Shown piece by piece: positions 1 to 64,000 of a DNA stretch of 64,000 nucleotides. How positions within the stretch are numbered: position 1 is the stretch's first letter; each line of letters opens with the position of its first letter. The notes beneath the pieces are model-generated. The model did no database searches. It was not told the origin of the DNA and saw only the letters and a program-made list of their open reading frames with translations. A program made the position numbers and the translations under genes. The DNA is from an uncultured delta proteobacterium (GTDB lineage: Bacteria > Desulfobacterota > Desulfobacteria > Desulfobacterales > JAHEIW01): assembly GCA_963706575.1 (NCBI GenBank), contig CAVPNL010000004.1, positions 480,001 to 544,000 of the forward strand. Direction: 5' to 3'.

Positions 1-264
<264 letters not shown>

Positions 265-327
265 AGATGTAGGATAAAAACTCTCTGGCAGAATAGTAAC
301 CTCTAAAGCTAATAAGATGCTATTTAA

Positions 328-359
328 ATTGCGGATTGCAGATTGCGGATTGCGGATTT
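328..359 (+). repeat. left arm: heptamer tandem array ATTGC(G/A)G x4 + ATTT
   Basis: attgcgg attgcag attgcgg attgcgg attt; inverted partner at 836-866. Confidence 0.95.
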
Positions 360-433
360 AAAAAAGAATGCATTTAGGCATTATTGAAGGATCGGGAGGT
401 TTAATATTCAAGAGAAACAATATGGAGGATCAA

Positions 434-805
434 ATGGGTAATGGAAAAGCGATGAATCCAGAGGTCATGAAAGATAGGACAAAGAAATTTGCGAAACAAA
501 TCATTCTCCTTTGCCGAAAAATGCCTAAAAATCGAGAAGGAAATTTGATTGGAAATCAAATATTCAGATCAGGCTCTTCTGTGGCATCCAACTATCGTGC
601 AGCGTGCAGAGGGAGATCTAAAGCTGAATTCATTGCTAAAATGGGTATTGTAGAAGAAGAGGCTGATGAAACACTATTTTGGTTAGAGGTAATAGAAGAG
701 GTAGAAATCTTTAAGAAAGATTCAATTTCATCTTTGATGCAAGAATGCAATGAGATTTTATCTATAGTAGTATCATCAATAAATACAGCCCGAAAAAGAA
801 AGTAA
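434..805 (+). CDS. four helix bundle protein (23S rRNA IVS protein / bAvd-like family)
   Basis: KDRTKKFA...QIFRSGSSVASNYRAACRGRSKAEFIAKMGIVEEEADETLFWLE pattern; GGAGG at 424-428 supports a start at 434 (452 also possible); visibly more AT-rich than its neighbours. Confidence 0.9.
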   Translation: MGNGKAMNPEVMKDRTKKFAKQIILLCRKMPKNREGNLIGNQIFRSGSSVASNYRAACRGRSKAEFIAKMGIVEEEADETLFWLEVIEEVEIFKKDSISSLMQECNEILSIVVSSINTARKRK

Positions 806-835
806 GGTTATGATACAAATCAATAAATTCGAATT

Positions 836-866
836 AATCCGCAATCTGCAATCCGAAATCCGCAAT
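836..866 (+). repeat. right arm: inverted heptamer array (CCGCAAT-type)
   Basis: aat ccgcaat ctgcaat ccgaaat ccgcaat, the reverse complement of the 328-359 unit. Confidence 0.95.
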
Positions 867-880
867 ACACAAGGTGGATT

Positions 881-2098
881 ATGAAAATTTTGGTGATCAA
901 CTCCGGCAGTTCGTCCATCAAATACCGCCTCTTCGAGATGACCGAAAAAACCGTACTGGCATCCGGTGTTATGGAGCAAATCGGGGAAGCCCAAAGCCGT
1001 CTTACCCATCATGCCCGCAACAGCAAAGGTGAAATGGAAGAAATTGTCAACAGCGAGACTGTTGTCGATCATCAGGCGGGATTTCAGCTGATCGGGGCTG
1101 TTATGGGCGCATCGGGCGCTCTGCAGGATACCCAGGAACTGTCCGGTATCGGTCATCGAGTGGTACACGGCGGCGAAGAATTTAAACAACCAACGCTTAT
1201 CAATAAGAAAGTCATCGACACCATTCGTCGGCTGAGCCCCCTGGCCCCGCTGCACAATCCGGCCAATCTGCAGGGTATTGAAGTGGCCATACAGAGTGCA
1301 CCGCAGGTGCCCCAGGTCGCCGTCTTTGATACGGCCTTTCACCAGTCGATTCCGGTGCATGCCTTTCGCTATGCCATTCCGCAGAATCTCTACGAGGCCC
1401 ATCATGTGCGCCGCTATGGCTTCCACGGCACCTCGCACCATTACGTCACCAAACAGGCTGCAGCTTTAATGGACCGGCCCCTGGACGCCTTAAACCTGAT
1501 CACGCTGCATCTGGGAAACGGTGCCAGCGCAGCTGCCGTAAGAGGAGGTAAAAGTATCGACACCTCCATGGGCATGACGCCGCTGGAAGGCTTGATCATG
1601 GGCACCCGCTGCGGCGATATCGACCCGGCCATCATTTTTTACCTGAAGAGGAAGACCGGTCTGACCAGAGATGAAGTCGAAACCTTACTGAACAAAGACA
1701 GCGGCCTGAAGGGCATCTGCGGTGTCAATGACATGCGGCAAATTGAAGAACTCGCCCAGTCTGGCAATTCTCGGGCACTGCTGGCAATCGAGATGGTTTG
1801 CTACCGCATCAAAAAATATATTGGCGCCTATTATGCCGTCCTCGGCCGTCTCGATGCGCTTGTTTTTACGGCGGGAATTGGAGAAAAATCTCCTCTGATT
1901 CGGGCCGGTGCCTGCCGGGGACTGTCGCATCTGGGCATCGAGATTGACCCTGAAAAGAATAACCGGAAGTCAAAAAAAGCATTTGAGATTCAAACCCGGG
2001 GCGGTACTGTCAGGGTTCTTGTTATCCCAACCAACGAGGAACTCGAAATTGCCGAACAGACCCTGATGTGCATCCAAAAATTACCAAGGCCAGAATAA
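881..2098 (+). CDS. ackA: acetate kinase
   Basis: MKILVINSGSSSIKY, GHRVVHGG, APLHNP, RRYGFHGTSH, PTNEEL motifs. Confidence 0.98.
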   Translation: MKILVINSGSSSIKYRLFEMTEKTVLASGVMEQIGEAQSRLTHHARNSKGEMEEIVNSETVVDHQAGFQLIGAVMGASGALQDTQELSGIGHRVVHGGEEFKQPTLINKKVIDTIRRLSPLAPLHNPANLQGIEVAIQSAPQVPQVAVFDTAFHQSIPVHAFRYAIPQNLYEAHHVRRYGFHGTSHHYVTKQAAALMDRPLDALNLITLHLGNGASAAAVRGGKSIDTSMGMTPLEGLIMGTRCGDIDPAIIFYLKRKTGLTRDEVETLLNKDSGLKGICGVNDMRQIEELAQSGNSRALLAIEMVCYRIKKYIGAYYAVLGRLDALVFTAGIGEKSPLIRAGACRGLSHLGIEIDPEKNNRKSKKAFEIQTRGGTVRVLVIPTNEELEIAEQTLMCIQKLPRPE

Positions 2099-2576
2099 CC
2101 GCTATTAGGAGAAAAACGATATCACTAAAAGACATCGTTTACTAGTGAGCAGTCAAATGTAATAGTACTTTTCTAGTTGCCTAATATGGCGGGAAAAAAA
2201 TTCTTGCTTCTAAGATAAAAAAAATATTAGTTTGGCAGTGGGGATCTGTGGGGCCTAACATAGAATTTTCTTCTTCTGCTTTACAATTAAAGAATATTTT
2301 CTGTTTCGACGTACAGCAATTTGCCTCTGCTCGTCGGATAATCCCCCGTGAGCTTAATGCATTTTTTTGGATTAAAGCTGCCGACCGCACCTTCCTCCGG
2401 TATATATACGATATTCAATTTTTTGCCGTCTTTTTTGAACTTGACGATCAATGAGTGGGGCTTATTTTACCTCTATGTTTCGAATTTTAATTCAAGCACT
2501 TGTCTTTAATATTTCTTTAACATAGCTCCGGTAAACAACAGAATTAACCTGACTTAATTTTTAGAGGAAAACCTGC

Positions 2577-4400
2577 ATGAAACAGAAATGGAAAACGGGA
2601 ATCGTTATTGTGCTGTGCTGCCTGTGTTTTGCAGTCCTGTGGACGGGGATTGCGTCAGCGGCGGAGCCGGTATCATCAGACGCCGGAAATTTTCCTCGCA
2701 GTTTAGAGAGCTATAAAGATGCGGATGCCGGCAGCATCTGGGCAATTTTGAAAAATCGCGTTAAAGAAGAGCCCTTCAATCTAATCGCCACCCTGATTTT
2801 CTTTCTGGCGATCGTCCACACCTTTATGACCGGCAGGTTCATGGTCACTGCCCACAAATGGGAGCATGAACATCAAGAAAAAATCAAAAGCGGCGCAGCG
2901 GACCGAGATTCGGTCCATCACAGGGCTGAATTGTTTCATTTTCTGGGTGAAGTTGAGGCGGTCTTTGGAATCTGGGTCATCGCGCTGGTTATTGCCATTT
3001 TCGGTTTTTACGATTGGAAAACCATTGTGAACTACATCAGCTACGGGGTCAACTTTACCGAGCCGCTGTTTGTCGTGGTGATCATGACGCTGGCGGCCAC
3101 CCGCCCGATTTTGAGACTGTCGGAAGCCATCATCCGCAGGATCGCCAACCTGCTCGGCGGCACGTTGACCGCCCAGTGGCTGACCACTCTGACCATCGGC
3201 CCGCTTTTAGGATCGTTTATCACCGAGCCTGCCGCCATGACCATATCCGCCCTGGTGCTGGCCCGGATGCTATATGCGCTCGAGCCCAGCCAGAGATTTA
3301 AATACGCTACTCTGGGTTTATTATTTGTAAACATCTCGGTTGGCGGCACGCTGACCCACTTTGCCGCCCCGCCTGTATTGATGGTCGCCGGTCCCTGGAA
3401 ATGGACTACGGGGCACATGCTTGTCAACTTTGGTTGGAAGGCCATCATTGGTATCCTCCTTTCCAACGGAATTTACTTTTGGGTGTTCCGTAAGGAGATG
3501 GAAAAGCTGGAGCAAAAATCCATGCTGGTGCGTCTCAAAGATGAAATTCAGGAAAAGTATCTGAAACGCAGGGACATGGACGCCCGATTTGAAGAATTCG
3601 TGAGGGAAGTCGACGGTGAACAGGAAACGCTGAGAGCCGTTGATAAGCAAATACAAAAAGTCGCGAGCGAAGTCAGACAGCGATTGGAAAATCGCTATAT
3701 CCCGGAACTGGTCGATAAGGGCATCGATGAAGATCTGGTCCAGCAGGCATTCGAGCAGCGATTCGAGGAAATAAGGCTGCGCGCCATGCGTCGGGGACTG
3801 CCCGCGCTGCTTTCGCCTGAACAGCGGGGAAATTTCACGGATCCCGATTGGGACAACCGCGACGATCCGGTCCCCGTCTGGGTGACCATCATGCATGTCT
3901 TTTTCATTGCCTGGACCATTTTAAACGCCCACCATCCGGAACTGTTTATTCCGGGGATGTTGTTCTTTCTGGGATTTGCCGAGGTTACCAAGCCCTTTCA
4001 GAATCGGGTTGATCTCAAGCCTGCGCTGCTGGTTGGGTTTTTTCTGGGTGGGCTGGTGATCCACGGCGGCGTGCAAGGCTGGTGGATTGCGCCGATTCTG
4101 GGTAATTTGTCTGAAATTCCATTAATGCTGGGCGCCACCATTCTGACGGCTTTCAATGACAACGCCGCCATTACCTTTTTAAGCACCCTGGTGCCGGACT
4201 TTACCGACAGCCTCAAATATGCGGTGGTGGCCGGGGCCGTTGCTGGCGGCGGTTTGACTATCATTGCCAATGCCCCCAACCCGGCCGGTGTTTCGATTCT
4301 GAAGAAATATTTTAACAATGAGGTCTCACCCGGCGGTATCCTGGCCGGCGCCGTGGTCCCGACGGCCATCGTGTGGCTTATCTTTCTGGTGTTCCGCTAA
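2577..4400 (+). CDS. putative Na+/H+ antiporter family membrane protein (DUF1504-like)
   Basis: many TM segments; HFLGEVEAVFG, GSFITEPAAMT, NISVGGTLTHFAAPP, DNAA, GGGLTIIANAPNPAG motifs. Confidence 0.8.
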   Translation: MKQKWKTGIVIVLCCLCFAVLWTGIASAAEPVSSDAGNFPRSLESYKDADAGSIWAILKNRVKEEPFNLIATLIFFLAIVHTFMTGRFMVTAHKWEHEHQEKIKSGAADRDSVHHRAELFHFLGEVEAVFGIWVIALVIAIFGFYDWKTIVNYISYGVNFTEPLFVVVIMTLAATRPILRLSEAIIRRIANLLGGTLTAQWLTTLTIGPLLGSFITEPAAMTISALVLARMLYALEPSQRFKYATLGLLFVNISVGGTLTHFAAPPVLMVAGPWKWTTGHMLVNFGWKAIIGILLSNGIYFWVFRKEMEKLEQKSMLVRLKDEIQEKYLKRRDMDARFEEFVREVDGEQETLRAVDKQIQKVASEVRQRLENRYIPELVDKGIDEDLVQQAFEQRFEEIRLRAMRRGLPALLSPEQRGNFTDPDWDNRDDPVPVWVTIMHVFFIAWTILNAHHPELFIPGMLFFLGFAEVTKPFQNRVDLKPALLVGFFLGGLVIHGGVQGWWIAPILGNLSEIPLMLGATILTAFNDNAAITFLSTLVPDFTDSLKYAVVAGAVAGGGLTIIANAPNPAGVSILKKYFNNEVSPGGILAGAVVPTAIVWLIFLVFR

Positions 4401-4444
4401 TGCAGGTATCGCTGTGAACTGCTTCTTTCAGGCAGAGAGGATAA

Positions 4445-6103
4445 ATGAAACCGTTAAAAAAAGCTGAAAAATTCAAAGGCCCCCAAGGACCGGTTGTACT
4501 GGCGATTTTGGATGGTGTCGGTATCGGCACCTGTGCGGAGGGCGATATAGTCAGCCGGGCAAATACGCCGACACTGGATTGGCTGGCCCAAAATGCCCTG
4601 AATGCCAGGCTCAAGGCTCATGGAACGGCAGTGGGCATGCCCTCGGATTCGGATATGGGCAACAGTGAGATCGGTCACAACGCTATCGGATGCGGCCGCG
4701 TTTTTGCTCAAGGTGCCAAGCTGGTAAATGAATCCATCGAAAGCCGCACCCTTTTTGAGGGAGACGTTTGGAAAGAATTAATTGAGAACGTCGTCGGCCA
4801 TGATTCCAGGCTGCATTTTATCGGCCTATTCTCAGACGGCAACGTGCACAGTCATATCGACCATCTGGAGGCCATGCTGGCCGAGGCCAAAAACCAGGGT
4901 GTTAAAAAAGCCTGCGTTCATATCCTGCTGGATGGGCGCGATGTGCCGCCGACCTCGGCCTTGGAATATGTCGATCGGCTCGAAGAATTTTTGTCTGCGC
5001 TTAAAAAGGACAGCAAAATTGATTTTGCGATTGCATCCGGCGGCGGGCGCATGCAAATAACCATGGACCGCTACCAGGCCAACTGGGGCATGGTTGAACT
5101 GGGATGGAAAACCCATGTCCGGGGCGAGGGTAGAAAATTCGGATCTGCCCGGGAGGCGATTGAAACGTTGCGCCAGGAAAATCCGGATGTCATCGACCAG
5201 GATCTTCCGCCATTTGTCATCGGCCGCAACAACTCGCCCCTGGGGCCCATTGAGAAAAATGACAGCGTCATTTTTTTTAATTTCCGCGGCGATCGAGCCA
5301 TTGAGATCAGTAAGGCTTTTGAAGAAGATGAATTTGACAAATTTGCCCGGGGACCCAAACCTGATGTCAAATATGCCGGCATGATGCAATACGACGGTGA
5401 CGCGCTGATTCCGCAAAAGTATCTGGTGAATCCGCCCGGGATTGACCGCACCGTCGGCGAGTATCTGGTCAAGGCCGGCGTCAAGCAGCTGGCCATCAGT
5501 GAAACTCAGAAATTTGGCCATGTGACCTATTTTTTTAACGGCAACCGCTCCGGCAAGTTCGACGATCGTTTAGAGGATTACATCGAGGTGCCCTCTGACA
5601 ATGTCCCATTTGAGGAACGCCCCTGGATGAAAGCGGCCGAGATTACCGACAAGGTCGTCGATGCCATCTTGGGCGGCACATACGATTTTATCCGGCTCAA
5701 TTATGCCAACGGTGACATGGTCGGGCATACCGGTATCCCCGATGCAGTTGAAATCGCCGTTGAAACCGTCGACCTGTGTATCCGTCGACTTGTCAAGGCG
5801 GTAAAAAAAGCCAACGGCATTCTGGTTGTCACAGCGGATCACGGCAATGCGGACGATATGTACGAGTGCAATTATAAAACGGGCGAAATCATCTATGATG
5901 AGAAAACCGGTAAACCCAAATCGCGAACGGCCCATTCACTGAATCCGGTATTTGCCTATGTGTTTGAGCCAACCGGCAGCATAAAAATGAAGCTTTCGAA
6001 TCATAAGGACCCGGGTATCAGCAATCTGGCGGCAACGTGTTTGACGCTGCTGGGTTTTGAACCGCCGGAAGATTATACGCCGAGTATCGTCGTCATCAAT
6101 TAA
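4445..6103 (+). CDS. gpmI: 2,3-bisphosphoglycerate-independent phosphoglycerate mutase
   Basis: ILDGVG, MGNSEIGH, SDGNVHSH, LDGRD, ETQKFGHVTYFFNG, DMVGH, ADHGN. Confidence 0.97.
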   Translation: MKPLKKAEKFKGPQGPVVLAILDGVGIGTCAEGDIVSRANTPTLDWLAQNALNARLKAHGTAVGMPSDSDMGNSEIGHNAIGCGRVFAQGAKLVNESIESRTLFEGDVWKELIENVVGHDSRLHFIGLFSDGNVHSHIDHLEAMLAEAKNQGVKKACVHILLDGRDVPPTSALEYVDRLEEFLSALKKDSKIDFAIASGGGRMQITMDRYQANWGMVELGWKTHVRGEGRKFGSAREAIETLRQENPDVIDQDLPPFVIGRNNSPLGPIEKNDSVIFFNFRGDRAIEISKAFEEDEFDKFARGPKPDVKYAGMMQYDGDALIPQKYLVNPPGIDRTVGEYLVKAGVKQLAISETQKFGHVTYFFNGNRSGKFDDRLEDYIEVPSDNVPFEERPWMKAAEITDKVVDAILGGTYDFIRLNYANGDMVGHTGIPDAVEIAVETVDLCIRRLVKAVKKANGILVVTADHGNADDMYECNYKTGEIIYDEKTGKPKSRTAHSLNPVFAYVFEPTGSIKMKLSNHKDPGISNLAATCLTLLGFEPPEDYTPSIVVIN

Positions 6104-6142
6104 TTCTCATAATGTTAAATAACGCTGTCAAGGAGGTGACGT

Positions 6143-7162
6143 ATGGCAACAACAATCGGTCTAATGGGCTTTGGAAGAATCGGAAGAAATTTATTCCGGA
6201 TTCTTTACCAGAGCGAAGACATTAAACTGGCCGCCATCAGTGACATTGCCGATCACAAGGCACTCGAGTACCTCTTGCGCTTTGATACGATTCTGGGGCC
6301 TTTCCCCGATGAGGTCAGCGTAGCGGAAGGCAACCTCTATGTGATCGGCCGCCAGATTCCCATGCTTTCTGAAAAAGAGCCCGGAGATGTCCCCTGGGGG
6401 GATTTAGGGGTGGATATTGTTATAGAAGCCACCGCCCAGAATCGGACCCGGGAGGACTTCGAAAAACACCTGAAGCAGGGTGCCAAGCGCGTGATTCTAT
6501 GCGTACCCCAGAAGACACCACCGGATATCACCGTGGTGATGGGAGTCAACGATGATCAGCTGAAAGCGGAACACCGGATTGTTTCCAATGGGTCCTGCAC
6601 AGCGCATTGCGCCGCACCGGTGGTCAAGATCCTGCACGAGGCCTTTGGCATCCAGAGAGCGTTTTTAAGTACCGTTCACGCCTATACCAATCAGCAACGC
6701 CTGGCGGATGTGCCTTCCGAGGATAAACGGCGCGGCCGCGCTGCCGCCGAAAATATCATCCCCCAGGAGACCAATGCTACCCAGGTGGTCACCGGGCTGA
6801 TTCCGGACCTTGCCGGGCGGCTGAGCGGTGCCTCCATGAACGTACCGGTCCCCAACGGGTCGGTGGTGGATTTGGTCTGCTGGCACGAGAAACCGGTGAC
6901 GGAACTGGCGATAAACGAGGTGATCCGAACCGCGGCGGCTTCGAATCGATGGCGGGGGATTCTGAACTATGAGGATGACCCCATTGTTTCCAGTGATATT
7001 ATTCGCAGTACCTACTCCAGCACTTTCGATTCCCTGGCAACAATGGTCCAAAAGGAAAGCGTTTCCAAAACACTGTCCTGGTATGACAATGGCTGGGGGT
7101 ACGCCCATCGGGTGGTTGATTTGATTAAAAAGTTTATGGAAATAGACAAGGAGGCCGCATAA
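6143..7162 (+). CDS. gap: type I glyceraldehyde-3-phosphate dehydrogenase, divergent paralog
   Basis: GFGRIGR, SNGSCTAHC (variant of the catalytic motif), WYDNGWGY. Confidence 0.88.
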   Translation: MATTIGLMGFGRIGRNLFRILYQSEDIKLAAISDIADHKALEYLLRFDTILGPFPDEVSVAEGNLYVIGRQIPMLSEKEPGDVPWGDLGVDIVIEATAQNRTREDFEKHLKQGAKRVILCVPQKTPPDITVVMGVNDDQLKAEHRIVSNGSCTAHCAAPVVKILHEAFGIQRAFLSTVHAYTNQQRLADVPSEDKRRGRAAAENIIPQETNATQVVTGLIPDLAGRLSGASMNVPVPNGSVVDLVCWHEKPVTELAINEVIRTAAASNRWRGILNYEDDPIVSSDIIRSTYSSTFDSLATMVQKESVSKTLSWYDNGWGYAHRVVDLIKKFMEIDKEAA

Positions 7163-8169
7163 TGGCTATTCAAGTTGGCATAAATGGCTTCGGCCGTATC
7201 GGCCGGAGCGTATTTCGGATTATCAGTGATCGCGACGACATGGAAGTGGTTGCGATCAACGACTTGTTTGACAATGAGCAACTCGCCTACCTCCTCAAAT
7301 ATGATACCGTCATGGGCATTTTTGATAAGGCGGTAACTGCGGAATCAGACGCCATGACCGTCGACAATCACCGGGTGGTGATGACCGAGCATCGCGATCC
7401 GGCGCAGATCCCCTGGAAGGATTTAGGTGCTCAATTTGTGATTGAATCCACCGGTGTTTTCCGTACTCGCGAACCGCTGGAAAAACACATGGCAGCGGGC
7501 GCCGAAAAAGTGATTCTGACCGTACCGGCAAAAGAAGAAATTGACGCCACCATTGTGATCGGGGTCAACGACCAGGAACTGAAGCCGGAACACCGCATTG
7601 TTTCCAACGCATCCTGCACCACCAATTGCCTGGCACCGATCGCTAAGATCCTGGATGATGAGTTCGGCCTTGAAGAGGGTTTTATCACCACGGTGCACGC
7701 CTACACCAATGACCAGCGCCTGGCGGATGTGCCCCACAAGGATTTTCGCCGCAGCCGGGCGGCCGGTGAAAATATCATTCCGACAACCACCGGAGCAGCC
7801 AAGGCCGTCGGTAAAGTGTTGCCCCAGCTGAAGGGCAAACTGGATGGTTTGGCCATGCGGGTGCCGGTGCCGGACGGCTCGATCGTGGACCTTGTCTGCC
7901 GATTGGGCAAAAAAGCTTCCCGCAAAGATATCAATGCGGCGGTGCAGGAAGCCGCCAAAGGGCCGATGCAGCGTGTGGTCGAATACAGTGAGGCGCCGCT
8001 GGTATCCAGCGATATCATCGGCAACACCCATTCGAGCATCTTCGATGCCCTGTCGACCAGCTCCCAGGAAGACGGGTATGCCCGCATTGTTTCCTGGTAT
8101 GACAATGAGTGGGGCTACTCGAATCGGGTGGTGGATTTAATCAAGATGCTGGCAGCATTCGGCAAATAA
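7162..8169 (+). CDS. gap: type I glyceraldehyde-3-phosphate dehydrogenase
   Basis: INGFGRIGR, SNASCTTNCLAP, WYDNEWGYSNR. Confidence 0.97.
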   Translation: MAIQVGINGFGRIGRSVFRIISDRDDMEVVAINDLFDNEQLAYLLKYDTVMGIFDKAVTAESDAMTVDNHRVVMTEHRDPAQIPWKDLGAQFVIESTGVFRTREPLEKHMAAGAEKVILTVPAKEEIDATIVIGVNDQELKPEHRIVSNASCTTNCLAPIAKILDDEFGLEEGFITTVHAYTNDQRLADVPHKDFRRSRAAGENIIPTTTGAAKAVGKVLPQLKGKLDGLAMRVPVPDGSIVDLVCRLGKKASRKDINAAVQEAAKGPMQRVVEYSEAPLVSSDIIGNTHSSIFDALSTSSQEDGYARIVSWYDNEWGYSNRVVDLIKMLAAFGK

Positions 8170-8195
8170 ACTGGCATCAAGTACATAGGTAAGCA

Positions 8196-8356
8196 GATTG
8201 CGGATTTTAGATTGCGGATTGCGGATTTAAAAACCTATTTCAGCCGGCTTTGCAAAGATTCTGAAATAGAGGCCCAGAGGCAATGAACGCCCACACCGAA
8301 TTATGAAGAAAAGAAGCATCAAATCAGCGAAAATCCGCAATCTGCAATCTAAAATC
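8196..8356. repeat. gene-less inverted heptamer-array element (GATTGCG family)
   Basis: left arm 8196-8228 gattgcg gatttta gattgcg gattgcg gattt; right arm 8331-8356 aaatccgcaatctgcaatctaaaatc; 25/26 complementary over 8203-8228. Confidence 0.93.
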
Positions 8357-8371
8357 GTAAGGGGGGATTGT

Positions 8372-9568
8372 ATGAACAAACTGACTGTTGAGGATTTAGA
8401 TCTAAAGGGCAAACGCGTTCTGATGCGGGTTGATTTCAATGTGCCGCTGGAAAACGGTAGAGTTGCCAACGACAAACGCATACGAGCCGCCCTGCCCACC
8501 ATTAAATATATCACCAACGCCGACGGCAAGCTTATCCTGATGTCCCACCTGGGGCGCCCCGAGGGCAAGCGGGTTCCCGAGCTGTCGCTGAAACCTTGTG
8601 TGGCAGTTCTCAGCGCTTTGCTTGGCAAAAAGGTGCGGTTTGTTGATGACTGCATCGGAGAAGCGGTTGAGGCTGCTGTCGAGTCCCTCGGCGAAGGGGA
8701 TATTCTTCTATTGGAAAACCTGCGATACTACCCGGAAGAAACAGAAAATGATCCGGATTTTGCCGCCAAACTGGCTCAATTGGGCGATGTTTATGTCAAT
8801 GATGCCTTTGGCACCGCCCACAGGGCCCATGCATCGACCGAGGGTGTCACCCATCATATACCTCAAAGCGCAGCCGGCTACCTGATGATGAAAGAACTCG
8901 ATTATCTGGGGGATGTTTTGGCAGACCCGGTGAAACCTTTTGTCGCCATTCTGGGTGGTGCCAAGATATCAGGTAAAATTGACATTATTTCCAATTTACT
9001 GCCCCGGGTCGACAATATCATCATTGGCGGGGGAATGGCATATACTTTTTTTAAGGCCCAGGGAAAAGAAATCGGAAAATCTCTGCTTGAAGAAGACAAA
9101 GTTGAGCTGGCCCAAAAACTGCTAGCACAGGGCGGTGCAAAAATCGTTCTGCCAGTTGACTGTATGGTTTCGGATACCTTTGATTTTAAAGCGCGTAAAG
9201 TCGGTGCTCTCAAGGTAGTTTTGGCGGATGCGATCGCTGACGATGAATTTAGCCTGGACATCGGGCCGCAATCGATTGAAAAATTTCGGTCCTTTATCAA
9301 TGCTGCCAAAACCATTGTCTGGAACGGCCCCATGGGGGTTTTTGAAATTGAAGACACCGCCAGAGGAACCTATGCCATCGCAAATGCCCTGGCGGAGGCT
9401 ACCGCCCGGGGTGCCACCACCGTTATCGGCGGCGGAGATTCCGCTTCGGCAATTCATAAAGCCGGTGTGGCCGACAACGTCTCCCACGTGTCAACCGGCG
9501 GGGGGGCGTCACTGGAGCTTATGGAGGGCAAGGTGCTGCCGGGAGTAGCGGCGCTTACTAATAAATGA
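8372..9568 (+). CDS. pgk: phosphoglycerate kinase
   Basis: RVDFNVP, SHLGRP, LENLR, NDAFGTAHRAHAS, GGGDS, STGGGASLE; start at ATG 8372 because the ORF-track extension runs through the repeat. Confidence 0.98.
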   Translation: MNKLTVEDLDLKGKRVLMRVDFNVPLENGRVANDKRIRAALPTIKYITNADGKLILMSHLGRPEGKRVPELSLKPCVAVLSALLGKKVRFVDDCIGEAVEAAVESLGEGDILLLENLRYYPEETENDPDFAAKLAQLGDVYVNDAFGTAHRAHASTEGVTHHIPQSAAGYLMMKELDYLGDVLADPVKPFVAILGGAKISGKIDIISNLLPRVDNIIIGGGMAYTFFKAQGKEIGKSLLEEDKVELAQKLLAQGGAKIVLPVDCMVSDTFDFKARKVGALKVVLADAIADDEFSLDIGPQSIEKFRSFINAAKTIVWNGPMGVFEIEDTARGTYAIANALAEATARGATTVIGGGDSASAIHKAGVADNVSHVSTGGGASLELMEGKVLPGVAALTNK

Positions 9569-9569
9569 T

Positions 9570-9661
9570 CTAAAATGCCTAAAGTGAACTAAAATGAGCT
9601 AAAATTAAAAAATATTGATCCGAAACTTTAGGCATTTTAGGCATTTTAAACTTTAGGCATT
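9570..9661. repeat. inverted 9-10-mer array element (CTAAAATG family)
   Basis: ctaaaatgc ctaaagtgaa ctaaaatgag ctaaaatt ... actttaggc attttaggc attttaa actttaggcatt. Confidence 0.9.
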
Positions 9662-9687
9662 CGCCGAAAACCACCAGGAGGCTTTTT

Positions 9688-10668
9688 ATGGCTGATATTG
9701 TACACTATAAAGAACTCGGTCTGGTAAACACTGAAAATATGTTTAAAAAGGCCATGGCAGGCGGCTACGCCATCCCGGCCTATAACTTTAACAACATGGA
9801 ACAGCTCCAGGGTATCATCATCGGGTGCGCAGAATCAAAATCACCGGTGATTTTACAGGTGTCCGGCAGTGCCCGAAAGTATGCCGACCCGATATTTCTG
9901 CCATATATGGCAATGGGAGCCGTTCAGATGGCAAAAGCGCTGGGCGCCGATATCCCTGTGGCCCTGCATCTGGATCACGGCGATACCTTTGAGCTGGCCA
10001 AATCCTGTATCGATTCGGGCTTTTCCTCGGTAATGCTTGACGGGTCCCACCACCCGTTAGAGGAAAATGCAGCGCTGACCCGGCAGGTCGTCGATTATGC
10101 CCATGAACGCGAGGTCACGGTCGAAGGGGAGCTGGGGGTACTGGCCGGAGTCGAAGATGAAGTCTCCCATGAAGTATCGCATTATACCAAACCGGAAGAA
10201 GTCGAAGCGTTCGTTGAAAAAACCGGCGTGGACAGCCTGGCCATTTCAATCGGCACCTCCCACGGTGCCTATAAGTTTAAAGTCAAATCCGGCGAAGAAG
10301 TCCCTCCCCTCCGATTTGATATATTGGAAGAAATCGCCAGACGCGTACCGGGTTTTCCTATCGTGCTGCACGGGGCCTCAGCCGTTGTTCCCGAATACGT
10401 CAAGATGATCAACGCATTTGGCGGTAAAATGGATGACGCGGTCGGGATCCCTGAAGAACAGTTGAGAAAAGCAGCCGGATCTGCGGTGTGTAAAATTAAT
10501 ATCGACAGTGACGGCCGGCTGGCCATGACGGCGATCATCCGCAAAGTATTCGCCGAAAACCCGGCTGAGTTCGACCCCCGCAAATACCTGGGACCGGCGC
10601 GGGAAGAGCTTGTCAAAATGGTAAAGTATAAGAATGAGAAGGTGCTCGGCAGTGCAGGTAAAACGTAG
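9688..10668 (+). CDS. fba: class II fructose-bisphosphate aldolase
   Basis: LHLDHG, SSVMLDGS, VEGELG, IGTSHGAYK, VLHGAS, KINIDSD, FDPRKYL. Confidence 0.97.
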   Translation: MADIVHYKELGLVNTENMFKKAMAGGYAIPAYNFNNMEQLQGIIIGCAESKSPVILQVSGSARKYADPIFLPYMAMGAVQMAKALGADIPVALHLDHGDTFELAKSCIDSGFSSVMLDGSHHPLEENAALTRQVVDYAHEREVTVEGELGVLAGVEDEVSHEVSHYTKPEEVEAFVEKTGVDSLAISIGTSHGAYKFKVKSGEEVPPLRFDILEEIARRVPGFPIVLHGASAVVPEYVKMINAFGGKMDDAVGIPEEQLRKAAGSAVCKINIDSDGRLAMTAIIRKVFAENPAEFDPRKYLGPAREELVKMVKYKNEKVLGSAGKT

Positions 10669-10670
10669 AT

Positions 10671-10746
10671 GATTTCGGAATGCGGATTTCGGATTTTGAA
10701 TGATCGATGTGTCTACTATTTCAATCTGAAATCTGAAATCCGGAAT
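10671..10746. repeat. inverted heptamer-array element (GATTTCG variant)
   Basis: gatttcg gaatgcg gatttcg gattttgaa ... ttcaatctgaaatctgaaatccggaat; starts 3 nt after the fba stop. Confidence 0.88.
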
Positions 10747-10819
10747 TAATTTTTCTCCAATACTCCGGTTGAAACTGGATTAATGTATCTAAATTTTCGA
10801 TTAAATACAGGAGATCCCT

Positions 10820-12109
10820 GTGGATGAGAAAAATTTAAACTTTGATGTGGATCGATTGGGTGAATGCCGCGTGTCTTCCCCAATGTCCGGCGTGCAGTTT
10901 GTGGGTGAAGATGAACGTGTTCTTTATCATACCGACCCTCGCAAGATAGCGCCATTTTTTAAAGCGGGTCAACAGCCGCCTGCATTTGAACTCGCCGGGC
11001 CCCGCAATAAAATTTACTTCGATCCTTCCAAACTTAAATGCGGAATTGTGACCTGCGGGGGCCTCTGCCCGGGGCTAAACGATGTCATCCGCGCCATTGT
11101 CATGGGCCTGCATTACCATTACGGTGTCAAAACGGTATTTGGCTTCCCTTATGGTTACGAAGGTCTTTCCTATAAATATGGCCATGTACCGGTAGAACTG
11201 AACCCGGAAGTGGTTAACAATATTCACCAGATCGGCGGAACGATTCTGGGTTCATCCCGCGGGCCCCAGGATGTCTCGGAGATGGTGGATACCCTGGAAC
11301 GAATGAACATCGGTATTCTGTTTACCATTGGCGGTGATGGGACGCTGCGCGGTGCCCAGGCCATTGCCAAAGAAGTGGGTAAGCGCAATCTAAAGATTGG
11401 TGTTATCGGCGTCCCCAAAACAATTGACAACGATATCTCATTTACCGATCAATCCTTCGGTTTTGTTACCGCCGTATCCGAATCGAGAACTGCCATCTAT
11501 TCAGCCCACACAGAAGCCCAGGGAGCCCGGAACGGTATCGGTCTGGTAAAGCTGATGGGCCGCGAATCGGGTTTTATCGCCGCGTTTGCCTCCATCACTA
11601 ACGGGGATGTTAATTTCTGTCTGATCCCTGAAATACGCTTTACCCTGGAGTGTTTCCTCGAGGCTTTGAAAGAGCGACTGGAAAATAGAAGGCATGCGGT
11701 TGTCGTGGTGGGCGAAGGCGCCGGCCAGGATTTAATTGAAGCCACCGGTGAACGGGATGAATCCGGCAACATCCGTTTTAGTGATATCGGTCTTTTTCTT
11801 AAAGACCGGATTCCGGCCTATTTTAAAAATAAAAAAATGGATGTGACTTTGAAATACATCGATCCCAGCTACACCATCCGGAGCATGCCGGCAAATCCGC
11901 ATGACTCCGGATTTTGTTTGCTGCTGGGCCATAATGCGGTGCATGCCGGGATGTGCGGAAAAACGAATATGGTGGTCGGCCACTGGAACAACGAATTTAC
12001 ATATGTGCCGATTCCTCTGGCGGTATCCCAACGCAAGCAAATCGATCCGCATGGTAGATTGTGGAGCAATGTGCTTTCATGCACCGGCCAGCCCAAGGAA
12101 CTGGTGTGA
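10820..12109 (+). CDS. pfk: ATP-dependent 6-phosphofructokinase (clade X-like)
   Basis: TCGGLCPGLN, GGTILGSSRG, IGGDGT (Gly at this position indicates ATP-type), PKTIDND, MGRESG, KYIDPSY. Confidence 0.93.
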   Translation: MDEKNLNFDVDRLGECRVSSPMSGVQFVGEDERVLYHTDPRKIAPFFKAGQQPPAFELAGPRNKIYFDPSKLKCGIVTCGGLCPGLNDVIRAIVMGLHYHYGVKTVFGFPYGYEGLSYKYGHVPVELNPEVVNNIHQIGGTILGSSRGPQDVSEMVDTLERMNIGILFTIGGDGTLRGAQAIAKEVGKRNLKIGVIGVPKTIDNDISFTDQSFGFVTAVSESRTAIYSAHTEAQGARNGIGLVKLMGRESGFIAAFASITNGDVNFCLIPEIRFTLECFLEALKERLENRRHAVVVVGEGAGQDLIEATGERDESGNIRFSDIGLFLKDRIPAYFKNKKMDVTLKYIDPSYTIRSMPANPHDSGFCLLLGHNAVHAGMCGKTNMVVGHWNNEFTYVPIPLAVSQRKQIDPHGRLWSNVLSCTGQPKELV

Positions 12110-12112
12110 ATC

Positions 12113-12147
12113 GAATGTTGAATTCGGAATGTGGATTTCGGAATTAA
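12113..12147 (+). repeat. solo heptamer arm
   Basis: gaatgtt gaattcg gaatgtg gatttcg gaattaa directly after the pfk stop; no partner arm seen. Confidence 0.75.
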
Positions 12148-12177
12148 GAATACAAAACACACTCGCAAAAGGAGCTG

Positions 12178-13473
12178 ATGATGCCTGATATTCGAACCGG
12201 GGAAAAAGTTAAAAATGTCGGTTTTATTTCCACCCGAATCGCCGGCACGGATGGGGTGTCGCTGGAGCTTGAAAAATGGGCGGATGTCTTCAAAAAATTT
12301 GGCTGGACGAGTTTTTATTTTGCCGGTGAATTAGACCGGCCGCCGGAGCGATCCTACCTGGTTGAAGAAGCCCATTTTACCCATCCTGAAATAAAGGCGA
12401 TTCATAACAAAGTATTCGGTGTAACGACTCGTGAGCGCGCAGTCTCTAAGAAAATTTATCAACTGGCCATAAAACTAAAAGACGATTTATACGACTTTGT
12501 CAAAAAATTCGACATCGATCTGATTATTCCGCAAAACGCGCTGACGATTCCGCTGAACATCCCCCTGGGAATTGCTCTGACAGAATTTATCGCCGAGACC
12601 CATATCCGCACCATCGCACATCATCATGATTTTTACTGGGAACGCGACCGCTTTATGGTGAACGCCGTGTCGGATTATTTAAGAATGGCCTTTCCACCGG
12701 TGTTGCCATCCATCGATCATGTAGTGATTAACTCGGTGGCTGATATCGAGTTGAGTTTGCGCACCGGTATTTCAAGTCATGTTATTTACAATGTCATGGA
12801 TTTTGACAATCCACCGCCGCCACCTGACGAATATACATTCGATGTGAGGCAGGCCCTGGGTATCGCAGACGATGAGCTTTTTGTTTTGCAGCCCACCCGC
12901 GTGGTTCAGCGCAAGGGAATCGAGCATGCGATTGAATTGGTTCACCGGCTGGGCCGCAAAGCCAAACTGGTAATTTCGCATGCCTCCGGTGATGAAGGCT
13001 ATGACTATGAGCAGCGACTGAAAGAATATTCCAAACTGATGAACGTCAATACGATTTTCGTTTCCGACATCATCAACGAGGAAAGAGGCACCACACCGGA
13101 CGGCAGGAAAATTTACACCCTGGAAGACATTTACCCCTATGCGGATCTGGTCACCTACCCTTCGTCTTTTGAAGGATTTGGCAACGCCTTTTTGGAAACA
13201 CTCTATTTTAAAAAACCGATCGTCGTGAATACCTATTCAATTTATCTCAAAGATATTCAGCCCAAAGGATTCAAGGTTATTGAAATTGACGGTTACGTTA
13301 CCGATAAAGCAGTTGAGCATACCAAACAGATATTGGACAACCCGGATCTTCGCCAAGAAATGGTTGACCACGATTATGCGTTGGCCAAAGAATATTTTTC
13401 TTACACGGTTCTAGAACGTATACTCAGACATTATATGATCGAACACAATTGGCTGGCACCTGATCAATGTTAG
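12178..13473 (+). CDS. GT4 glycosyltransferase, mannosylglucosylglycerate-synthase (MggS)-like
   Basis: DGVSLELEKW, AHHHDFYWER, HVVIN, NVMDF, RKGIE, YPSSFEGFGNAFLE (GT-B EX7E motif); MggS resemblance is from recollection. Confidence 0.8.
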   Translation: MMPDIRTGEKVKNVGFISTRIAGTDGVSLELEKWADVFKKFGWTSFYFAGELDRPPERSYLVEEAHFTHPEIKAIHNKVFGVTTRERAVSKKIYQLAIKLKDDLYDFVKKFDIDLIIPQNALTIPLNIPLGIALTEFIAETHIRTIAHHHDFYWERDRFMVNAVSDYLRMAFPPVLPSIDHVVINSVADIELSLRTGISSHVIYNVMDFDNPPPPPDEYTFDVRQALGIADDELFVLQPTRVVQRKGIEHAIELVHRLGRKAKLVISHASGDEGYDYEQRLKEYSKLMNVNTIFVSDIINEERGTTPDGRKIYTLEDIYPYADLVTYPSSFEGFGNAFLETLYFKKPIVVNTYSIYLKDIQPKGFKVIEIDGYVTDKAVEHTKQILDNPDLRQEMVDHDYALAKEYFSYTVLERILRHYMIEHNWLAPDQC

Positions 13474-13486
13474 CGGGAGAGGGAAA

Positions 13487-15190
13487 ATGGAACGCATGGA
13501 TAAAGTAAAAGACCTGCTTAAGAAAATATATGGGGAAAAAGCCGGTGGGCAGGCGTTTGAGCGACTCACATCGATAATTGAAAAATATGCGGTTCAAAAA
13601 CGTAAAAAAGAAACCTACTTCTCCCAGGAAGATGTAGTGCTGATCACCTATGGAGATTCATTGAGGAAAAATGGAGAAGCGCCTCTGACGACCTTGCATG
13701 AATTTGCCAACCAGTACCTGAAAGGGGCCATCTCCAACGTTCACTTCCTGCCCTTTTTTCCTTATTCCTCAGATGACGGTTTCTCGGTTATGGACTTTTT
13801 TGAGATCGATCCCGCACTGGGCTCCTGGCAAGAAGTGGCCGCCATCTGGCAGGACTTTGAACTGATGTTTGACTATGTGGTCAACCATTATTCATCAAAG
13901 GGTCAATGGTTCCAGAGCTATCTGGAGGGCAAAGACGGATTTGAAGCCTTTGCCATGGAAGTCGATCCCGCAACCGATTTGTCGATGGTCACCCGGCCCA
14001 GATCCCTGCCGCTTTTATCGGAGTACAAAAAAAAGGATGGTCGAACGGTCCATCTGTGGACCACTTTCAGTGCCGATCAAATCGATTTTAATTTTAAAAG
14101 CCTGGACGTGCTCGAGAAAATGATCGATGTTCTGCTGTTTTATGCCGATCGGGGCGCGACTATTTTACGGCTGGATGCCATCGCCTATTTATGGAAAGAA
14201 ATCGGCACCAGCTGCATTCACCTGTCTCAAACCCATGATATGGTAAAACTTTTCCGGGCCGTATTGGATCTGGTGGCCCCGGACGTGATCATTTTAACGG
14301 AAACCAATGTTCCCCATGATGAAAATATCAGCTATTTTGGAGACGGCCGCGATGAGGCCCAGATGGTCTATAATTTTACCCTGCCGCCGCTGTTGTTTTA
14401 TTCAATGGTAAAAGAAGATGCCACCGTCCTGTCGCAATGGGCCAAAGGTCTTTATCTGGAATCTGCAAACAATACGTTTTTTAACTTCACGGCCTCCCAT
14501 GACGGTATCGGTGTCCGGCCCCTGGAGGGTATTTTAGACCCCGCAGAACTGGATGGGTTGATTGAAATCGTGAAAGCCAACGCGGGGCAGGTTTCTTACA
14601 AACAAAATCCTGATGGTTCTGAAAGCCCCTATGAATTAAACATTACCTATGTGGACGCCATTCTGGCGGACACATCCTCGACCCGGGCAAATAAATTTCT
14701 GGCCTCCCAGTCCATTCAATATGCCCTGCCGGGTGTACCGGCGACCTATATCCACAGCCTGCTGGGCTCACGCAACTGGGTGGAAGGGATCAAGCAAACC
14801 GGCAGAGCCCGCACCATCAACCGTGAAAAACTGCCGGTAGATAAACTCATTTCAGAATTAAATGATCCGGATTCCTTTCGCGCGCGGGTTTTTTTCCCGT
14901 ATCTGAATTTAATCAAAACCCGCAAAAAACAGAGCGCCTTTCACCCCAATGCCGGGTTTGAGATTCTGGAGCTGGATCCGAAAGTTTTCGGGATCAAACG
15001 ATACAGTAAAAACCAGACAATTTACGCCCTCAGCAACATTTCATCCAAACCCATTGCCATTTCTCTTGCGGGAACGGCATCAGCCGATCAAACAACCGAT
15101 TTAATTACCGGCGAAACGGTAAACACAGCGGCATTTGATCTAAATCCCTATCAGTACATGTGGCTTGAAGAAAAAGGCGAAAAGATCTAA
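13487..15190 (+). CDS. GH13_18 glycoside phosphorylase, probably glucosylglycerate phosphorylase
   Basis: LITYGD, PFFPYSSDDGF, WTTFSADQID, RLDAI, TETNVP, ASHDGIG, YELN. Confidence 0.88.
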   Translation: MERMDKVKDLLKKIYGEKAGGQAFERLTSIIEKYAVQKRKKETYFSQEDVVLITYGDSLRKNGEAPLTTLHEFANQYLKGAISNVHFLPFFPYSSDDGFSVMDFFEIDPALGSWQEVAAIWQDFELMFDYVVNHYSSKGQWFQSYLEGKDGFEAFAMEVDPATDLSMVTRPRSLPLLSEYKKKDGRTVHLWTTFSADQIDFNFKSLDVLEKMIDVLLFYADRGATILRLDAIAYLWKEIGTSCIHLSQTHDMVKLFRAVLDLVAPDVIILTETNVPHDENISYFGDGRDEAQMVYNFTLPPLLFYSMVKEDATVLSQWAKGLYLESANNTFFNFTASHDGIGVRPLEGILDPAELDGLIEIVKANAGQVSYKQNPDGSESPYELNITYVDAILADTSSTRANKFLASQSIQYALPGVPATYIHSLLGSRNWVEGIKQTGRARTINREKLPVDKLISELNDPDSFRARVFFPYLNLIKTRKKQSAFHPNAGFEILELDPKVFGIKRYSKNQTIYALSNISSKPIAISLAGTASADQTTDLITGETVNTAAFDLNPYQYMWLEEKGEKI

Positions 15191-15247
15191 ACTTGAAACG
15201 ATACTCTGAACGCTATCTGACTTGTCAAAATTAGAGGTGGGCAACAA

Positions 15248-17386
15248 ATGAATACCAAAACATGGACTGCAAAAGCAAAAGACGGTTTCAACACTTTAGA
15301 TGTCTCGCAAAAGTATATTAACTCCGCCCTGAAATGGCTGGATGTCTGGTTAACCGATCCAGCCTTCAGCGAATATGTTCCTCAGATTCAATATTTAATC
15401 GAAAGCGGCAAATGGAATTTTTTGCTGGATTCCTTTTACCAGGTCATTCCTTTTGGCACCGGCGGCCGCAGGGGTCTGGTCGGTATCGGACCCAATCGGA
15501 TAAATTCCTGGACGATACAGGCATCCGCCCAGGGCCACTCGCAATACCTGACCAAGGTCTTCGGGGAGGAAGCCAAAAAACGGGGCGTGGTTCTCACATA
15601 TGATGTGCGCAAATATGCCCAAAAAGGCGCCTATGATGATTCGGCGCCCAATCCCGTCATGGGCTTAGACGGCAGGAAGCTCGCCAGAGCCGCGGCCGAG
15701 GTTTACGCCGCCAATCATATCAAAGTGTATATGTACGCTGAGGCCCGAAGCACACCGCAACTTTCCTTTACCATTCGCCATCTAAACGCAATTTCAGGTG
15801 ATATGTTTAGTGCCAGCCACAATCTACCGACCGATAACGGTAAAAAGGTCTATGATCAGTACGGCGGGCAGCTCATTCCACCTGATGATCAAAACCTGGT
15901 GGATGAAGTCACCCAGAATGTCAAGGAAATAAAAACGGTTGATTTTGATCAGGCCAGAGCCGGTGGGCTCATCGAGCTTATCGGCAAAGAAGTCGATGAA
16001 GCCTATTATAATGCCGTATGCCCGGTATCCCTTTCCGAGGAACGAGATTTAAAGATCGTTTATTCTCCCCTGCACGGGACCGGCCTGACATCGGTCGATC
16101 CGATATTTAAAAAGCTGGGTTTTGACGTCACCCTCGATCCGGCAACTTCGAACTTAAGCGGAGCGTTTGAAAACGTAACTTTCAATATACCCAATCCGGA
16201 AGTCGTCGAATCCTTTGACACCTCGCTGCCGTTTGCCGAAGAAATGGATGCCGATATTTTGATCAGTACCGATCCGGATGCGGATCGAATCGGCGTAATG
16301 CTCAAACACAACGGCTCCTGGGAGTTTTTAAGCGGCAATGAAATCGGAATCATCCTGACCCAGTATGCCATTTCAAAATATAAGGCACGCGGCCAACTCA
16401 ACCCGGAAAATATCATCATCAAAACCGATGTCACCACTTCATTGATTCAAAAAATCGCCGATGAAAATAAGGTCCAATGTATCGGCAATTTGCTGGTCGG
16501 GTTCAAATATATCGGCGATCTGATGAATAAAATCGAAAGTGAAAACAAAATCGAGCACTTTATCCTCGGTACCGAAGAAAGCCATGGGTACCTGATGGGC
16601 AATTATGCCCGGGACAAGGATGCCGCCTGTGCGGCGGTGTGGATATCCGAACACGCGGCTGAACTCAAAAAGAAAAATAAAACGCTATTGGATGACCTGG
16701 CCGAAATCTATGCCAAATACGGCTATTGTCATAATTATTTAACCGAAATCAGATTATTGGGCGCCAAGGGCATGGAGCAAATTATGTTCATTATGAATCA
16801 TCTGCGGGATACCCGGATTGATTCGTTTGGTGATTTCAAGGTTCGGCATAAAATTGACCGCCGCGACGGTGAACCGCAACCGCACCTGTCGCGCACCGAC
16901 TCATCGGCACGCAACATGCTGATCTACTACATGGAAGATACCCCGGATACAACCGGCATGCGAATGACGGTACGGCCGTCCGGCACGGAGCCGAAAATTA
17001 AAATGTACTTCGAAGTGTTCGGGAAACCATTTAAATTGGACAATATCGATTCGGAAAAAGATAAAGTCTGCAAAATCCGTGAAGACCTGGAAAAAAGTGT
17101 CATGCAATATTGCTATCAACTGCTGGATGTCGACTTCCCGGACAGAGGTTTTTTGCTGTTCTGGCAGCTGCCGCTCAATGATAAATTAAAATATTTCGAA
17201 ATTGAAGAAGAAATCACCCGTCTGAAAAGCGTTTCCGACGAAAAAGAACGCAAAGAAAAATTATTTGCGCTATTGGAATTTCTGGGCGCCAATCCGATCG
17301 AAAAAATAAATAAGGCGTTCCAGGAGAAGTATCAAAGCGGGTATATTGGAATACCTCGAGTTGTCTTAAGCCGACCAGGCACATAA
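15248..17386 (+). CDS. phosphoglucomutase/phosphomannomutase (phosphohexomutase); extreme C-terminus possibly frameshifted
   Basis: FGTGGRRG, SASHN, DPDADR, GFKY, EESHG, RDKD, RPSGTEPKIK. Confidence 0.92.
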   Translation: MNTKTWTAKAKDGFNTLDVSQKYINSALKWLDVWLTDPAFSEYVPQIQYLIESGKWNFLLDSFYQVIPFGTGGRRGLVGIGPNRINSWTIQASAQGHSQYLTKVFGEEAKKRGVVLTYDVRKYAQKGAYDDSAPNPVMGLDGRKLARAAAEVYAANHIKVYMYAEARSTPQLSFTIRHLNAISGDMFSASHNLPTDNGKKVYDQYGGQLIPPDDQNLVDEVTQNVKEIKTVDFDQARAGGLIELIGKEVDEAYYNAVCPVSLSEERDLKIVYSPLHGTGLTSVDPIFKKLGFDVTLDPATSNLSGAFENVTFNIPNPEVVESFDTSLPFAEEMDADILISTDPDADRIGVMLKHNGSWEFLSGNEIGIILTQYAISKYKARGQLNPENIIIKTDVTTSLIQKIADENKVQCIGNLLVGFKYIGDLMNKIESENKIEHFILGTEESHGYLMGNYARDKDAACAAVWISEHAAELKKKNKTLLDDLAEIYAKYGYCHNYLTEIRLLGAKGMEQIMFIMNHLRDTRIDSFGDFKVRHKIDRRDGEPQPHLSRTDSSARNMLIYYMEDTPDTTGMRMTVRPSGTEPKIKMYFEVFGKPFKLDNIDSEKDKVCKIREDLEKSVMQYCYQLLDVDFPDRGFLLFWQLPLNDKLKYFEIEEEITRLKSVSDEKERKEKLFALLEFLGANPIEKINKAFQEKYQSGYIGIPRVVLSRPGT

Positions 17387-17391
17387 TTATC

Positions 17392-17486
17392 AATTGCGGA
17401 TTGCAGATTTCGGATTGCGGATTTAAAGATCAGAAATTTATGCATTATTTCAAACAATCCGCATTCCGCAATCCGAAATCTAAAAT
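17392..17486. repeat. gene-less inverted heptamer-array element (GATTGCG family)
   Basis: left arm 17392-17427 matches 327-362 at 35/36; right arm 17456-17486 aatccgcattccgcaatccgaaatctaaaat. Confidence 0.95.
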
Positions 17487-17498
17487 ATGAGGAACCCC

Positions 17499-18929
17499 AT
17501 GCCCTTCCCTGCCAATAAAACCAAAATTGTCTGCACCATCGGGCCGGCTTCGGATTCTCCCGAAATTTTGGAAAAAATGATCCACGCGGGAATGAATGTG
17601 GCGCGCCTTAATTTTTCTCACAGTGATTTTGAGAGCCACGCGGATACCATCCAAAAAATCCGAGCCGCATCGAAGGTTACCAAAAGACGGGTGGCCATCA
17701 TGGCCGATCTACCCGGTCCCAAAATGCGAATCGGAGAACTTGAAGAGGAGCCCATTGAATTAGAACTCGATGATCCCTTCACCTTGACAACCGAAGATAT
17801 CATTGGCAATCAGACGCGTGTATCCGTTAGTTTCCCGCGTCTGCCCAAAGCGGTAAAACCGGAAGACAAGCTGTTTATAAACGATGGTCTGGTCGAACTT
17901 GAAGTCATAAAGGTAGATGGCAAAGACGTTCATTGTAAAGTTCTTGTCGGCGGTCGCCTGCGATCCCGCAAAGGACTGAATTTGCCAGGAATCGACCTCG
18001 GCATCAGTGCTTTTACAGACCGCGATCATGAATGCCTGAGGTTTGCTCTGGAACATGGCGTGAATGCTGTCAGCCAGTCGTTCGTTGAAACCGGCGAAGA
18101 TATCAAGGCTGTCCGCAAAGCCGCCACGGACCTTGGCCACGATCCGTTTATTATCGCCAAAATCGAGCGCATCGGGGCACGCAATCACATCGATGACATC
18201 CTTGACGCAGCCGACGGTATCATGATTGCCCGGGGTGATCTGGGGGTTGAAATTCCGATCGAAAAGATGGCCATTGCCCAGAAGCTGCTTATGCACAAGG
18301 CCAATCTGGTAGGTAAACCCGTCATTACCGCCACCCAGATGCTGGAGTCCATGAGCCACAGCCGCCGACCCACCCGGGCCGAGGCTACCGATGTGGCCAA
18401 TGCCATATTGGATGGCACCGATTGCGTCATGCTGTCCGGCGAATCCGCCATGGGCGAATATCCGGTGGATGCAACCGCCATGCTGACTAAAATTGCAGCG
18501 GCCATCGAACCGTATCGCAGCGTCAATCCCATCAAAGGGAAACTGGTATCGCGCCGGGAAGGCGATGACGTCCACCTTGAAGATTTGATCGCCTTAAGCG
18601 TTGAAACGACGCTCGAGCGCATCACGCCGCCGACAGTCATCGTGCCCACCCGCAGCGGGGCAACAGCCAGAAGCATTACACGCTTTAGACTGCCGGTGTG
18701 GATTACCGCATTCAGCCGCTATGAAAAAACATGTCAGGATCTGATGTTTTCCTACGGCGTCTTTCCGATCTGTGAGGTGGAACATCCGAATGATTGGAAA
18801 CAATGGGCCCGTAACTGGCTGCAGACCGTTGGAGAGGTGGGCAACCTGGTGGTGTTGACCGAAGGACCTTCAAAAAAACATCCCTATCGTAACAACCGCA
18901 TGGAGATACTTGATCTGAGTCGGACGTGA
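17499..18929 (+). CDS. pyk: pyruvate kinase
   Basis: KTKIVCTIGPAS, ARLNFSH, DLPGPK, IAKIE, MIARGDLGVE, ATQMLESM, PTRAEATDVANA. Confidence 0.98.
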   Translation: MPFPANKTKIVCTIGPASDSPEILEKMIHAGMNVARLNFSHSDFESHADTIQKIRAASKVTKRRVAIMADLPGPKMRIGELEEEPIELELDDPFTLTTEDIIGNQTRVSVSFPRLPKAVKPEDKLFINDGLVELEVIKVDGKDVHCKVLVGGRLRSRKGLNLPGIDLGISAFTDRDHECLRFALEHGVNAVSQSFVETGEDIKAVRKAATDLGHDPFIIAKIERIGARNHIDDILDAADGIMIARGDLGVEIPIEKMAIAQKLLMHKANLVGKPVITATQMLESMSHSRRPTRAEATDVANAILDGTDCVMLSGESAMGEYPVDATAMLTKIAAAIEPYRSVNPIKGKLVSRREGDDVHLEDLIALSVETTLERITPPTVIVPTRSGATARSITRFRLPVWITAFSRYEKTCQDLMFSYGVFPICEVEHPNDWKQWARNWLQTVGEVGNLVVLTEGPSKKHPYRNNRMEILDLSRT

Positions 18930-18950
18930 AAAAGCGCCTCCGGCTCTTTT

Positions 18951-18989
18951 TGTTGAATTGGTTTTATTGGTTATATTGGTTTTATTAGT
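18951..18989 (+). repeat. solo 9-mer arm (GGTTTTATT family)
   Basis: tgttgaatt ggttttatt ggttatatt ggttttatt; same unit type as 39152 and 43103. Confidence 0.8.
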
Positions 18990-19021
18990 GGCTGCTTCAG
19001 AAAAGTTGATATTTGTTTGAT

Positions 19022-19083
19022 TCGTGGCTGGAAGCCACTCCCACATCCAATTGTTAACAGTGGGAGCGGCATTTTGCCGCGAT
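19022..19083. repeat. inverted pair of GTGG-type REP-like palindromes
   Basis: minus strand GTGGGAGTGGCTTCCAGCCACGA (19022-19044) and plus strand GTGGGAGCGGCATTTTGCCGCGAT (19060-19083). Confidence 0.75.
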
Positions 19084-19107
19084 ATCAAAACAGAATGAGA
19101 GAAAGAT

Positions 19108-20451
19108 ATGGGCTCAAATATCGGAAAGATGCGCGAACACGCCTTGCAGATTTTTCAGGCCGGATTGCAGGCCGTCGATCCGTTGGAAGCCATCATTCGC
19201 CATGTAACATTGAACGATAATGTGCTTCGCATCAGCGACCGGCAGTTCAATCTTAAAGATTATGATCGAATTCTAGTCGTCGGCGCCGGAAAGGCTGTCG
19301 CGCCCATGGCCAAGGCATTGGAAGATCTTCTGGGAAATCGTATTTCCGACGGTGTGATGGTTGTCAAAGATGAACATGGCTTGCCTTTAAAAAAAATAAA
19401 GGTCCGCGAAGCCAGTCATCCGGTCCCTGACGAGCGCGGCGTAAAGGGTACGGAGGAAATCCTCTCCCTGGTTGAAACAGCCGGTAAGCGCGACCTGGTC
19501 ATATGTTTGATCTCCGGTGGAGGATCGGCGCTTTTAATCGCTCCGGTCCATGACATATCGCTTGAAGATAAACAAAATGCCACAAAGCTTTTATTGGCCT
19601 GCGGTGCAACGATCCATGAATTCAACACCGTTCGCAAACATCTCTCCCGGGCCAAAGGCGGCAGACTGGCACAGATGGCCTATCCGGCTACGGTTACCAG
19701 CCTAATCCTATCAGATGTGGTGGGGGATGATCTGGATGTCATTGCATCCGGTCCGACGGTTCCCGACTCCAGCACGTTTAACGACGCCGAGCGGATCCTT
19801 AAAGACTATGGCATCTGGGATCAGCTGGCACCCACTGTCCGCAATCATCTCGAAAAAGGGGCTTCCGGCCAAATAGAGGATACACCGAAATCAGATAATG
19901 CGGTCTTTCAACAATGTTCCCAGGTGCTGGTGGGAACCAATCTTCAAGCATTGAAGGCTGCCGGCCAGGAAGCACAGCGGCTCGGATATCACCCGTTAAT
20001 TCTTTCTTCCAAAGTAGAAGGAGAGGCCCGTGAGGTGGCAAAGTTTTATACGGCCATTGCCAAGGAAGCCCTCAGTTCGCAGAATCCATTAAAACCTCCG
20101 GTATGTGTACTTGCCGGAGGTGAGACCACCGTGACGCTCACCGGAGAAGGGCGTGGCGGCCGTAATCAGGAATTTGCCCTAGCGGCGGCCCTGACAATAG
20201 CGGGTTTAGACAATACCGTCGTTTTGAGCGGCGGTACGGACGGAACCGACGGCCCGACGGATGCCGCCGGAGCGATTGCCGACGGCACTACGGTGGCGCG
20301 GGCGCTTGAAAAAGGCCTGGATCCGAAAGATTTTCTGAGACGTAATGATTCCTATAACCTCTTTCAAAAACTGGAAGACCTGCTAATGACCGGGCCCACC
20401 CGCACAAATGTGATGGATATGTATATGCTGCTGGTCGGCAGCGCCAAGTGA
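19108..20451 (+). CDS. glycerate kinase (MOFRL / class II, glycerate 2-kinase type)
   Basis: [62 protein letters not shown]. Confidence 0.93.
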
Positions 20452-20516
20452 TTTCGGATTTTGGAATTAAAAATAAGTGTCAAGACCAGAGTGTGGGTCC
20501 GACAGGGAGATCTGAT

Positions 20517-22184
20517 ATGTTAAATAAAAAGAATCCGACGACAACAAAAAGCTGGCAAAACCTCTACCGCCATTACGAAAAAACGAAAAATCTTCACATG
20601 CGCGCCCTCTTCGCCGAAGACCCCCAGCGGTTTGATAAATTTTCCATTCGCTTTAACGATTTGCTTGTCGATTATTCTAAGAACAGGATCACGCAAGAAA
20701 CCCTTAAGAGCTTAATTGAATTGGCCGAAGAATGCGACCTAAAAAATGCGATTGAAAATATGTTCAGCGGAGCAAAGATTAACGAAACTGAAAATCGCGC
20801 GGTGCTGCATATTGCCTTGCGCAACAGAGCCAACACCCCGATTGTGGTCGACGGCCAGGATGTCATGCCGGAAGTCACCAGAGTTTTAGATCAGATGGAA
20901 GATTTTTCCACCCGGGTGATCTCGGGAGATTGGCAGGGACATACCGGCAAAAAAATCAGCGACATCGTCAATATCGGTATCGGCGGATCGGACCTGGGCC
21001 CGGTCATGGTCACCGAGGCTTTAAGGCCTTACGCCAAAAAAGGCTTGCGCGTTCATTATGTTTCCAACATCGACGGTACCCACCTGACGGAAACATTAAA
21101 GCAGTTGAAGCCGGAAACCACCCTGTTTATGATTGCCTCCAAAACCTTTACCACCCAGGAGACTATGACCAATGCATTTTCGGCCAGAGAGTGGTTTTTA
21201 GAGGTGGCCAAGGACCCGCTGCATGTGGCCCGCCATTTTGTTGCGATTTCAACCAACGCGGAAGCGGTCGAGAAATTCGGCATTGATAAAGACAACATGT
21301 TTGTTTTCTGGGATTGGGTGGGCGGCCGCTATTCTCTGTGGTCGGCCATTGGCTTATCGATCGCCTGCTATATCGGATATGAAAACTTCGTTGAACTGTT
21401 GCAGGGCGCTTTTGAAATGGATCAACATTTTAAAACAGCGCCATTTGATAAAAACATCCCGGTGTTACTGGCCTTAATCGGCATCTGTTATAATAATTTT
21501 CACGGAGCCCAGACGGAGGCCATTCTTCCCTATGATCAGTACCTGCATCGATTCCCGGCCTATTTCCAGCAGGGCAACATGGAAAGCAACGGCAAATCAG
21601 TAGATCGCAATGGTGATAAAATCGATTATCAGACCGGACCCGTCATCTGGGGTGAGCCGGGAACCAACGGCCAGCATGCCTTTTATCAACTCATTCACCA
21701 GGGCACAAAATTAATTCCGGCCGATTTTTTGGCAGCGGCAATCAGCCACAATCCCATCGGGGAGCATCATCAGATTTTATTATCGAACTTCTTCGCCCAG
21801 ACCGAAGCGCTGTTAAATGGCAAGACCCAAAAGCAAGTGATTGCAGAATTGAAAAAGGAGGGAAAAACCGATAAGGAGATTCAAAAACTGCTGCCCCACA
21901 AAATGTTTGACGGTAATCGCCCGACCAACTCTATTCTTTTTAAAAAACTGACCCCCGGAGTCCTGGGAAGTTTAATTGCCATGTACGAGCATAAAATTTT
22001 TGTCCAGGGGGTGATCTGGAACATTTTCAGCTTTGATCAATGGGGTGTCGAGCTCGGCAAACAGCTGGCCACCAAAATATTGCCCGAGTTGGTAGATGAT
22101 AAACCGGTGGATACTCATGATGGTTCAACAAATGGGTTGATTAACACTTACAAAAAGATGAGAAGCGAGAACCCATCTCAATAA
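20517..22184 (+). CDS. pgi: glucose-6-phosphate isomerase
   Basis: [56 protein letters not shown] 20517 after GGGAG. Confidence 0.98.
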
Positions 22185-22240
22185 TTGTATTTTTTCTTCA
22201 AAGACAGAGAATAAAAGTTCCAACGACGCTCTAAAGTCAG

Positions 22241-22372
22241 AAGTGCCTAAAATGACTAAAATGAGCTAAAATGCCTAAAGTTAAGGTTTCGCTGCGCTCC
22301 ATCTTTTATTATAAATATGATAGAATTCCTCAATTTTAGGCATTTTAGATCATTTTAAATTTTAGCTCACTT
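22241..22372. repeat. inverted 9-10-mer array element (CTAAAATG family)
   Basis: aagtgcctaaaatgactaaaatgagctaaaatgcctaaagtt ... aattttaggcattttagatcattttaaattttagctcactt. Confidence 0.9.
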
Positions 22373-22500
22373 GTTGTCATAAGCACTTTTTATAGGTTTA
22401 GAACTTTACCAGCGGGCGTTCGTCCGCCAACGGATTGAGATAGACTATAGTCTGTTTGATGCCAAAATAAATAATTCAACCACAAAGTTGTAAAGAAAGG

Positions 22501-23340
22501 ATGATGATGAAAATTAGGATGAAAAAATGGACGTTTGTATTTGTAGCCCTGCTGCTGTTATTAGGTGGATGTGCTCAGATGAATAGCAACACGGCCAATG
22601 CCTCGGCTTCGCCGGTCCTCGATCGCATCGTGCAGCGAGGAGAGCTTGTAGTCGGCATGGCGGGCAACATGCCGCCAATGAACATGACCAGCAAAGAGGG
22701 TGAATTGATCGGGTATGAAGTCGATCTGGCCAGGGCCATGGCAAAGGCCATGGGGGTCAAGGCCAAAATGGCGGTTATGCCTTTTTCCGAACTGCTGCCG
22801 GCGTTACAGTCGGGAAAAATCGACCTCATTCTGTCGAATATGACCATTACCCCAGGGCGCAACCTGAAAGTGGCATTTGTGGGGCCTTACTTTACTTCCG
22901 GCAAAGCGTTCCTCACCAAAATCAAAACGATTGCCATGGCGGAAGAACCGGGAGATATCGACGCCAAAAAAACCAAACTGGTAGCGCTTAAAGGCTCCAC
23001 CAGCCAGGCATTTGTCGAAGAAGCCATCCCGGATGCCACCCTGGTTAGCGCCAATGACTACGATGAGGCCGTAAAGATGGTGCTCGAGGATAAAGTGCAC
23101 GCCATGGTGGCGGATTACCCGATCTGCGTCGTGTCCGTTTTTCGCTACCCGAACCAGGGGTTGTTATCTGTGGTTACGACGCTGACCTATGAGCCCATCG
23201 GTGTGGGGGTGCCGGCGGGTGATCCGTTGCTGGTCAACTGGGTAGAAAATTTTATGGGGATCGCCGAGGAAACCGGCTTGTTGGAGGAACTAAACGGGAA
23301 ATGGCTTCTGCAGGCGGACTGGCTGCATCGGCTGCCTTAA
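22501..23340 (+). CDS. amino-acid ABC-type (family 3) substrate-binding lipoprotein
   Basis: lipobox LGGC; LIGYEVDLA, LQSGKIDLI, MTITPGR. Confidence 0.9.
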   Translation: MMMKIRMKKWTFVFVALLLLLGGCAQMNSNTANASASPVLDRIVQRGELVVGMAGNMPPMNMTSKEGELIGYEVDLARAMAKAMGVKAKMAVMPFSELLPALQSGKIDLILSNMTITPGRNLKVAFVGPYFTSGKAFLTKIKTIAMAEEPGDIDAKKTKLVALKGSTSQAFVEEAIPDATLVSANDYDEAVKMVLEDKVHAMVADYPICVVSVFRYPNQGLLSVVTTLTYEPIGVGVPAGDPLLVNWVENFMGIAEETGLLEELNGKWLLQADWLHRLP

Positions 23341-23380
23341 TCCGGTTTTTAAAAAAACCGGATAGTTATTCGTGTATGAA

Positions 23381-23437
23381 AAAAAGCGGGATGATCTGCC
23401 CGTATCTGTTGTGGGGCAAAATCATCCCGCTTTCTTT
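23381..23437. terminator. probable bidirectional hairpin terminator between convergent genes
   Basis: aaaaagcgggatgat ... atcatcccgctttcttt. Confidence 0.65.
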
Positions 23438-23455
23438 CAGTAAGCCACATTTAGC

Positions 23456-23487
23456 AATCCAAAATCTAAATTCTAAATTCCAAAATC
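23456..23487 (-). repeat. solo heptamer arm overlapping the MORN gene stop
   Basis: minus strand TGATTTTGGAATTTAGAATTTAGATTTTGGATT. Confidence 0.75.
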
Positions 23488-24001
23488 ATTGAGCGCCCAC
23501 AAATACCCCGTTTTTAAATTCGCCGCTAACCTTTTTGCCGTCCGGATAGGTCATGGTTCCCTGACCGGTGCGTTCACCGAATTTAAAATCGCCCTCGTAC
23601 TTGCGGCCGTCCGGATAAAACAGAGTGCCCTTTCCGTGGCGCTGGTCGCTTTTAAATTCACCGATGTAACGGCGGCCGTCCGGGTATGTCAAATCACCCT
23701 GGCCGTTGCGCTCGCGATACTTCCACTGACCGGCATATCTGGTGCCGTCCGGCATGGTATAGGTGCCTTCCACAATTTCGTTTTCTTTCCAAACGCCGAC
23801 GAGTTTGCGGCCGCCGGGCAAAATAAAAACCCCATCTCCGTGGCGCAAGCCGTCCTTGAAATTGCCGATAAACTTTTGACCGGTGCTAAAAACCATGGTC
23901 CCATAACCGTTGACGCAATCACCCTCGATACACTCATCGGCATGAACGCCAAGCGGAGCGATGAAAATCAATATAAAAACCGCGATGAAAAATAGTCTCA
24001 T
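23486..24001 (-). CDS. exported MORN-repeat protein
   Basis: signal peptide; repeated YxGxFKxxxRxGxGTxxYPDG units. Confidence 0.9.
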   Translation of the reverse strand: MRLFFIAVFILIFIAPLGVHADECIEGDCVNGYGTMVFSTGQKFIGNFKDGLRHGDGVFILPGGRKLVGVWKENEIVEGTYTMPDGTRYAGQWKYRERNGQGDLTYPDGRRYIGEFKSDQRHGKGTLFYPDGRKYEGDFKFGERTGQGTMTYPDGKKVSGEFKNGVFVGAQ

Positions 24002-24073
24002 CTTCTCTGTCCCTTATTGTGTTTATATCAAAAAAACTGCTGAAGCTAACGTCTTTAGACATGGTCCTTGCCA

Positions 24074-24751
24074 TTATTGCTTTGACTTTCTTGACACGTA
24101 CATGCCGACAAACCAGGCGACCACCACGACCAGGTATATTTGCCCTGTTATCGCTTCCAGAACCGCCAGTGATATGGCCTGGCTCCCGACAGGTGTAATG
24201 TCGCCGTAACCTAAAGTGGTAATGGTTACAAGGCTGAAATATAAATAAATATTTTCTGCATCCAGGAGTTTAGCATGCGCAATTGCAAAAGATGCGGGGT
24301 AGAGTATCGCTATTAACCTATAAATAAAAGTCCACATCAGCGCAATGAGCAGATATACGACGACCGCAGCAGATAGGGTTTGTCTGGTAACCACCAGGTG
24401 TGAAAAAACATATTTCAAAATCAAAATAACTGCAAAAGCAAAGAGAATCAAGCCACAGATGTAGCCGATTGTGATATAGGTATTGCTTATGGCAATTTCC
24501 TTGGACCACAATGCAAAAAGCGCCGGTATAACCAAGATTACAGCAATTATTATGTGACTTCTTTTTTGAGAGGCAGCATAAATCGTGGAAATAAAAATGA
24601 TGGAAAAAAACAGGTTCGCGGATAACTTTAGCCTTATGAAGCCCTCTATGAAAGGGACAAGCACGATCAGCGCCACCATCAGAACGGTCAGCAAGAGAAA
24701 CCTATCTTTGTAACACGCTTTCGCAAAAGACAAAAAAAATTTATCTCTCAT
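24074..24751 (-). CDS. potassium channel family (Ion_trans_2) protein
   Basis: YFSLVTITTLGYGDITP selectivity-filter signature; several TM helices. Confidence 0.88.
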   Translation of the reverse strand: MRDKFFLSFAKACYKDRFLLLTVLMVALIVLVPFIEGFIRLKLSANLFFSIIFISTIYAASQKRSHIIIAVILVIPALFALWSKEIAISNTYITIGYICGLILFAFAVILILKYVFSHLVVTRQTLSAAVVVYLLIALMWTFIYRLIAILYPASFAIAHAKLLDAENIYLYFSLVTITTLGYGDITPVGSQAISLAVLEAITGQIYLVVVVAWFVGMYVSRKSKQ

Positions 24752-24802
24752 GAGCCTACCCTTTACCTACTGTCTGGAGCGAGCAGATCGCTTCTACTTT
24801 TT

Positions 24803-25648
24803 CTACAACGCCGCTAAAGAAGACTTTGAACCGTTGGCCTCAGCGTAAGCATTATTTATACCGCTTTTCATAATTTTATTCCGAATTAAGGAAACGCGGC
24901 ATAAGTGGCTGTAGAAAAAAACGTTCGAATACCGGAACGTTTTTTTGACAATCACTATACGTGGCCAACGTACCGCATTTAAAGAAGTAAGGTAGCAGTA
25001 TTTATTCATATTGGCAAAAACAATTTTGGATCTTCGACCCCCTCCGTGCTTTTGTTCGATCTGCTCTATTTTCTGTTTCAACATTTCGATTACCTGATCC
25101 GGGGTTTCCTTACGAAGTATGGACTGAAATTGAGCGCGATAATTTCTCACAGCGCTGATCCCCAGAACCTGGATATCGTAAACCTTCCATGAACCCCTAC
25201 GCTTGATCATCCGAAGGTCAACCGGAATTTTTTGGCCTTTCCAGACGACTTTGATGTTCACCAGCGCCCGTGTGGCGGATATCATCTCCTGGCCGACATA
25301 AATCAGTTTTTCGTCTTTGTATTTTTCCTGTAATTTACCCATATAAAACTTGCCTAAAAACTCGGCAAACACCCTGACAAACTCTTTTCTTTGTGACGGG
25401 GAAAAATTTTTCCAGTTTGAAGCCAGCACCTTTTTGGAAAAGATTCGAAAATCAAATAGCTGCTCTAAAATAATGCGGAGCTCTTGCTGCTGCGCTTCTT
25501 TACGCTCCGCGTCACTGAAATCAGGGTCCTTTAAAATTCGGAATCCCGCTTCGACGCCTTTCTGCAGCGCTTCGATCGGCTGGTCCCCGTCCGCCAAAGC
25601 CGGAATCGCAGCCAATATCAAAAGGCAACCCATTAGAATATTTCGCAT
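24803..25648 (-). CDS. MlaC/Ttg2D-family phospholipid-binding protein; last ~80 codons doubtful
   Basis: signal peptide; FDFRIFSKKVL, WKVYDIQVLGISAVRNYRAQF. Confidence 0.8.
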   Translation of the reverse strand: MRNILMGCLLILAAIPALADGDQPIEALQKGVEAGFRILKDPDFSDAERKEAQQQELRIILEQLFDFRIFSKKVLASNWKNFSPSQRKEFVRVFAEFLGKFYMGKLQEKYKDEKLIYVGQEMISATRALVNIKVVWKGQKIPVDLRMIKRRGSWKVYDIQVLGISAVRNYRAQFQSILRKETPDQVIEMLKQKIEQIEQKHGGGRRSKIVFANMNKYCYLTSLNAVRWPRIVIVKKTFRYSNVFFYSHLCRVSLIRNKIMKSGINNAYAEANGSKSSLAAL

Positions 25649-25975
25649 TGCACAAACCCATCTGATGATTAGGTTCTAGATGTTACCCCTGAGGGTGATT
25701 GTAAACCATAAATAAGGACAAGCTCATGAGCAAAAAAATATCAGAAAAAGAAAGCATTTGTCTTGAAAGATGCTATTTTTTTGCTGAAAATTGCCGGCAA
25801 AAAGAGGATGGCACCTGGGACTGTAAATCAGGCCCCCAGTACTGTGAAGAGCACTGTCACGGCAAATCATAGCAAACACAACCCAATAGATTACCTGGCT
25901 GCCTTTAGACGGGCATAACGGGCAACAGAATTTTACAATTCCGCATAAGCCATTGTGCTAGATCATAAAGGAAAC

Positions 25976-26006
25976 AAAGGCCGTTTGATTTCTCAAACGG
26001 CCTTTT
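25976..26006. terminator. intrinsic terminator-like hairpin downstream of PFOR
   Basis: aaaggccgtttga-tttc-tcaaacggcctttt. Confidence 0.8.
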
Positions 26007-26031
26007 CGATTTAGCAGCATACGAAGCGCTA

Positions 26032-29601
<3,570 letters not shown>

Positions 29602-29606
29602 TTATC

Positions 29607-29733
29607 TGTTGCGCGCTGCAGGATCCGCGTTGCGAGTTTCGGGTTACGCGTTACGAGTTAAAAAAGAAATATCGATTTAAAACACCGGACGCGCAACACG
29701 AAACACGGAACCCGCAACGCGGATCCTGTAACA
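29607..29733. repeat. inverted heptamer-array element (GTTGCG(A/C) family)
   Basis: tgcaggatccgcgttgcg agtttcg ggttacg cgttacg ... cgcaaca cgaaaca cggaacc cgcaacgcggatcctgta; outer 18 nt complementary at 17/18. Confidence 0.9.
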
Positions 29734-29737
29734 CACT

Positions 29738-31351
29738 TTAATTTAGAAGTTTTTCGAAGAAGTCATTGCCTTTGTCATCAACGATGATAAAGGCTGGAAA
29801 GTCCTTTACGGCTATCATAAAAACCGCTTCCATGCCAAGCTCTTCATATTCGATGGTCTCAACGCTGGTGATGCATTCCTTGCCGAGCCTGGCTGCCGGC
29901 CCGCCGATACAGCCCAGATAGAATCCGCCAAATTTTTTACAGGATTCGGTGACCGCCCGCGATCGGTTTCCTTTTGCCAGCATGATCATCGAGCCCCCCT
30001 GGGCTTGAAAGATCGGCACATAGGGATCCATGCGGCCGGCAGTGGTCGGCCCGAACGAGCCCGACGCATATCCGGGCGGTGTTTTGGCCGGCCCGGCATA
30101 ATAGATGATGTGGTTTTTAAAATAATCCGGAAGCGATTCTCCGCGATCCAGGCGCTCTTTTATGTTGGCATGGGCAATATCTCTGGCGACCACAATTTTT
30201 CCGGTCAGCAGCAAGGGGGTCGCGACCGGAAACGCTTTCAACTGCGCCAGGATCTGATCCATGGGCCGATTTAAATCAACGCGCACCGCATCCGTATCCG
30301 AGACATCGACCTGCGGTAAATATTGGGCCGGGTTGGTATCCAGCTGTTCTAAAAAAATACCCTTGGAGGTGATTTTAGCCTTGATATTGCGGTCGGCACT
30401 GCAACTGACCCCCACCCCGATGGGACAGGAACCGCCGTGACGGGGTAATCGGATCACCCGGACATCCAGACAGAAATATTTCCCGCCGAACTGAGCACCA
30501 ATACCCAGCTCCGCCGACATTTTAAGCACCCGTTCTTCCAGTTCAAGGTCCCGAAATGCATGTCCCGATTCGCCGCCTTTTGTCGGCAGGCTGTCCAGAT
30601 ACCTGGCGCTGGCCAGTTTAACTGTTTTCAGATTGATTTCGGCAGAAGTTCCGCCGATAACAAATGCCAGATGATACGGCGGGCAGGCAGCGGTTCCGAG
30701 CGATTTCATTTTGTCCTTCATAAAATCCATCAGCCGCTGCGGTGTCAATACCGCTTTGGTTTCCTGATAAAGATAAGTCTTATTGGCGGATCCGCCGCCT
30801 TTGGCCAAAAACAAAAAATGATATTCATCTCCCTGTACCGCGTACAGTTCGAACTGGGCCGGCAGGTTGCAGCCGGTGTTTTTTTCTTCGTAGGTGGTCA
30901 GAGCGGCATTCTGAGAGTAGCGCAGATTGCCCTGGGTGTACGCGTTAAAGATGCCTTTTGAAAGCGCTTCCTCGTCCGAATAACCGGTCCAGACGCTCTG
31001 GCCTTTTTTGCCGATAACGATCGCCGTTCCGGTATCCTGGCACATGGGAAACTCGCCTTCGGCGGCAATCACCGCATTTTTTAAAAGCTCCAGGGCAACG
31101 GCTTTATCATTCGCAGAACCCTCCGGATCATCGAATATGGCCGCCAATTGCTTTAAATGCGAGGTGCGTAAAAAATGGGATACGTCGCGAAAAGCCTGTT
31201 CGGCCAAAAGTGTTAACCCTTCCGGGGCCACCCGCAAGAGCCGGGTTCCGTCAACCTCGACCGGAGATATATGATCCGTTGTCAGCAGGCGATATTCGGT
31301 GGGATCATCTTTCAGGGGAAACATTTCGTGGTAGGTAAAATCGACCATCAA
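29738..31351 (-). CDS. class I (Fe-S) fumarate hydratase
   Basis: [43 protein letters not shown]. Confidence 0.96.
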
Positions 31352-31525
31352 ACAATGCTCCTGTGCAACATCCGGAGTTTTGGGCCAAAAGATATTTTTG
31401 AGATGAGTTCTAATTAAAGGGGTTTAAGTATCAGCCGGCAGTCAAACTGTCAAGGTATTTAGATTTATCTGCGACCGGATCGATCAGAGAAAAGGGGATT
31501 CAAAGTGCCAAAATCCCCAAATGAA

Positions 31526-31550
31526 AATCCCGCCGGTAAAAGGCGGGATT
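31526..31550 (-). terminator. hairpin terminator downstream of the hmc operon
   Basis: aatcccgcc-ggtaaaa-ggcgggatt, followed by a T-rich tail on the minus strand. Confidence 0.6.
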
Positions 31551-31645
31551 CGAGTTGGGGGTACTGTGGCTTTCTGACTCCATGTTCTGGGTCGTATTAC
31601 TTCCGCAAGGGCAATATTCTCATAAAAGCTTGGATTCTGTCATTC

Positions 31646-31728
31646 ACCACGAAGGGCACGAAGCTACACGAAGATTGATACAAAATTTATTAAATTCTTT
31701 TCTTTGTGTCCTTCGTGAACTTTGTGGT
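31646..31728. repeat. inverted 9-mer array element (CACGAAG family)
   Basis: accacgaag ggcacgaag ctacacgaag ... ctttgtgtc cttcgtgaa ctttgtggt. Confidence 0.9.
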
Positions 31729-31818
31729 AAAAATTAATGGTTTTATATATGAAACTCCGCTCTAAAACGCTTTAGCATATAGAATTTCACGGCATTATAG
31801 CGCTAATTTTACACTTAT

Positions 31819-33213
31819 CTATTCTTCCGGGTCCTCCGGCGGTTTGAGGTGTTCCGGAACCTCGAGCATATTGATTAAAAGCGGTTTTAAGAATGACCAG
31901 CGAATTCCGATTTTGTAAACTTCTTCTAAATCACGGATGGCATCCCAGCAATTGTGGCAGGGCGCAATCACCAGTTTTGCACCGGTTGCCAGTATTTGAT
32001 CGCGCTTGACCTTCATGCCGATGTTGCGCTGTTCCCGATAACGGCCGATTCCGTTTAACCCACCGCCGCCGCCGCAGCAAAAGTTATGTTCGCGGTTCGG
32101 CGTCATTTCCCGGAAATCCTCGGCCATATAGCCCATAATTTCTCTGGCCACATCTGCAAGACCGCCGTTGCGAATGTAATTGCAGGAATCCTGGTAGGTT
32201 ACCGGCTCTTTGATTTTCTTGGCGGGGTCGATTTTCAACTTGCCGGTGCGCAGGGCTTCGGCCACCCATTCAACATAATGCAGGCTGTCAATCGGCGTTT
32301 TGCCGGTTTTAAGACCGGCCCAGTAAGGGCCTTCGATAACGGTTGCCCGGTAAGCGTGCCCGCATTCGGTGACCACCATGCGCTTCGGTTTTAAGCGCTC
32401 CATGGCATCGTAAACCGACTCGACCTGTAATTTGGCGGCTTCCCAATCACCGGCAAACATGGCCAGACTGGTCTCTTCCCAGCCTTCGCTGGGAACCGTC
32501 CAATTCTCACCGGCCACATGAAACAAAATGGCGGCCTCAGCAATATCCTCCGGGTAATGCTTGGGCTCCCGGGCATTGACCGTGTAAATGATGTCCGCAT
32601 CTTGTTTGTCGATTGGAATTTCCAGACCGGGCCAATCCTCCTCGTATTCTTCCGCCATCCACTCACAGGTATCTACCCAGTCTTCGGTGGTGATGTCCAT
32701 CTGGGCCCGGAAGATGCGGTGCATGCCGGAGCCGATCTTCATTTCCCAGGGAACAAACCCCTGCCCGTAAAGCAAGCCGCGCAGATAGCTGAACATAATG
32801 CCGGTATCAATCCCGAAGGGGCAATAAACACCGCAGCGCGTACAGCAGGTGCACTTGGAGTAGGCCCAATCCATACTCATCTGCATAAGGGCATTGTCCA
32901 CGTCGCCTTTGCGGCGGATGATCTCACCCAGGGTCTTTTGAATCTTATAAGAAGGCACCTGCTTGGGATCCCGCTTGTTGGCAAGATAGTAAAAGCAGCT
33001 TTCGGCACATAAGCCGCAGTGAGAACAAATCTCCAGCCACGTTTTCGTGCGTGATTTCAAGCTTTTTTGAATCGTTCCCCACAGGGCTTTGCTGTCCACC
33101 TCCAGTTCATTCATCTCTTCATAGTATTGTTTCCCGCTTTTATCGGCCAACAGGGCCTGGAGCTGCTCTTTGGTCGTAACAGGTATCTTGTTGCAAAGTG
33201 TTCCTTCTGGCAT
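31819..33213 (-). CDS. hmcF: Hmc complex Fe-S/CCG-domain subunit
   Basis: [43 protein letters not shown]; operon position. Confidence 0.85.
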
Positions 33214-33354
33214 GGCTCTAAATCCCCACAAGTTAATTAATTTTAGTGTTATAAAAATGAATATAACAGCAAAATTGGAATAATGGAATGATGGTCTTAA
33301 CTAAATTTCCAAAAATTAAGTTTTCTTAAAATTAAAATTTCACAAAGTGAAATT

Positions 33355-34032
33355 TTACCACGCTATACCTTTGCCTTTCATTCCACCGCGCTTAATACCG
33401 TAATCCATGCCGAGCTGAGCCCGGGTCATAAAGAAAAGTAAGAAATGCGAGAGTTTGGTAAACGGTATGGCAATTAAAACGATATGGCCGCTGATAATAT
33501 GTGCCATCAGCCAAAAATAGTAATCCGGCGCGCGGTGATAGGCTAAAAAACCGGTAATAAAAGGCGACACGGCAATCAACAACATCAGATAGTCGTACCA
33601 GTTGGTGATAATTCGGACTTCGGGAAGCGCGATACGGCGCAGGATTAAAAAGAGGACCGAAACAATAACAATAACCGTTAAACCGTCCGCCACGGCTTCC
33701 GGCAGCGTCCAGAGGCTGAAACCCCATTTTTCATTAAGTAGAATGTTATGGCCCAGCAGTAAAATCGGCGTAAACAACAAACCGAAATGCATCGTAAATA
33801 CCCAAAGCGTAAACCAGGGGTTATTGCGCCAGCTTCGGGTTCCGTATGGAAAAAGCCAGAATAAAATGGAGCGCAGCGCTCCCCTGACACCATAGGACAC
33901 ATTCTCATTGTAGGTGACCCGGTCAAGTTTCCAATCAAGGCCTTTGATATAACGCACACCCCGAACAATCAAACCGATAATAAAAATTCCGAATGATATC
34001 CATACCATCGGGCCGGTTAAAAACTCATACAT
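33355..34032 (-). CDS. hmcE: Hmc complex membrane cytochrome b subunit (NarI-like)
   Basis: TM helices with His ligands; IPFTKLSH; GMDYGIKRGG tail. Confidence 0.85.
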   Translation of the reverse strand: MYEFLTGPMVWISFGIFIIGLIVRGVRYIKGLDWKLDRVTYNENVSYGVRGALRSILFWLFPYGTRSWRNNPWFTLWVFTMHFGLLFTPILLLGHNILLNEKWGFSLWTLPEAVADGLTVIVIVSVLFLILRRIALPEVRIITNWYDYLMLLIAVSPFITGFLAYHRAPDYYFWLMAHIISGHIVLIAIPFTKLSHFLLFFMTRAQLGMDYGIKRGGMKGKGIAW

Positions 34033-34077
34033 GCGTGACTCCTTTATAGATCGAATTACCGCCTACTATCTTATCGC

Positions 34078-34212
34078 CTACTCTTCGTCATCATGCTGGC
34101 TCAGAAACAGCCAGAAGAAGGTGATGCCCAAAAGCGCACCGACGATTAAAATGTAAGTGATGCTTTCGGTGTGAAGCATATATTCTTGTAACGTGTGAAT
34201 GGTACCCTCCAT
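34078..34212 (-). CDS. hmcD: small single-TM Hmc subunit, 44 aa (below the ORF-track cutoff)
   Basis: manual translation MEGTIHTLQEYMLHTESITYILIVGALLGITFFWLFLSQHDDEE; GAGG upstream; lies between hmcC and hmcE. Confidence 0.8.
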   Translation of the reverse strand: MEGTIHTLQEYMLHTESITYILIVGALLGITFFWLFLSQHDDEE

Positions 34213-34329
34213 AATATCAGCCTCATTTAAATTATCGTCCGCGATTTATTCTATATTTTAGATAAATTCAGCCGCCATAACGTATTCCAAATATATCGGC
34301 TGATGATCGTCCCATAATAAGCGGGACTA

Positions 34330-34490
34330 AAGGAGCACTTTGCGCAGTTCCTGCGCTGCGTTTGAGGAGTGCTTCGCTTGAGGCAAAGTCTAAACTTTTT
34401 TTACCTCCAACCTAAAGTTCCGCGAAGCGGAACGCTCCTCAAGGCCCAGTGGGCCGCTCCTCAAGTCTCGCCAGCGGCGAGACGCTCCCT
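34330..34490. repeat. branched element: GCTCCTCAA repeats separated by unique hairpins, with complementary TTGAGGAG copies upstream
   Basis: gttccgc-gaa-gcggaac GCTCCTCAA ggccca-g-tgggcc GCTCCTCAA gtctcgcc-agc-ggcgagac GCTCCCT; left side aaggagc, ttgaggagt, ttgagg. Confidence 0.8.
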
Positions 34491-34492
34491 TT

Positions 34493-35662
34493 TTAATGGT
34501 CTTCATAATCCGGATGCGAATATAAAATCGGCATGCGGGTAACGATAAAGCGAAACGCAATGATGCCGCATGTCACCAGAAAAACTGAAATGACGATTTC
34601 CATCCAATGCGGAAAATAGCGTTCACTGGATGGCAGATGCCAGTTAAATGCCACCAGAGAAATATTTAAGCGGTTGACCATGATGCCCAGCACCGTCCAG
34701 GCTGCCGTCCATCGAATCAGTTTTATATTTTTATCACGCACCCCGACAGCATACAGAAAACTGGGCAGCGCCACAAAACCCAGCAGCTCCACCAGATACC
34801 AGAGACCATAATTGGTTGCCAGCAGGTGCCAGTTATTGCCTGCCGATATGCCGATGACCTTTACAATAAAATAGCCGGCCAGCACCAGCGATGCGGCCTT
34901 GCCAAATCCCAGGGCCACCGTATCTTTTTCCTTCAAATGGGCCTCGTCCATTTTATGGGCGAAGTAACGATGGGACAGGGTGCTTTCAAATATCACCATC
35001 GACAGGCCGGCAATGATGGCCGAAACAAAGAAAAACACCGGTAAATAGGGCGAATACCATAGAGGATGCAGTTTTGCCGGAGCGATCAAAAAAAGCGCAC
35101 CCAGCGATGACTGATGTAAGGTTGACAAGATAACGCCGAAGATCGTTAAGAGCAATGTCAGTCTAACCACGAGACTGCGTGCCCGTTTCAGACCCAGCCA
35201 TTCCATGGCTGCCGGGGAAAATTCAATAAAAAGCACGCTGAGGTAAAGCGCTACACAGGCTGCCACTTCAAACAACAGCGAGGTGGTTCCCTGCTGCATA
35301 ATAAACGGGTAAGGCAGACGCCAGGGCCGTCCAACGTCATAATTCAATGCGATAACAACCAGAGTATAGCCCAGAAACCCGGTCAGAATTGCCGGCCGGA
35401 CCGCTGAATGGTATTTTTTCATTCCAAAAATGTATACCGCCGCTGAGGTAACAAATCCCCCGGCTGCCAGGGCCACACCCACCAGAAGGTCAAACCCGAT
35501 CCAGATCCCCCAGGGATTATAATCGGACAAATTGGTAACGGCGCCCAAACCGCCTGTAAAGCGCAAAACCGTGACAATTAATCCCAAAATGACAATAATT
35601 CCAGCAACCACATTAAAGGGGGTCAAAAAAGATTTGCTGGTTGTCGCAGCTTCATCAGACAT
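34493..35662 (-). CDS. hmcC: Hmc complex NrfD/HybB-family membrane subunit
   Basis: PWGIWIGFD, ALAAGGF, DVGRPWR, STLHQSSLG. Confidence 0.9.
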   Translation of the reverse strand: MSDEAATTSKSFLTPFNVVAGIIVILGLIVTVLRFTGGLGAVTNLSDYNPWGIWIGFDLLVGVALAAGGFVTSAAVYIFGMKKYHSAVRPAILTGFLGYTLVVIALNYDVGRPWRLPYPFIMQQGTTSLLFEVAACVALYLSVLFIEFSPAAMEWLGLKRARSLVVRLTLLLTIFGVILSTLHQSSLGALFLIAPAKLHPLWYSPYLPVFFFVSAIIAGLSMVIFESTLSHRYFAHKMDEAHLKEKDTVALGFGKAASLVLAGYFIVKVIGISAGNNWHLLATNYGLWYLVELLGFVALPSFLYAVGVRDKNIKLIRWTAAWTVLGIMVNRLNISLVAFNWHLPSSERYFPHWMEIVISVFLVTCGIIAFRFIVTRMPILYSHPDYEDH

Positions 35663-36771
35663 CAGGAATCCTCCTCGCTTGGCTTTTTATCCGCTTCTTC
35701 TGGTTGCGTATCGGAGGCTTCTTCCGCTTTGGGTTTGGCAGCCTCTTCAAGTGCCTTTTTTACAGCGTTGTCGATCTCTTTTTCTTTAAATTTCTGCATC
35801 TGTTCGATTTCTTTGGCATGCTGGGCTTTTGCTTCAGCATTGGCTTGCTCAACGGCCGCTGCAACCGCCACGTCCGTTTCCTGATCCGCAATTTTCTCTT
35901 TGCGCTTTGACATGGCGTAGATGCCGGTGAGCAGCACCGGCCATAGCCCGGCAACAATCGGCACCCCCAGCAGTGCGCCGGAAGTCAGGTCCGGTGCCGG
36001 TGTGAAACCCAAATCCTCGCGCATCCCGACCTCTTTGAAAGGCACTGCGGACAGATACAGCCAGCTGGTACCGCCCATTTCATTTTCGCCGTAGATGTGA
36101 TCCACATAGCGATCCGGAAATTTAGAAATAAGCTGACGGGCGATTTTCAGCAAATCGGTGCGCTTGCCGAAGGTCAGCGCTTCTGTCGGGCAGGCCTGCA
36201 CGCAACCGGGAAGCAGCCCTTTTTCAATGCGCGGATAACACAGGGTGCATTTCATGACTCTCGGTTCCAGGGCTTCATCGTATTCGTAGGTTGGAATTTC
36301 AAAGGGGCAGGCAATCATACAGTACCGGCAGCCCACGCAAACCGATGCATCATAAATCACCGCACCTTTGGGGGTTTTTGTGAACGCCCGCACAAAACAA
36401 GCCGAGGCACAGGCCGGTTCCAGGCAATGGTTGCACTGAACTTTGCGGTACAGCGGCCCTTTCACATGGACATTGCTGACCGTATCGTAGCGATTAACAA
36501 TGGTGTAGGTTTTGGCAGTGGTTCGGCGTTTGGTTTCCAGAAGTGAAAGATCATCGAACGGTAGATCCGGAGCCGGCAGCTCGTTGACGGTGTTGCATCC
36601 GGCTTCACATTTGCGGCACCCGATACAGCGCGTGTTGTCAAACAACACGCCCATGCTTTTGGGATATCCGCTAAAATGCTTGTTTGATGCTGCGCTGGCG
36701 GTTTTCCCCAGCGTCGTGCCGGCAGTAGCAGCACCCAACCAGCCTAAAAACTTTCTGCGTGTGATCGACAT
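35662..36771 (-). CDS. hmcB: Hmc complex periplasmic 4Fe-4S subunit (HybA-like), Tat signal
   Basis: [50 protein letters not shown]-terminal TM helix. Confidence 0.92.
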
Positions 36772-36816
36772 AATTTCCTCAACTTTTCCAATCTGCAATT
36801 AAATGAGAATCTGAAG

Positions 36817-38406
36817 CTATCCTTTTTTCTGGTGACAGGCGACACAATTGGTTGCCACCGGTTTTTCAATGCCCATCGCTTCGTGGCATTCCATGCACTG
36901 GCGATGGTAAGCCGCCATGAGCCCCGGCTTCGACGGATCCCTCTCATCGAAGGGCCGGCCGTGGCAACTGGCGCAACTCGGCGGCTTTTTGGCCGCCGGG
37001 CTATGATGATGGCAGCCCTGACAGAGCATGTTTTGGTCTCGGTGAAAATAGCGGACCAGCTGGTTATCTTTAATATTGCCCGACAAGGTCTGGACAATTT
37101 TGCGATGCGGCAGCTTCACCGGCCCGTATTCGTTCATCAACGTCTTTATCTCGACATTTTCCGGTATGTCAGACTCAGCAAACATATGGGTTACGGGGTT
37201 GCGGGAATCAAGCATCCTGGCAGCCAGATCTTTTTCTTCGGTAAATTTAATGCTTTCGGCAACCCGGTTCACATCCGCCATATGGCAGGCCTGGCAGGCA
37301 TTGGGGTCCTGCTGACGGGCCCTGGCGATACCGGCGTGACAGCCGGCACATTTGGGGTCGCGCTGGTTTAATTCATGACAGCCCAAACAGCTCATATTTA
37401 CATTGAGACGGTGCATTGAGGTTTCAAGCGTTACCTGATTGCCTTCTTCGGTGCCCTGCAGCGTGTGGCACTGGACACAGGCATTTAAATTGGCGTGATG
37501 GCAGACCCGGCAGGTATCATTGTATTCTTCATGGGATTTGTGACTGAATGGCACCATCTTCATACGAGTGGCCTGCTTGGGGTCTTTGATTCCGGACTTG
37601 CTGGTGCGCACAAAAACCGTATCCGGCTGGTTACGCTTCATGCGCGGGACGACTTTGAGTCTTTCAATCAGCTTTTGCTGGGCGGGATCGTGACATCCGC
37701 CGCAGGTAATCGGACCGGCATCATCGAATTTGGCCAGGGTTTTGCTGTGACAATCAATGCAGGCAAGATGCGACGCCAGCCGCAGTGAAATCCGGTTTTC
37801 TTCGGTGATGGCTTGATGACAATAGCGGCAGGTGCCCTCTTTGCCCTTGGCGTGATATAGCTTTTTGGTGACTTCATTATATTGATGATGGCAGCGTTCA
37901 CATTTTTCGTTTTGGGCTTTGGAATGCCGGTAGTGTAAGGATTTGTCCATGCCGATCGGCTGCCATATGGAAACAAGATCCGGTCTGTCCTTATGGCACT
38001 CACCGCAAACCACCGGCCCGCTTTTTGGCCCGACGTCAGCCGTTTCTTTGTGACAGGCAATACAGTTGACATGGTAAATATCCATCACTTCCTGTTTGGC
38101 GGTGTTCTTCAGCCGCATATATTTGGGGACCAGGCGGTTGTTCTCAACCAAATGACAGGCGGTGCAGTCCTTGTTTTGTTTTGCCAGCGCTTCAGTGTGC
38201 TTCTGGTGAAGAAATGTCACCGGCGGCCGTTCCAGCTTGCCAAAGGCCTTCATGGAATCAATGCGAATCATGTCTGCCCGTTTTTGAACCGCAGATTCAG
38301 ATGGCGCTTTGGCCCCGTAAATTCCGGTACCGGTCAGGCAGATTGTAACCGTAAAGGCAATAAGTATGATTCCAGTCCAGCTTAGCCGTGCTTTTCCCTT
38401 CTTCAT
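36817..38406 (-). CDS. hmcA: high-molecular-weight 16-heme cytochrome c
   Basis: 16 CxxCH motifs counted; N-terminal signal or anchor. Confidence 0.93.
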   Translation of the reverse strand: MKKGKARLSWTGIILIAFTVTICLTGTGIYGAKAPSESAVQKRADMIRIDSMKAFGKLERPPVTFLHQKHTEALAKQNKDCTACHLVENNRLVPKYMRLKNTAKQEVMDIYHVNCIACHKETADVGPKSGPVVCGECHKDRPDLVSIWQPIGMDKSLHYRHSKAQNEKCERCHHQYNEVTKKLYHAKGKEGTCRYCHQAITEENRISLRLASHLACIDCHSKTLAKFDDAGPITCGGCHDPAQQKLIERLKVVPRMKRNQPDTVFVRTSKSGIKDPKQATRMKMVPFSHKSHEEYNDTCRVCHHANLNACVQCHTLQGTEEGNQVTLETSMHRLNVNMSCLGCHELNQRDPKCAGCHAGIARARQQDPNACQACHMADVNRVAESIKFTEEKDLAARMLDSRNPVTHMFAESDIPENVEIKTLMNEYGPVKLPHRKIVQTLSGNIKDNQLVRYFHRDQNMLCQGCHHHSPAAKKPPSCASCHGRPFDERDPSKPGLMAAYHRQCMECHEAMGIEKPVATNCVACHQKKG

Positions 38407-38466
38407 ATTTTGCTTCCTTGTATTCCTTGTATTCAACAATTGTTTAAATACCGGTGTCTATATTTT

Positions 38467-38897
38467 TCAGCGACAATTCACGTCTGCGCTTTCGCTATCG
38501 AGAAGACCTTGAATGGTGGTTTCATCATAAACATTGAAAATCGCATCTTTTATCCGGTTCCACATGGAAAAAATGCACAATCCCCTTTAAACGGGCAATT
38601 GGTTTCCGGAACCAGTGCCACACAGTCGGTCGGGTCCACATCGCCCTCCAAAAAACGCATAATGTCCCCCACCGTAATTTTCTCGGGGGATCGAATTAAA
38701 TAGTAGCCACCGTAAAAGCCGCGCTTGGAATTCACCAGTCCGCTGCCTTTGAGTTGGTTGAGAATGACTTCCAGGAATTTTTCGGGGATGGCCTGTGCTC
38801 TGGCAATTTCAGAAATTTTTTGGGGACCCTTACCATTATGTTTGGCAAGTTCGAATATGGCCCGCAGGGCATATTGATTTTTTTTGGTGATCAGCAT
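38467..38897 (-). CDS. Rrf2-family transcriptional regulator, frameshifted near 38566-38573
   Basis: YALRAIFELA, FLEVILNQLK, SKRGFYGGY, three Cys; continues in another frame as MWNRIKDAIFNVYDETTIQGLL to TGA at 38467-38469. Confidence 0.88.
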
Positions 38898-38930
38898 CGC
38901 GTCGCTTTCTCGACTTCAGCGATCAGGAAG

Positions 38931-38980
38931 TTTGTCGACTATTAAAGTCAGGAAGTTTGTCGACTTTAATAGTCAAGAAG
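38931..38980. promoter_or_regulatory. two abutting 25-bp IscR type-1-like Rrf2 operators
   Basis: TTTGTC-GACT-ATTAA-AGTC-AGGAAG and TTTGTC-GACT-TTAAT-AGTC-AAGAAG, 34 nt upstream of the rrf2 start. Confidence 0.75.
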
Positions 38981-39151
38981 GCGCTTGATGTCAAATATTT
39001 TTTTTGGAATTTAATAATTTTTATAATACATTATTTCAAATAGTTACGATGAATTACGACAATGTGGGACATGGAATATCACGTTGTGGCAGAGGGGAAA
39101 TCGGGCCAGAAGGTTTATTTCAGGAGCCAGCCAAATGGCGGGTGTTGCAGC

Positions 39152-39242
39152 TGTTTAATTGGTTTGATTGGTTTTATTTGTTCAATTGGTTCAGTTAGAG
39201 CAAACCAATTCAACCAATGAAACAAATTAAACAAATCTAACA
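39152..39242. repeat. 91-bp inverted 9-mer array element, copy 1
   Basis: tgtttaatt ggtttgatt ggttttatt tgttcaatt ... aaaccaatt caaccaatg aaacaaatt aaacaaatc. Confidence 0.92.
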
Positions 39243-39283
39243 CGTTCTACAGTCCTAAAACTTTGATCCCAGGCGTTTGGGAC

Positions 39284-39315
39284 AAAAAAGGCGGAGCCCC
39301 CTTGGCCCCGCCTTT
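39284..39315 (-). terminator. intrinsic terminator of the Hsp20 gene
   Basis: minus strand aaaggcggggcc-aaggg-ggctccgcc-tttttt. Confidence 0.75.
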
Positions 39316-39370
39316 GTAGGTTTGCATCAAATATGGCTAAAGATGCCTGCCAGGCACCCGCTGCTAACGT

Positions 39371-39673
39371 CTATTGGATGGAAACTTCATGTGCTCCGTC
39401 CATGGGATCTCTGAACGGTATCGTGACTTTCAGGACCCCGTTTTCATATTTGGCTGATGCGTCTTTGGCATTTACCGGACAGCAAAAAGCCGCCGTGGTA
39501 ACGTAGTCATAGTCCTCCCGGGGAGCGTTGAGACTGAAGCTGTCGTCGAGCATCTTCAGATGGATATCTTCCTTTTTAACCCCCGGTATGCAAATTTCCA
39601 GATTTAAAAGCTTACGGTCATCGTCCACATATGAACACACGTCTGCGGCCATCTTAAATTTTTCCTTTGCCAT
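39371..39673 (-). CDS. Hsp20/alpha-crystallin family small heat-shock protein
   Basis: [31 protein letters not shown]. Confidence 0.88.
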
Positions 39674-40044
39674 AGCAATCACCTCCCTTGTGTTACCGCT
39701 GAGACGATTAACGTCTCCAACATTCCAATTAGAACAAATCCCTTACCTTTAAACCCAAGATAAGGTTGTCCACCATATAAATTATGGTAATGCACAACCG
39801 GTCAAAAGCAAGCGCCTGCTAAGCTGTACCCCATCACGGCCCACAACCGCTTTGCAGTTGTATATTGACAATCCGGGCCGGCCGTTTATTATGACGGTAT
39901 CTGGGCGGCCGCTATCGTGGTTGTCAAAAAAACGTCGCCGTATTCAAACAGGTTCGATTGACCGAGAAGAAAATAGGTCTTAATTTCTCGTTTCACTGCT
40001 TATCTCGAACGAAATATGCGTTCCGGAAAGGATAAATTTAAATT

Positions 40045-41187
40045 ATGAATATCGCCGTGCCCAAAGAAGTTCATCCCGGCGAAACCCGTGTGGCGCTCAT
40101 CCCAGAACATATTGCCAAGCTGACAGAAATGGGAGCGCATATTACGGTGGAAACCGGAATTGGACAGAAACTGAATTTCTCTGATGAAGACTGCGTGAAG
40201 GCGGGAGCCTCTTTGGAGGCAGACCGCAGCAGTTTGCTTCAGACCGCAGATATGGTGCTGCGCATCCGCAAACCAGCGATGGAAGAAATTGATTTGCTGA
40301 AAGAAGAGAGCACCTATGTAAGCCTGCTGGATCCGTTTAACGAACGGGAGCTTATTGAGGCCTTGATGAAAAAGAGAATCGCCTCTATCAGCATGGAGAT
40401 GATCCCGCGCATCACCCGGGCACAGAAAATGGATGTGTTAAGCTCACAGGCAAATTTAGCCGGTTATGTGGCCGTAATTATCGCCGCCGAACGCCTGGAC
40501 AAAATATTTCCGATGATGATGACGCCAGCTGGAACCATTGCACCGGCCAGGGTATTTGTCATCGGTGTCGGCATTGCGGGTTTGCAGGCAATAGCAACTG
40601 CGAAACGCTTGGGGGCCCGGGTGGATGCTTTTGACACCCGGCCGGTGGTTGAGGAACAGGTAAAATCATTAGGGGCACGCTTTGTGAAGATCGATCTGGG
40701 TGAAACCGGACAGACCAAAGACGGTTATGCTAAAGCCCTCACAGACGAGCAATTGCAGAAACAGCGTGAGGGAATGGCGAAAGTTTGTGCGGCCTCAGAC
40801 GTGGTAATCACAACCGCCCAGGTATTTGGCAGAAAAGCACCGTTGATTGTCACAGAAGACATGGTGGCGGGGATGTCAAAGGGATCGGTGCTTGTTGATC
40901 TGGCTGTGGAAACCGGCGGCAATGTCGCCGGATCAGAGGCGAATCAGGAAGTTGAGGTGGACGGTGTTCGTATTATCGGCCTGGCCAACCTGCCGGGAGA
41001 AGTGGCAATCAACGCCAGCCAGATGTTTTCATCCAACCTGTTTGCCCTTGTCGCCGAATTCTGGAATGAAGAAGAAAAACGTTTTGTCATGGACTTTGAA
41101 GATGAAATTTTGAAAGGGTGTGTTATCACCCATAAGGGTGAAATTGTAAATGAGATAATCCGTAAGCATTATCAGGAGAAGCAATAA
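40045..41187 (+). CDS. pntA: NAD(P) transhydrogenase alpha subunit, part 1 (dI)
   Basis: ETRVA, PRITRAQKMDVLSSQ, GIAGLQAI, GYAK, GGNV. Confidence 0.96.
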   Translation: MNIAVPKEVHPGETRVALIPEHIAKLTEMGAHITVETGIGQKLNFSDEDCVKAGASLEADRSSLLQTADMVLRIRKPAMEEIDLLKEESTYVSLLDPFNERELIEALMKKRIASISMEMIPRITRAQKMDVLSSQANLAGYVAVIIAAERLDKIFPMMMTPAGTIAPARVFVIGVGIAGLQAIATAKRLGARVDAFDTRPVVEEQVKSLGARFVKIDLGETGQTKDGYAKALTDEQLQKQREGMAKVCAASDVVITTAQVFGRKAPLIVTEDMVAGMSKGSVLVDLAVETGGNVAGSEANQEVEVDGVRIIGLANLPGEVAINASQMFSSNLFALVAEFWNEEEKRFVMDFEDEILKGCVITHKGEIVNEIIRKHYQEKQ

Positions 41188-41206
41188 CTCTCGATGGAGT
41201 TAATAA

Positions 41207-41289
41207 GATTACGGATTGCGGATTGCGGATTTTAAATGCGCGATATGTTTGATCTTACAATCTGCAATCCGCAATCTAAAATCCGCAAT
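41207..41289. repeat. gene-less inverted heptamer-array element (GATTGCG family) inside the pnt operon
   Basis: gattacg gattgcg gattgcg gatttt ... aatctgcaatccgcaatctaaaatccgcaat. Confidence 0.93.
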
Positions 41290-41383
41290 TGATTTTACTC
41301 CAACACTCCTGAACCGGTAGAGCACCAAACATTAATTTATCAAACCAAAGTAATTTAGGATTGCAAACTTACAATCAAGAGGA

Positions 41384-41683
41384 GTGAACATCATGTCCAT
41401 CGGTCTCTTAATCTTTGTCTTTATCCTGGCCATTTTTCTGGGTGTGGAGCTGATTAGCAAAGTGCCGTCGCAATTGCACACCCCGTTGATGTCGGGAACC
41501 AATGCCATTTCCGGCATCACCATCGTCGGGGCGCTCACGGCAGCCGGAACCGGCGCCGACACCGTGGCCTCCATCGTGGGCACGATTGCGCTCATCCTGG
41601 CCACCATCAATGTGGTCGGCGGGTACCTGGTTACCAATCGCATGCTCGCCATGTTTAAACGTAAGGATGAGGGGCAAAAATGA
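41384..41683 (+). CDS. NAD(P) transhydrogenase alpha subunit, part 2 (membrane)
   Basis: LHTPLMSGTNAISG, INVVGGYLVTNRMLAMF. Confidence 0.95.
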   Translation: MNIMSIGLLIFVFILAIFLGVELISKVPSQLHTPLMSGTNAISGITIVGALTAAGTGADTVASIVGTIALILATINVVGGYLVTNRMLAMFKRKDEGQK

Positions 41684-43071
41684 TGGTCAATATCGAGGTT
41701 CTAATTGATTTCGGTTACATCGTTGCGTCGGTGCTCTTCATTATCGGGATCAAGATGCTCGGCCGACCGGAGCGTGCCCGGCGCGGCAACATGGTCTCCT
41801 CCCTGGGCATGTTGATCGCCGTTGTATCAGCCCTGTTTGAGTGTTGCCTGTCGTTTACGCTGGTAATTGCCGGCATGGTCGTCGGTGCCTGTATCGGTGT
41901 GATTGCCGCACGCAAGGTTAAAATGACATCAATGCCGCAAATGGTGGCAATTTTAAACGGTTTTGGCGGACTGGCCAGTCTGCTCGTCGGCTGGGAAAAT
42001 TATCACAGTATGCCCGAGAGCAATCTGTTTATCACCATCGCCATACTGCTGGCGGTGCTCATTGGCGGCGTCGCCTTTTCCGGAAGTTTGATCGCATACG
42101 GCAAACTGTCGGGGAAACTATCAGGTAAACCGATTTTTTTCTACAGCCAACAGGTCGTCAACGGAACCATTATCATTGCAATTTTGTTGTGCGGGGCCAT
42201 TTTTGCATATAATCCGACCGCATCATTTTCTTATGGGATTTTCATTGTCATCATCTGTCTGGCGCTGACACTAGGCGTTTTAGGAACCATCCCCATTGGC
42301 GGGGCCGACATGCCGGTGGTGATCGCCCTGCTAAACAGCTATTCCGGTCTGGCCGCCAGTGCCGCCGGCTTTATCATTCTCAACAATGTTCTCATCGTCG
42401 CCGGTGCACTGGTTGGCGCCAGCGGTTTGATTTTGACCGGCATCATGTGCAAAGCCATGAATCGTTCCCTGGCCAACGTTCTGTTTGGCGGGCTGCAGGC
42501 GGCGGTGAGCGCAGCCGGTGACGACCAGCAGATCCAGGGAGAACCGCATCCCATCTCTCCGGATGATGCTTACTTTATCCTCGAGGCCGCCCGCTCGGTG
42601 GTGTTTGTTCCGGGCTACGGCATGGCTGTGGCTCAGGCACAGCACGCGGTCCGGGAGCTTGGCGATATTCTGGAAAGCAACGGCGCCGAAGTTCGTTATG
42701 CGATTCACCCGGTGGCCGGTCGAATGCCGGGGCACATGAACGTTCTGCTGGCCGAGGCCAATGTCCTTTACGAGCAGCTGGCGGAGATGGATGATGTCAA
42801 CCCCACAATGGATACCGTTGACGTTTGTGTGGTTATCGGCGCCAACGACGTTGTCAATCCCGCCGCCAGAGAGATGGCATCGAGCCCGATCTATGGCATG
42901 CCGGTGATCAACGCGGACAGGGCCAGAACCGTGCTGGTCCTTAAACGCTCCATGGCAACCGGATTCGCCGGAGTGGACAACCCTCTTTTTGTAAAGCAAA
43001 ACACACGCATGCTCTTCGGCGATGCCAAGGCGTCGCTGCAGCAGTTGATCTCAGAGTTCAAGGAAGCCTGA
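41680..43071 (+). CDS. pntB: NAD(P) transhydrogenase beta subunit
   Basis: MTSMPQMVA, IGGADMPVVI, PGYGMAVAQAQH, HPVAGRMPGHMN, GANDVVNP. Confidence 0.97.
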   Translation: MMVNIEVLIDFGYIVASVLFIIGIKMLGRPERARRGNMVSSLGMLIAVVSALFECCLSFTLVIAGMVVGACIGVIAARKVKMTSMPQMVAILNGFGGLASLLVGWENYHSMPESNLFITIAILLAVLIGGVAFSGSLIAYGKLSGKLSGKPIFFYSQQVVNGTIIIAILLCGAIFAYNPTASFSYGIFIVIICLALTLGVLGTIPIGGADMPVVIALLNSYSGLAASAAGFIILNNVLIVAGALVGASGLILTGIMCKAMNRSLANVLFGGLQAAVSAAGDDQQIQGEPHPISPDDAYFILEAARSVVFVPGYGMAVAQAQHAVRELGDILESNGAEVRYAIHPVAGRMPGHMNVLLAEANVLYEQLAEMDDVNPTMDTVDVCVVIGANDVVNPAAREMASSPIYGMPVINADRARTVLVLKRSMATGFAGVDNPLFVKQNTRMLFGDAKASLQQLISEFKEA

Positions 43072-43102
43072 CAACCGTTCCACGGCTGTCAGGCGTTAAA
43101 TT

Positions 43103-43193
43103 TGTTTAATTGGTTTGATTGGTTTAATTCGTTCAATGGGCTCGGCTTAATCAAACCAATTCAACCAATGAAACAAATACAACCAATCTAACA
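43103..43193. repeat. 91-bp inverted 9-mer array element, copy 2
   Basis: colinear with 39152-39242; 79/91 identical by manual count. Confidence 0.92.
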
Positions 43194-43229
43194 AGTCCGA
43201 ACTTCGAACCCTTGAACCTTGGACATACT

Positions 43230-43985
43230 ATGGACGACAAAATAACGCTGATTGCAGATAAAATTAGAGAAGGCGGTAAAAACGTTGTATTCACAGGTGC
43301 CGGCATCTCCACTGAAAGCGGCATACCGGATTACCGCAGTCAGGGAGGTATCTGGGATAAGTTCCGACCGGTCTATTTTGACGAGTTTATGAGCGCCCGC
43401 GAGGCTCGTGAGGAGTACTGGCGGCGATGGCAGGAACTTTATCAAGGTATCCAGCAGGCCCGGCCGAATGCCGGGCACACAGCCATTGCCAGGCTTGACC
43501 AAATGGGTCTGCTGGAGGCGCTCATCACCCAGAATGTGGATGGGCTTCACCAGGAAGCGGGTCTTGCGGATGAAAAAATAATCGAGCTGCACGGCAATAC
43601 CCGGCGCATCCGCTGCATGAGCTGTCGTAATATTACCTCCACCAAAGAGATCCGAAAGCGTTTGCAATCCGGCGATGCGGCTCCGGAATGCGAGTGCGGC
43701 GGCTATTTAAAACCCGACACCATTTCCTTCGGCCAGGCCATGCCGGTGGACGCAGTGGAAAAAGCCACCGCGCTATCGCATACCAGTGATTTTTTTCTGG
43801 TGGTGGGTTCCACCCTGCTGGTTCAGCCGGCAGCCCACATGCCGGTATACGCCAAACAAAACAATGCGTTTCTGGCGATTGTCAACTTGTCAGATACCCC
43901 TTGCGATAATATGAGTGATGTGCTCATCCGGGATAAAGCCGGCAAGGTGTTGCAGCGGATTGTCAGAGAAGTGGAAAATGGTTGA
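43230..43985 (+). CDS. Sir2/CobB-family NAD-dependent protein deacylase
   Basis: TGAGISTESGIPDYR, TQNVDGLH, ELHGN, CMSC...CECGG, GSTLLVQPAA. Confidence 0.95.
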   Translation: MDDKITLIADKIREGGKNVVFTGAGISTESGIPDYRSQGGIWDKFRPVYFDEFMSAREAREEYWRRWQELYQGIQQARPNAGHTAIARLDQMGLLEALITQNVDGLHQEAGLADEKIIELHGNTRRIRCMSCRNITSTKEIRKRLQSGDAAPECECGGYLKPDTISFGQAMPVDAVEKATALSHTSDFFLVVGSTLLVQPAAHMPVYAKQNNAFLAIVNLSDTPCDNMSDVLIRDKAGKVLQRIVREVENG

Positions 43986-44077
43986 TATTGAGTGCTCAGG
44001 ATATTGGGTATTGGGTATTCGGAATTGGTCAGAGTTGATGCTCAAGACTTGATGAGAAAAGTGCAAAGCGCAAGTTA

Positions 44078-44182
44078 AATTAGCCACAGACCCGCACAGA
44101 CAGACTCAGACAAATTTTTCTCATGTCAACGAGTGTATCGAATAAACAGTCTGTGTGCGTCCGTGTGAGTCCGTGGCTAATT
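44078..44182. repeat. inverted 10-mer array element (CACAGAC family)
   Basis: aattagccacagac ccgcacagac agactcagac ... gtctgtgtgc gtccgtgtga gtccgtggctaatt. Confidence 0.92.
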
Positions 44183-44195
44183 TTACTTTGATAGA

Positions 44196-44729
44196 TCAAC
44201 GAACTTTAAGATTATCAATGACCTTAATGGTACCATCGGTGCTGCGGGAAATCTGGATGGCCCGATCCTTCTGATACTTGGTGCTGACAATCCCTGAAAG
44301 GGTGACCACACCCAGATAGACGTCGACATCGATATTCAGAGAACGCACCTCGGGTTCAGCGATCAGCTTGGCTTTGATTTTATTGCTGATCACATTGTCG
44401 GTCCAGATATCTCCGAATTTTCTTTCACCGATCTGGATATGATTGCTGACGGACTTTACGGCCGGAACGTTTCGGGCGATTTGCACGGCGCGAGCGGATT
44501 CTTCAGGGGTCGCGACAACGCCGGTCAGGGTGACATGGCCGCCGATGGTATCGACATCAATCTGCCGGGCTTTAACGATATCGTCTTTGAGCATTTCATG
44601 GTTAATCCGGGTGGTAATCGTGGAATCATCCACCACACCACCAACCGGGTGTTCGCCGGTTTTTTGCGAGCCGGCGCATCCGGAGATGGCAAACAACAAA
44701 ACGACAAACAAAATCAACTGCTTTTTCAT
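44196..44729 (-). CDS. double BON-domain lipoprotein
   Basis: lipobox ISGC; DDSTITTRI...GHVTLTG and DNVISNKIKAKL...GVVTLSG. Confidence 0.92.
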   Translation of the reverse strand: MKKQLILFVVLLFAISGCAGSQKTGEHPVGGVVDDSTITTRINHEMLKDDIVKARQIDVDTIGGHVTLTGVVATPEESARAVQIARNVPAVKSVSNHIQIGERKFGDIWTDNVISNKIKAKLIAEPEVRSLNIDVDVYLGVVTLSGIVSTKYQKDRAIQISRSTDGTIKVIDNLKVR

Positions 44730-44972
44730 GATCCATACTCCCTTATTGGGTTAATTTTATTTGAGCATAAGAATGCAAAAATTGTGCATATAACCCATTT
44801 AAAAATTTTATTATTAATTTTCAATGGCTTATAAGAAAATACGCCTCCAAGCTGTTCAGAGAGCTGTATACAAAATGTCAAATTATGTTCATAACTGTGT
44901 CAAAATATCGTATCTTATGGGTTGCACCAATCGTTCGATTTTAGGACCGTAAATATTCTGAGGAAACGTCTG

Positions 44973-45639
44973 ATGCAGATCGCAAATAATCTTCACGCCT
45001 TTATCTGGCAGTCTCTGACAGCCAACAATTGCAATGCCTATTTCATTGACGGCCCGACCCGCATATTGATCGACCCCGGTCATCGGGCCCTTTTCGACCA
45101 TGTCGAGCTGGGTTTAAAGGAATCTGGGGCTAAAAACAGATGATATCGATCTGGTCATCTGCACCCATGCCCATCCCGATCACCTGGAAGCCGTCCCGCT
45201 GTTCAAGAAAAATGGCGCTCAATTTACCCTGCATGAAATCGAATGGCAGTGGGCCGCAACTGTCGGCAGGCAAATGAGTGCTAGTTTTGGAATCGATATC
45301 GACACCCTTGCACCCGACTTTTTTCTGCAGGAGGGCGAGCTGTCGCTTGACGGCCTTGAAATGAAAGTCTTCCACACTCCCGGCCATTCTCCCGGCTCTG
45401 TGTGCCTTTACTGGCCGATGCAAAAGGCACTGTTTACCGGGGACTTGGTATTCAAGGAAGGGCTCGGACGTACCGATTTGCCCGGGGGTGACGGTGCCCT
45501 GATCAAAGAAAGCATTAAGCGCATGTCGCTTCTGGATGTTGAACTGCTGTTATCCGGCCACGGCGAAATCATATCCGGCGCCCGGGAAGTAAAGTCAAAT
45601 TTTGAGCAGATTGAAGATTTCTGGTTTCGCTATGTCTGA
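44973..45639 (+). CDS. MBL-fold metallo-hydrolase, frameshifted near 45117-45123
   Basis: first frame NNCNAYFID...ILIDPG; second frame THAHPDH, HTPGHSPGS, TGD, SGHG. Confidence 0.85.
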
Positions 45640-45917
45640 GTTTTATACCGGGCAGAAGTCAGAAGACAGCGGACAGCGCCGCTCACGCCGGTTATGTATT
45701 TAGATTGTTGAATTGGGTTGTATACGCTGTATTCACCATAGTATAGCTTCTCGCTGAGGTGCCGCTGGTGCTGAGCATCATGGCCATATAGCGACGTGGT
45801 GTATACAGAATGTGGTATCCTCGAGCGGCTGCGATCAAAAGACGTTTACCAACCAGCCAAAGTATTAAGCACTTTCATATGCTCGCCACCCTTGTACGCT
45901 GCATAAGGAGATATGCC

Positions 45918-46721
45918 ATGAAATTGTCCGGATTTCCTTGCTCAATTGTGTTAGTGGTCGTTTTAGTAATTATAGGATTTGTTGCAAGCAGCCTTAATGT
46001 TTATAATGCCTCAGCAGAGGAAATAATTTCTATTGCAGCGCATGAGTATTCTCCCTGGGCAGGGAAGAATTTGAAATCCAATGGATTTGTCAACCACGTG
46101 ATTACTGCAGCATTTCAGCGGAAAGGCTATTCTGTCAAGTTTACATATCTCCCATTTAAAAGAGGTGTTATAGAAACTAAAAATGGGCAATATTCGGCTC
46201 TGTCCTATGTTTATTTCAGTAAAGACAGGGAAAAAGAATTTTTTTTAAGCGATCCAATCAGTGAGGAGAAAATTGTTCTTTTCCATTTAAAATCAAATCC
46301 AATTAGAGATTGGAAAACTTTAGATGATCTGAAAAAATACAAATTTGGAGCAACGAGAGAATATACATATACCAAAGAATTTTGGATGGCGATAGAATCA
46401 AAACGATTAAACGTTGATTTAACAGACAACGATATGCAAAATTTTAAAAAACTTTTCGCTGGCAGAATTGATATTTTTCCATCTGGCTTAGTGAATGGAT
46501 ACAGCATCCTTCAAAAAGAGTTTGATCCAGGCAAATCCGAACTATTAACATATCATCTAAAACCATTATCGAATACAACGGGACACCTGGCGTTTACAAA
46601 AAGCAGGCAAGATTCTAAAAATCTTCTGCAGATTTTTAACGATGGGCTAGCGAAACTGAAAAAAGAAGGATTATATGATCAGTTTAGGGATGATTTGCTG
46701 GAAGGAAAATACAGCCCGTGA
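45918..46721 (+). CDS. periplasmic family-3 substrate-binding-domain protein
   Basis: signal peptide; EYSPW, LPFKRG, GRIDIF, FNDGLAKLK; AAGGAG RBS before ATG 45918. Confidence 0.82.
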   Translation: MKLSGFPCSIVLVVVLVIIGFVASSLNVYNASAEEIISIAAHEYSPWAGKNLKSNGFVNHVITAAFQRKGYSVKFTYLPFKRGVIETKNGQYSALSYVYFSKDREKEFFLSDPISEEKIVLFHLKSNPIRDWKTLDDLKKYKFGATREYTYTKEFWMAIESKRLNVDLTDNDMQNFKKLFAGRIDIFPSGLVNGYSILQKEFDPGKSELLTYHLKPLSNTTGHLAFTKSRQDSKNLLQIFNDGLAKLKKEGLYDQFRDDLLEGKYSP

Positions 46722-46780
46722 AAAACTTGCCGGTCAGCACCGGATCAAAAAATGCGGTTACGATGGAATGAGGTGAAAGA

Positions 46781-48427
46781 ATGCAAAATTTAGATTCATT
46801 TAAACCGCGCTCAATCTCCAGAACGCTTTCAGCTGGTTTAATCATTACGCTTGTTTTGGTAGCCGGGTTGAGCCTGGGTGTGAATTTTATTCTCTCCTCC
46901 CGCGAGGCCAAAGCCGAATTGGAAACAAGGGTGGAAGAATATATTTCTGCGTTAACAGATGCTTTGAAAGTTCCGCTTTGGAACTATTCTGAAGAGACGA
47001 TCGAGGTGATTTGTACATCCTATGCCCAAAACGAGCTTGTTGCTAAATTACTGTTAGAGGATCAAAAAGGCGCTGTATTATTTAAAAAGGAAAAAATTGA
47101 CCAACGGCTGGTTGTCGCGCGATCAAAGGATATTCTCTATGAAGGCAACCTTATTGGCCGTGTCCATATTGCGTTGGCTTCAGGCTATTATACCGCCGTT
47201 AATCGACAGCTTTTCCAGTCATTTGGCCTGACCATCCTTATCATGATAGGGACCCTGCTGGTTATGACGAGCGTCCTGTTGCGGCAGTTCTTAAAAAAGC
47301 CGATGTCACGGTTTATCAAAATGGTCGACACCTATGCCGACGGTGAGTCCGATGCGTTCAAACAAGGCACTCCCTACAGTGAGTTTGGTCCCCTCGTCGA
47401 TGTACTCGATGAGATGGGAGAAAAGATCACATCGCAGATGAGATCGATCAGGAAATTGAATGATGATTTAGAAAAGCGGGTGGAGGAGCGAACCGCGGAG
47501 CTGAGGAAACTGTCGGAAGCTATTGAGCAAAGCCCGGTCACGGTGATGATTACCGATAAAAAGGGGACCATTGAATATGTCAACCCGAGTTTTAGTGAAG
47601 TGACCGGTTATTCCGCAAAAGAGGCAATTGGACAAAACCCACGCATTTTAAAATCAGGGAATCATCCTAATTCATTCTACAAAGATCTCTGGGATACCAT
47701 TCTTTCTGGAAGAACCTGGCGGAGTGAATTTCTCAACCAAAAGAAAAACGATGAGGAATTTTGGGAAAGTACTTCTATCTCAGCCATCAAAAATGACGAA
47801 GGCGAAATTACCCATTTCGTTGCGGTGAAGCAGGATATCACCGAACGAAAAAAGGCCGAGGAGGAAATCAAAAATTCCCAACAGCGCATGGCACAAATTA
47901 TTGACTTTCTGCCGGATCCCACCTGGGTGGTTGATAATGAAGGCAAGGTGGTCCGTTGGAACAAAGCTATTGAAAAATTGCTGAATGTAAAAGCAGAGAA
48001 TATGGTTGGCAAAGGCAACTATGAGCATGCGTTGCCGTTTTATGGTGAAAGAAGACCCGTTTTAATTGATCTGGTCCGAAATTGGCAACCCGAATATGAA
48101 GAAAAATATCTGTCGGTTAAAAAGGAAGGCAAAAACCTGATCTCCGAATCGTACCATGAACATTTAGGTGATGGCGGTATATATCTTAGCGCAACTGCCG
48201 GTTTGCTTTACGATGCCACAGGGAAAATCGCCGGCGCCATCGAATCGCTGCGGGATACCACCGAGAGCAAGCACATGGAAGCGGATTTGAGGCGCAATGT
48301 TGAAGAACTGGAGCGGTTCAATAAGTTGGCGATCTCACGGGAAATAATGATGATCCAGCTGAAAGAAGAGATCAACGAGTTGTGCGGTCAATTAAATCAA
48401 GATAAAAAATATAAGATTGTCAAATAA
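46781..48427 (+). CDS. membrane sensor with 2 TM, HAMP-like and two PAS domains; no output domain seen
   Basis: AIEQSPVTVMITD, GQNPRILKSG, DITERK; second PAS IIDFLPDPT; ends in a coiled coil. Confidence 0.85.
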   Translation: MQNLDSFKPRSISRTLSAGLIITLVLVAGLSLGVNFILSSREAKAELETRVEEYISALTDALKVPLWNYSEETIEVICTSYAQNELVAKLLLEDQKGAVLFKKEKIDQRLVVARSKDILYEGNLIGRVHIALASGYYTAVNRQLFQSFGLTILIMIGTLLVMTSVLLRQFLKKPMSRFIKMVDTYADGESDAFKQGTPYSEFGPLVDVLDEMGEKITSQMRSIRKLNDDLEKRVEERTAELRKLSEAIEQSPVTVMITDKKGTIEYVNPSFSEVTGYSAKEAIGQNPRILKSGNHPNSFYKDLWDTILSGRTWRSEFLNQKKNDEEFWESTSISAIKNDEGEITHFVAVKQDITERKKAEEEIKNSQQRMAQIIDFLPDPTWVVDNEGKVVRWNKAIEKLLNVKAENMVGKGNYEHALPFYGERRPVLIDLVRNWQPEYEEKYLSVKKEGKNLISESYHEHLGDGGIYLSATAGLLYDATGKIAGAIESLRDTTESKHMEADLRRNVEELERFNKLAISREIMMIQLKEEINELCGQLNQDKKYKIVK

Positions 48428-48462
48428 AGTGAATAAACAATTTAACCTGGGGAGGAGCAAAG

Positions 48463-48990
48463 ATGTTTAAAGAAGAAAGAGATGAGCTAAAATTCGACTG
48501 GAGCATGATTGGAAATATCGGGGAAGGTCGGCCCAACCTCGGGAATACAATGGATGTGAGCGTTTACCGGCTGATGCAGTTTACACTCAGAGATGTGCTT
48601 ATAAAGCAATTCGACGCTGAATCCGCAGATAGAATATTTTATGAGGCCGGTAAGCAGGCAGGCAAAGAGTTTTGTAAAGAGTTGATCACCCAGAAAGATG
48701 ATTTTAATGAATTTGTGGTCGAGCTCCAGGAGTTACTTAAAAAACTCAAAATCGGCATTTTAAGAGTTGAAGAAGCAGACCTTGAAAAAATGAACTTCAC
48801 GCTGACCGTCGCGGAAGACCTGGATTGCTCAGGATTGCCGGCCAGTGATGAAACCATCTGTACATACGATGAGGGATTTATCAGTGGGTTACTTTCTGAG
48901 TATACCGGGAAAAAGTTTAGCGCCAAGGAAGTCGATTGCTGGTGTTCAGGCGATAGAGTCTGTCGGTTTGAAGCGAAGTCAGTCGCTTAA
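48463..48990 (+). CDS. V4R (4-vinyl reductase) domain protein
   Basis: EDLDCSGLP...[10 protein letters not shown]...[14 protein letters not shown]. Confidence 0.88.
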
Positions 48991-49001
48991 GGGATAAACG
49001 C

Positions 49002-51779
49002 ATGCTCAATGTAAAAGAAGAAGATATCGATAAGATAACGGAAGCATTTTATCTCATTCTTAAGGGTAAAAAGCCGACACCTATCGAACTGCCCCAAGAC
49101 TATCCGGACAATGAAATCAAGCAGGCGGTAAGCTATATAAACAAATTCATAAATGAATATAACAGCGCGACTGATTCAATTCACACCTTATCCAAAGGTG
49201 AACTAAATCTTGAACCTCCTAAAGGCAAGATGTTAATTCTGCAAACTATAAAACATTTGCATGCAAGTTTAAGACATTTGACCTGGACAACGCAACAAAT
49301 CGCCAAGGGTGATTTCAGTCATGAAGTAGATTTTATGGGAGATTTTTCGGCTGCTTTCAACAGCATGACTCAGCAATTAAAAGATTCCTTCACGGAACGA
49401 AAAAAAACGAATGAAATCCTTCAGAAACGCATCAATGAACTGGATGATGCCCGCCTGGCCATGCTGAACATGATGGAAGATCTCGATGTGGCCAGAAATG
49501 AAGCTGAAGATGCCACTAAGGCCAAAAGCGAATTTCTGGCGAACATGAGCCATGAAATCCGTACACCCATGAATGCCATCATGGGGATGGCGCATCTGGC
49601 TTTAAAAACCGACCTTACCGCCAAGCAGTATGACTATCTGAAAAAAGTAGATATCTCCGCCAAGTCGCTTCTGGGTATCATCAACGACATCCTGGATTTT
49701 TCCAAGATCGAAGCCGGCAAAATGGACATGGAGTCCGTGGACTTCCAGCTGGAAGATACACTGGATAACATCTCTACGCTGGTCGGCATTAAGACCCAGG
49801 AAAAGGGATTGGAGCTGCTTTTTAAGACCGATCCATCCGTGCCGCGGGCGCTTGTCGGTGATCCCCTGCGACTGGGGCAAATTCTCATTAATTTATCAAA
49901 CAACGCCGTAAAATTTACGGATACGGGTGAGATTGTCGTCGCTACCGAATTGGTCAAGCAAGACAAAGCGCAGGTCACCTTAAAATTTTCAGTTCATGAT
50001 ACCGGCATTGGCATGACCGCGGAACAAGCCGCCAAGCTGTTTCAACCTTTTGCCCAGGCAGATTCTTCAACTACCCGAAAATATGGCGGCACCGGCCTGG
50101 GGTTAACGATCAGCAAACGGCTGGCAGAGATGATGGGCGGGGAGATCTGGGTGGAAAGCCAACCGGACCGGGGCAGTACCTTCAGTTTTACCGCCAACTT
50201 GGGCCTGGGAAAAGAGAGAGCGAAAAAACGCTTCAAGCCGGTATCCGAACTGCGCGGCATGAAGGTTTTGGTGGTGGATGACAGCGCCACTTCAAGGAGC
50301 ATATTGCAGGAAATGCTGGAATCTTTTTCATTTGAGGTCTCATTGGCATCGTCCGGGGAGGAGGGAATCTCAGAACTTGAAGCCGCCAGCAAAGATAAAC
50401 CCTTTGAGCTGGTCATCATGGATTGGCAGATGCCGGATATGGACGGGATTGAGACATCCAGGCGCATTAAAAACCACAGGGGTTTATACAAAATTCCAGC
50501 CATCGTTATGGTGACCGCCTACGGCCGCGAAGAGGTCATGCAGCAGGCCGAACAGGTGGGGCTCGAGGGCTTTCTGCTTAAACCGGTCAATCCTTCGATG
50601 CTTTTTGACGCGATTATGCAGGCCTTTGGAGAAGCCGTGCCCGAAACCTCGCGGATTGCGCAGAGACATGAACAAGAAGCCGAGGCTTTGAAGCATATTC
50701 GGGGGGCACAGCTACTCTTGGTGGAAGATAATGAAATCAACCAGCAGGTGGCCAGGGAAATTCTTGAGGGCGCCGGTCTACATGTCACCCTGGCCACCAA
50801 TGGTCAGGAGGCCGTCAACGCTGTAAAGGAAAGCAGTTATGACGCGGTGCTCATGGATGTTCAGATGCCGGTAATGGATGGGTACACCGCCACAAAAGCA
50901 ATTCGGAAGTGGGAGACAGAAGTCCTCAGTCCTCAGTCCTCAGCACTTCCAATTATAGCCATGACGGCGCATGCCATGGCCGGTGATGAGGATAAAAGTT
51001 TGCAAGCCGGCATGAACGGTCATGTGACGAAACCGATTGACCCCGACCAGCTGTTTGCCACCCTGCAGAAGTGGATCAAACCGGTTGCAGAGCGGGTCGT
51101 CGTTCAAAAGTCGCCGGTACGTGATGAACCTGCGGAGCCTGCTCAAACGGTGCCGCTGGAAGAGGACTTGCCGGAATCTTTGCCGGGTTTCGATCTGGCG
51201 GCCGGTCTTTCGCGCCTGATGGGCAACAAACGTCTCTATCGCAAGCTGCTGCTTGATTTTGGCGCAAACTATGGCGCAGTCGCCGGCGAAATCCGTGAGG
51301 CGTTGGCAACCAGGGATTTTGAACAGGCCCATAGTCTGGTTCACAATCTCAAAGGGCTGGCCGGAAATCTGGAAGCCACAGACCTTCAGGCGGCGACCGT
51401 AGCAATGGAAAAACTTGTTAAAGGGCAGGCTGCGGAGACTGCCTCTGATAAGGAACTGAACCAGAAATTAACAGACCTGGAAATTACTCTCGAGCAGGCT
51501 CTGGACGCGGTTCAAACCTTAGGTCCCATGGCTGAAAAGAAAAGCATCGAGAGCACAGCAGAAGAGATGTCATCTGTACCCCCCGAACTGGCTCAGAAGA
51601 TGGCTGACCGCATCAACGCGGCTGCTGAAATGGGAGATATGATGCAAATTAAATCCATTGCCGAAGAGTTGATGTCCGAATCGGATGCCGCGGCACCTTT
51701 CTGCAACAGAATCGTCCGATTAGCGGAAGATTTTGATTTCGATGGTATTCAAAACCTTTTGCTTGAATTAGATAGCTAA
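49002..51779 (+). CDS. hybrid sensor histidine kinase (HisKA-HATPase-REC-REC-Hpt)
   Basis: [31 protein letters not shown], two REC domains, HNLKG. Confidence 0.95.
50921..50947 (+). repeat. heptamer array AGTCCTC x3 + AGCACT in frame inside a REC domain
   Basis: agtcctc agtcctc agtcctc agcact, encoding part of [10 protein letters not shown]. Confidence 0.9.
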
Positions 51780-51847
51780 ATCAAATACAACTGGTCTTTA
51801 ATTCCAAGAATAAAAGTATTTCATTCATTTATTTTTTCCCCGGGAGG

Positions 51848-52951
51848 TTGAGTATGATAAAACAGACGTTCAAGCGCATGGTCTGGCTGCTATGCATATC
51901 AGTTGCCCTGACGGCATGCAAAGAAAAAACTGAAATTGTTGAAGTGGTCCGGGCCATCAAGACGATTACTGTCAAGGAGCAGCCTACCGAGAAGATATTC
52001 AAATTTTCCGGACAAGTCGCTGCGGTCGACTCCTCCGGCCTCAGTTTTCAGGTCGGCGGGCAGGTTGAGTCTGTGGAAGTTGACATCGGTGATCGCGTGA
52101 AAAAAGGGCAGGTGCTCGCTGTTCTCGACCCCGAGCCCTACGAGCTGGAGGTCGATGCAACCGGGGCTGAGCTTGTCAAGGCCAGGGACAATGTTACCAA
52201 AACAAAGGCGGAGTACGAGCGCCAGAAGCGGATTTTCGATCAGGGGGCGGGGGCAGAAAGGTTTGTGGAAGTTACAGAATATCAGTACAAGGCCGCTGCG
52301 AGCGCGGTTGATTTTCAGATTGCCAGACTGGATCAAGCCAAACGCAATCTGCGCAAAACAAAACTGATCTCTCCCTACGACGGCATCATCGCCTGGCGGT
52401 CGGTACAGCCCAATGAAGAGGTGGGAGTCGGGCAGAAAATTCTCGAAATTAATGCCAGCGGTAAAATGGAGGTGGAGCTGGCCATACCGGAGACCACCGT
52501 CGACCGGATCCACATCGATGACCCGGCGACGATCACCTTTCCCAACCTGCCGGGGGAGTCCACCAAAGGCCGAATTTCTTACATCGGTGGCGCCGCCGTT
52601 AAGGCCAATGCTTTTCCGGTCAAAGTGGAGCTGATCGATCCCAATGATAAAGTCAAACCCGGCATGACCGCCGAAGCCAGTCTTACGGTAAAAGATGAAA
52701 ACCGGCAGCCCGGTTTCCTGGTTCCGATGCAGGCAGTCCTGCCTTCCCCGGAGCCGGACCGGGGATATGCCTTTGTGTATGACACCCAGACATCGACGGT
52801 CAAAAAAACACCGGTTCGCTCCCGCGGGACAGAAAATAAAAAAGTAATCGTGGACGAGGGTCTGGCGGCCGGGGACATTATTGCTGTGGCCGGTGTGAGT
52901 TTTCTGGCGGATGGGATGAAAGTCAAACTGCTGGAGGGGAACGGAAAATGA
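51848..52951 (+). CDS. RND efflux periplasmic adaptor (MFP), lipoprotein
   Basis: LTAC lipobox; LSFQVGGQV, GDRVKKGQVLA, SPYDG, PGMTA. Confidence 0.92.
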   Translation: MSMIKQTFKRMVWLLCISVALTACKEKTEIVEVVRAIKTITVKEQPTEKIFKFSGQVAAVDSSGLSFQVGGQVESVEVDIGDRVKKGQVLAVLDPEPYELEVDATGAELVKARDNVTKTKAEYERQKRIFDQGAGAERFVEVTEYQYKAAASAVDFQIARLDQAKRNLRKTKLISPYDGIIAWRSVQPNEEVGVGQKILEINASGKMEVELAIPETTVDRIHIDDPATITFPNLPGESTKGRISYIGGAAVKANAFPVKVELIDPNDKVKPGMTAEASLTVKDENRQPGFLVPMQAVLPSPEPDRGYAFVYDTQTSTVKKTPVRSRGTENKKVIVDEGLAAGDIIAVAGVSFLADGMKVKLLEGNGK

Positions 52952-55900
52952 AAGGGATCACCGCATTTGCACTGAATAATTCGCGAACCGTCGTCATGAC
53001 CTTATTGCTGGTAATCTTCGGTGGCGGCTATGCATTTGTCGAGTCTTCCGAAACTGGAAGACCCTTTAATCACGATTCGCGAAGCGCTGGTGGTGGCAAA
53101 ATATCCCGGCATGCCGGTGGAGCAGGTCGAGCGCCTGATTACCCGGCCCATCGAAGAGAAAATCCGGAGCATGGGCGAGATCGATAAGATTAAGGATTCC
53201 ACCTCCAAAGTCGGCGGGTGCCTGATCCATGTGATCCTCAAAGATGAAGTGCCCACCGAACAGCTACCGGCGACATGGAAATTGCTGCGCAACCGAATGA
53301 GTGATGTCAAACCCGAGCTGCCGGCAGGCACCATCGGGCCGATGGTCGACGATACCTTCGGCGATACGTCGGTGGCCACCATCGCGCTCTGGAGCGATGG
53401 ATTCAGCATGGCGGAAATGCATGAAACCGCCCGTCAAATCAGAGAACGCCTCAACATGATAAAGGGCATCCAGAAGGTCGATCTCACCGGGGTGCAGGAT
53501 GAGCGCATTTATCTCGATGTGTCCAGCGCCCGGATTGCGCAGCTGGGAATCGATACCGCCGATATCGGCAAAAGCCTGCGGGAGCAGAACATTGTCCTGC
53601 CCGCCGGCAGGATAAACCTCAACGATGTGGAAATCATCGTAGAGACCCAGGGCCGGTTCACCTCCATCGAGGAGATCGCTGAGGTGCTTATCCCGATTTC
53701 CGGCACCCAGGCCTCGATTCCGCTGCGTGACATTGCAACCATCAGAAGAGCTTACGTGGAGCCGATCGACAATCCGGCTTACTACAACGGCCATCAAGCA
53801 ATTGTTTTAAGTATCTTTATCCTCAGAGGGGTCGATGCGGTTGAGTTCGGCGAGCGCTTGCAGAAAAAAGTCAAAGAGATGGAGGACGCCCTTCCCTGGG
53901 GTTACAGACTCGAATTTGCCACCTACCAGCCCGAGCTCATTCAAAAGGCTGTCAGCGGCATGGTGATCAATGTGATCGAAAGTGTGGGCATCGTCCTGGT
54001 GGTGGTCATGTTGCTGCTGGGGCTGCGAACCGGTTTGATTGTGGGCTCATTTATCCCCCTGGTCATGCTTTTCGGTATCTTGACTATGCGTGCACTGGGG
54101 ATTGATATGGAACGCATGTCGCTGGCGACGATGATTATTGCCTTGGGCATGTTCGTGGATAACGCCATTGTGGTATCCGATGACATTAAAGTCAATATGG
54201 AAACGGGAATGGAACGCAAAGAGGCCGTTTTAAAAAGCGGCGGTTCCCTCGCGGTTCCTTTGCTCACCAGTACGCTGACGACGGTTTTTGCCTTCGGACC
54301 GATTCTGCTCCAGATCGGTACGACGGGCGATTACACCTCCTCGCTGGGTTCGGTGATGATCATCCTGCTGATGGGATCGTGGTTTTTTTCGATGTTTTCT
54401 TCCACCAGCATGTGCTACTGGTTTCTGAAGACAAAACCGGCCGGCGGCGGTGATAAACAACAGCCGCACGATCCGTACCAGGGAAGATTCTATCGGTTCT
54501 ATCGCGGGGTCCTGAAACTCTCCCTGCGCTTTCGTTTCCTGGTGATAGCTGTGACGGGCGGCATATTTGTTCTTGCTCTGTATGCGCTGTCGTTTGTACC
54601 CCAGGCCTTTTTCCCGGGCGGGGACCGCAACCAGTATTTAATTTATCTCGACCTGCCCGCCGGAACGCGCATCGAGGAGACCGACCGGACCGTGAGAAAA
54701 CTCAGCGCCTGGCTGCAGGATAAAGAGCAAAACCCGGAAATCACCGGAACCATCGCCTATGTGGGAAACGGCGGGCCGCGTTTTTTCCTCTCACTGGCGC
54801 CGGTGGACCCGGATCCGTTTGTTGGATTTTTAATCGTCAACACCCAGACCAGCAAAGAGGTGCCCGAACTGGTCACGCGCACGAGCCAATATATTCTGAA
54901 TAATTTCCCCAATGTGCGCGGGCGGGTGAAGTCCATGTGGCTAGGCGGCAGTGAAACCGGCCTGTTTCAAATCCGGCTCAGCGGTCCCGGCATAGCGGTG
55001 CTGCAGGAGCAGGCCGAGCAGTTGATGGCCGCGCTGCGCAAGATCCCCGGCAGCATCGATATCAAACAGGATTGGAACAACCTGGTCATGATGGCCAAGG
55101 CGGATGTCGATCAGGCCCGCGCCCGCCGCGCCGGGGTGACATCGGAGAATGTGGCCAATGCCCTGGACTTCTTTATCGACGGTGCCACGACCACCGATTA
55201 CCATGAGGGCAATGTCGAGATCCCCATCGTGGGACGCGGCGAAAAGGCTGAAAGGGAATCCCCTGAAAGCCTGGGCACGATCGGCATCCGTACTTCATCC
55301 GGCGGCAGCGTTCCGCTCAACCAGGTTGCCGATGCCTATACCGTCGGTGTGTTGAACCGTATCATGCGCTACAATCAGGAGCGCACCATCACTGTCAGCG
55401 CCAAGAACCAGGTGCTGAAGGCTTCCGAAATCTTCGCGGCCCTTACGCCGACACTCGAGGCCATGGATTTTCCGAAACACCACTTCTGGGAATTAGGGGG
55501 CGAGCTGGAAGATTCCGCCCGGGCCAAGAGGAACCTGGCGAAATGGATGCTGCCCTGCTTTGGCGGCATTGTGTTTCTGCTGGTCTGGCAGTTTAACTCC
55601 ATCCGCCGGGCGGCCATCATTATCCTGACCATGCCGCTGGTCATTGTCGGATCAGTGGTGGGCCTGTTGCTGATGCAGGCCGATTTCGGTTTTATGGTCA
55701 TCCTCGGGCTTCTGGCCCTGGCCGGATCGATTGTGAACAACGGCATCGTGATGATCGATAAAATTGAAGAGAACCGTCGTGACGGGCAGACGCCCTATGA
55801 TGCGGTGATCAATTCGGCCGTCAGTCGATTCAGACCGATCCTGCTTTCGGTTTCAACAACCATGCTCGGATTCTCGCCGCTGATCATCAATCGGGATCCG

Positions 55901-56032
55901 CTTTTTTACGGCATGGCATGCATCATGTTTTTCGGCCTGGGCATCGGCAGTTTATTTACGCTAAACTATGTGCCGGCACTATACAGCATCTTTTTTCGGG
56001 TCAAATCCCCGGCAGATAATACGCCAGCCTGA
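52948..56032 (+). CDS. RND efflux permease (AcrB family), frameshifted near 53035-53041
   Basis: N-terminus MKGITAFALNN...GYAF in one frame, SLPKLEDP onward in the next; GMFVDNAIVV, NNGIVMID, RFRPILL. Confidence 0.9.
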
Positions 56033-56096
56033 CCCCAAAAGGGCTCTAAGGCAGCGATACTTCCGCGTATTACTTTAACTATCAAACAATACATAT

Positions 56097-56639
56097 TTAG
56101 CAGAAGTACGCGTCCAGCAGTTTGGTTTTCGCCTGATTGAGTAATGGTTCAAATTTGGCCCGTATCTCCCCGGCTTTCTCTTGCCAGGCTTTGTCGGCTT
56201 CCAGGTTGGGTACGACCGCCGGACCGGAGATAAAATGATCTTTAGCAAGCTTATCCAGTGAAATTTTAGATCGCTCCTGAGCCGCCGCATCAATTGCTTC
56301 ATCAAATTCATGCAAAACCGAAGTGACCCTTTCAATATCGGCAACCTTTAACTGAGCCAGCAGTTCAAACCATGCGTGATTATCGGCTCCAAGTTCGATC
56401 TGCCCGCATATTTCTTTAATCAAGAGTGCGTTTCCTGACAGATCATAGTCTTTTTGCATTTTTTGGTATTCGGATCTCAAATTGTCGGCGTTGAGCGCCT
56501 GGTCTCTAAATTTCTGCAGCAGACCGCGGATACGACTGCCGATCTCTTTATTGATCTGCTCCTTTCTCTCCTCGGAGCTGAGGCTCAGATCCTTGGTTTT
56601 TTCCATTACCAGGTCTAATGTACTTTTAATTTCTGCCAT
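56097..56639 (-). CDS. hypothetical helical protein
   Basis: 180-aa ORF with RBS; MAEIKSTLDLVMEKT N-terminus; no function recognised. Confidence 0.75.
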   Translation of the reverse strand: MAEIKSTLDLVMEKTKDLSLSSEERKEQINKEIGSRIRGLLQKFRDQALNADNLRSEYQKMQKDYDLSGNALLIKEICGQIELGADNHAWFELLAQLKVADIERVTSVLHEFDEAIDAAAQERSKISLDKLAKDHFISGPAVVPNLEADKAWQEKAGEIRAKFEPLLNQAKTKLLDAYFC

Positions 56640-56707
56640 TTAAGTCTCCATAATAAATGAAAAAAAATTAGACCATAATAGCTATTTGAAACCATATTAA
56701 TTGGTTA

Positions 56708-56834
56708 AACTCGAAGAACGAAATCCGAAACAAACCCGAATATCAAATGACAAAAATTCAAAACCGAAGTTTTGGACATTCGAATTTATAATTTTGAATT
56801 TGTTTTGAATTTCGATTTTCGGATTTCGCATTTT
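56708..56834. repeat. inverted degenerate repeat element (CGAAATC / TTCGAA family)
   Basis: cgaaatccgaaacaaacccgaatatcaaatgacaaaaattcaaaa ... ttttggacattcgaatt...ttgaatttgttttgaatttcgattttcggatttcg. Confidence 0.82.
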
Positions 56835-56869
56835 TAAATAAATTATGGCAATATTTAACAGATCGTTTA

Positions 56870-57298
56870 TTATTCCGGCTGAATTAACCGATCCAGGATA
56901 AATCCGTGGAAGCTGTCTCCGCTGCCGGCGATAAAGACCCAGCCCAAATGCGTCAGGCACATGGTACAAAAACTAACCCGCCAGGCATAGCCGCTAAACC
57001 AGGTAAATTCCGTCGAAGGCGGCCCGGCATAGCCGCACCCCTGTGCATATTTATAGCAGCCAATTTCAAAAACGATTCCATGGGGATTGGCGAAGGTGTG
57101 ATGATGCGCGCCCTGGACGGAAATGCGCTCTGCCGGCCGGGTAATGGCCTGGTGGCATTGGCGGCAGAGGATGAGTTCCTCTTCTTCGGGAGCGGGTTCC
57201 TCGGCTTCTTCTTCGATCAGCTCCGGAGCATCCTCGCCGCTTTTTTTGCCGGGCTGCTCGCGAAATAAAGGTGTATCAACAATCTCTACCGTTTCCAT
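56870..57298 (-). CDS. cereblon-family (CULT domain) protein
   Basis: CRQC...FANPHG...FTWFSGYAW...CTMC..HLGW. Confidence 0.9.
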   Translation of the reverse strand: METVEIVDTPLFREQPGKKSGEDAPELIEEEAEEPAPEEEELILCRQCHQAITRPAERISVQGAHHHTFANPHGIVFEIGCYKYAQGCGYAGPPSTEFTWFSGYAWRVSFCTMCLTHLGWVFIAGSGDSFHGFILDRLIQPE

Positions 57299-57329
57299 TT
57301 TCCCCGCCCTGTATTCAGGGAATATTCAT

Positions 57330-59087
57330 TTACCCTTTAAACAGCGACTTTTTGAGCACCGCTTTATTGTACGCACCGATAATGTCCCGCCGACTGACCA
57401 CGCCTTCCAGTTTATTGGGCTCCTGCGCAGAAACAACCGGCAAAACCGCAAAATCTTTGGCACTGATCTTTTCCAGCGCCGTCCACAGATTGTCGTCCAT
57501 GGAAATCGTCACCAGATCGGTGGTGGCCAGATCCCTGGCCACCACCAAATCTTTGAGATGTTCGTCAAAAATGGCTTCGTTATAGTCATTAAAAGAAAGG
57601 ATGCCGATCAGCTGATTTTGCGCATTGAGTACCGGAAAGCTGTTAAACTTGCTTTTGGATATCACCTCGGCCATTTGCTCCAGCGGCAATGCTTCGTCAA
57701 TGGTTTCAACATTCGGATTCATCACATCTTTTACAAACATTGATTTTAAAACATTGACCTCTTTGCCTTCTTTGATATCGATGCCGCGTCTGACCAATTT
57801 CAAGGTATAAATTGAATCCCTCAGCAGCTGTCCGCTGGCGATTGCAGCTATAATGCATGAGAGCATAAGCGGAAGAATGATTTTATAATCACCGGTCATC
57901 TCAAACAAAATTAAAATAGCGGCCAGCGGACCATGGGTGGTGGCGGCCACCACCGCCCCCATGCCGACGATGCTGTAAGCCCCGGGAGATGCGGTGATGC
58001 TGGGGAACAATTGATGAACCACGGCCCCGAAGACCCCCCCGGCCATGGCCCCCAGAAAAAGCGATGGGGCAAAAATTCCGCCGGAACCGCCTGAGCCGAT
58101 GGTAATGGATGTGGCCAAAATTTTGGCCGGCACCAGAACCAGCAAAAGCCACCAGGCCATCTGCTGCATCAGCGCCATGTCAATGGCTCCATATCCGACG
58201 CCCAGAATCTGCGGAAAAACCAGCGAAGCGACCCCCAGAAACAGTCCGCCGATAATTCCCTTGAGATACTCGGGAAATTTAATCTCGTCAAATAAATCCT
58301 CGATTCGATACAGGGTTTTGGTGAAAGTGATCCCGACCAGCGCACAAAAAAGACCCAGAAACAGATACATGGGAAGCTCCCAGGCGCTGACCAGTTCATA
58401 AACCGGAACGATAAAGGCCGGTGTATCCCCCAGATAGGCCCGCGAAACAGCGGTGGCAACAACGGAACTGATCACAATCGGGCTAAATGTGGCCAGACCG
58501 AAATCACCGAGAATAATTTCCAGGGCAAACATGGAGCCGGCGATGGGGGCGTTAAACGTTGCGGCAATGCCGGCGGCAGCCCCGCAGCCGACCAGAATAC
58601 GCATTCGATCGGCCGAAACTTTCATAAACTGGCCCAGTGCTGATCCGATGGCAGAGCCAATTTGAACGATCGGACCCTCGCGGCCCACCGAACCGCCCGT
58701 ACTGATACTGATGGCGGAAGCCAGTGTTTTGACCACCACAACCCGCTTTCTGATCACACCACCCTTAATCGCTACCGATTCCATAACCTCCGGTACGCCA
58801 TGTCCTTTGGCCTCCCGGGCAAAAAAATAAACCAGCGGCCCCACAATCAGGCCGCCGATTACCGGAATCGTCACACGATAATACCATGGCAGATTGACCA
58901 CCAGTTGCAGCAAATCGTTCTCACCGCCGTAAGCCAGCGTCTGAAAAATGCTGATCAGATGCCGAAAACCAACGGCGCCGAAACCGCCTGCCGCACCCAC
59001 AATGACGGCCAGTATCACCATAATCGTATGCTCATTGGCCCGGATCTGTTTTAGATTTGAAAATTTTTCAAAAAACTGAGTTTTCAT
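57330..59087 (-). CDS. ClC-family chloride channel/antiporter with CBS pair
   Basis: GHGVPE, GREGP, GIFAP, FNAP; C-terminal CBS domains. Confidence 0.95.
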   Translation of the reverse strand: MKTQFFEKFSNLKQIRANEHTIMVILAVIVGAAGGFGAVGFRHLISIFQTLAYGGENDLLQLVVNLPWYYRVTIPVIGGLIVGPLVYFFAREAKGHGVPEVMESVAIKGGVIRKRVVVVKTLASAISISTGGSVGREGPIVQIGSAIGSALGQFMKVSADRMRILVGCGAAAGIAATFNAPIAGSMFALEIILGDFGLATFSPIVISSVVATAVSRAYLGDTPAFIVPVYELVSAWELPMYLFLGLFCALVGITFTKTLYRIEDLFDEIKFPEYLKGIIGGLFLGVASLVFPQILGVGYGAIDMALMQQMAWWLLLVLVPAKILATSITIGSGGSGGIFAPSLFLGAMAGGVFGAVVHQLFPSITASPGAYSIVGMGAVVAATTHGPLAAILILFEMTGDYKIILPLMLSCIIAAIASGQLLRDSIYTLKLVRRGIDIKEGKEVNVLKSMFVKDVMNPNVETIDEALPLEQMAEVISKSKFNSFPVLNAQNQLIGILSFNDYNEAIFDEHLKDLVVARDLATTDLVTISMDDNLWTALEKISAKDFAVLPVVSAQEPNKLEGVVSRRDIIGAYNKAVLKKSLFKG

Positions 59088-59439
59088 CGATTGTTTTTCC
59101 GATTTAAATTCTTGTAAATTATGAGAATACGGTTATCCTCAGATGCGCTTAAACTCTTAGTGCTTGAAAATATTTGTGATTTTTATATATGCCGCCAGAC
59201 GGAAGTGTCAAGGGATAAATCCCCGAGGCAGATCGAAGCTAATCATCTACCGAATTTAGATAATATTTTATAATTTTATTTTGGGATTGACGCCATGCTC
59301 AAAATCCGGTAGATGATTGTTTTTTAATCATAACGATGCCTTGACATCAAAGAAAAAATACATATATTTCCAGCAAAAAGAGTGACATAGATAGTTAACT
59401 ACCTGATATCTCTTTTAATTCAATTTCAGGAGGACAAAT

Positions 59440-59679
59440 ATGCCGTTTTACGAGTTCCAGTGCCCGGAAGGCACAATAACCGAACGCCTGGTCCCGATCG
59501 GTACCGCGCATATCAAATGCCCCAAATGTAACAAGCGGGCCAAAAAGATTTTATCGGCCTGCTCTTTCAAACTGGTCGGGGGCGGATGGTATGCTGATGG
59601 ATATTCTTCAGCGAAAACGGGCTCCAAAAAAACGTCTACCAAAAGTGCTAAAAAGGAAACGAAAACCAAAGAAGCGTGA
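59440..59679 (+). CDS. FmdB-family zinc-ribbon protein
   Basis: MPFYEFQC...CPKC...FKLVGGGWYADGY; AGGAGG RBS. Confidence 0.85.
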   Translation: MPFYEFQCPEGTITERLVPIGTAHIKCPKCNKRAKKILSACSFKLVGGGWYADGYSSAKTGSKKTSTKSAKKETKTKEA

Positions 59680-59785
59680 TCCGGGGTTCGTTTGACGTCG
59701 GTACAAATCCGGCATAAGAATGCGTTACCCAATAGCTTCAGTGAAAGCTGCACAACAGACTTCGCCTTTCAACAAATACCAGTGT

Positions 59786-59812
59786 CCCCCCTGTGGTCAT
59801 GCTACAGGGGGG
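59786..59812 (+). terminator. hairpin, probable terminator
   Basis: cccccctgt-ggtcatgct-acagggggg followed by ttgttattt. Confidence 0.6.
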
Positions 59813-59958
59813 TTGTTATTTGCTGCTTGTCAATCATCAATTCAGACATCAATTCGGATCTTTTGGCTGCTGCCATCCCCATCCGAACCGGCAAGATTAT
59901 TTTCTTTCTATTCATTACCGTTCACCGGGTGACCCAATCGCAATGCAAGAGGTAAATT

Positions 59959-61479
59959 GTGGAATCAAAATGTGAATATTCAAGCATGCAAATCCCCGCT
60001 GATCCGAAATATGCAACCGCAGCTGCCGGCTATGTATGCGAAATCGCCCGTACGATCGGAATGCCAAAGCAGGACCTAAAATCTCTTGAAAAAGGCATGA
60101 TCGAAGCCATCAACGCCCTGATCGAGTATTCCTTCGAACCCGATGAAAAAGGTATCCTGGAGGTATCTTGTGAACGCGTCCCTGAAGGTTTTAAGGTGAG
60201 CCTGCGGGATAAAGGGCTACCTTTTGGAACCGTAGCGGCAGAATTATCCGTCAGCGAGGGTCAGGTTGACGATATTCCCGGAATGGCGGAACCGATTTCC
60301 CACCTCAAGGAATATCTCGATGAAATTCGGCTCCACAATCTGGGCCCGGAAGGCAAGGAACTGGTTTTAATAAAGCACCTCAAAAATAAAAATATCACTG
60401 ACTATTACGCCGCCTGCGACCTGGAGCCATATGAATCTTCGGCAACACCCATAGCCTTATCCGAGGATCAAACAAAATGCCGCATCCGGCGCATGAAGCC
60501 GGACGATGCTGCCGAAATATCAAAAACCATATATAAAACCTATGGCTATACCTATCCCCATGACTATGTCTATTATCCTGAAAAAATTATCGCTCTGAAT
60601 GAAAGCGGCCGGGTTTTCTCCGCCGTGGCTATTGCCGGAGATGAAGAAATTGCCGGTTACGGCGTCTTTCAAATCTGGGAAGAAAACCCTAAAATCGTTG
60701 AAATGGCCCAGGGCGTCGTCAAACCGGAATTTCGCTCTCTGGGGTGTTTCGGCAATATTACCCAATATCTGATAGATGAGGTAAAATCCCGGGGCATCCA
60801 GGGCGCCTTCGGCGAGGCGGTTACCAACCACACGGTATCGCAACATACGGTTCACGGTTTCGGTTTCAAAGACTGCGGCTTGAGACTCGGCGCGGTACCG
60901 CCGAACATCGTGTTTAAAGGGATGACAGGTAAAATCCCTCATAAGGTGAGCTTGCTGGTGCAATTTTTGTATCTGCAACAGATGCCGGCGCACGCGCTCA
61001 AGGTCTATGCGCCGGATCATCACAAAGACATGATCGCCGCGCTATACAAAGAAATGGGTATTCGACCTGAGATTAAAACGGCGGTCCCGGCGAAAACAAA
61101 AAAGGCCGCAGCCACATCGATTGTTAAAATATGGCAGATCGCATCAATGAGTTATGCCCGCATGATCATTGAACGCTATGGTCGCAACATCGCCAGTGAG
61201 TTAAGAAACAAAGTAAAAGAAATTTGCCGGCAAAAAACCGAAATTATAAATCTTTTCTTAAACCTGTCCGATCCGCTAACCGGCACATATGCGTTGCAAT
61301 TTGAAACGCTGGGATTTTTCTTTGCCGGCATATTACCGGGCGGGTTCAAGAATGGAGATGCCTTGATTCTGCAGTATTTAAACAATGTGCCGATCGATTA
61401 TGACGCCATTCAGGTCGAATCCGCCATTGCCCAAAGACTGCTGGCCTATGTGCGCGCACAGGATCCGAATTTAAATTAG
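59959..61479 (+). CDS. RsbW-like HATPase + GNAT-fold fusion protein
   Basis: N-terminal EAINALIEYS...RDKGLPF...DEIRLHNLGPEGKE; then YGYTY, VVKPEFRSLG, GFFFAGILPG. Confidence 0.75.
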   Translation: MESKCEYSSMQIPADPKYATAAAGYVCEIARTIGMPKQDLKSLEKGMIEAINALIEYSFEPDEKGILEVSCERVPEGFKVSLRDKGLPFGTVAAELSVSEGQVDDIPGMAEPISHLKEYLDEIRLHNLGPEGKELVLIKHLKNKNITDYYAACDLEPYESSATPIALSEDQTKCRIRRMKPDDAAEISKTIYKTYGYTYPHDYVYYPEKIIALNESGRVFSAVAIAGDEEIAGYGVFQIWEENPKIVEMAQGVVKPEFRSLGCFGNITQYLIDEVKSRGIQGAFGEAVTNHTVSQHTVHGFGFKDCGLRLGAVPPNIVFKGMTGKIPHKVSLLVQFLYLQQMPAHALKVYAPDHHKDMIAALYKEMGIRPEIKTAVPAKTKKAAATSIVKIWQIASMSYARMIIERYGRNIASELRNKVKEICRQKTEIINLFLNLSDPLTGTYALQFETLGFFFAGILPGGFKNGDALILQYLNNVPIDYDAIQVESAIAQRLLAYVRAQDPNLN

Positions 61480-61542
61480 CCACGGACCCTTCTTCGCTCT
61501 GTCGAGCTACGCCGCGGCAGGCCCACACATAAAGACACGGAC
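61474..61542 (+). repeat. solo CACAGAC-family arm interrupted by a ~34-nt insert
   Basis: aattagccacggac [ccttcttcgctctgtcgagctacgccgcggcagg] cccacacataaagacacggac; compare 44078-44111. Confidence 0.75.
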
Positions 61543-61578
61543 ATTTCCTTTTATCGACAAAATAATAAGGCAGACGGG

Positions 61579-61640
61579 TCATGACGCAAAAGGACAATTC
61601 ATGATTGCAGGAGGGCAACTCATGACGGAAAAGGACAAAT
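61579..61640. promoter_or_regulatory. three imperfect direct repeats with 20-21 bp period; candidate LytTR operators
   Basis: tcatgacgcaaaaggacaat / tcatgattgcaggagggcaac / tcatgacggaaaaggacaaat. Confidence 0.65.
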
Positions 61641-61723
61641 AAAAAAGGTTCAGGGTTGAAGCTTCAAGGTGAATGAAAAGAAATTCTTTAAAATCTTGAA
61701 AATAAAATGGAGGATCGGACGGG

Positions 61724-62077
61724 ATGATGGATGCTATCGTAAGAAGACTGCCGGTGAAAGGAAAAGATGGTTCAATCGATCTGATCGAAATCGAGGGAAT
61801 TTTTTATCTCGAAGCCAAGGGACATGATACGCTGATTCGAACCAGGCGAAAAAAACCTTATGAATCCGTACAGCGGATACAGGAGCTTGCCAAAAAGCTG
61901 CCGGCACCGGCGTTTGTGCGTTGCCATCGGGAATACATTGTCAATTTGAACCGGGCCCGTTCTCTCACGCCTCGCAAATCAAAAGACTACGATCTCCGCC
62001 TGGACCCTCCTGTCAACCGCCGTATCCCAATCGCCCGCGACCGGCTGGAGAAGGTTCGCCGCATTCTTGGAGTTTAA
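61724..62077 (+). CDS. stand-alone LytTR DNA-binding-domain protein
   Basis: IFYLEA, FVRCHREYIVNL, IPIAR; 117 aa with no REC domain. Confidence 0.9.
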   Translation: MMDAIVRRLPVKGKDGSIDLIEIEGIFYLEAKGHDTLIRTRRKKPYESVQRIQELAKKLPAPAFVRCHREYIVNLNRARSLTPRKSKDYDLRLDPPVNRRIPIARDRLEKVRRILGV

Positions 62078-62598
62078 GTGCCACTATATAAAGAAACCAT
62101 TAGATAGAATTGCAGTAGTCAGAATTTTATCTGACATAATTTGTTTAGAACTCGCCATCAAATCGGGCATCGGCTAAATTTCAAAACTATTTCAGCATAA
62201 TTGAAAGTCATACATTCATGTGATACTCCTACATATCTGTAGTTTAGGGAAATTTGTGATATTTTATAATATCACAGGTTTTCAAAGAGCTGGTTTTTTG
62301 CCGATTATCTCAATGTATCAGTACCTGACCAATATTTAATTATATTGCAACTGATGTAATCCCTTCGCAACGATTTATTTAGTTATTAAAACTGACTGTA
62401 TCGAGTATTTAATTGTGGAAGAAATGAGTCACTTTTGTTGACTTTTTTTCACAATATTAGTCCATGAAACATCTTTCATTTCGATTAACCATCTGAAATT
62501 AAACTATTTCTGGTTTCGAATAAAGACTTGCATAATTTTTGCAAAAATGAAACTATCGAATTTTATTGGTCAAATATATAAGATTGTCGGAGGAAATT

Positions 62599-63354
62599 AT
62601 GAATTGGAGGATTCCAAAAGGAAAATTTGGGCAACAAATCTCTATAAAAAACTTACTTGTGGTCCTTATAGTAGGCTTTGTTACAATTGTAGGGATTGGA
62701 ATATCCGGTTTATTAGCCAATGAGGACAATACTGAAAACAATTCTGATTTTAGTTACCAAAATGCGGCCCAGGCGCAGCATGCGCATAACTTAGCCTTAC
62801 AGGCGACACTGCAAAACCCTAAAGTAACCGAGGCCATTGCGCTTGCAAAAATCAGCAAAGACCCCCAGGATATTCAAACCGCAAAGCAATTGTTTCATAA
62901 TGAAATGGATAAGCTCAGCAAGCAAATTGCAAATATGCGAGCATCGGATATGGGTTGGGGAAATATTGCCAAGCAATTGAATGTGCATCCTTCCTATTTA
63001 GGAAAGAGACAATCTATGGTTTTTGCTAAAAATGATATTTTTTATAAAAATCACCAGCTTGCCAAAACTAATACCAAGGTAGCGAATACCAGGAGCCGTA
63101 AAGGAAAAAATACAAAGGGGCATTATGGTCGTGACTCAAAATCAAAGAGTAAAAGTTTAGGCCTGTCCCATACCGGAAATCTTGGTCATAGCAAGGGCCG
63201 GGGACTTGCCTTGGGACATAGTAAAGGCGCAGGTAACAGCACTCTCGGCGGTAATAGCGCTGGTCATGGCAGCGGTCACGGAAACGGTCATGGTGGTGGC
63301 CATGGCGGCGGTCATGGCGGCGGTCATGGTGGCGGCAACGGAAGCGGTAAATAG
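62599..63354 (+). CDS. membrane-anchored/exported hypothetical protein with Gly/His-rich tail
   Basis: GGAGG before ATG 62599; N-terminal TM helix; MGWGNIAKQLNVHPS; GGGH repeats. Confidence 0.75.
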   Translation: MNWRIPKGKFGQQISIKNLLVVLIVGFVTIVGIGISGLLANEDNTENNSDFSYQNAAQAQHAHNLALQATLQNPKVTEAIALAKISKDPQDIQTAKQLFHNEMDKLSKQIANMRASDMGWGNIAKQLNVHPSYLGKRQSMVFAKNDIFYKNHQLAKTNTKVANTRSRKGKNTKGHYGRDSKSKSKSLGLSHTGNLGHSKGRGLALGHSKGAGNSTLGGNSAGHGSGHGNGHGGGHGGGHGGGHGGGNGSGK

Positions 63355-63565
63355 AATAATAATTCGATACTTGCTTTACTCCAACTAATCAAAGGTTTTT
63401 AGCGCTACAAAAATGTTGTGATATTCTGACATATCTGCAATTTTAGCAAACCACAGATTATCTCAATGTATCGGTACTTCAGTGATATTTGGTTTTCTGG
63501 AAAAAAATCCAAAATCATGTTATTCTTTGGGATCAATAAAGCTTTTAAACTAAAAGAGACCACCG

Positions 63566-64000
63566 TTGAAAATAATCCGAAAAATATCAAAAACTGCTGC
63601 TATTTTTTTAGCTTTCCATATGCTTATGTTGTCATGCCCTTATCAACCTGTATGGGCAGCAATGATAGGCACAGAATCAATCATAAATGTAGATCGAGGC
63701 CAAGGCCCACGTGACTATTTAAACAACATTTTAGCGCGTGAAGAAATTCAGGCGATATTGATATTGCAAGGCATTGATCCGCAAGAGGCACAGGTCCGGA
63801 TTGATAATCTATCTGACGATGAGATCAGTAAATTCGTTCATGAGATGGATCAGCTTCCTGCCGGAGGTGGTTTTTTCGAGACTTTGATTATAGTTGTATT
63901 TTTAATATTTTTGATACTTTTGGCGACTGATATCTCAGGCTATACTGACGTTTTCCCTTTTGTTAAAAAAACTGCTTCAAAAAAAATAACTCGGGATGAA
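63566..64000 (+). CDS. PA2779-like exported/membrane protein (3' end outside window)
   Basis: manual translation from TTG 63566: ...VWAAMIGTE...QGIDPQEAQVRIDNLSDDEI...DQLPAGG...LLATDISGYTDVFPFV; frame open to the window end. Confidence 0.75.
   Translation, partial: MKIIRKISKTAAIFLAFHMLMLSCPYQPVWAAMIGTESIINVDRGQGPRDYLNNILAREEIQAILILQGIDPQEAQVRIDNLSDDEISKFVHEMDQLPAGGGFFETLIIVVFLIFLILLATDISGYTDVFPFVKKTASKKITRDE

Follow-up and report, generated by a model that had tools for sequence, protein, structure and literature searches.

REP/REPIN-RAYT systems and MITEs comprise a gene-carrying master form and many gene-less intergenic hairpins, show nesting, and are old, rarely moving residents; in REPIN-RAYT systems the gene encodes an HUH (Y1) transposase and the arms are single palindromes. 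The intervening sequence (IVS) of the 23S rRNA gene of Coxiella burnetii contains in its loop an S23p ORF, described as decaying, and is closed by terminal inverted repeats of ~30 bp (a 28-bp terminal stem), with heptamer repeats at the 5′ side; the accessible text of its description mentions excision by RNase III and no transposase (PMC4990558). The same text gives a pentameric state for relatives in the S23 family, and Avd, the accessory protein of diversity-generating retroelements (DGRs), is described in the available part of a preprint as binding an RNA stem-loop through each of its five protomers (bioRxiv 10.1101/2023.10.23.563531). Additionally, paired tandem hepta-/octanucleotide sites are known from Geobacter metallireducens (PMC2700814), and inverted GGGAATC pairs from Xanthomonas (PMC4692102); in the accessible text of both papers these pairs are intergenic and multicopy, consist of 4–5 tandem 7–8-mers on opposite strands at variable distance, and are proposed as regulator sites or quadruplexes, with no cargo gene named.

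The locus described here is a cassette in which inverted heptamer arrays bracket a four-helix-bundle gene. Like the Coxiella IVS, it encodes an S23p-family protein within its loop, is closed by terminal inverted repeats of ~30 bp that are predicted to be capable of pairing into a long stem, carries heptamer repeats at the 5′ side and lacks a transposase. However, it sits between the protein genes pta and ackA instead of in an rRNA gene, its ORF is under purifying selection rather than decaying, and its arms carry no RNA-pairing signature, whereas the IVS undergoes RNase III excision. The arms resemble the Geobacter and Xanthomonas pairs in location, copy number, unit number and length, opposite orientation and variable spacing, but here the repeated word is tied to the bracketed protein subfamily. 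The protein is basic and has the four-helix fold of Avd and of the S23-family pentamers BT_0352 and Xcc0516; unlike in DGRs, no RT gene lies beside the cassette, and identity to Avd is only 10–12%. The cassette differs from REPIN-RAYT systems in its four-helix-bundle cargo (PF05635 only), which has no known catalytic fold, in the absence of an HUH transposase between the repeats, and in its arms, which are tandem arrays instead of the single palindromes of REP sequences; no target duplication was seen. Dispersed multicopy gene-less copies, a MITE-type trait, are present and are putative derivatives of the gene-carrying form, but the cassette departs from IS and MITE elements in precise ends and target-site duplication. 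Thus, the cassette is set apart from an IVS by its location, and from an IS or a REPIN by its ends and by the absence of a transposase between its arms. A literature search, with light coverage of subscription journals, retrieved no description of four-helix-bundle genes that inverted arrays bracket at junctions of protein genes, although the supplements of PMC2700814 may list such neighbors; likewise, the accessible text of PMC4679880 does not mention a four-helix-bundle protein.

Organization of the pta-ackA Junction

The window, that is, the whole 64,000 nt stretch of DNA that was analyzed, begins with the 3′ end of the phosphate acetyltransferase gene pta (positions 1–264, plus strand; PF01515, PTA_PTB), with its stop at 264. 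On the same strand follow a 63 nt segment (265–327), the left arm, with ~4.4 tandem ATTGCGG units including variant units (328–358), a 5′ spacer (359–433) that contains a Shine-Dalgarno-like GGAGGA at 424–429, the four-helix-bundle gene (434–805) and a 3′ spacer (806–835) that is identical at 28/33 positions to the copy from a distant lineage described below. The right arm (836–866, minus strand) is an inverted copy of the array and ends 14 nt before the start of the acetate kinase gene ackA (881–2098, plus strand; PF00871). The two arms, of ~4.4 units each, are 31 nt long, 90% complementary and separated by 477 nt, and this inverted-array layout is real and beyond chance. The first-pass annotation had read the locus as a small gene bracketed by inverted heptamer arrays that splits pta from ackA with no transposase, integrase or RT, and both statements hold: the layout is as given above, with an ORF of 123 aa, and ORF and profile searches found none of these enzymes within 265–880. 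A scan of the cassette region found no sigma-70-like promoter or terminator, and the only match in an Rfam search, GP20-a (E 0.3), stayed below its gathering score. The G+C content of the cassette gene, 35.5%, is well below that of pta (56%) and of ackA (53%).

A comparison of pta tails revealed that the terminal codons of this gene vary with the junction allele. The 265–327 segment is co-inherited with the cassette in the genus, with 31/61 to 49/62 identical positions in four alleles of the same genus type, and is absent from the distant-lineage allele L062.

The ORF spans positions 368–805, but its likely start is the ATG at 434, behind the GGAGGA motif, which yields a product of 123 aa (pI 9.4), the length of most close homologs. 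The product matches the S23p profile TIGR02436 with 90.3 bits (cut-off 24) and PF05635 with 64.4 bits (cut-off 33.8), and its predicted structure consists of four helices (pLDDT 91). This model matched BT_0352 (2RLD; E 2e-6, TMq 0.83), Xcc0516 (2GSC; TMq 0.79) and, with a Foldseek E of ~0.05, the DGR protein Avd (PDB 4DWL; TMq 0.73); judging from their five-chain PDB entries, the solved relatives are pentamers. A homolog search returned 6569 matches, the close ones carrying the Desulfobacterales label. The DNA of the locus occurs in estuary and sediment metagenomes; a query with this single protein found no relative in viral contigs. In the metatranscriptome run X22, one contig of 183 nt covers positions 433–615 with three differences; such contigs cannot reveal transcription, ends or strand, and it was therefore left out of account.

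Inverted Arms Accompany the Four-Helix-Bundle Family

This genome contains eight genes of the four-helix-bundle family, two of them identical copies, and inverted arms (score of at least 14) flank seven of the eight, vs. only 6/1104 other small genes (90–170 aa, crude gene calls) from the same genome. The arms of these seven genes are built from six different words, of 6 to ~17 bases. The pattern extends to related loci selected by their likeness to the cassette protein, near duplicates included: arms were detected in 135/152, comprising 66/78 from genomes (80 fetched, two dropped because of short flanks) and 69/74 from metagenomes (80 fetched, six dropped), compared with 2/147 shifted windows, 8/78 direct-repeat comparisons and 58/619 cross-locus comparisons used as controls. 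Arms are therefore found at 85–93% of the family loci and at 0.5% of other small genes. These results agree with the proposal from the first-pass annotation that the arms delimit a discrete gene-carrying module, and link such modules to four-helix-bundle genes family-wide.

Each protein subfamily has its own arm word. In a set of 99 armed proteins that were left from 131 after removing those >90% alike, and in which kin are not independent, more similar proteins have more similar arms, a trend that extends across phyla (Mantel r 0.405, p 0.001); likewise, the period of the arms changes six times on the tree, whereas none of 200 shuffles gave fewer than 25 changes. Nevertheless, co-inheritance alone can yield this covariation of word and protein, so it is no proof of recognition.

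An arm-less clade of four-helix-bundle genes (G000:C4:622300-622620 in this genome; L049, L050, L057, L059, and L060) appears to be one conserved locus kept in the genus, and is possibly domesticated. Strong inverted arms also occur around three of the four GxxExxY genes of this genome (G000:C19:8585-8926, C6:266174-266521, and C6:909823-910164), which make up a second class of cargo, the two from contig C6 having tandem arms of 8- and 10-mers. As a rare case of a host gene, what its translation suggests is a ribosomal protein S19-like gene lies between inverted GTTATT arrays (G000:C1:80716-81239). Near-identical duplicates on separate contigs (C20:5958-6275 and C6:747710-748027; C16:47788 and C21:24358) suggest a mixture of strains in the assembly, whose contamination is 6.4%.

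Arrays and Gene-Less Hairpins

Contig C6 contains 40 period-7 arrays with a score of at least 13, vs. none in a shuffle. In the whole genome there are 706 intergenic short-period arrays, 416 of which have an inverted partner within 3 kb, and the arrays reduce to 333 inverted pairs with loops mostly <200 nt. In this list of pairs, where nesting is undercounted, four pairs are nested and none cross. Arrays of the GATTGCG word, that of the cassette, make up 33 pairs that face inward and none that face outward.

The GATTGCG word also defines a gene-less family of ~110 nt with a homologous 28 nt loop (27 matches of at least 55 bits), this loop being present in more than 20 copies. With respect to transcription, 9 of these copies are in sense and 12 in antisense orientation, and they are often nested within outer hairpin arms of the 8-mer GGAGTAAT. 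Gene-less GATTGCG hairpins occur in the window at 8196–8356, 10671–10763, 17387–17486, and 41204–41306, of which at least the second and the fourth belong to the ~110 nt family. The latter is part of a second hot-spot junction (41188–41400), pntA-like and located between transhydrogenase-like genes, as named from their translations; in relatives (L221–L236), the outer hairpin of this junction is empty, is filled by the inner element in one or the other orientation, or is replaced by other arrays.

Alleles of the Junction

A search for ackA in 41 genomes, the relatives being metagenome assemblies with 1–7% contamination, identified 30 loci, with a readable junction in 16 of the 22 genomes of the genus. 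Five of these 16 junctions contain the GATTGCG cassette, which is intact in this genome, G013, and G015, frameshifted in G001, and internally deleted in G016, where the arms are retained. In G012 the junction is occupied by a paralog, 65% identical and with GATTTTG arms, together with a remnant of the right arm of the GATTGCG cassette; the same paralogous cassette is found in a second allele of G015. The junction of G021 holds a collapsed hairpin, and 9/16 genus junctions contain other arrays or hairpins, often nested, without the cassette gene. Outside of the family, G040 and G036 have plain short pta-ackA junctions, whereas G027 has an unrelated four-helix-bundle gene (48%) with arms of 9–10-mers; a search for the family around G027 returned no other genome. 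A distant lineage (L062, L143, L145, and L146) also contains a GATTGCG cassette at the same pta-ackA junction, with a cassette protein of 87% identity, vs. 51–52% for AckA and 74–75% for Pta over full-length matches.

The two nearest relatives by pta and ackA do not contain the cassette. The pta and ackA genes of L142, with a filled junction, and L003, with other arrays, are sisters and only 0.03–0.06 apart, and L143 has genes identical to those of L062, differing solely in extra left-hand arrays; both comparisons indicate that turnover is fast. Near-identical contig pieces from X1, X2, X3, X5, and X9 all contain the cassette. The junctions of relatives, which the first-pass annotation proposed to compare for filled and empty forms, showed filled, broken and replaced alleles, and neither a precise empty allele nor a target-site duplication occurred in the allele series or in the near-identical strain pieces; the left boundaries of the cassette differ between lineages. 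No joined or circular forms of the cassette were found in the contigs searched. Two types of candidates were rejected: contig joints that skip the gene, with sides <30 nt and unrelated letters between them, correspond to other gene-less hairpins rather than to excision, and an X1 contig in which pta is joined to ackA with no cassette between them is ~90% alike, and so comes from a relative. This single junction from central metabolism displays a full life cycle of the cassette: intact, frameshifted, deleted, collapsed, replaced, and likely transferred.

Wherever the context of a locus of the subfamily (at least 79% identity) could be read, the locus abuts pta or ackA, with the exception of L144. 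In L035, L147, and L144, a gene other than ackA is found directly behind the right arm, which suggests that the arms are rearrangement breakpoints. The pta-ackA junctions of L018 and L020 contain GC-rich palindromes, presumably akin to REP sequences, which in L018 lie within heptamer arms.

Possible Roles of the Arms as DNA Sites or as an RNA Stem

We propose that the cassette is an old resident of the junction that is exchanged by recombination and whose arms serve as DNA sites, an explanation that, taken as a whole, we see as evenly balanced between right and wrong. The cassette is a four-helix-bundle gene enclosed by two GATTGCG arrays that face inward, one of many word-specific cassettes and gene-less hairpins found at the gene junctions of this genome; the existence of this class and its history of exchange appear highly probable. 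The mechanism itself is proposed more tentatively, at slightly less than even confidence, from sequence comparisons. The arms would be sequence-specific DNA sites, predicted to be bound by the cassette's own protein, which is basic (pI 9.4) and might bind the arrays as an oligomer, its solved relatives being pentamers. The content of the junction would be exchanged through host recombination, with the conserved 3′ end of pta, the start of ackA and the shared arm words providing the homology, such that the cassette would have been lost, swapped, and, once, transferred to a distant lineage, while gene-less copies would spread at the DNA level, nested into existing hairpins. A bolder version, which we consider rather doubtful, is that an undescribed class of transposase-free, selfish junction elements has four-helix-bundle genes as its autonomous members, and that in this class subfamily-specific recognition of a word of 6–10 bases drives both a homing-like replacement of junction content and the nested spread of gene-less hairpins. 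If true, such a class would account for the fact, noted long ago, that many bacteria have an excess of heptamer arrays between their genes. The association itself connects a very large protein family (6569 matches) with the paired arrays of short repeats in bacterial intergenic DNA, which have lacked an explanation.

The arms are well conserved among orthologous alleles: full-length left arms are identical at 27–31 of 31 positions and right arms at 28–31 of 31 in nine alleles and at 24/26 in a tenth, a level of ~95%, and 27–31/31 identity holds in 10 of 11 aligned alleles. Conversely, there is drift outside of the arms, with identities of 41/72–56/73 in the 5′ spacer and of 77/123–106/123 at third codon positions. 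This contrast points to arms that are constrained or homogenized.

An alternative, raised in part by the first-pass annotation, is that the cassette is an IVS in an mRNA, in which the ~31-bp arm stem forms in the pta-ackA transcript and is cut by RNase III, looping the gene out and altering the stability or stoichiometry of both messages, with the protein binding RNA. The predicted fold of the transcript does include the long arm stem in both the MFE and the centroid structures (z -3.05 vs. 20 shuffles), the gene runs in the direction of the operon with no promoter consensus found in our scan, and the arms often begin at the upstream stop and finish just before the next ribosome-binding site; also, the 23S IVS of Coxiella and the RNA-binding Avd, of similar fold, offer precedents. 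However, the transcribed strand shows no excess of G·U pairs, either in 233 gene-less hairpins (G·U 128 vs. A·C 147) or in 122 cassette arm pairs (G·U 112 vs. A·C 111), and arm mismatches in six orthologous alleles comprise 6 G·A, 5 A·C, 6 G·U, and 2 U·C; this absence is by itself ambiguous, because neutral decay of mismatches would also give no G·U bias. Likewise, cognate arms pair barely better than non-cognate arms with the same word (scores 19.1 vs. 18.1, p = 0.065, n = 24), which, together with the lack of G·U bias, indicates that it is the word that is conserved and not a private pairing. The G-rich arm comes first in 89/89 cases, a polarity that we discarded as a link to transcription, since an inverted repeat reads alike on both strands and is therefore uninformative on RNA. 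Together, the lack of G·U bias, the slight private complementarity and a gene-less sister family that is not oriented by transcription favor DNA sites and recombination over an IVS in the mRNA. The locus thus speaks against the simple form of the latter reading, which is predicted by folding but gained nothing from the pairing tests, and which we consider unlikely. The other role suggested in the first-pass annotation, that of terminal repeats for mobility, fares better in that DNA ends or sites suit the data more than RNA does, but neither an enzyme nor a target duplication was found.

We regard as very unlikely a retro-homing process similar to that of Avd systems, in which the protein would bind the hairpin of its own transcript, a borrowed RT would make cDNA, and the flanking mRNA would guide insertion into the same junction elsewhere. 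The Avd-like fold and the occupation of the same junction in the distant lineage fit this idea, and the genome has a single RT match, of the group II intron type by eye (G000:C4:301306-302598). However, this RT is not linked to the cassette, lying ~178 kb away, with two Y1 transposase matches at ~10 kb from it, the identity to Avd is low and the Foldseek E-value weak (both given above), the gene-less sister family occurs in both orientations, and the contigs contained no joined or circular forms. In total, six Y1 transposase matches occur elsewhere in the genome, none of which any test linked to the GATTGCG word.

Inheritance and Probable Horizontal Transfer

The cassette gene is under purifying selection (dN 0.03–0.09 vs. 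dS 0.27–1.1; dN/dS ~0.06–0.12). Its dS values with respect to G013 and G015 (1.07–1.10) equal those of ackA (1.01–1.11) and a test in the genus did not reject proportionality between the branch lengths of the cassette gene and those of ackA (p = 0.10), indicating an old resident that was repeatedly lost or replaced; in the genus, its inheritance thus appears to be largely vertical. The first-pass annotation had held that vertical conservation at this locus, combined with arrays no more frequent around family members than around random genes, would count against a mobile cassette: the former was partly found within the genus, whereas the latter is contradicted by the 7/8 vs. 6/1104 genes described above. 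An ordinary, vertically inherited accessory gene, whose arrays form locally through slippage and inverted-repeat templating and are randomly lost, would agree with the strong selection, the dS values and the constant vicinity of pta or ackA, but is highly improbable and largely refuted by the enrichment of arms at family loci and by the allele series, in which other cassettes replace the GATTGCG cassette, as well as by the own word of each subfamily, the exclusively inward GATTGCG pairs, and the gene-less family with homologous loops.

For the distant lineage, the terminal branch is much shorter for the cassette gene (0.095–0.098) than for pta (0.54) or ackA (1.30), and a rooted free tree nests its copy within those of the genus (96/94), although the monophyly of the genus copies is not rejected in an AU test (p = 0.34). 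The likelihood test of proportionality is weak alone, because the control comparison of pta with ackA was rejected as well (p = 1e-6). Together, these comparisons suggest that the cassette was likely transferred once between lineages. In L062, the two arms are exactly exchanged with respect to 328–358 and 836–866, with the gene still in the direction of the operon; this could reflect an inversion or a conversion between arms, or chance over the three positions that differ.
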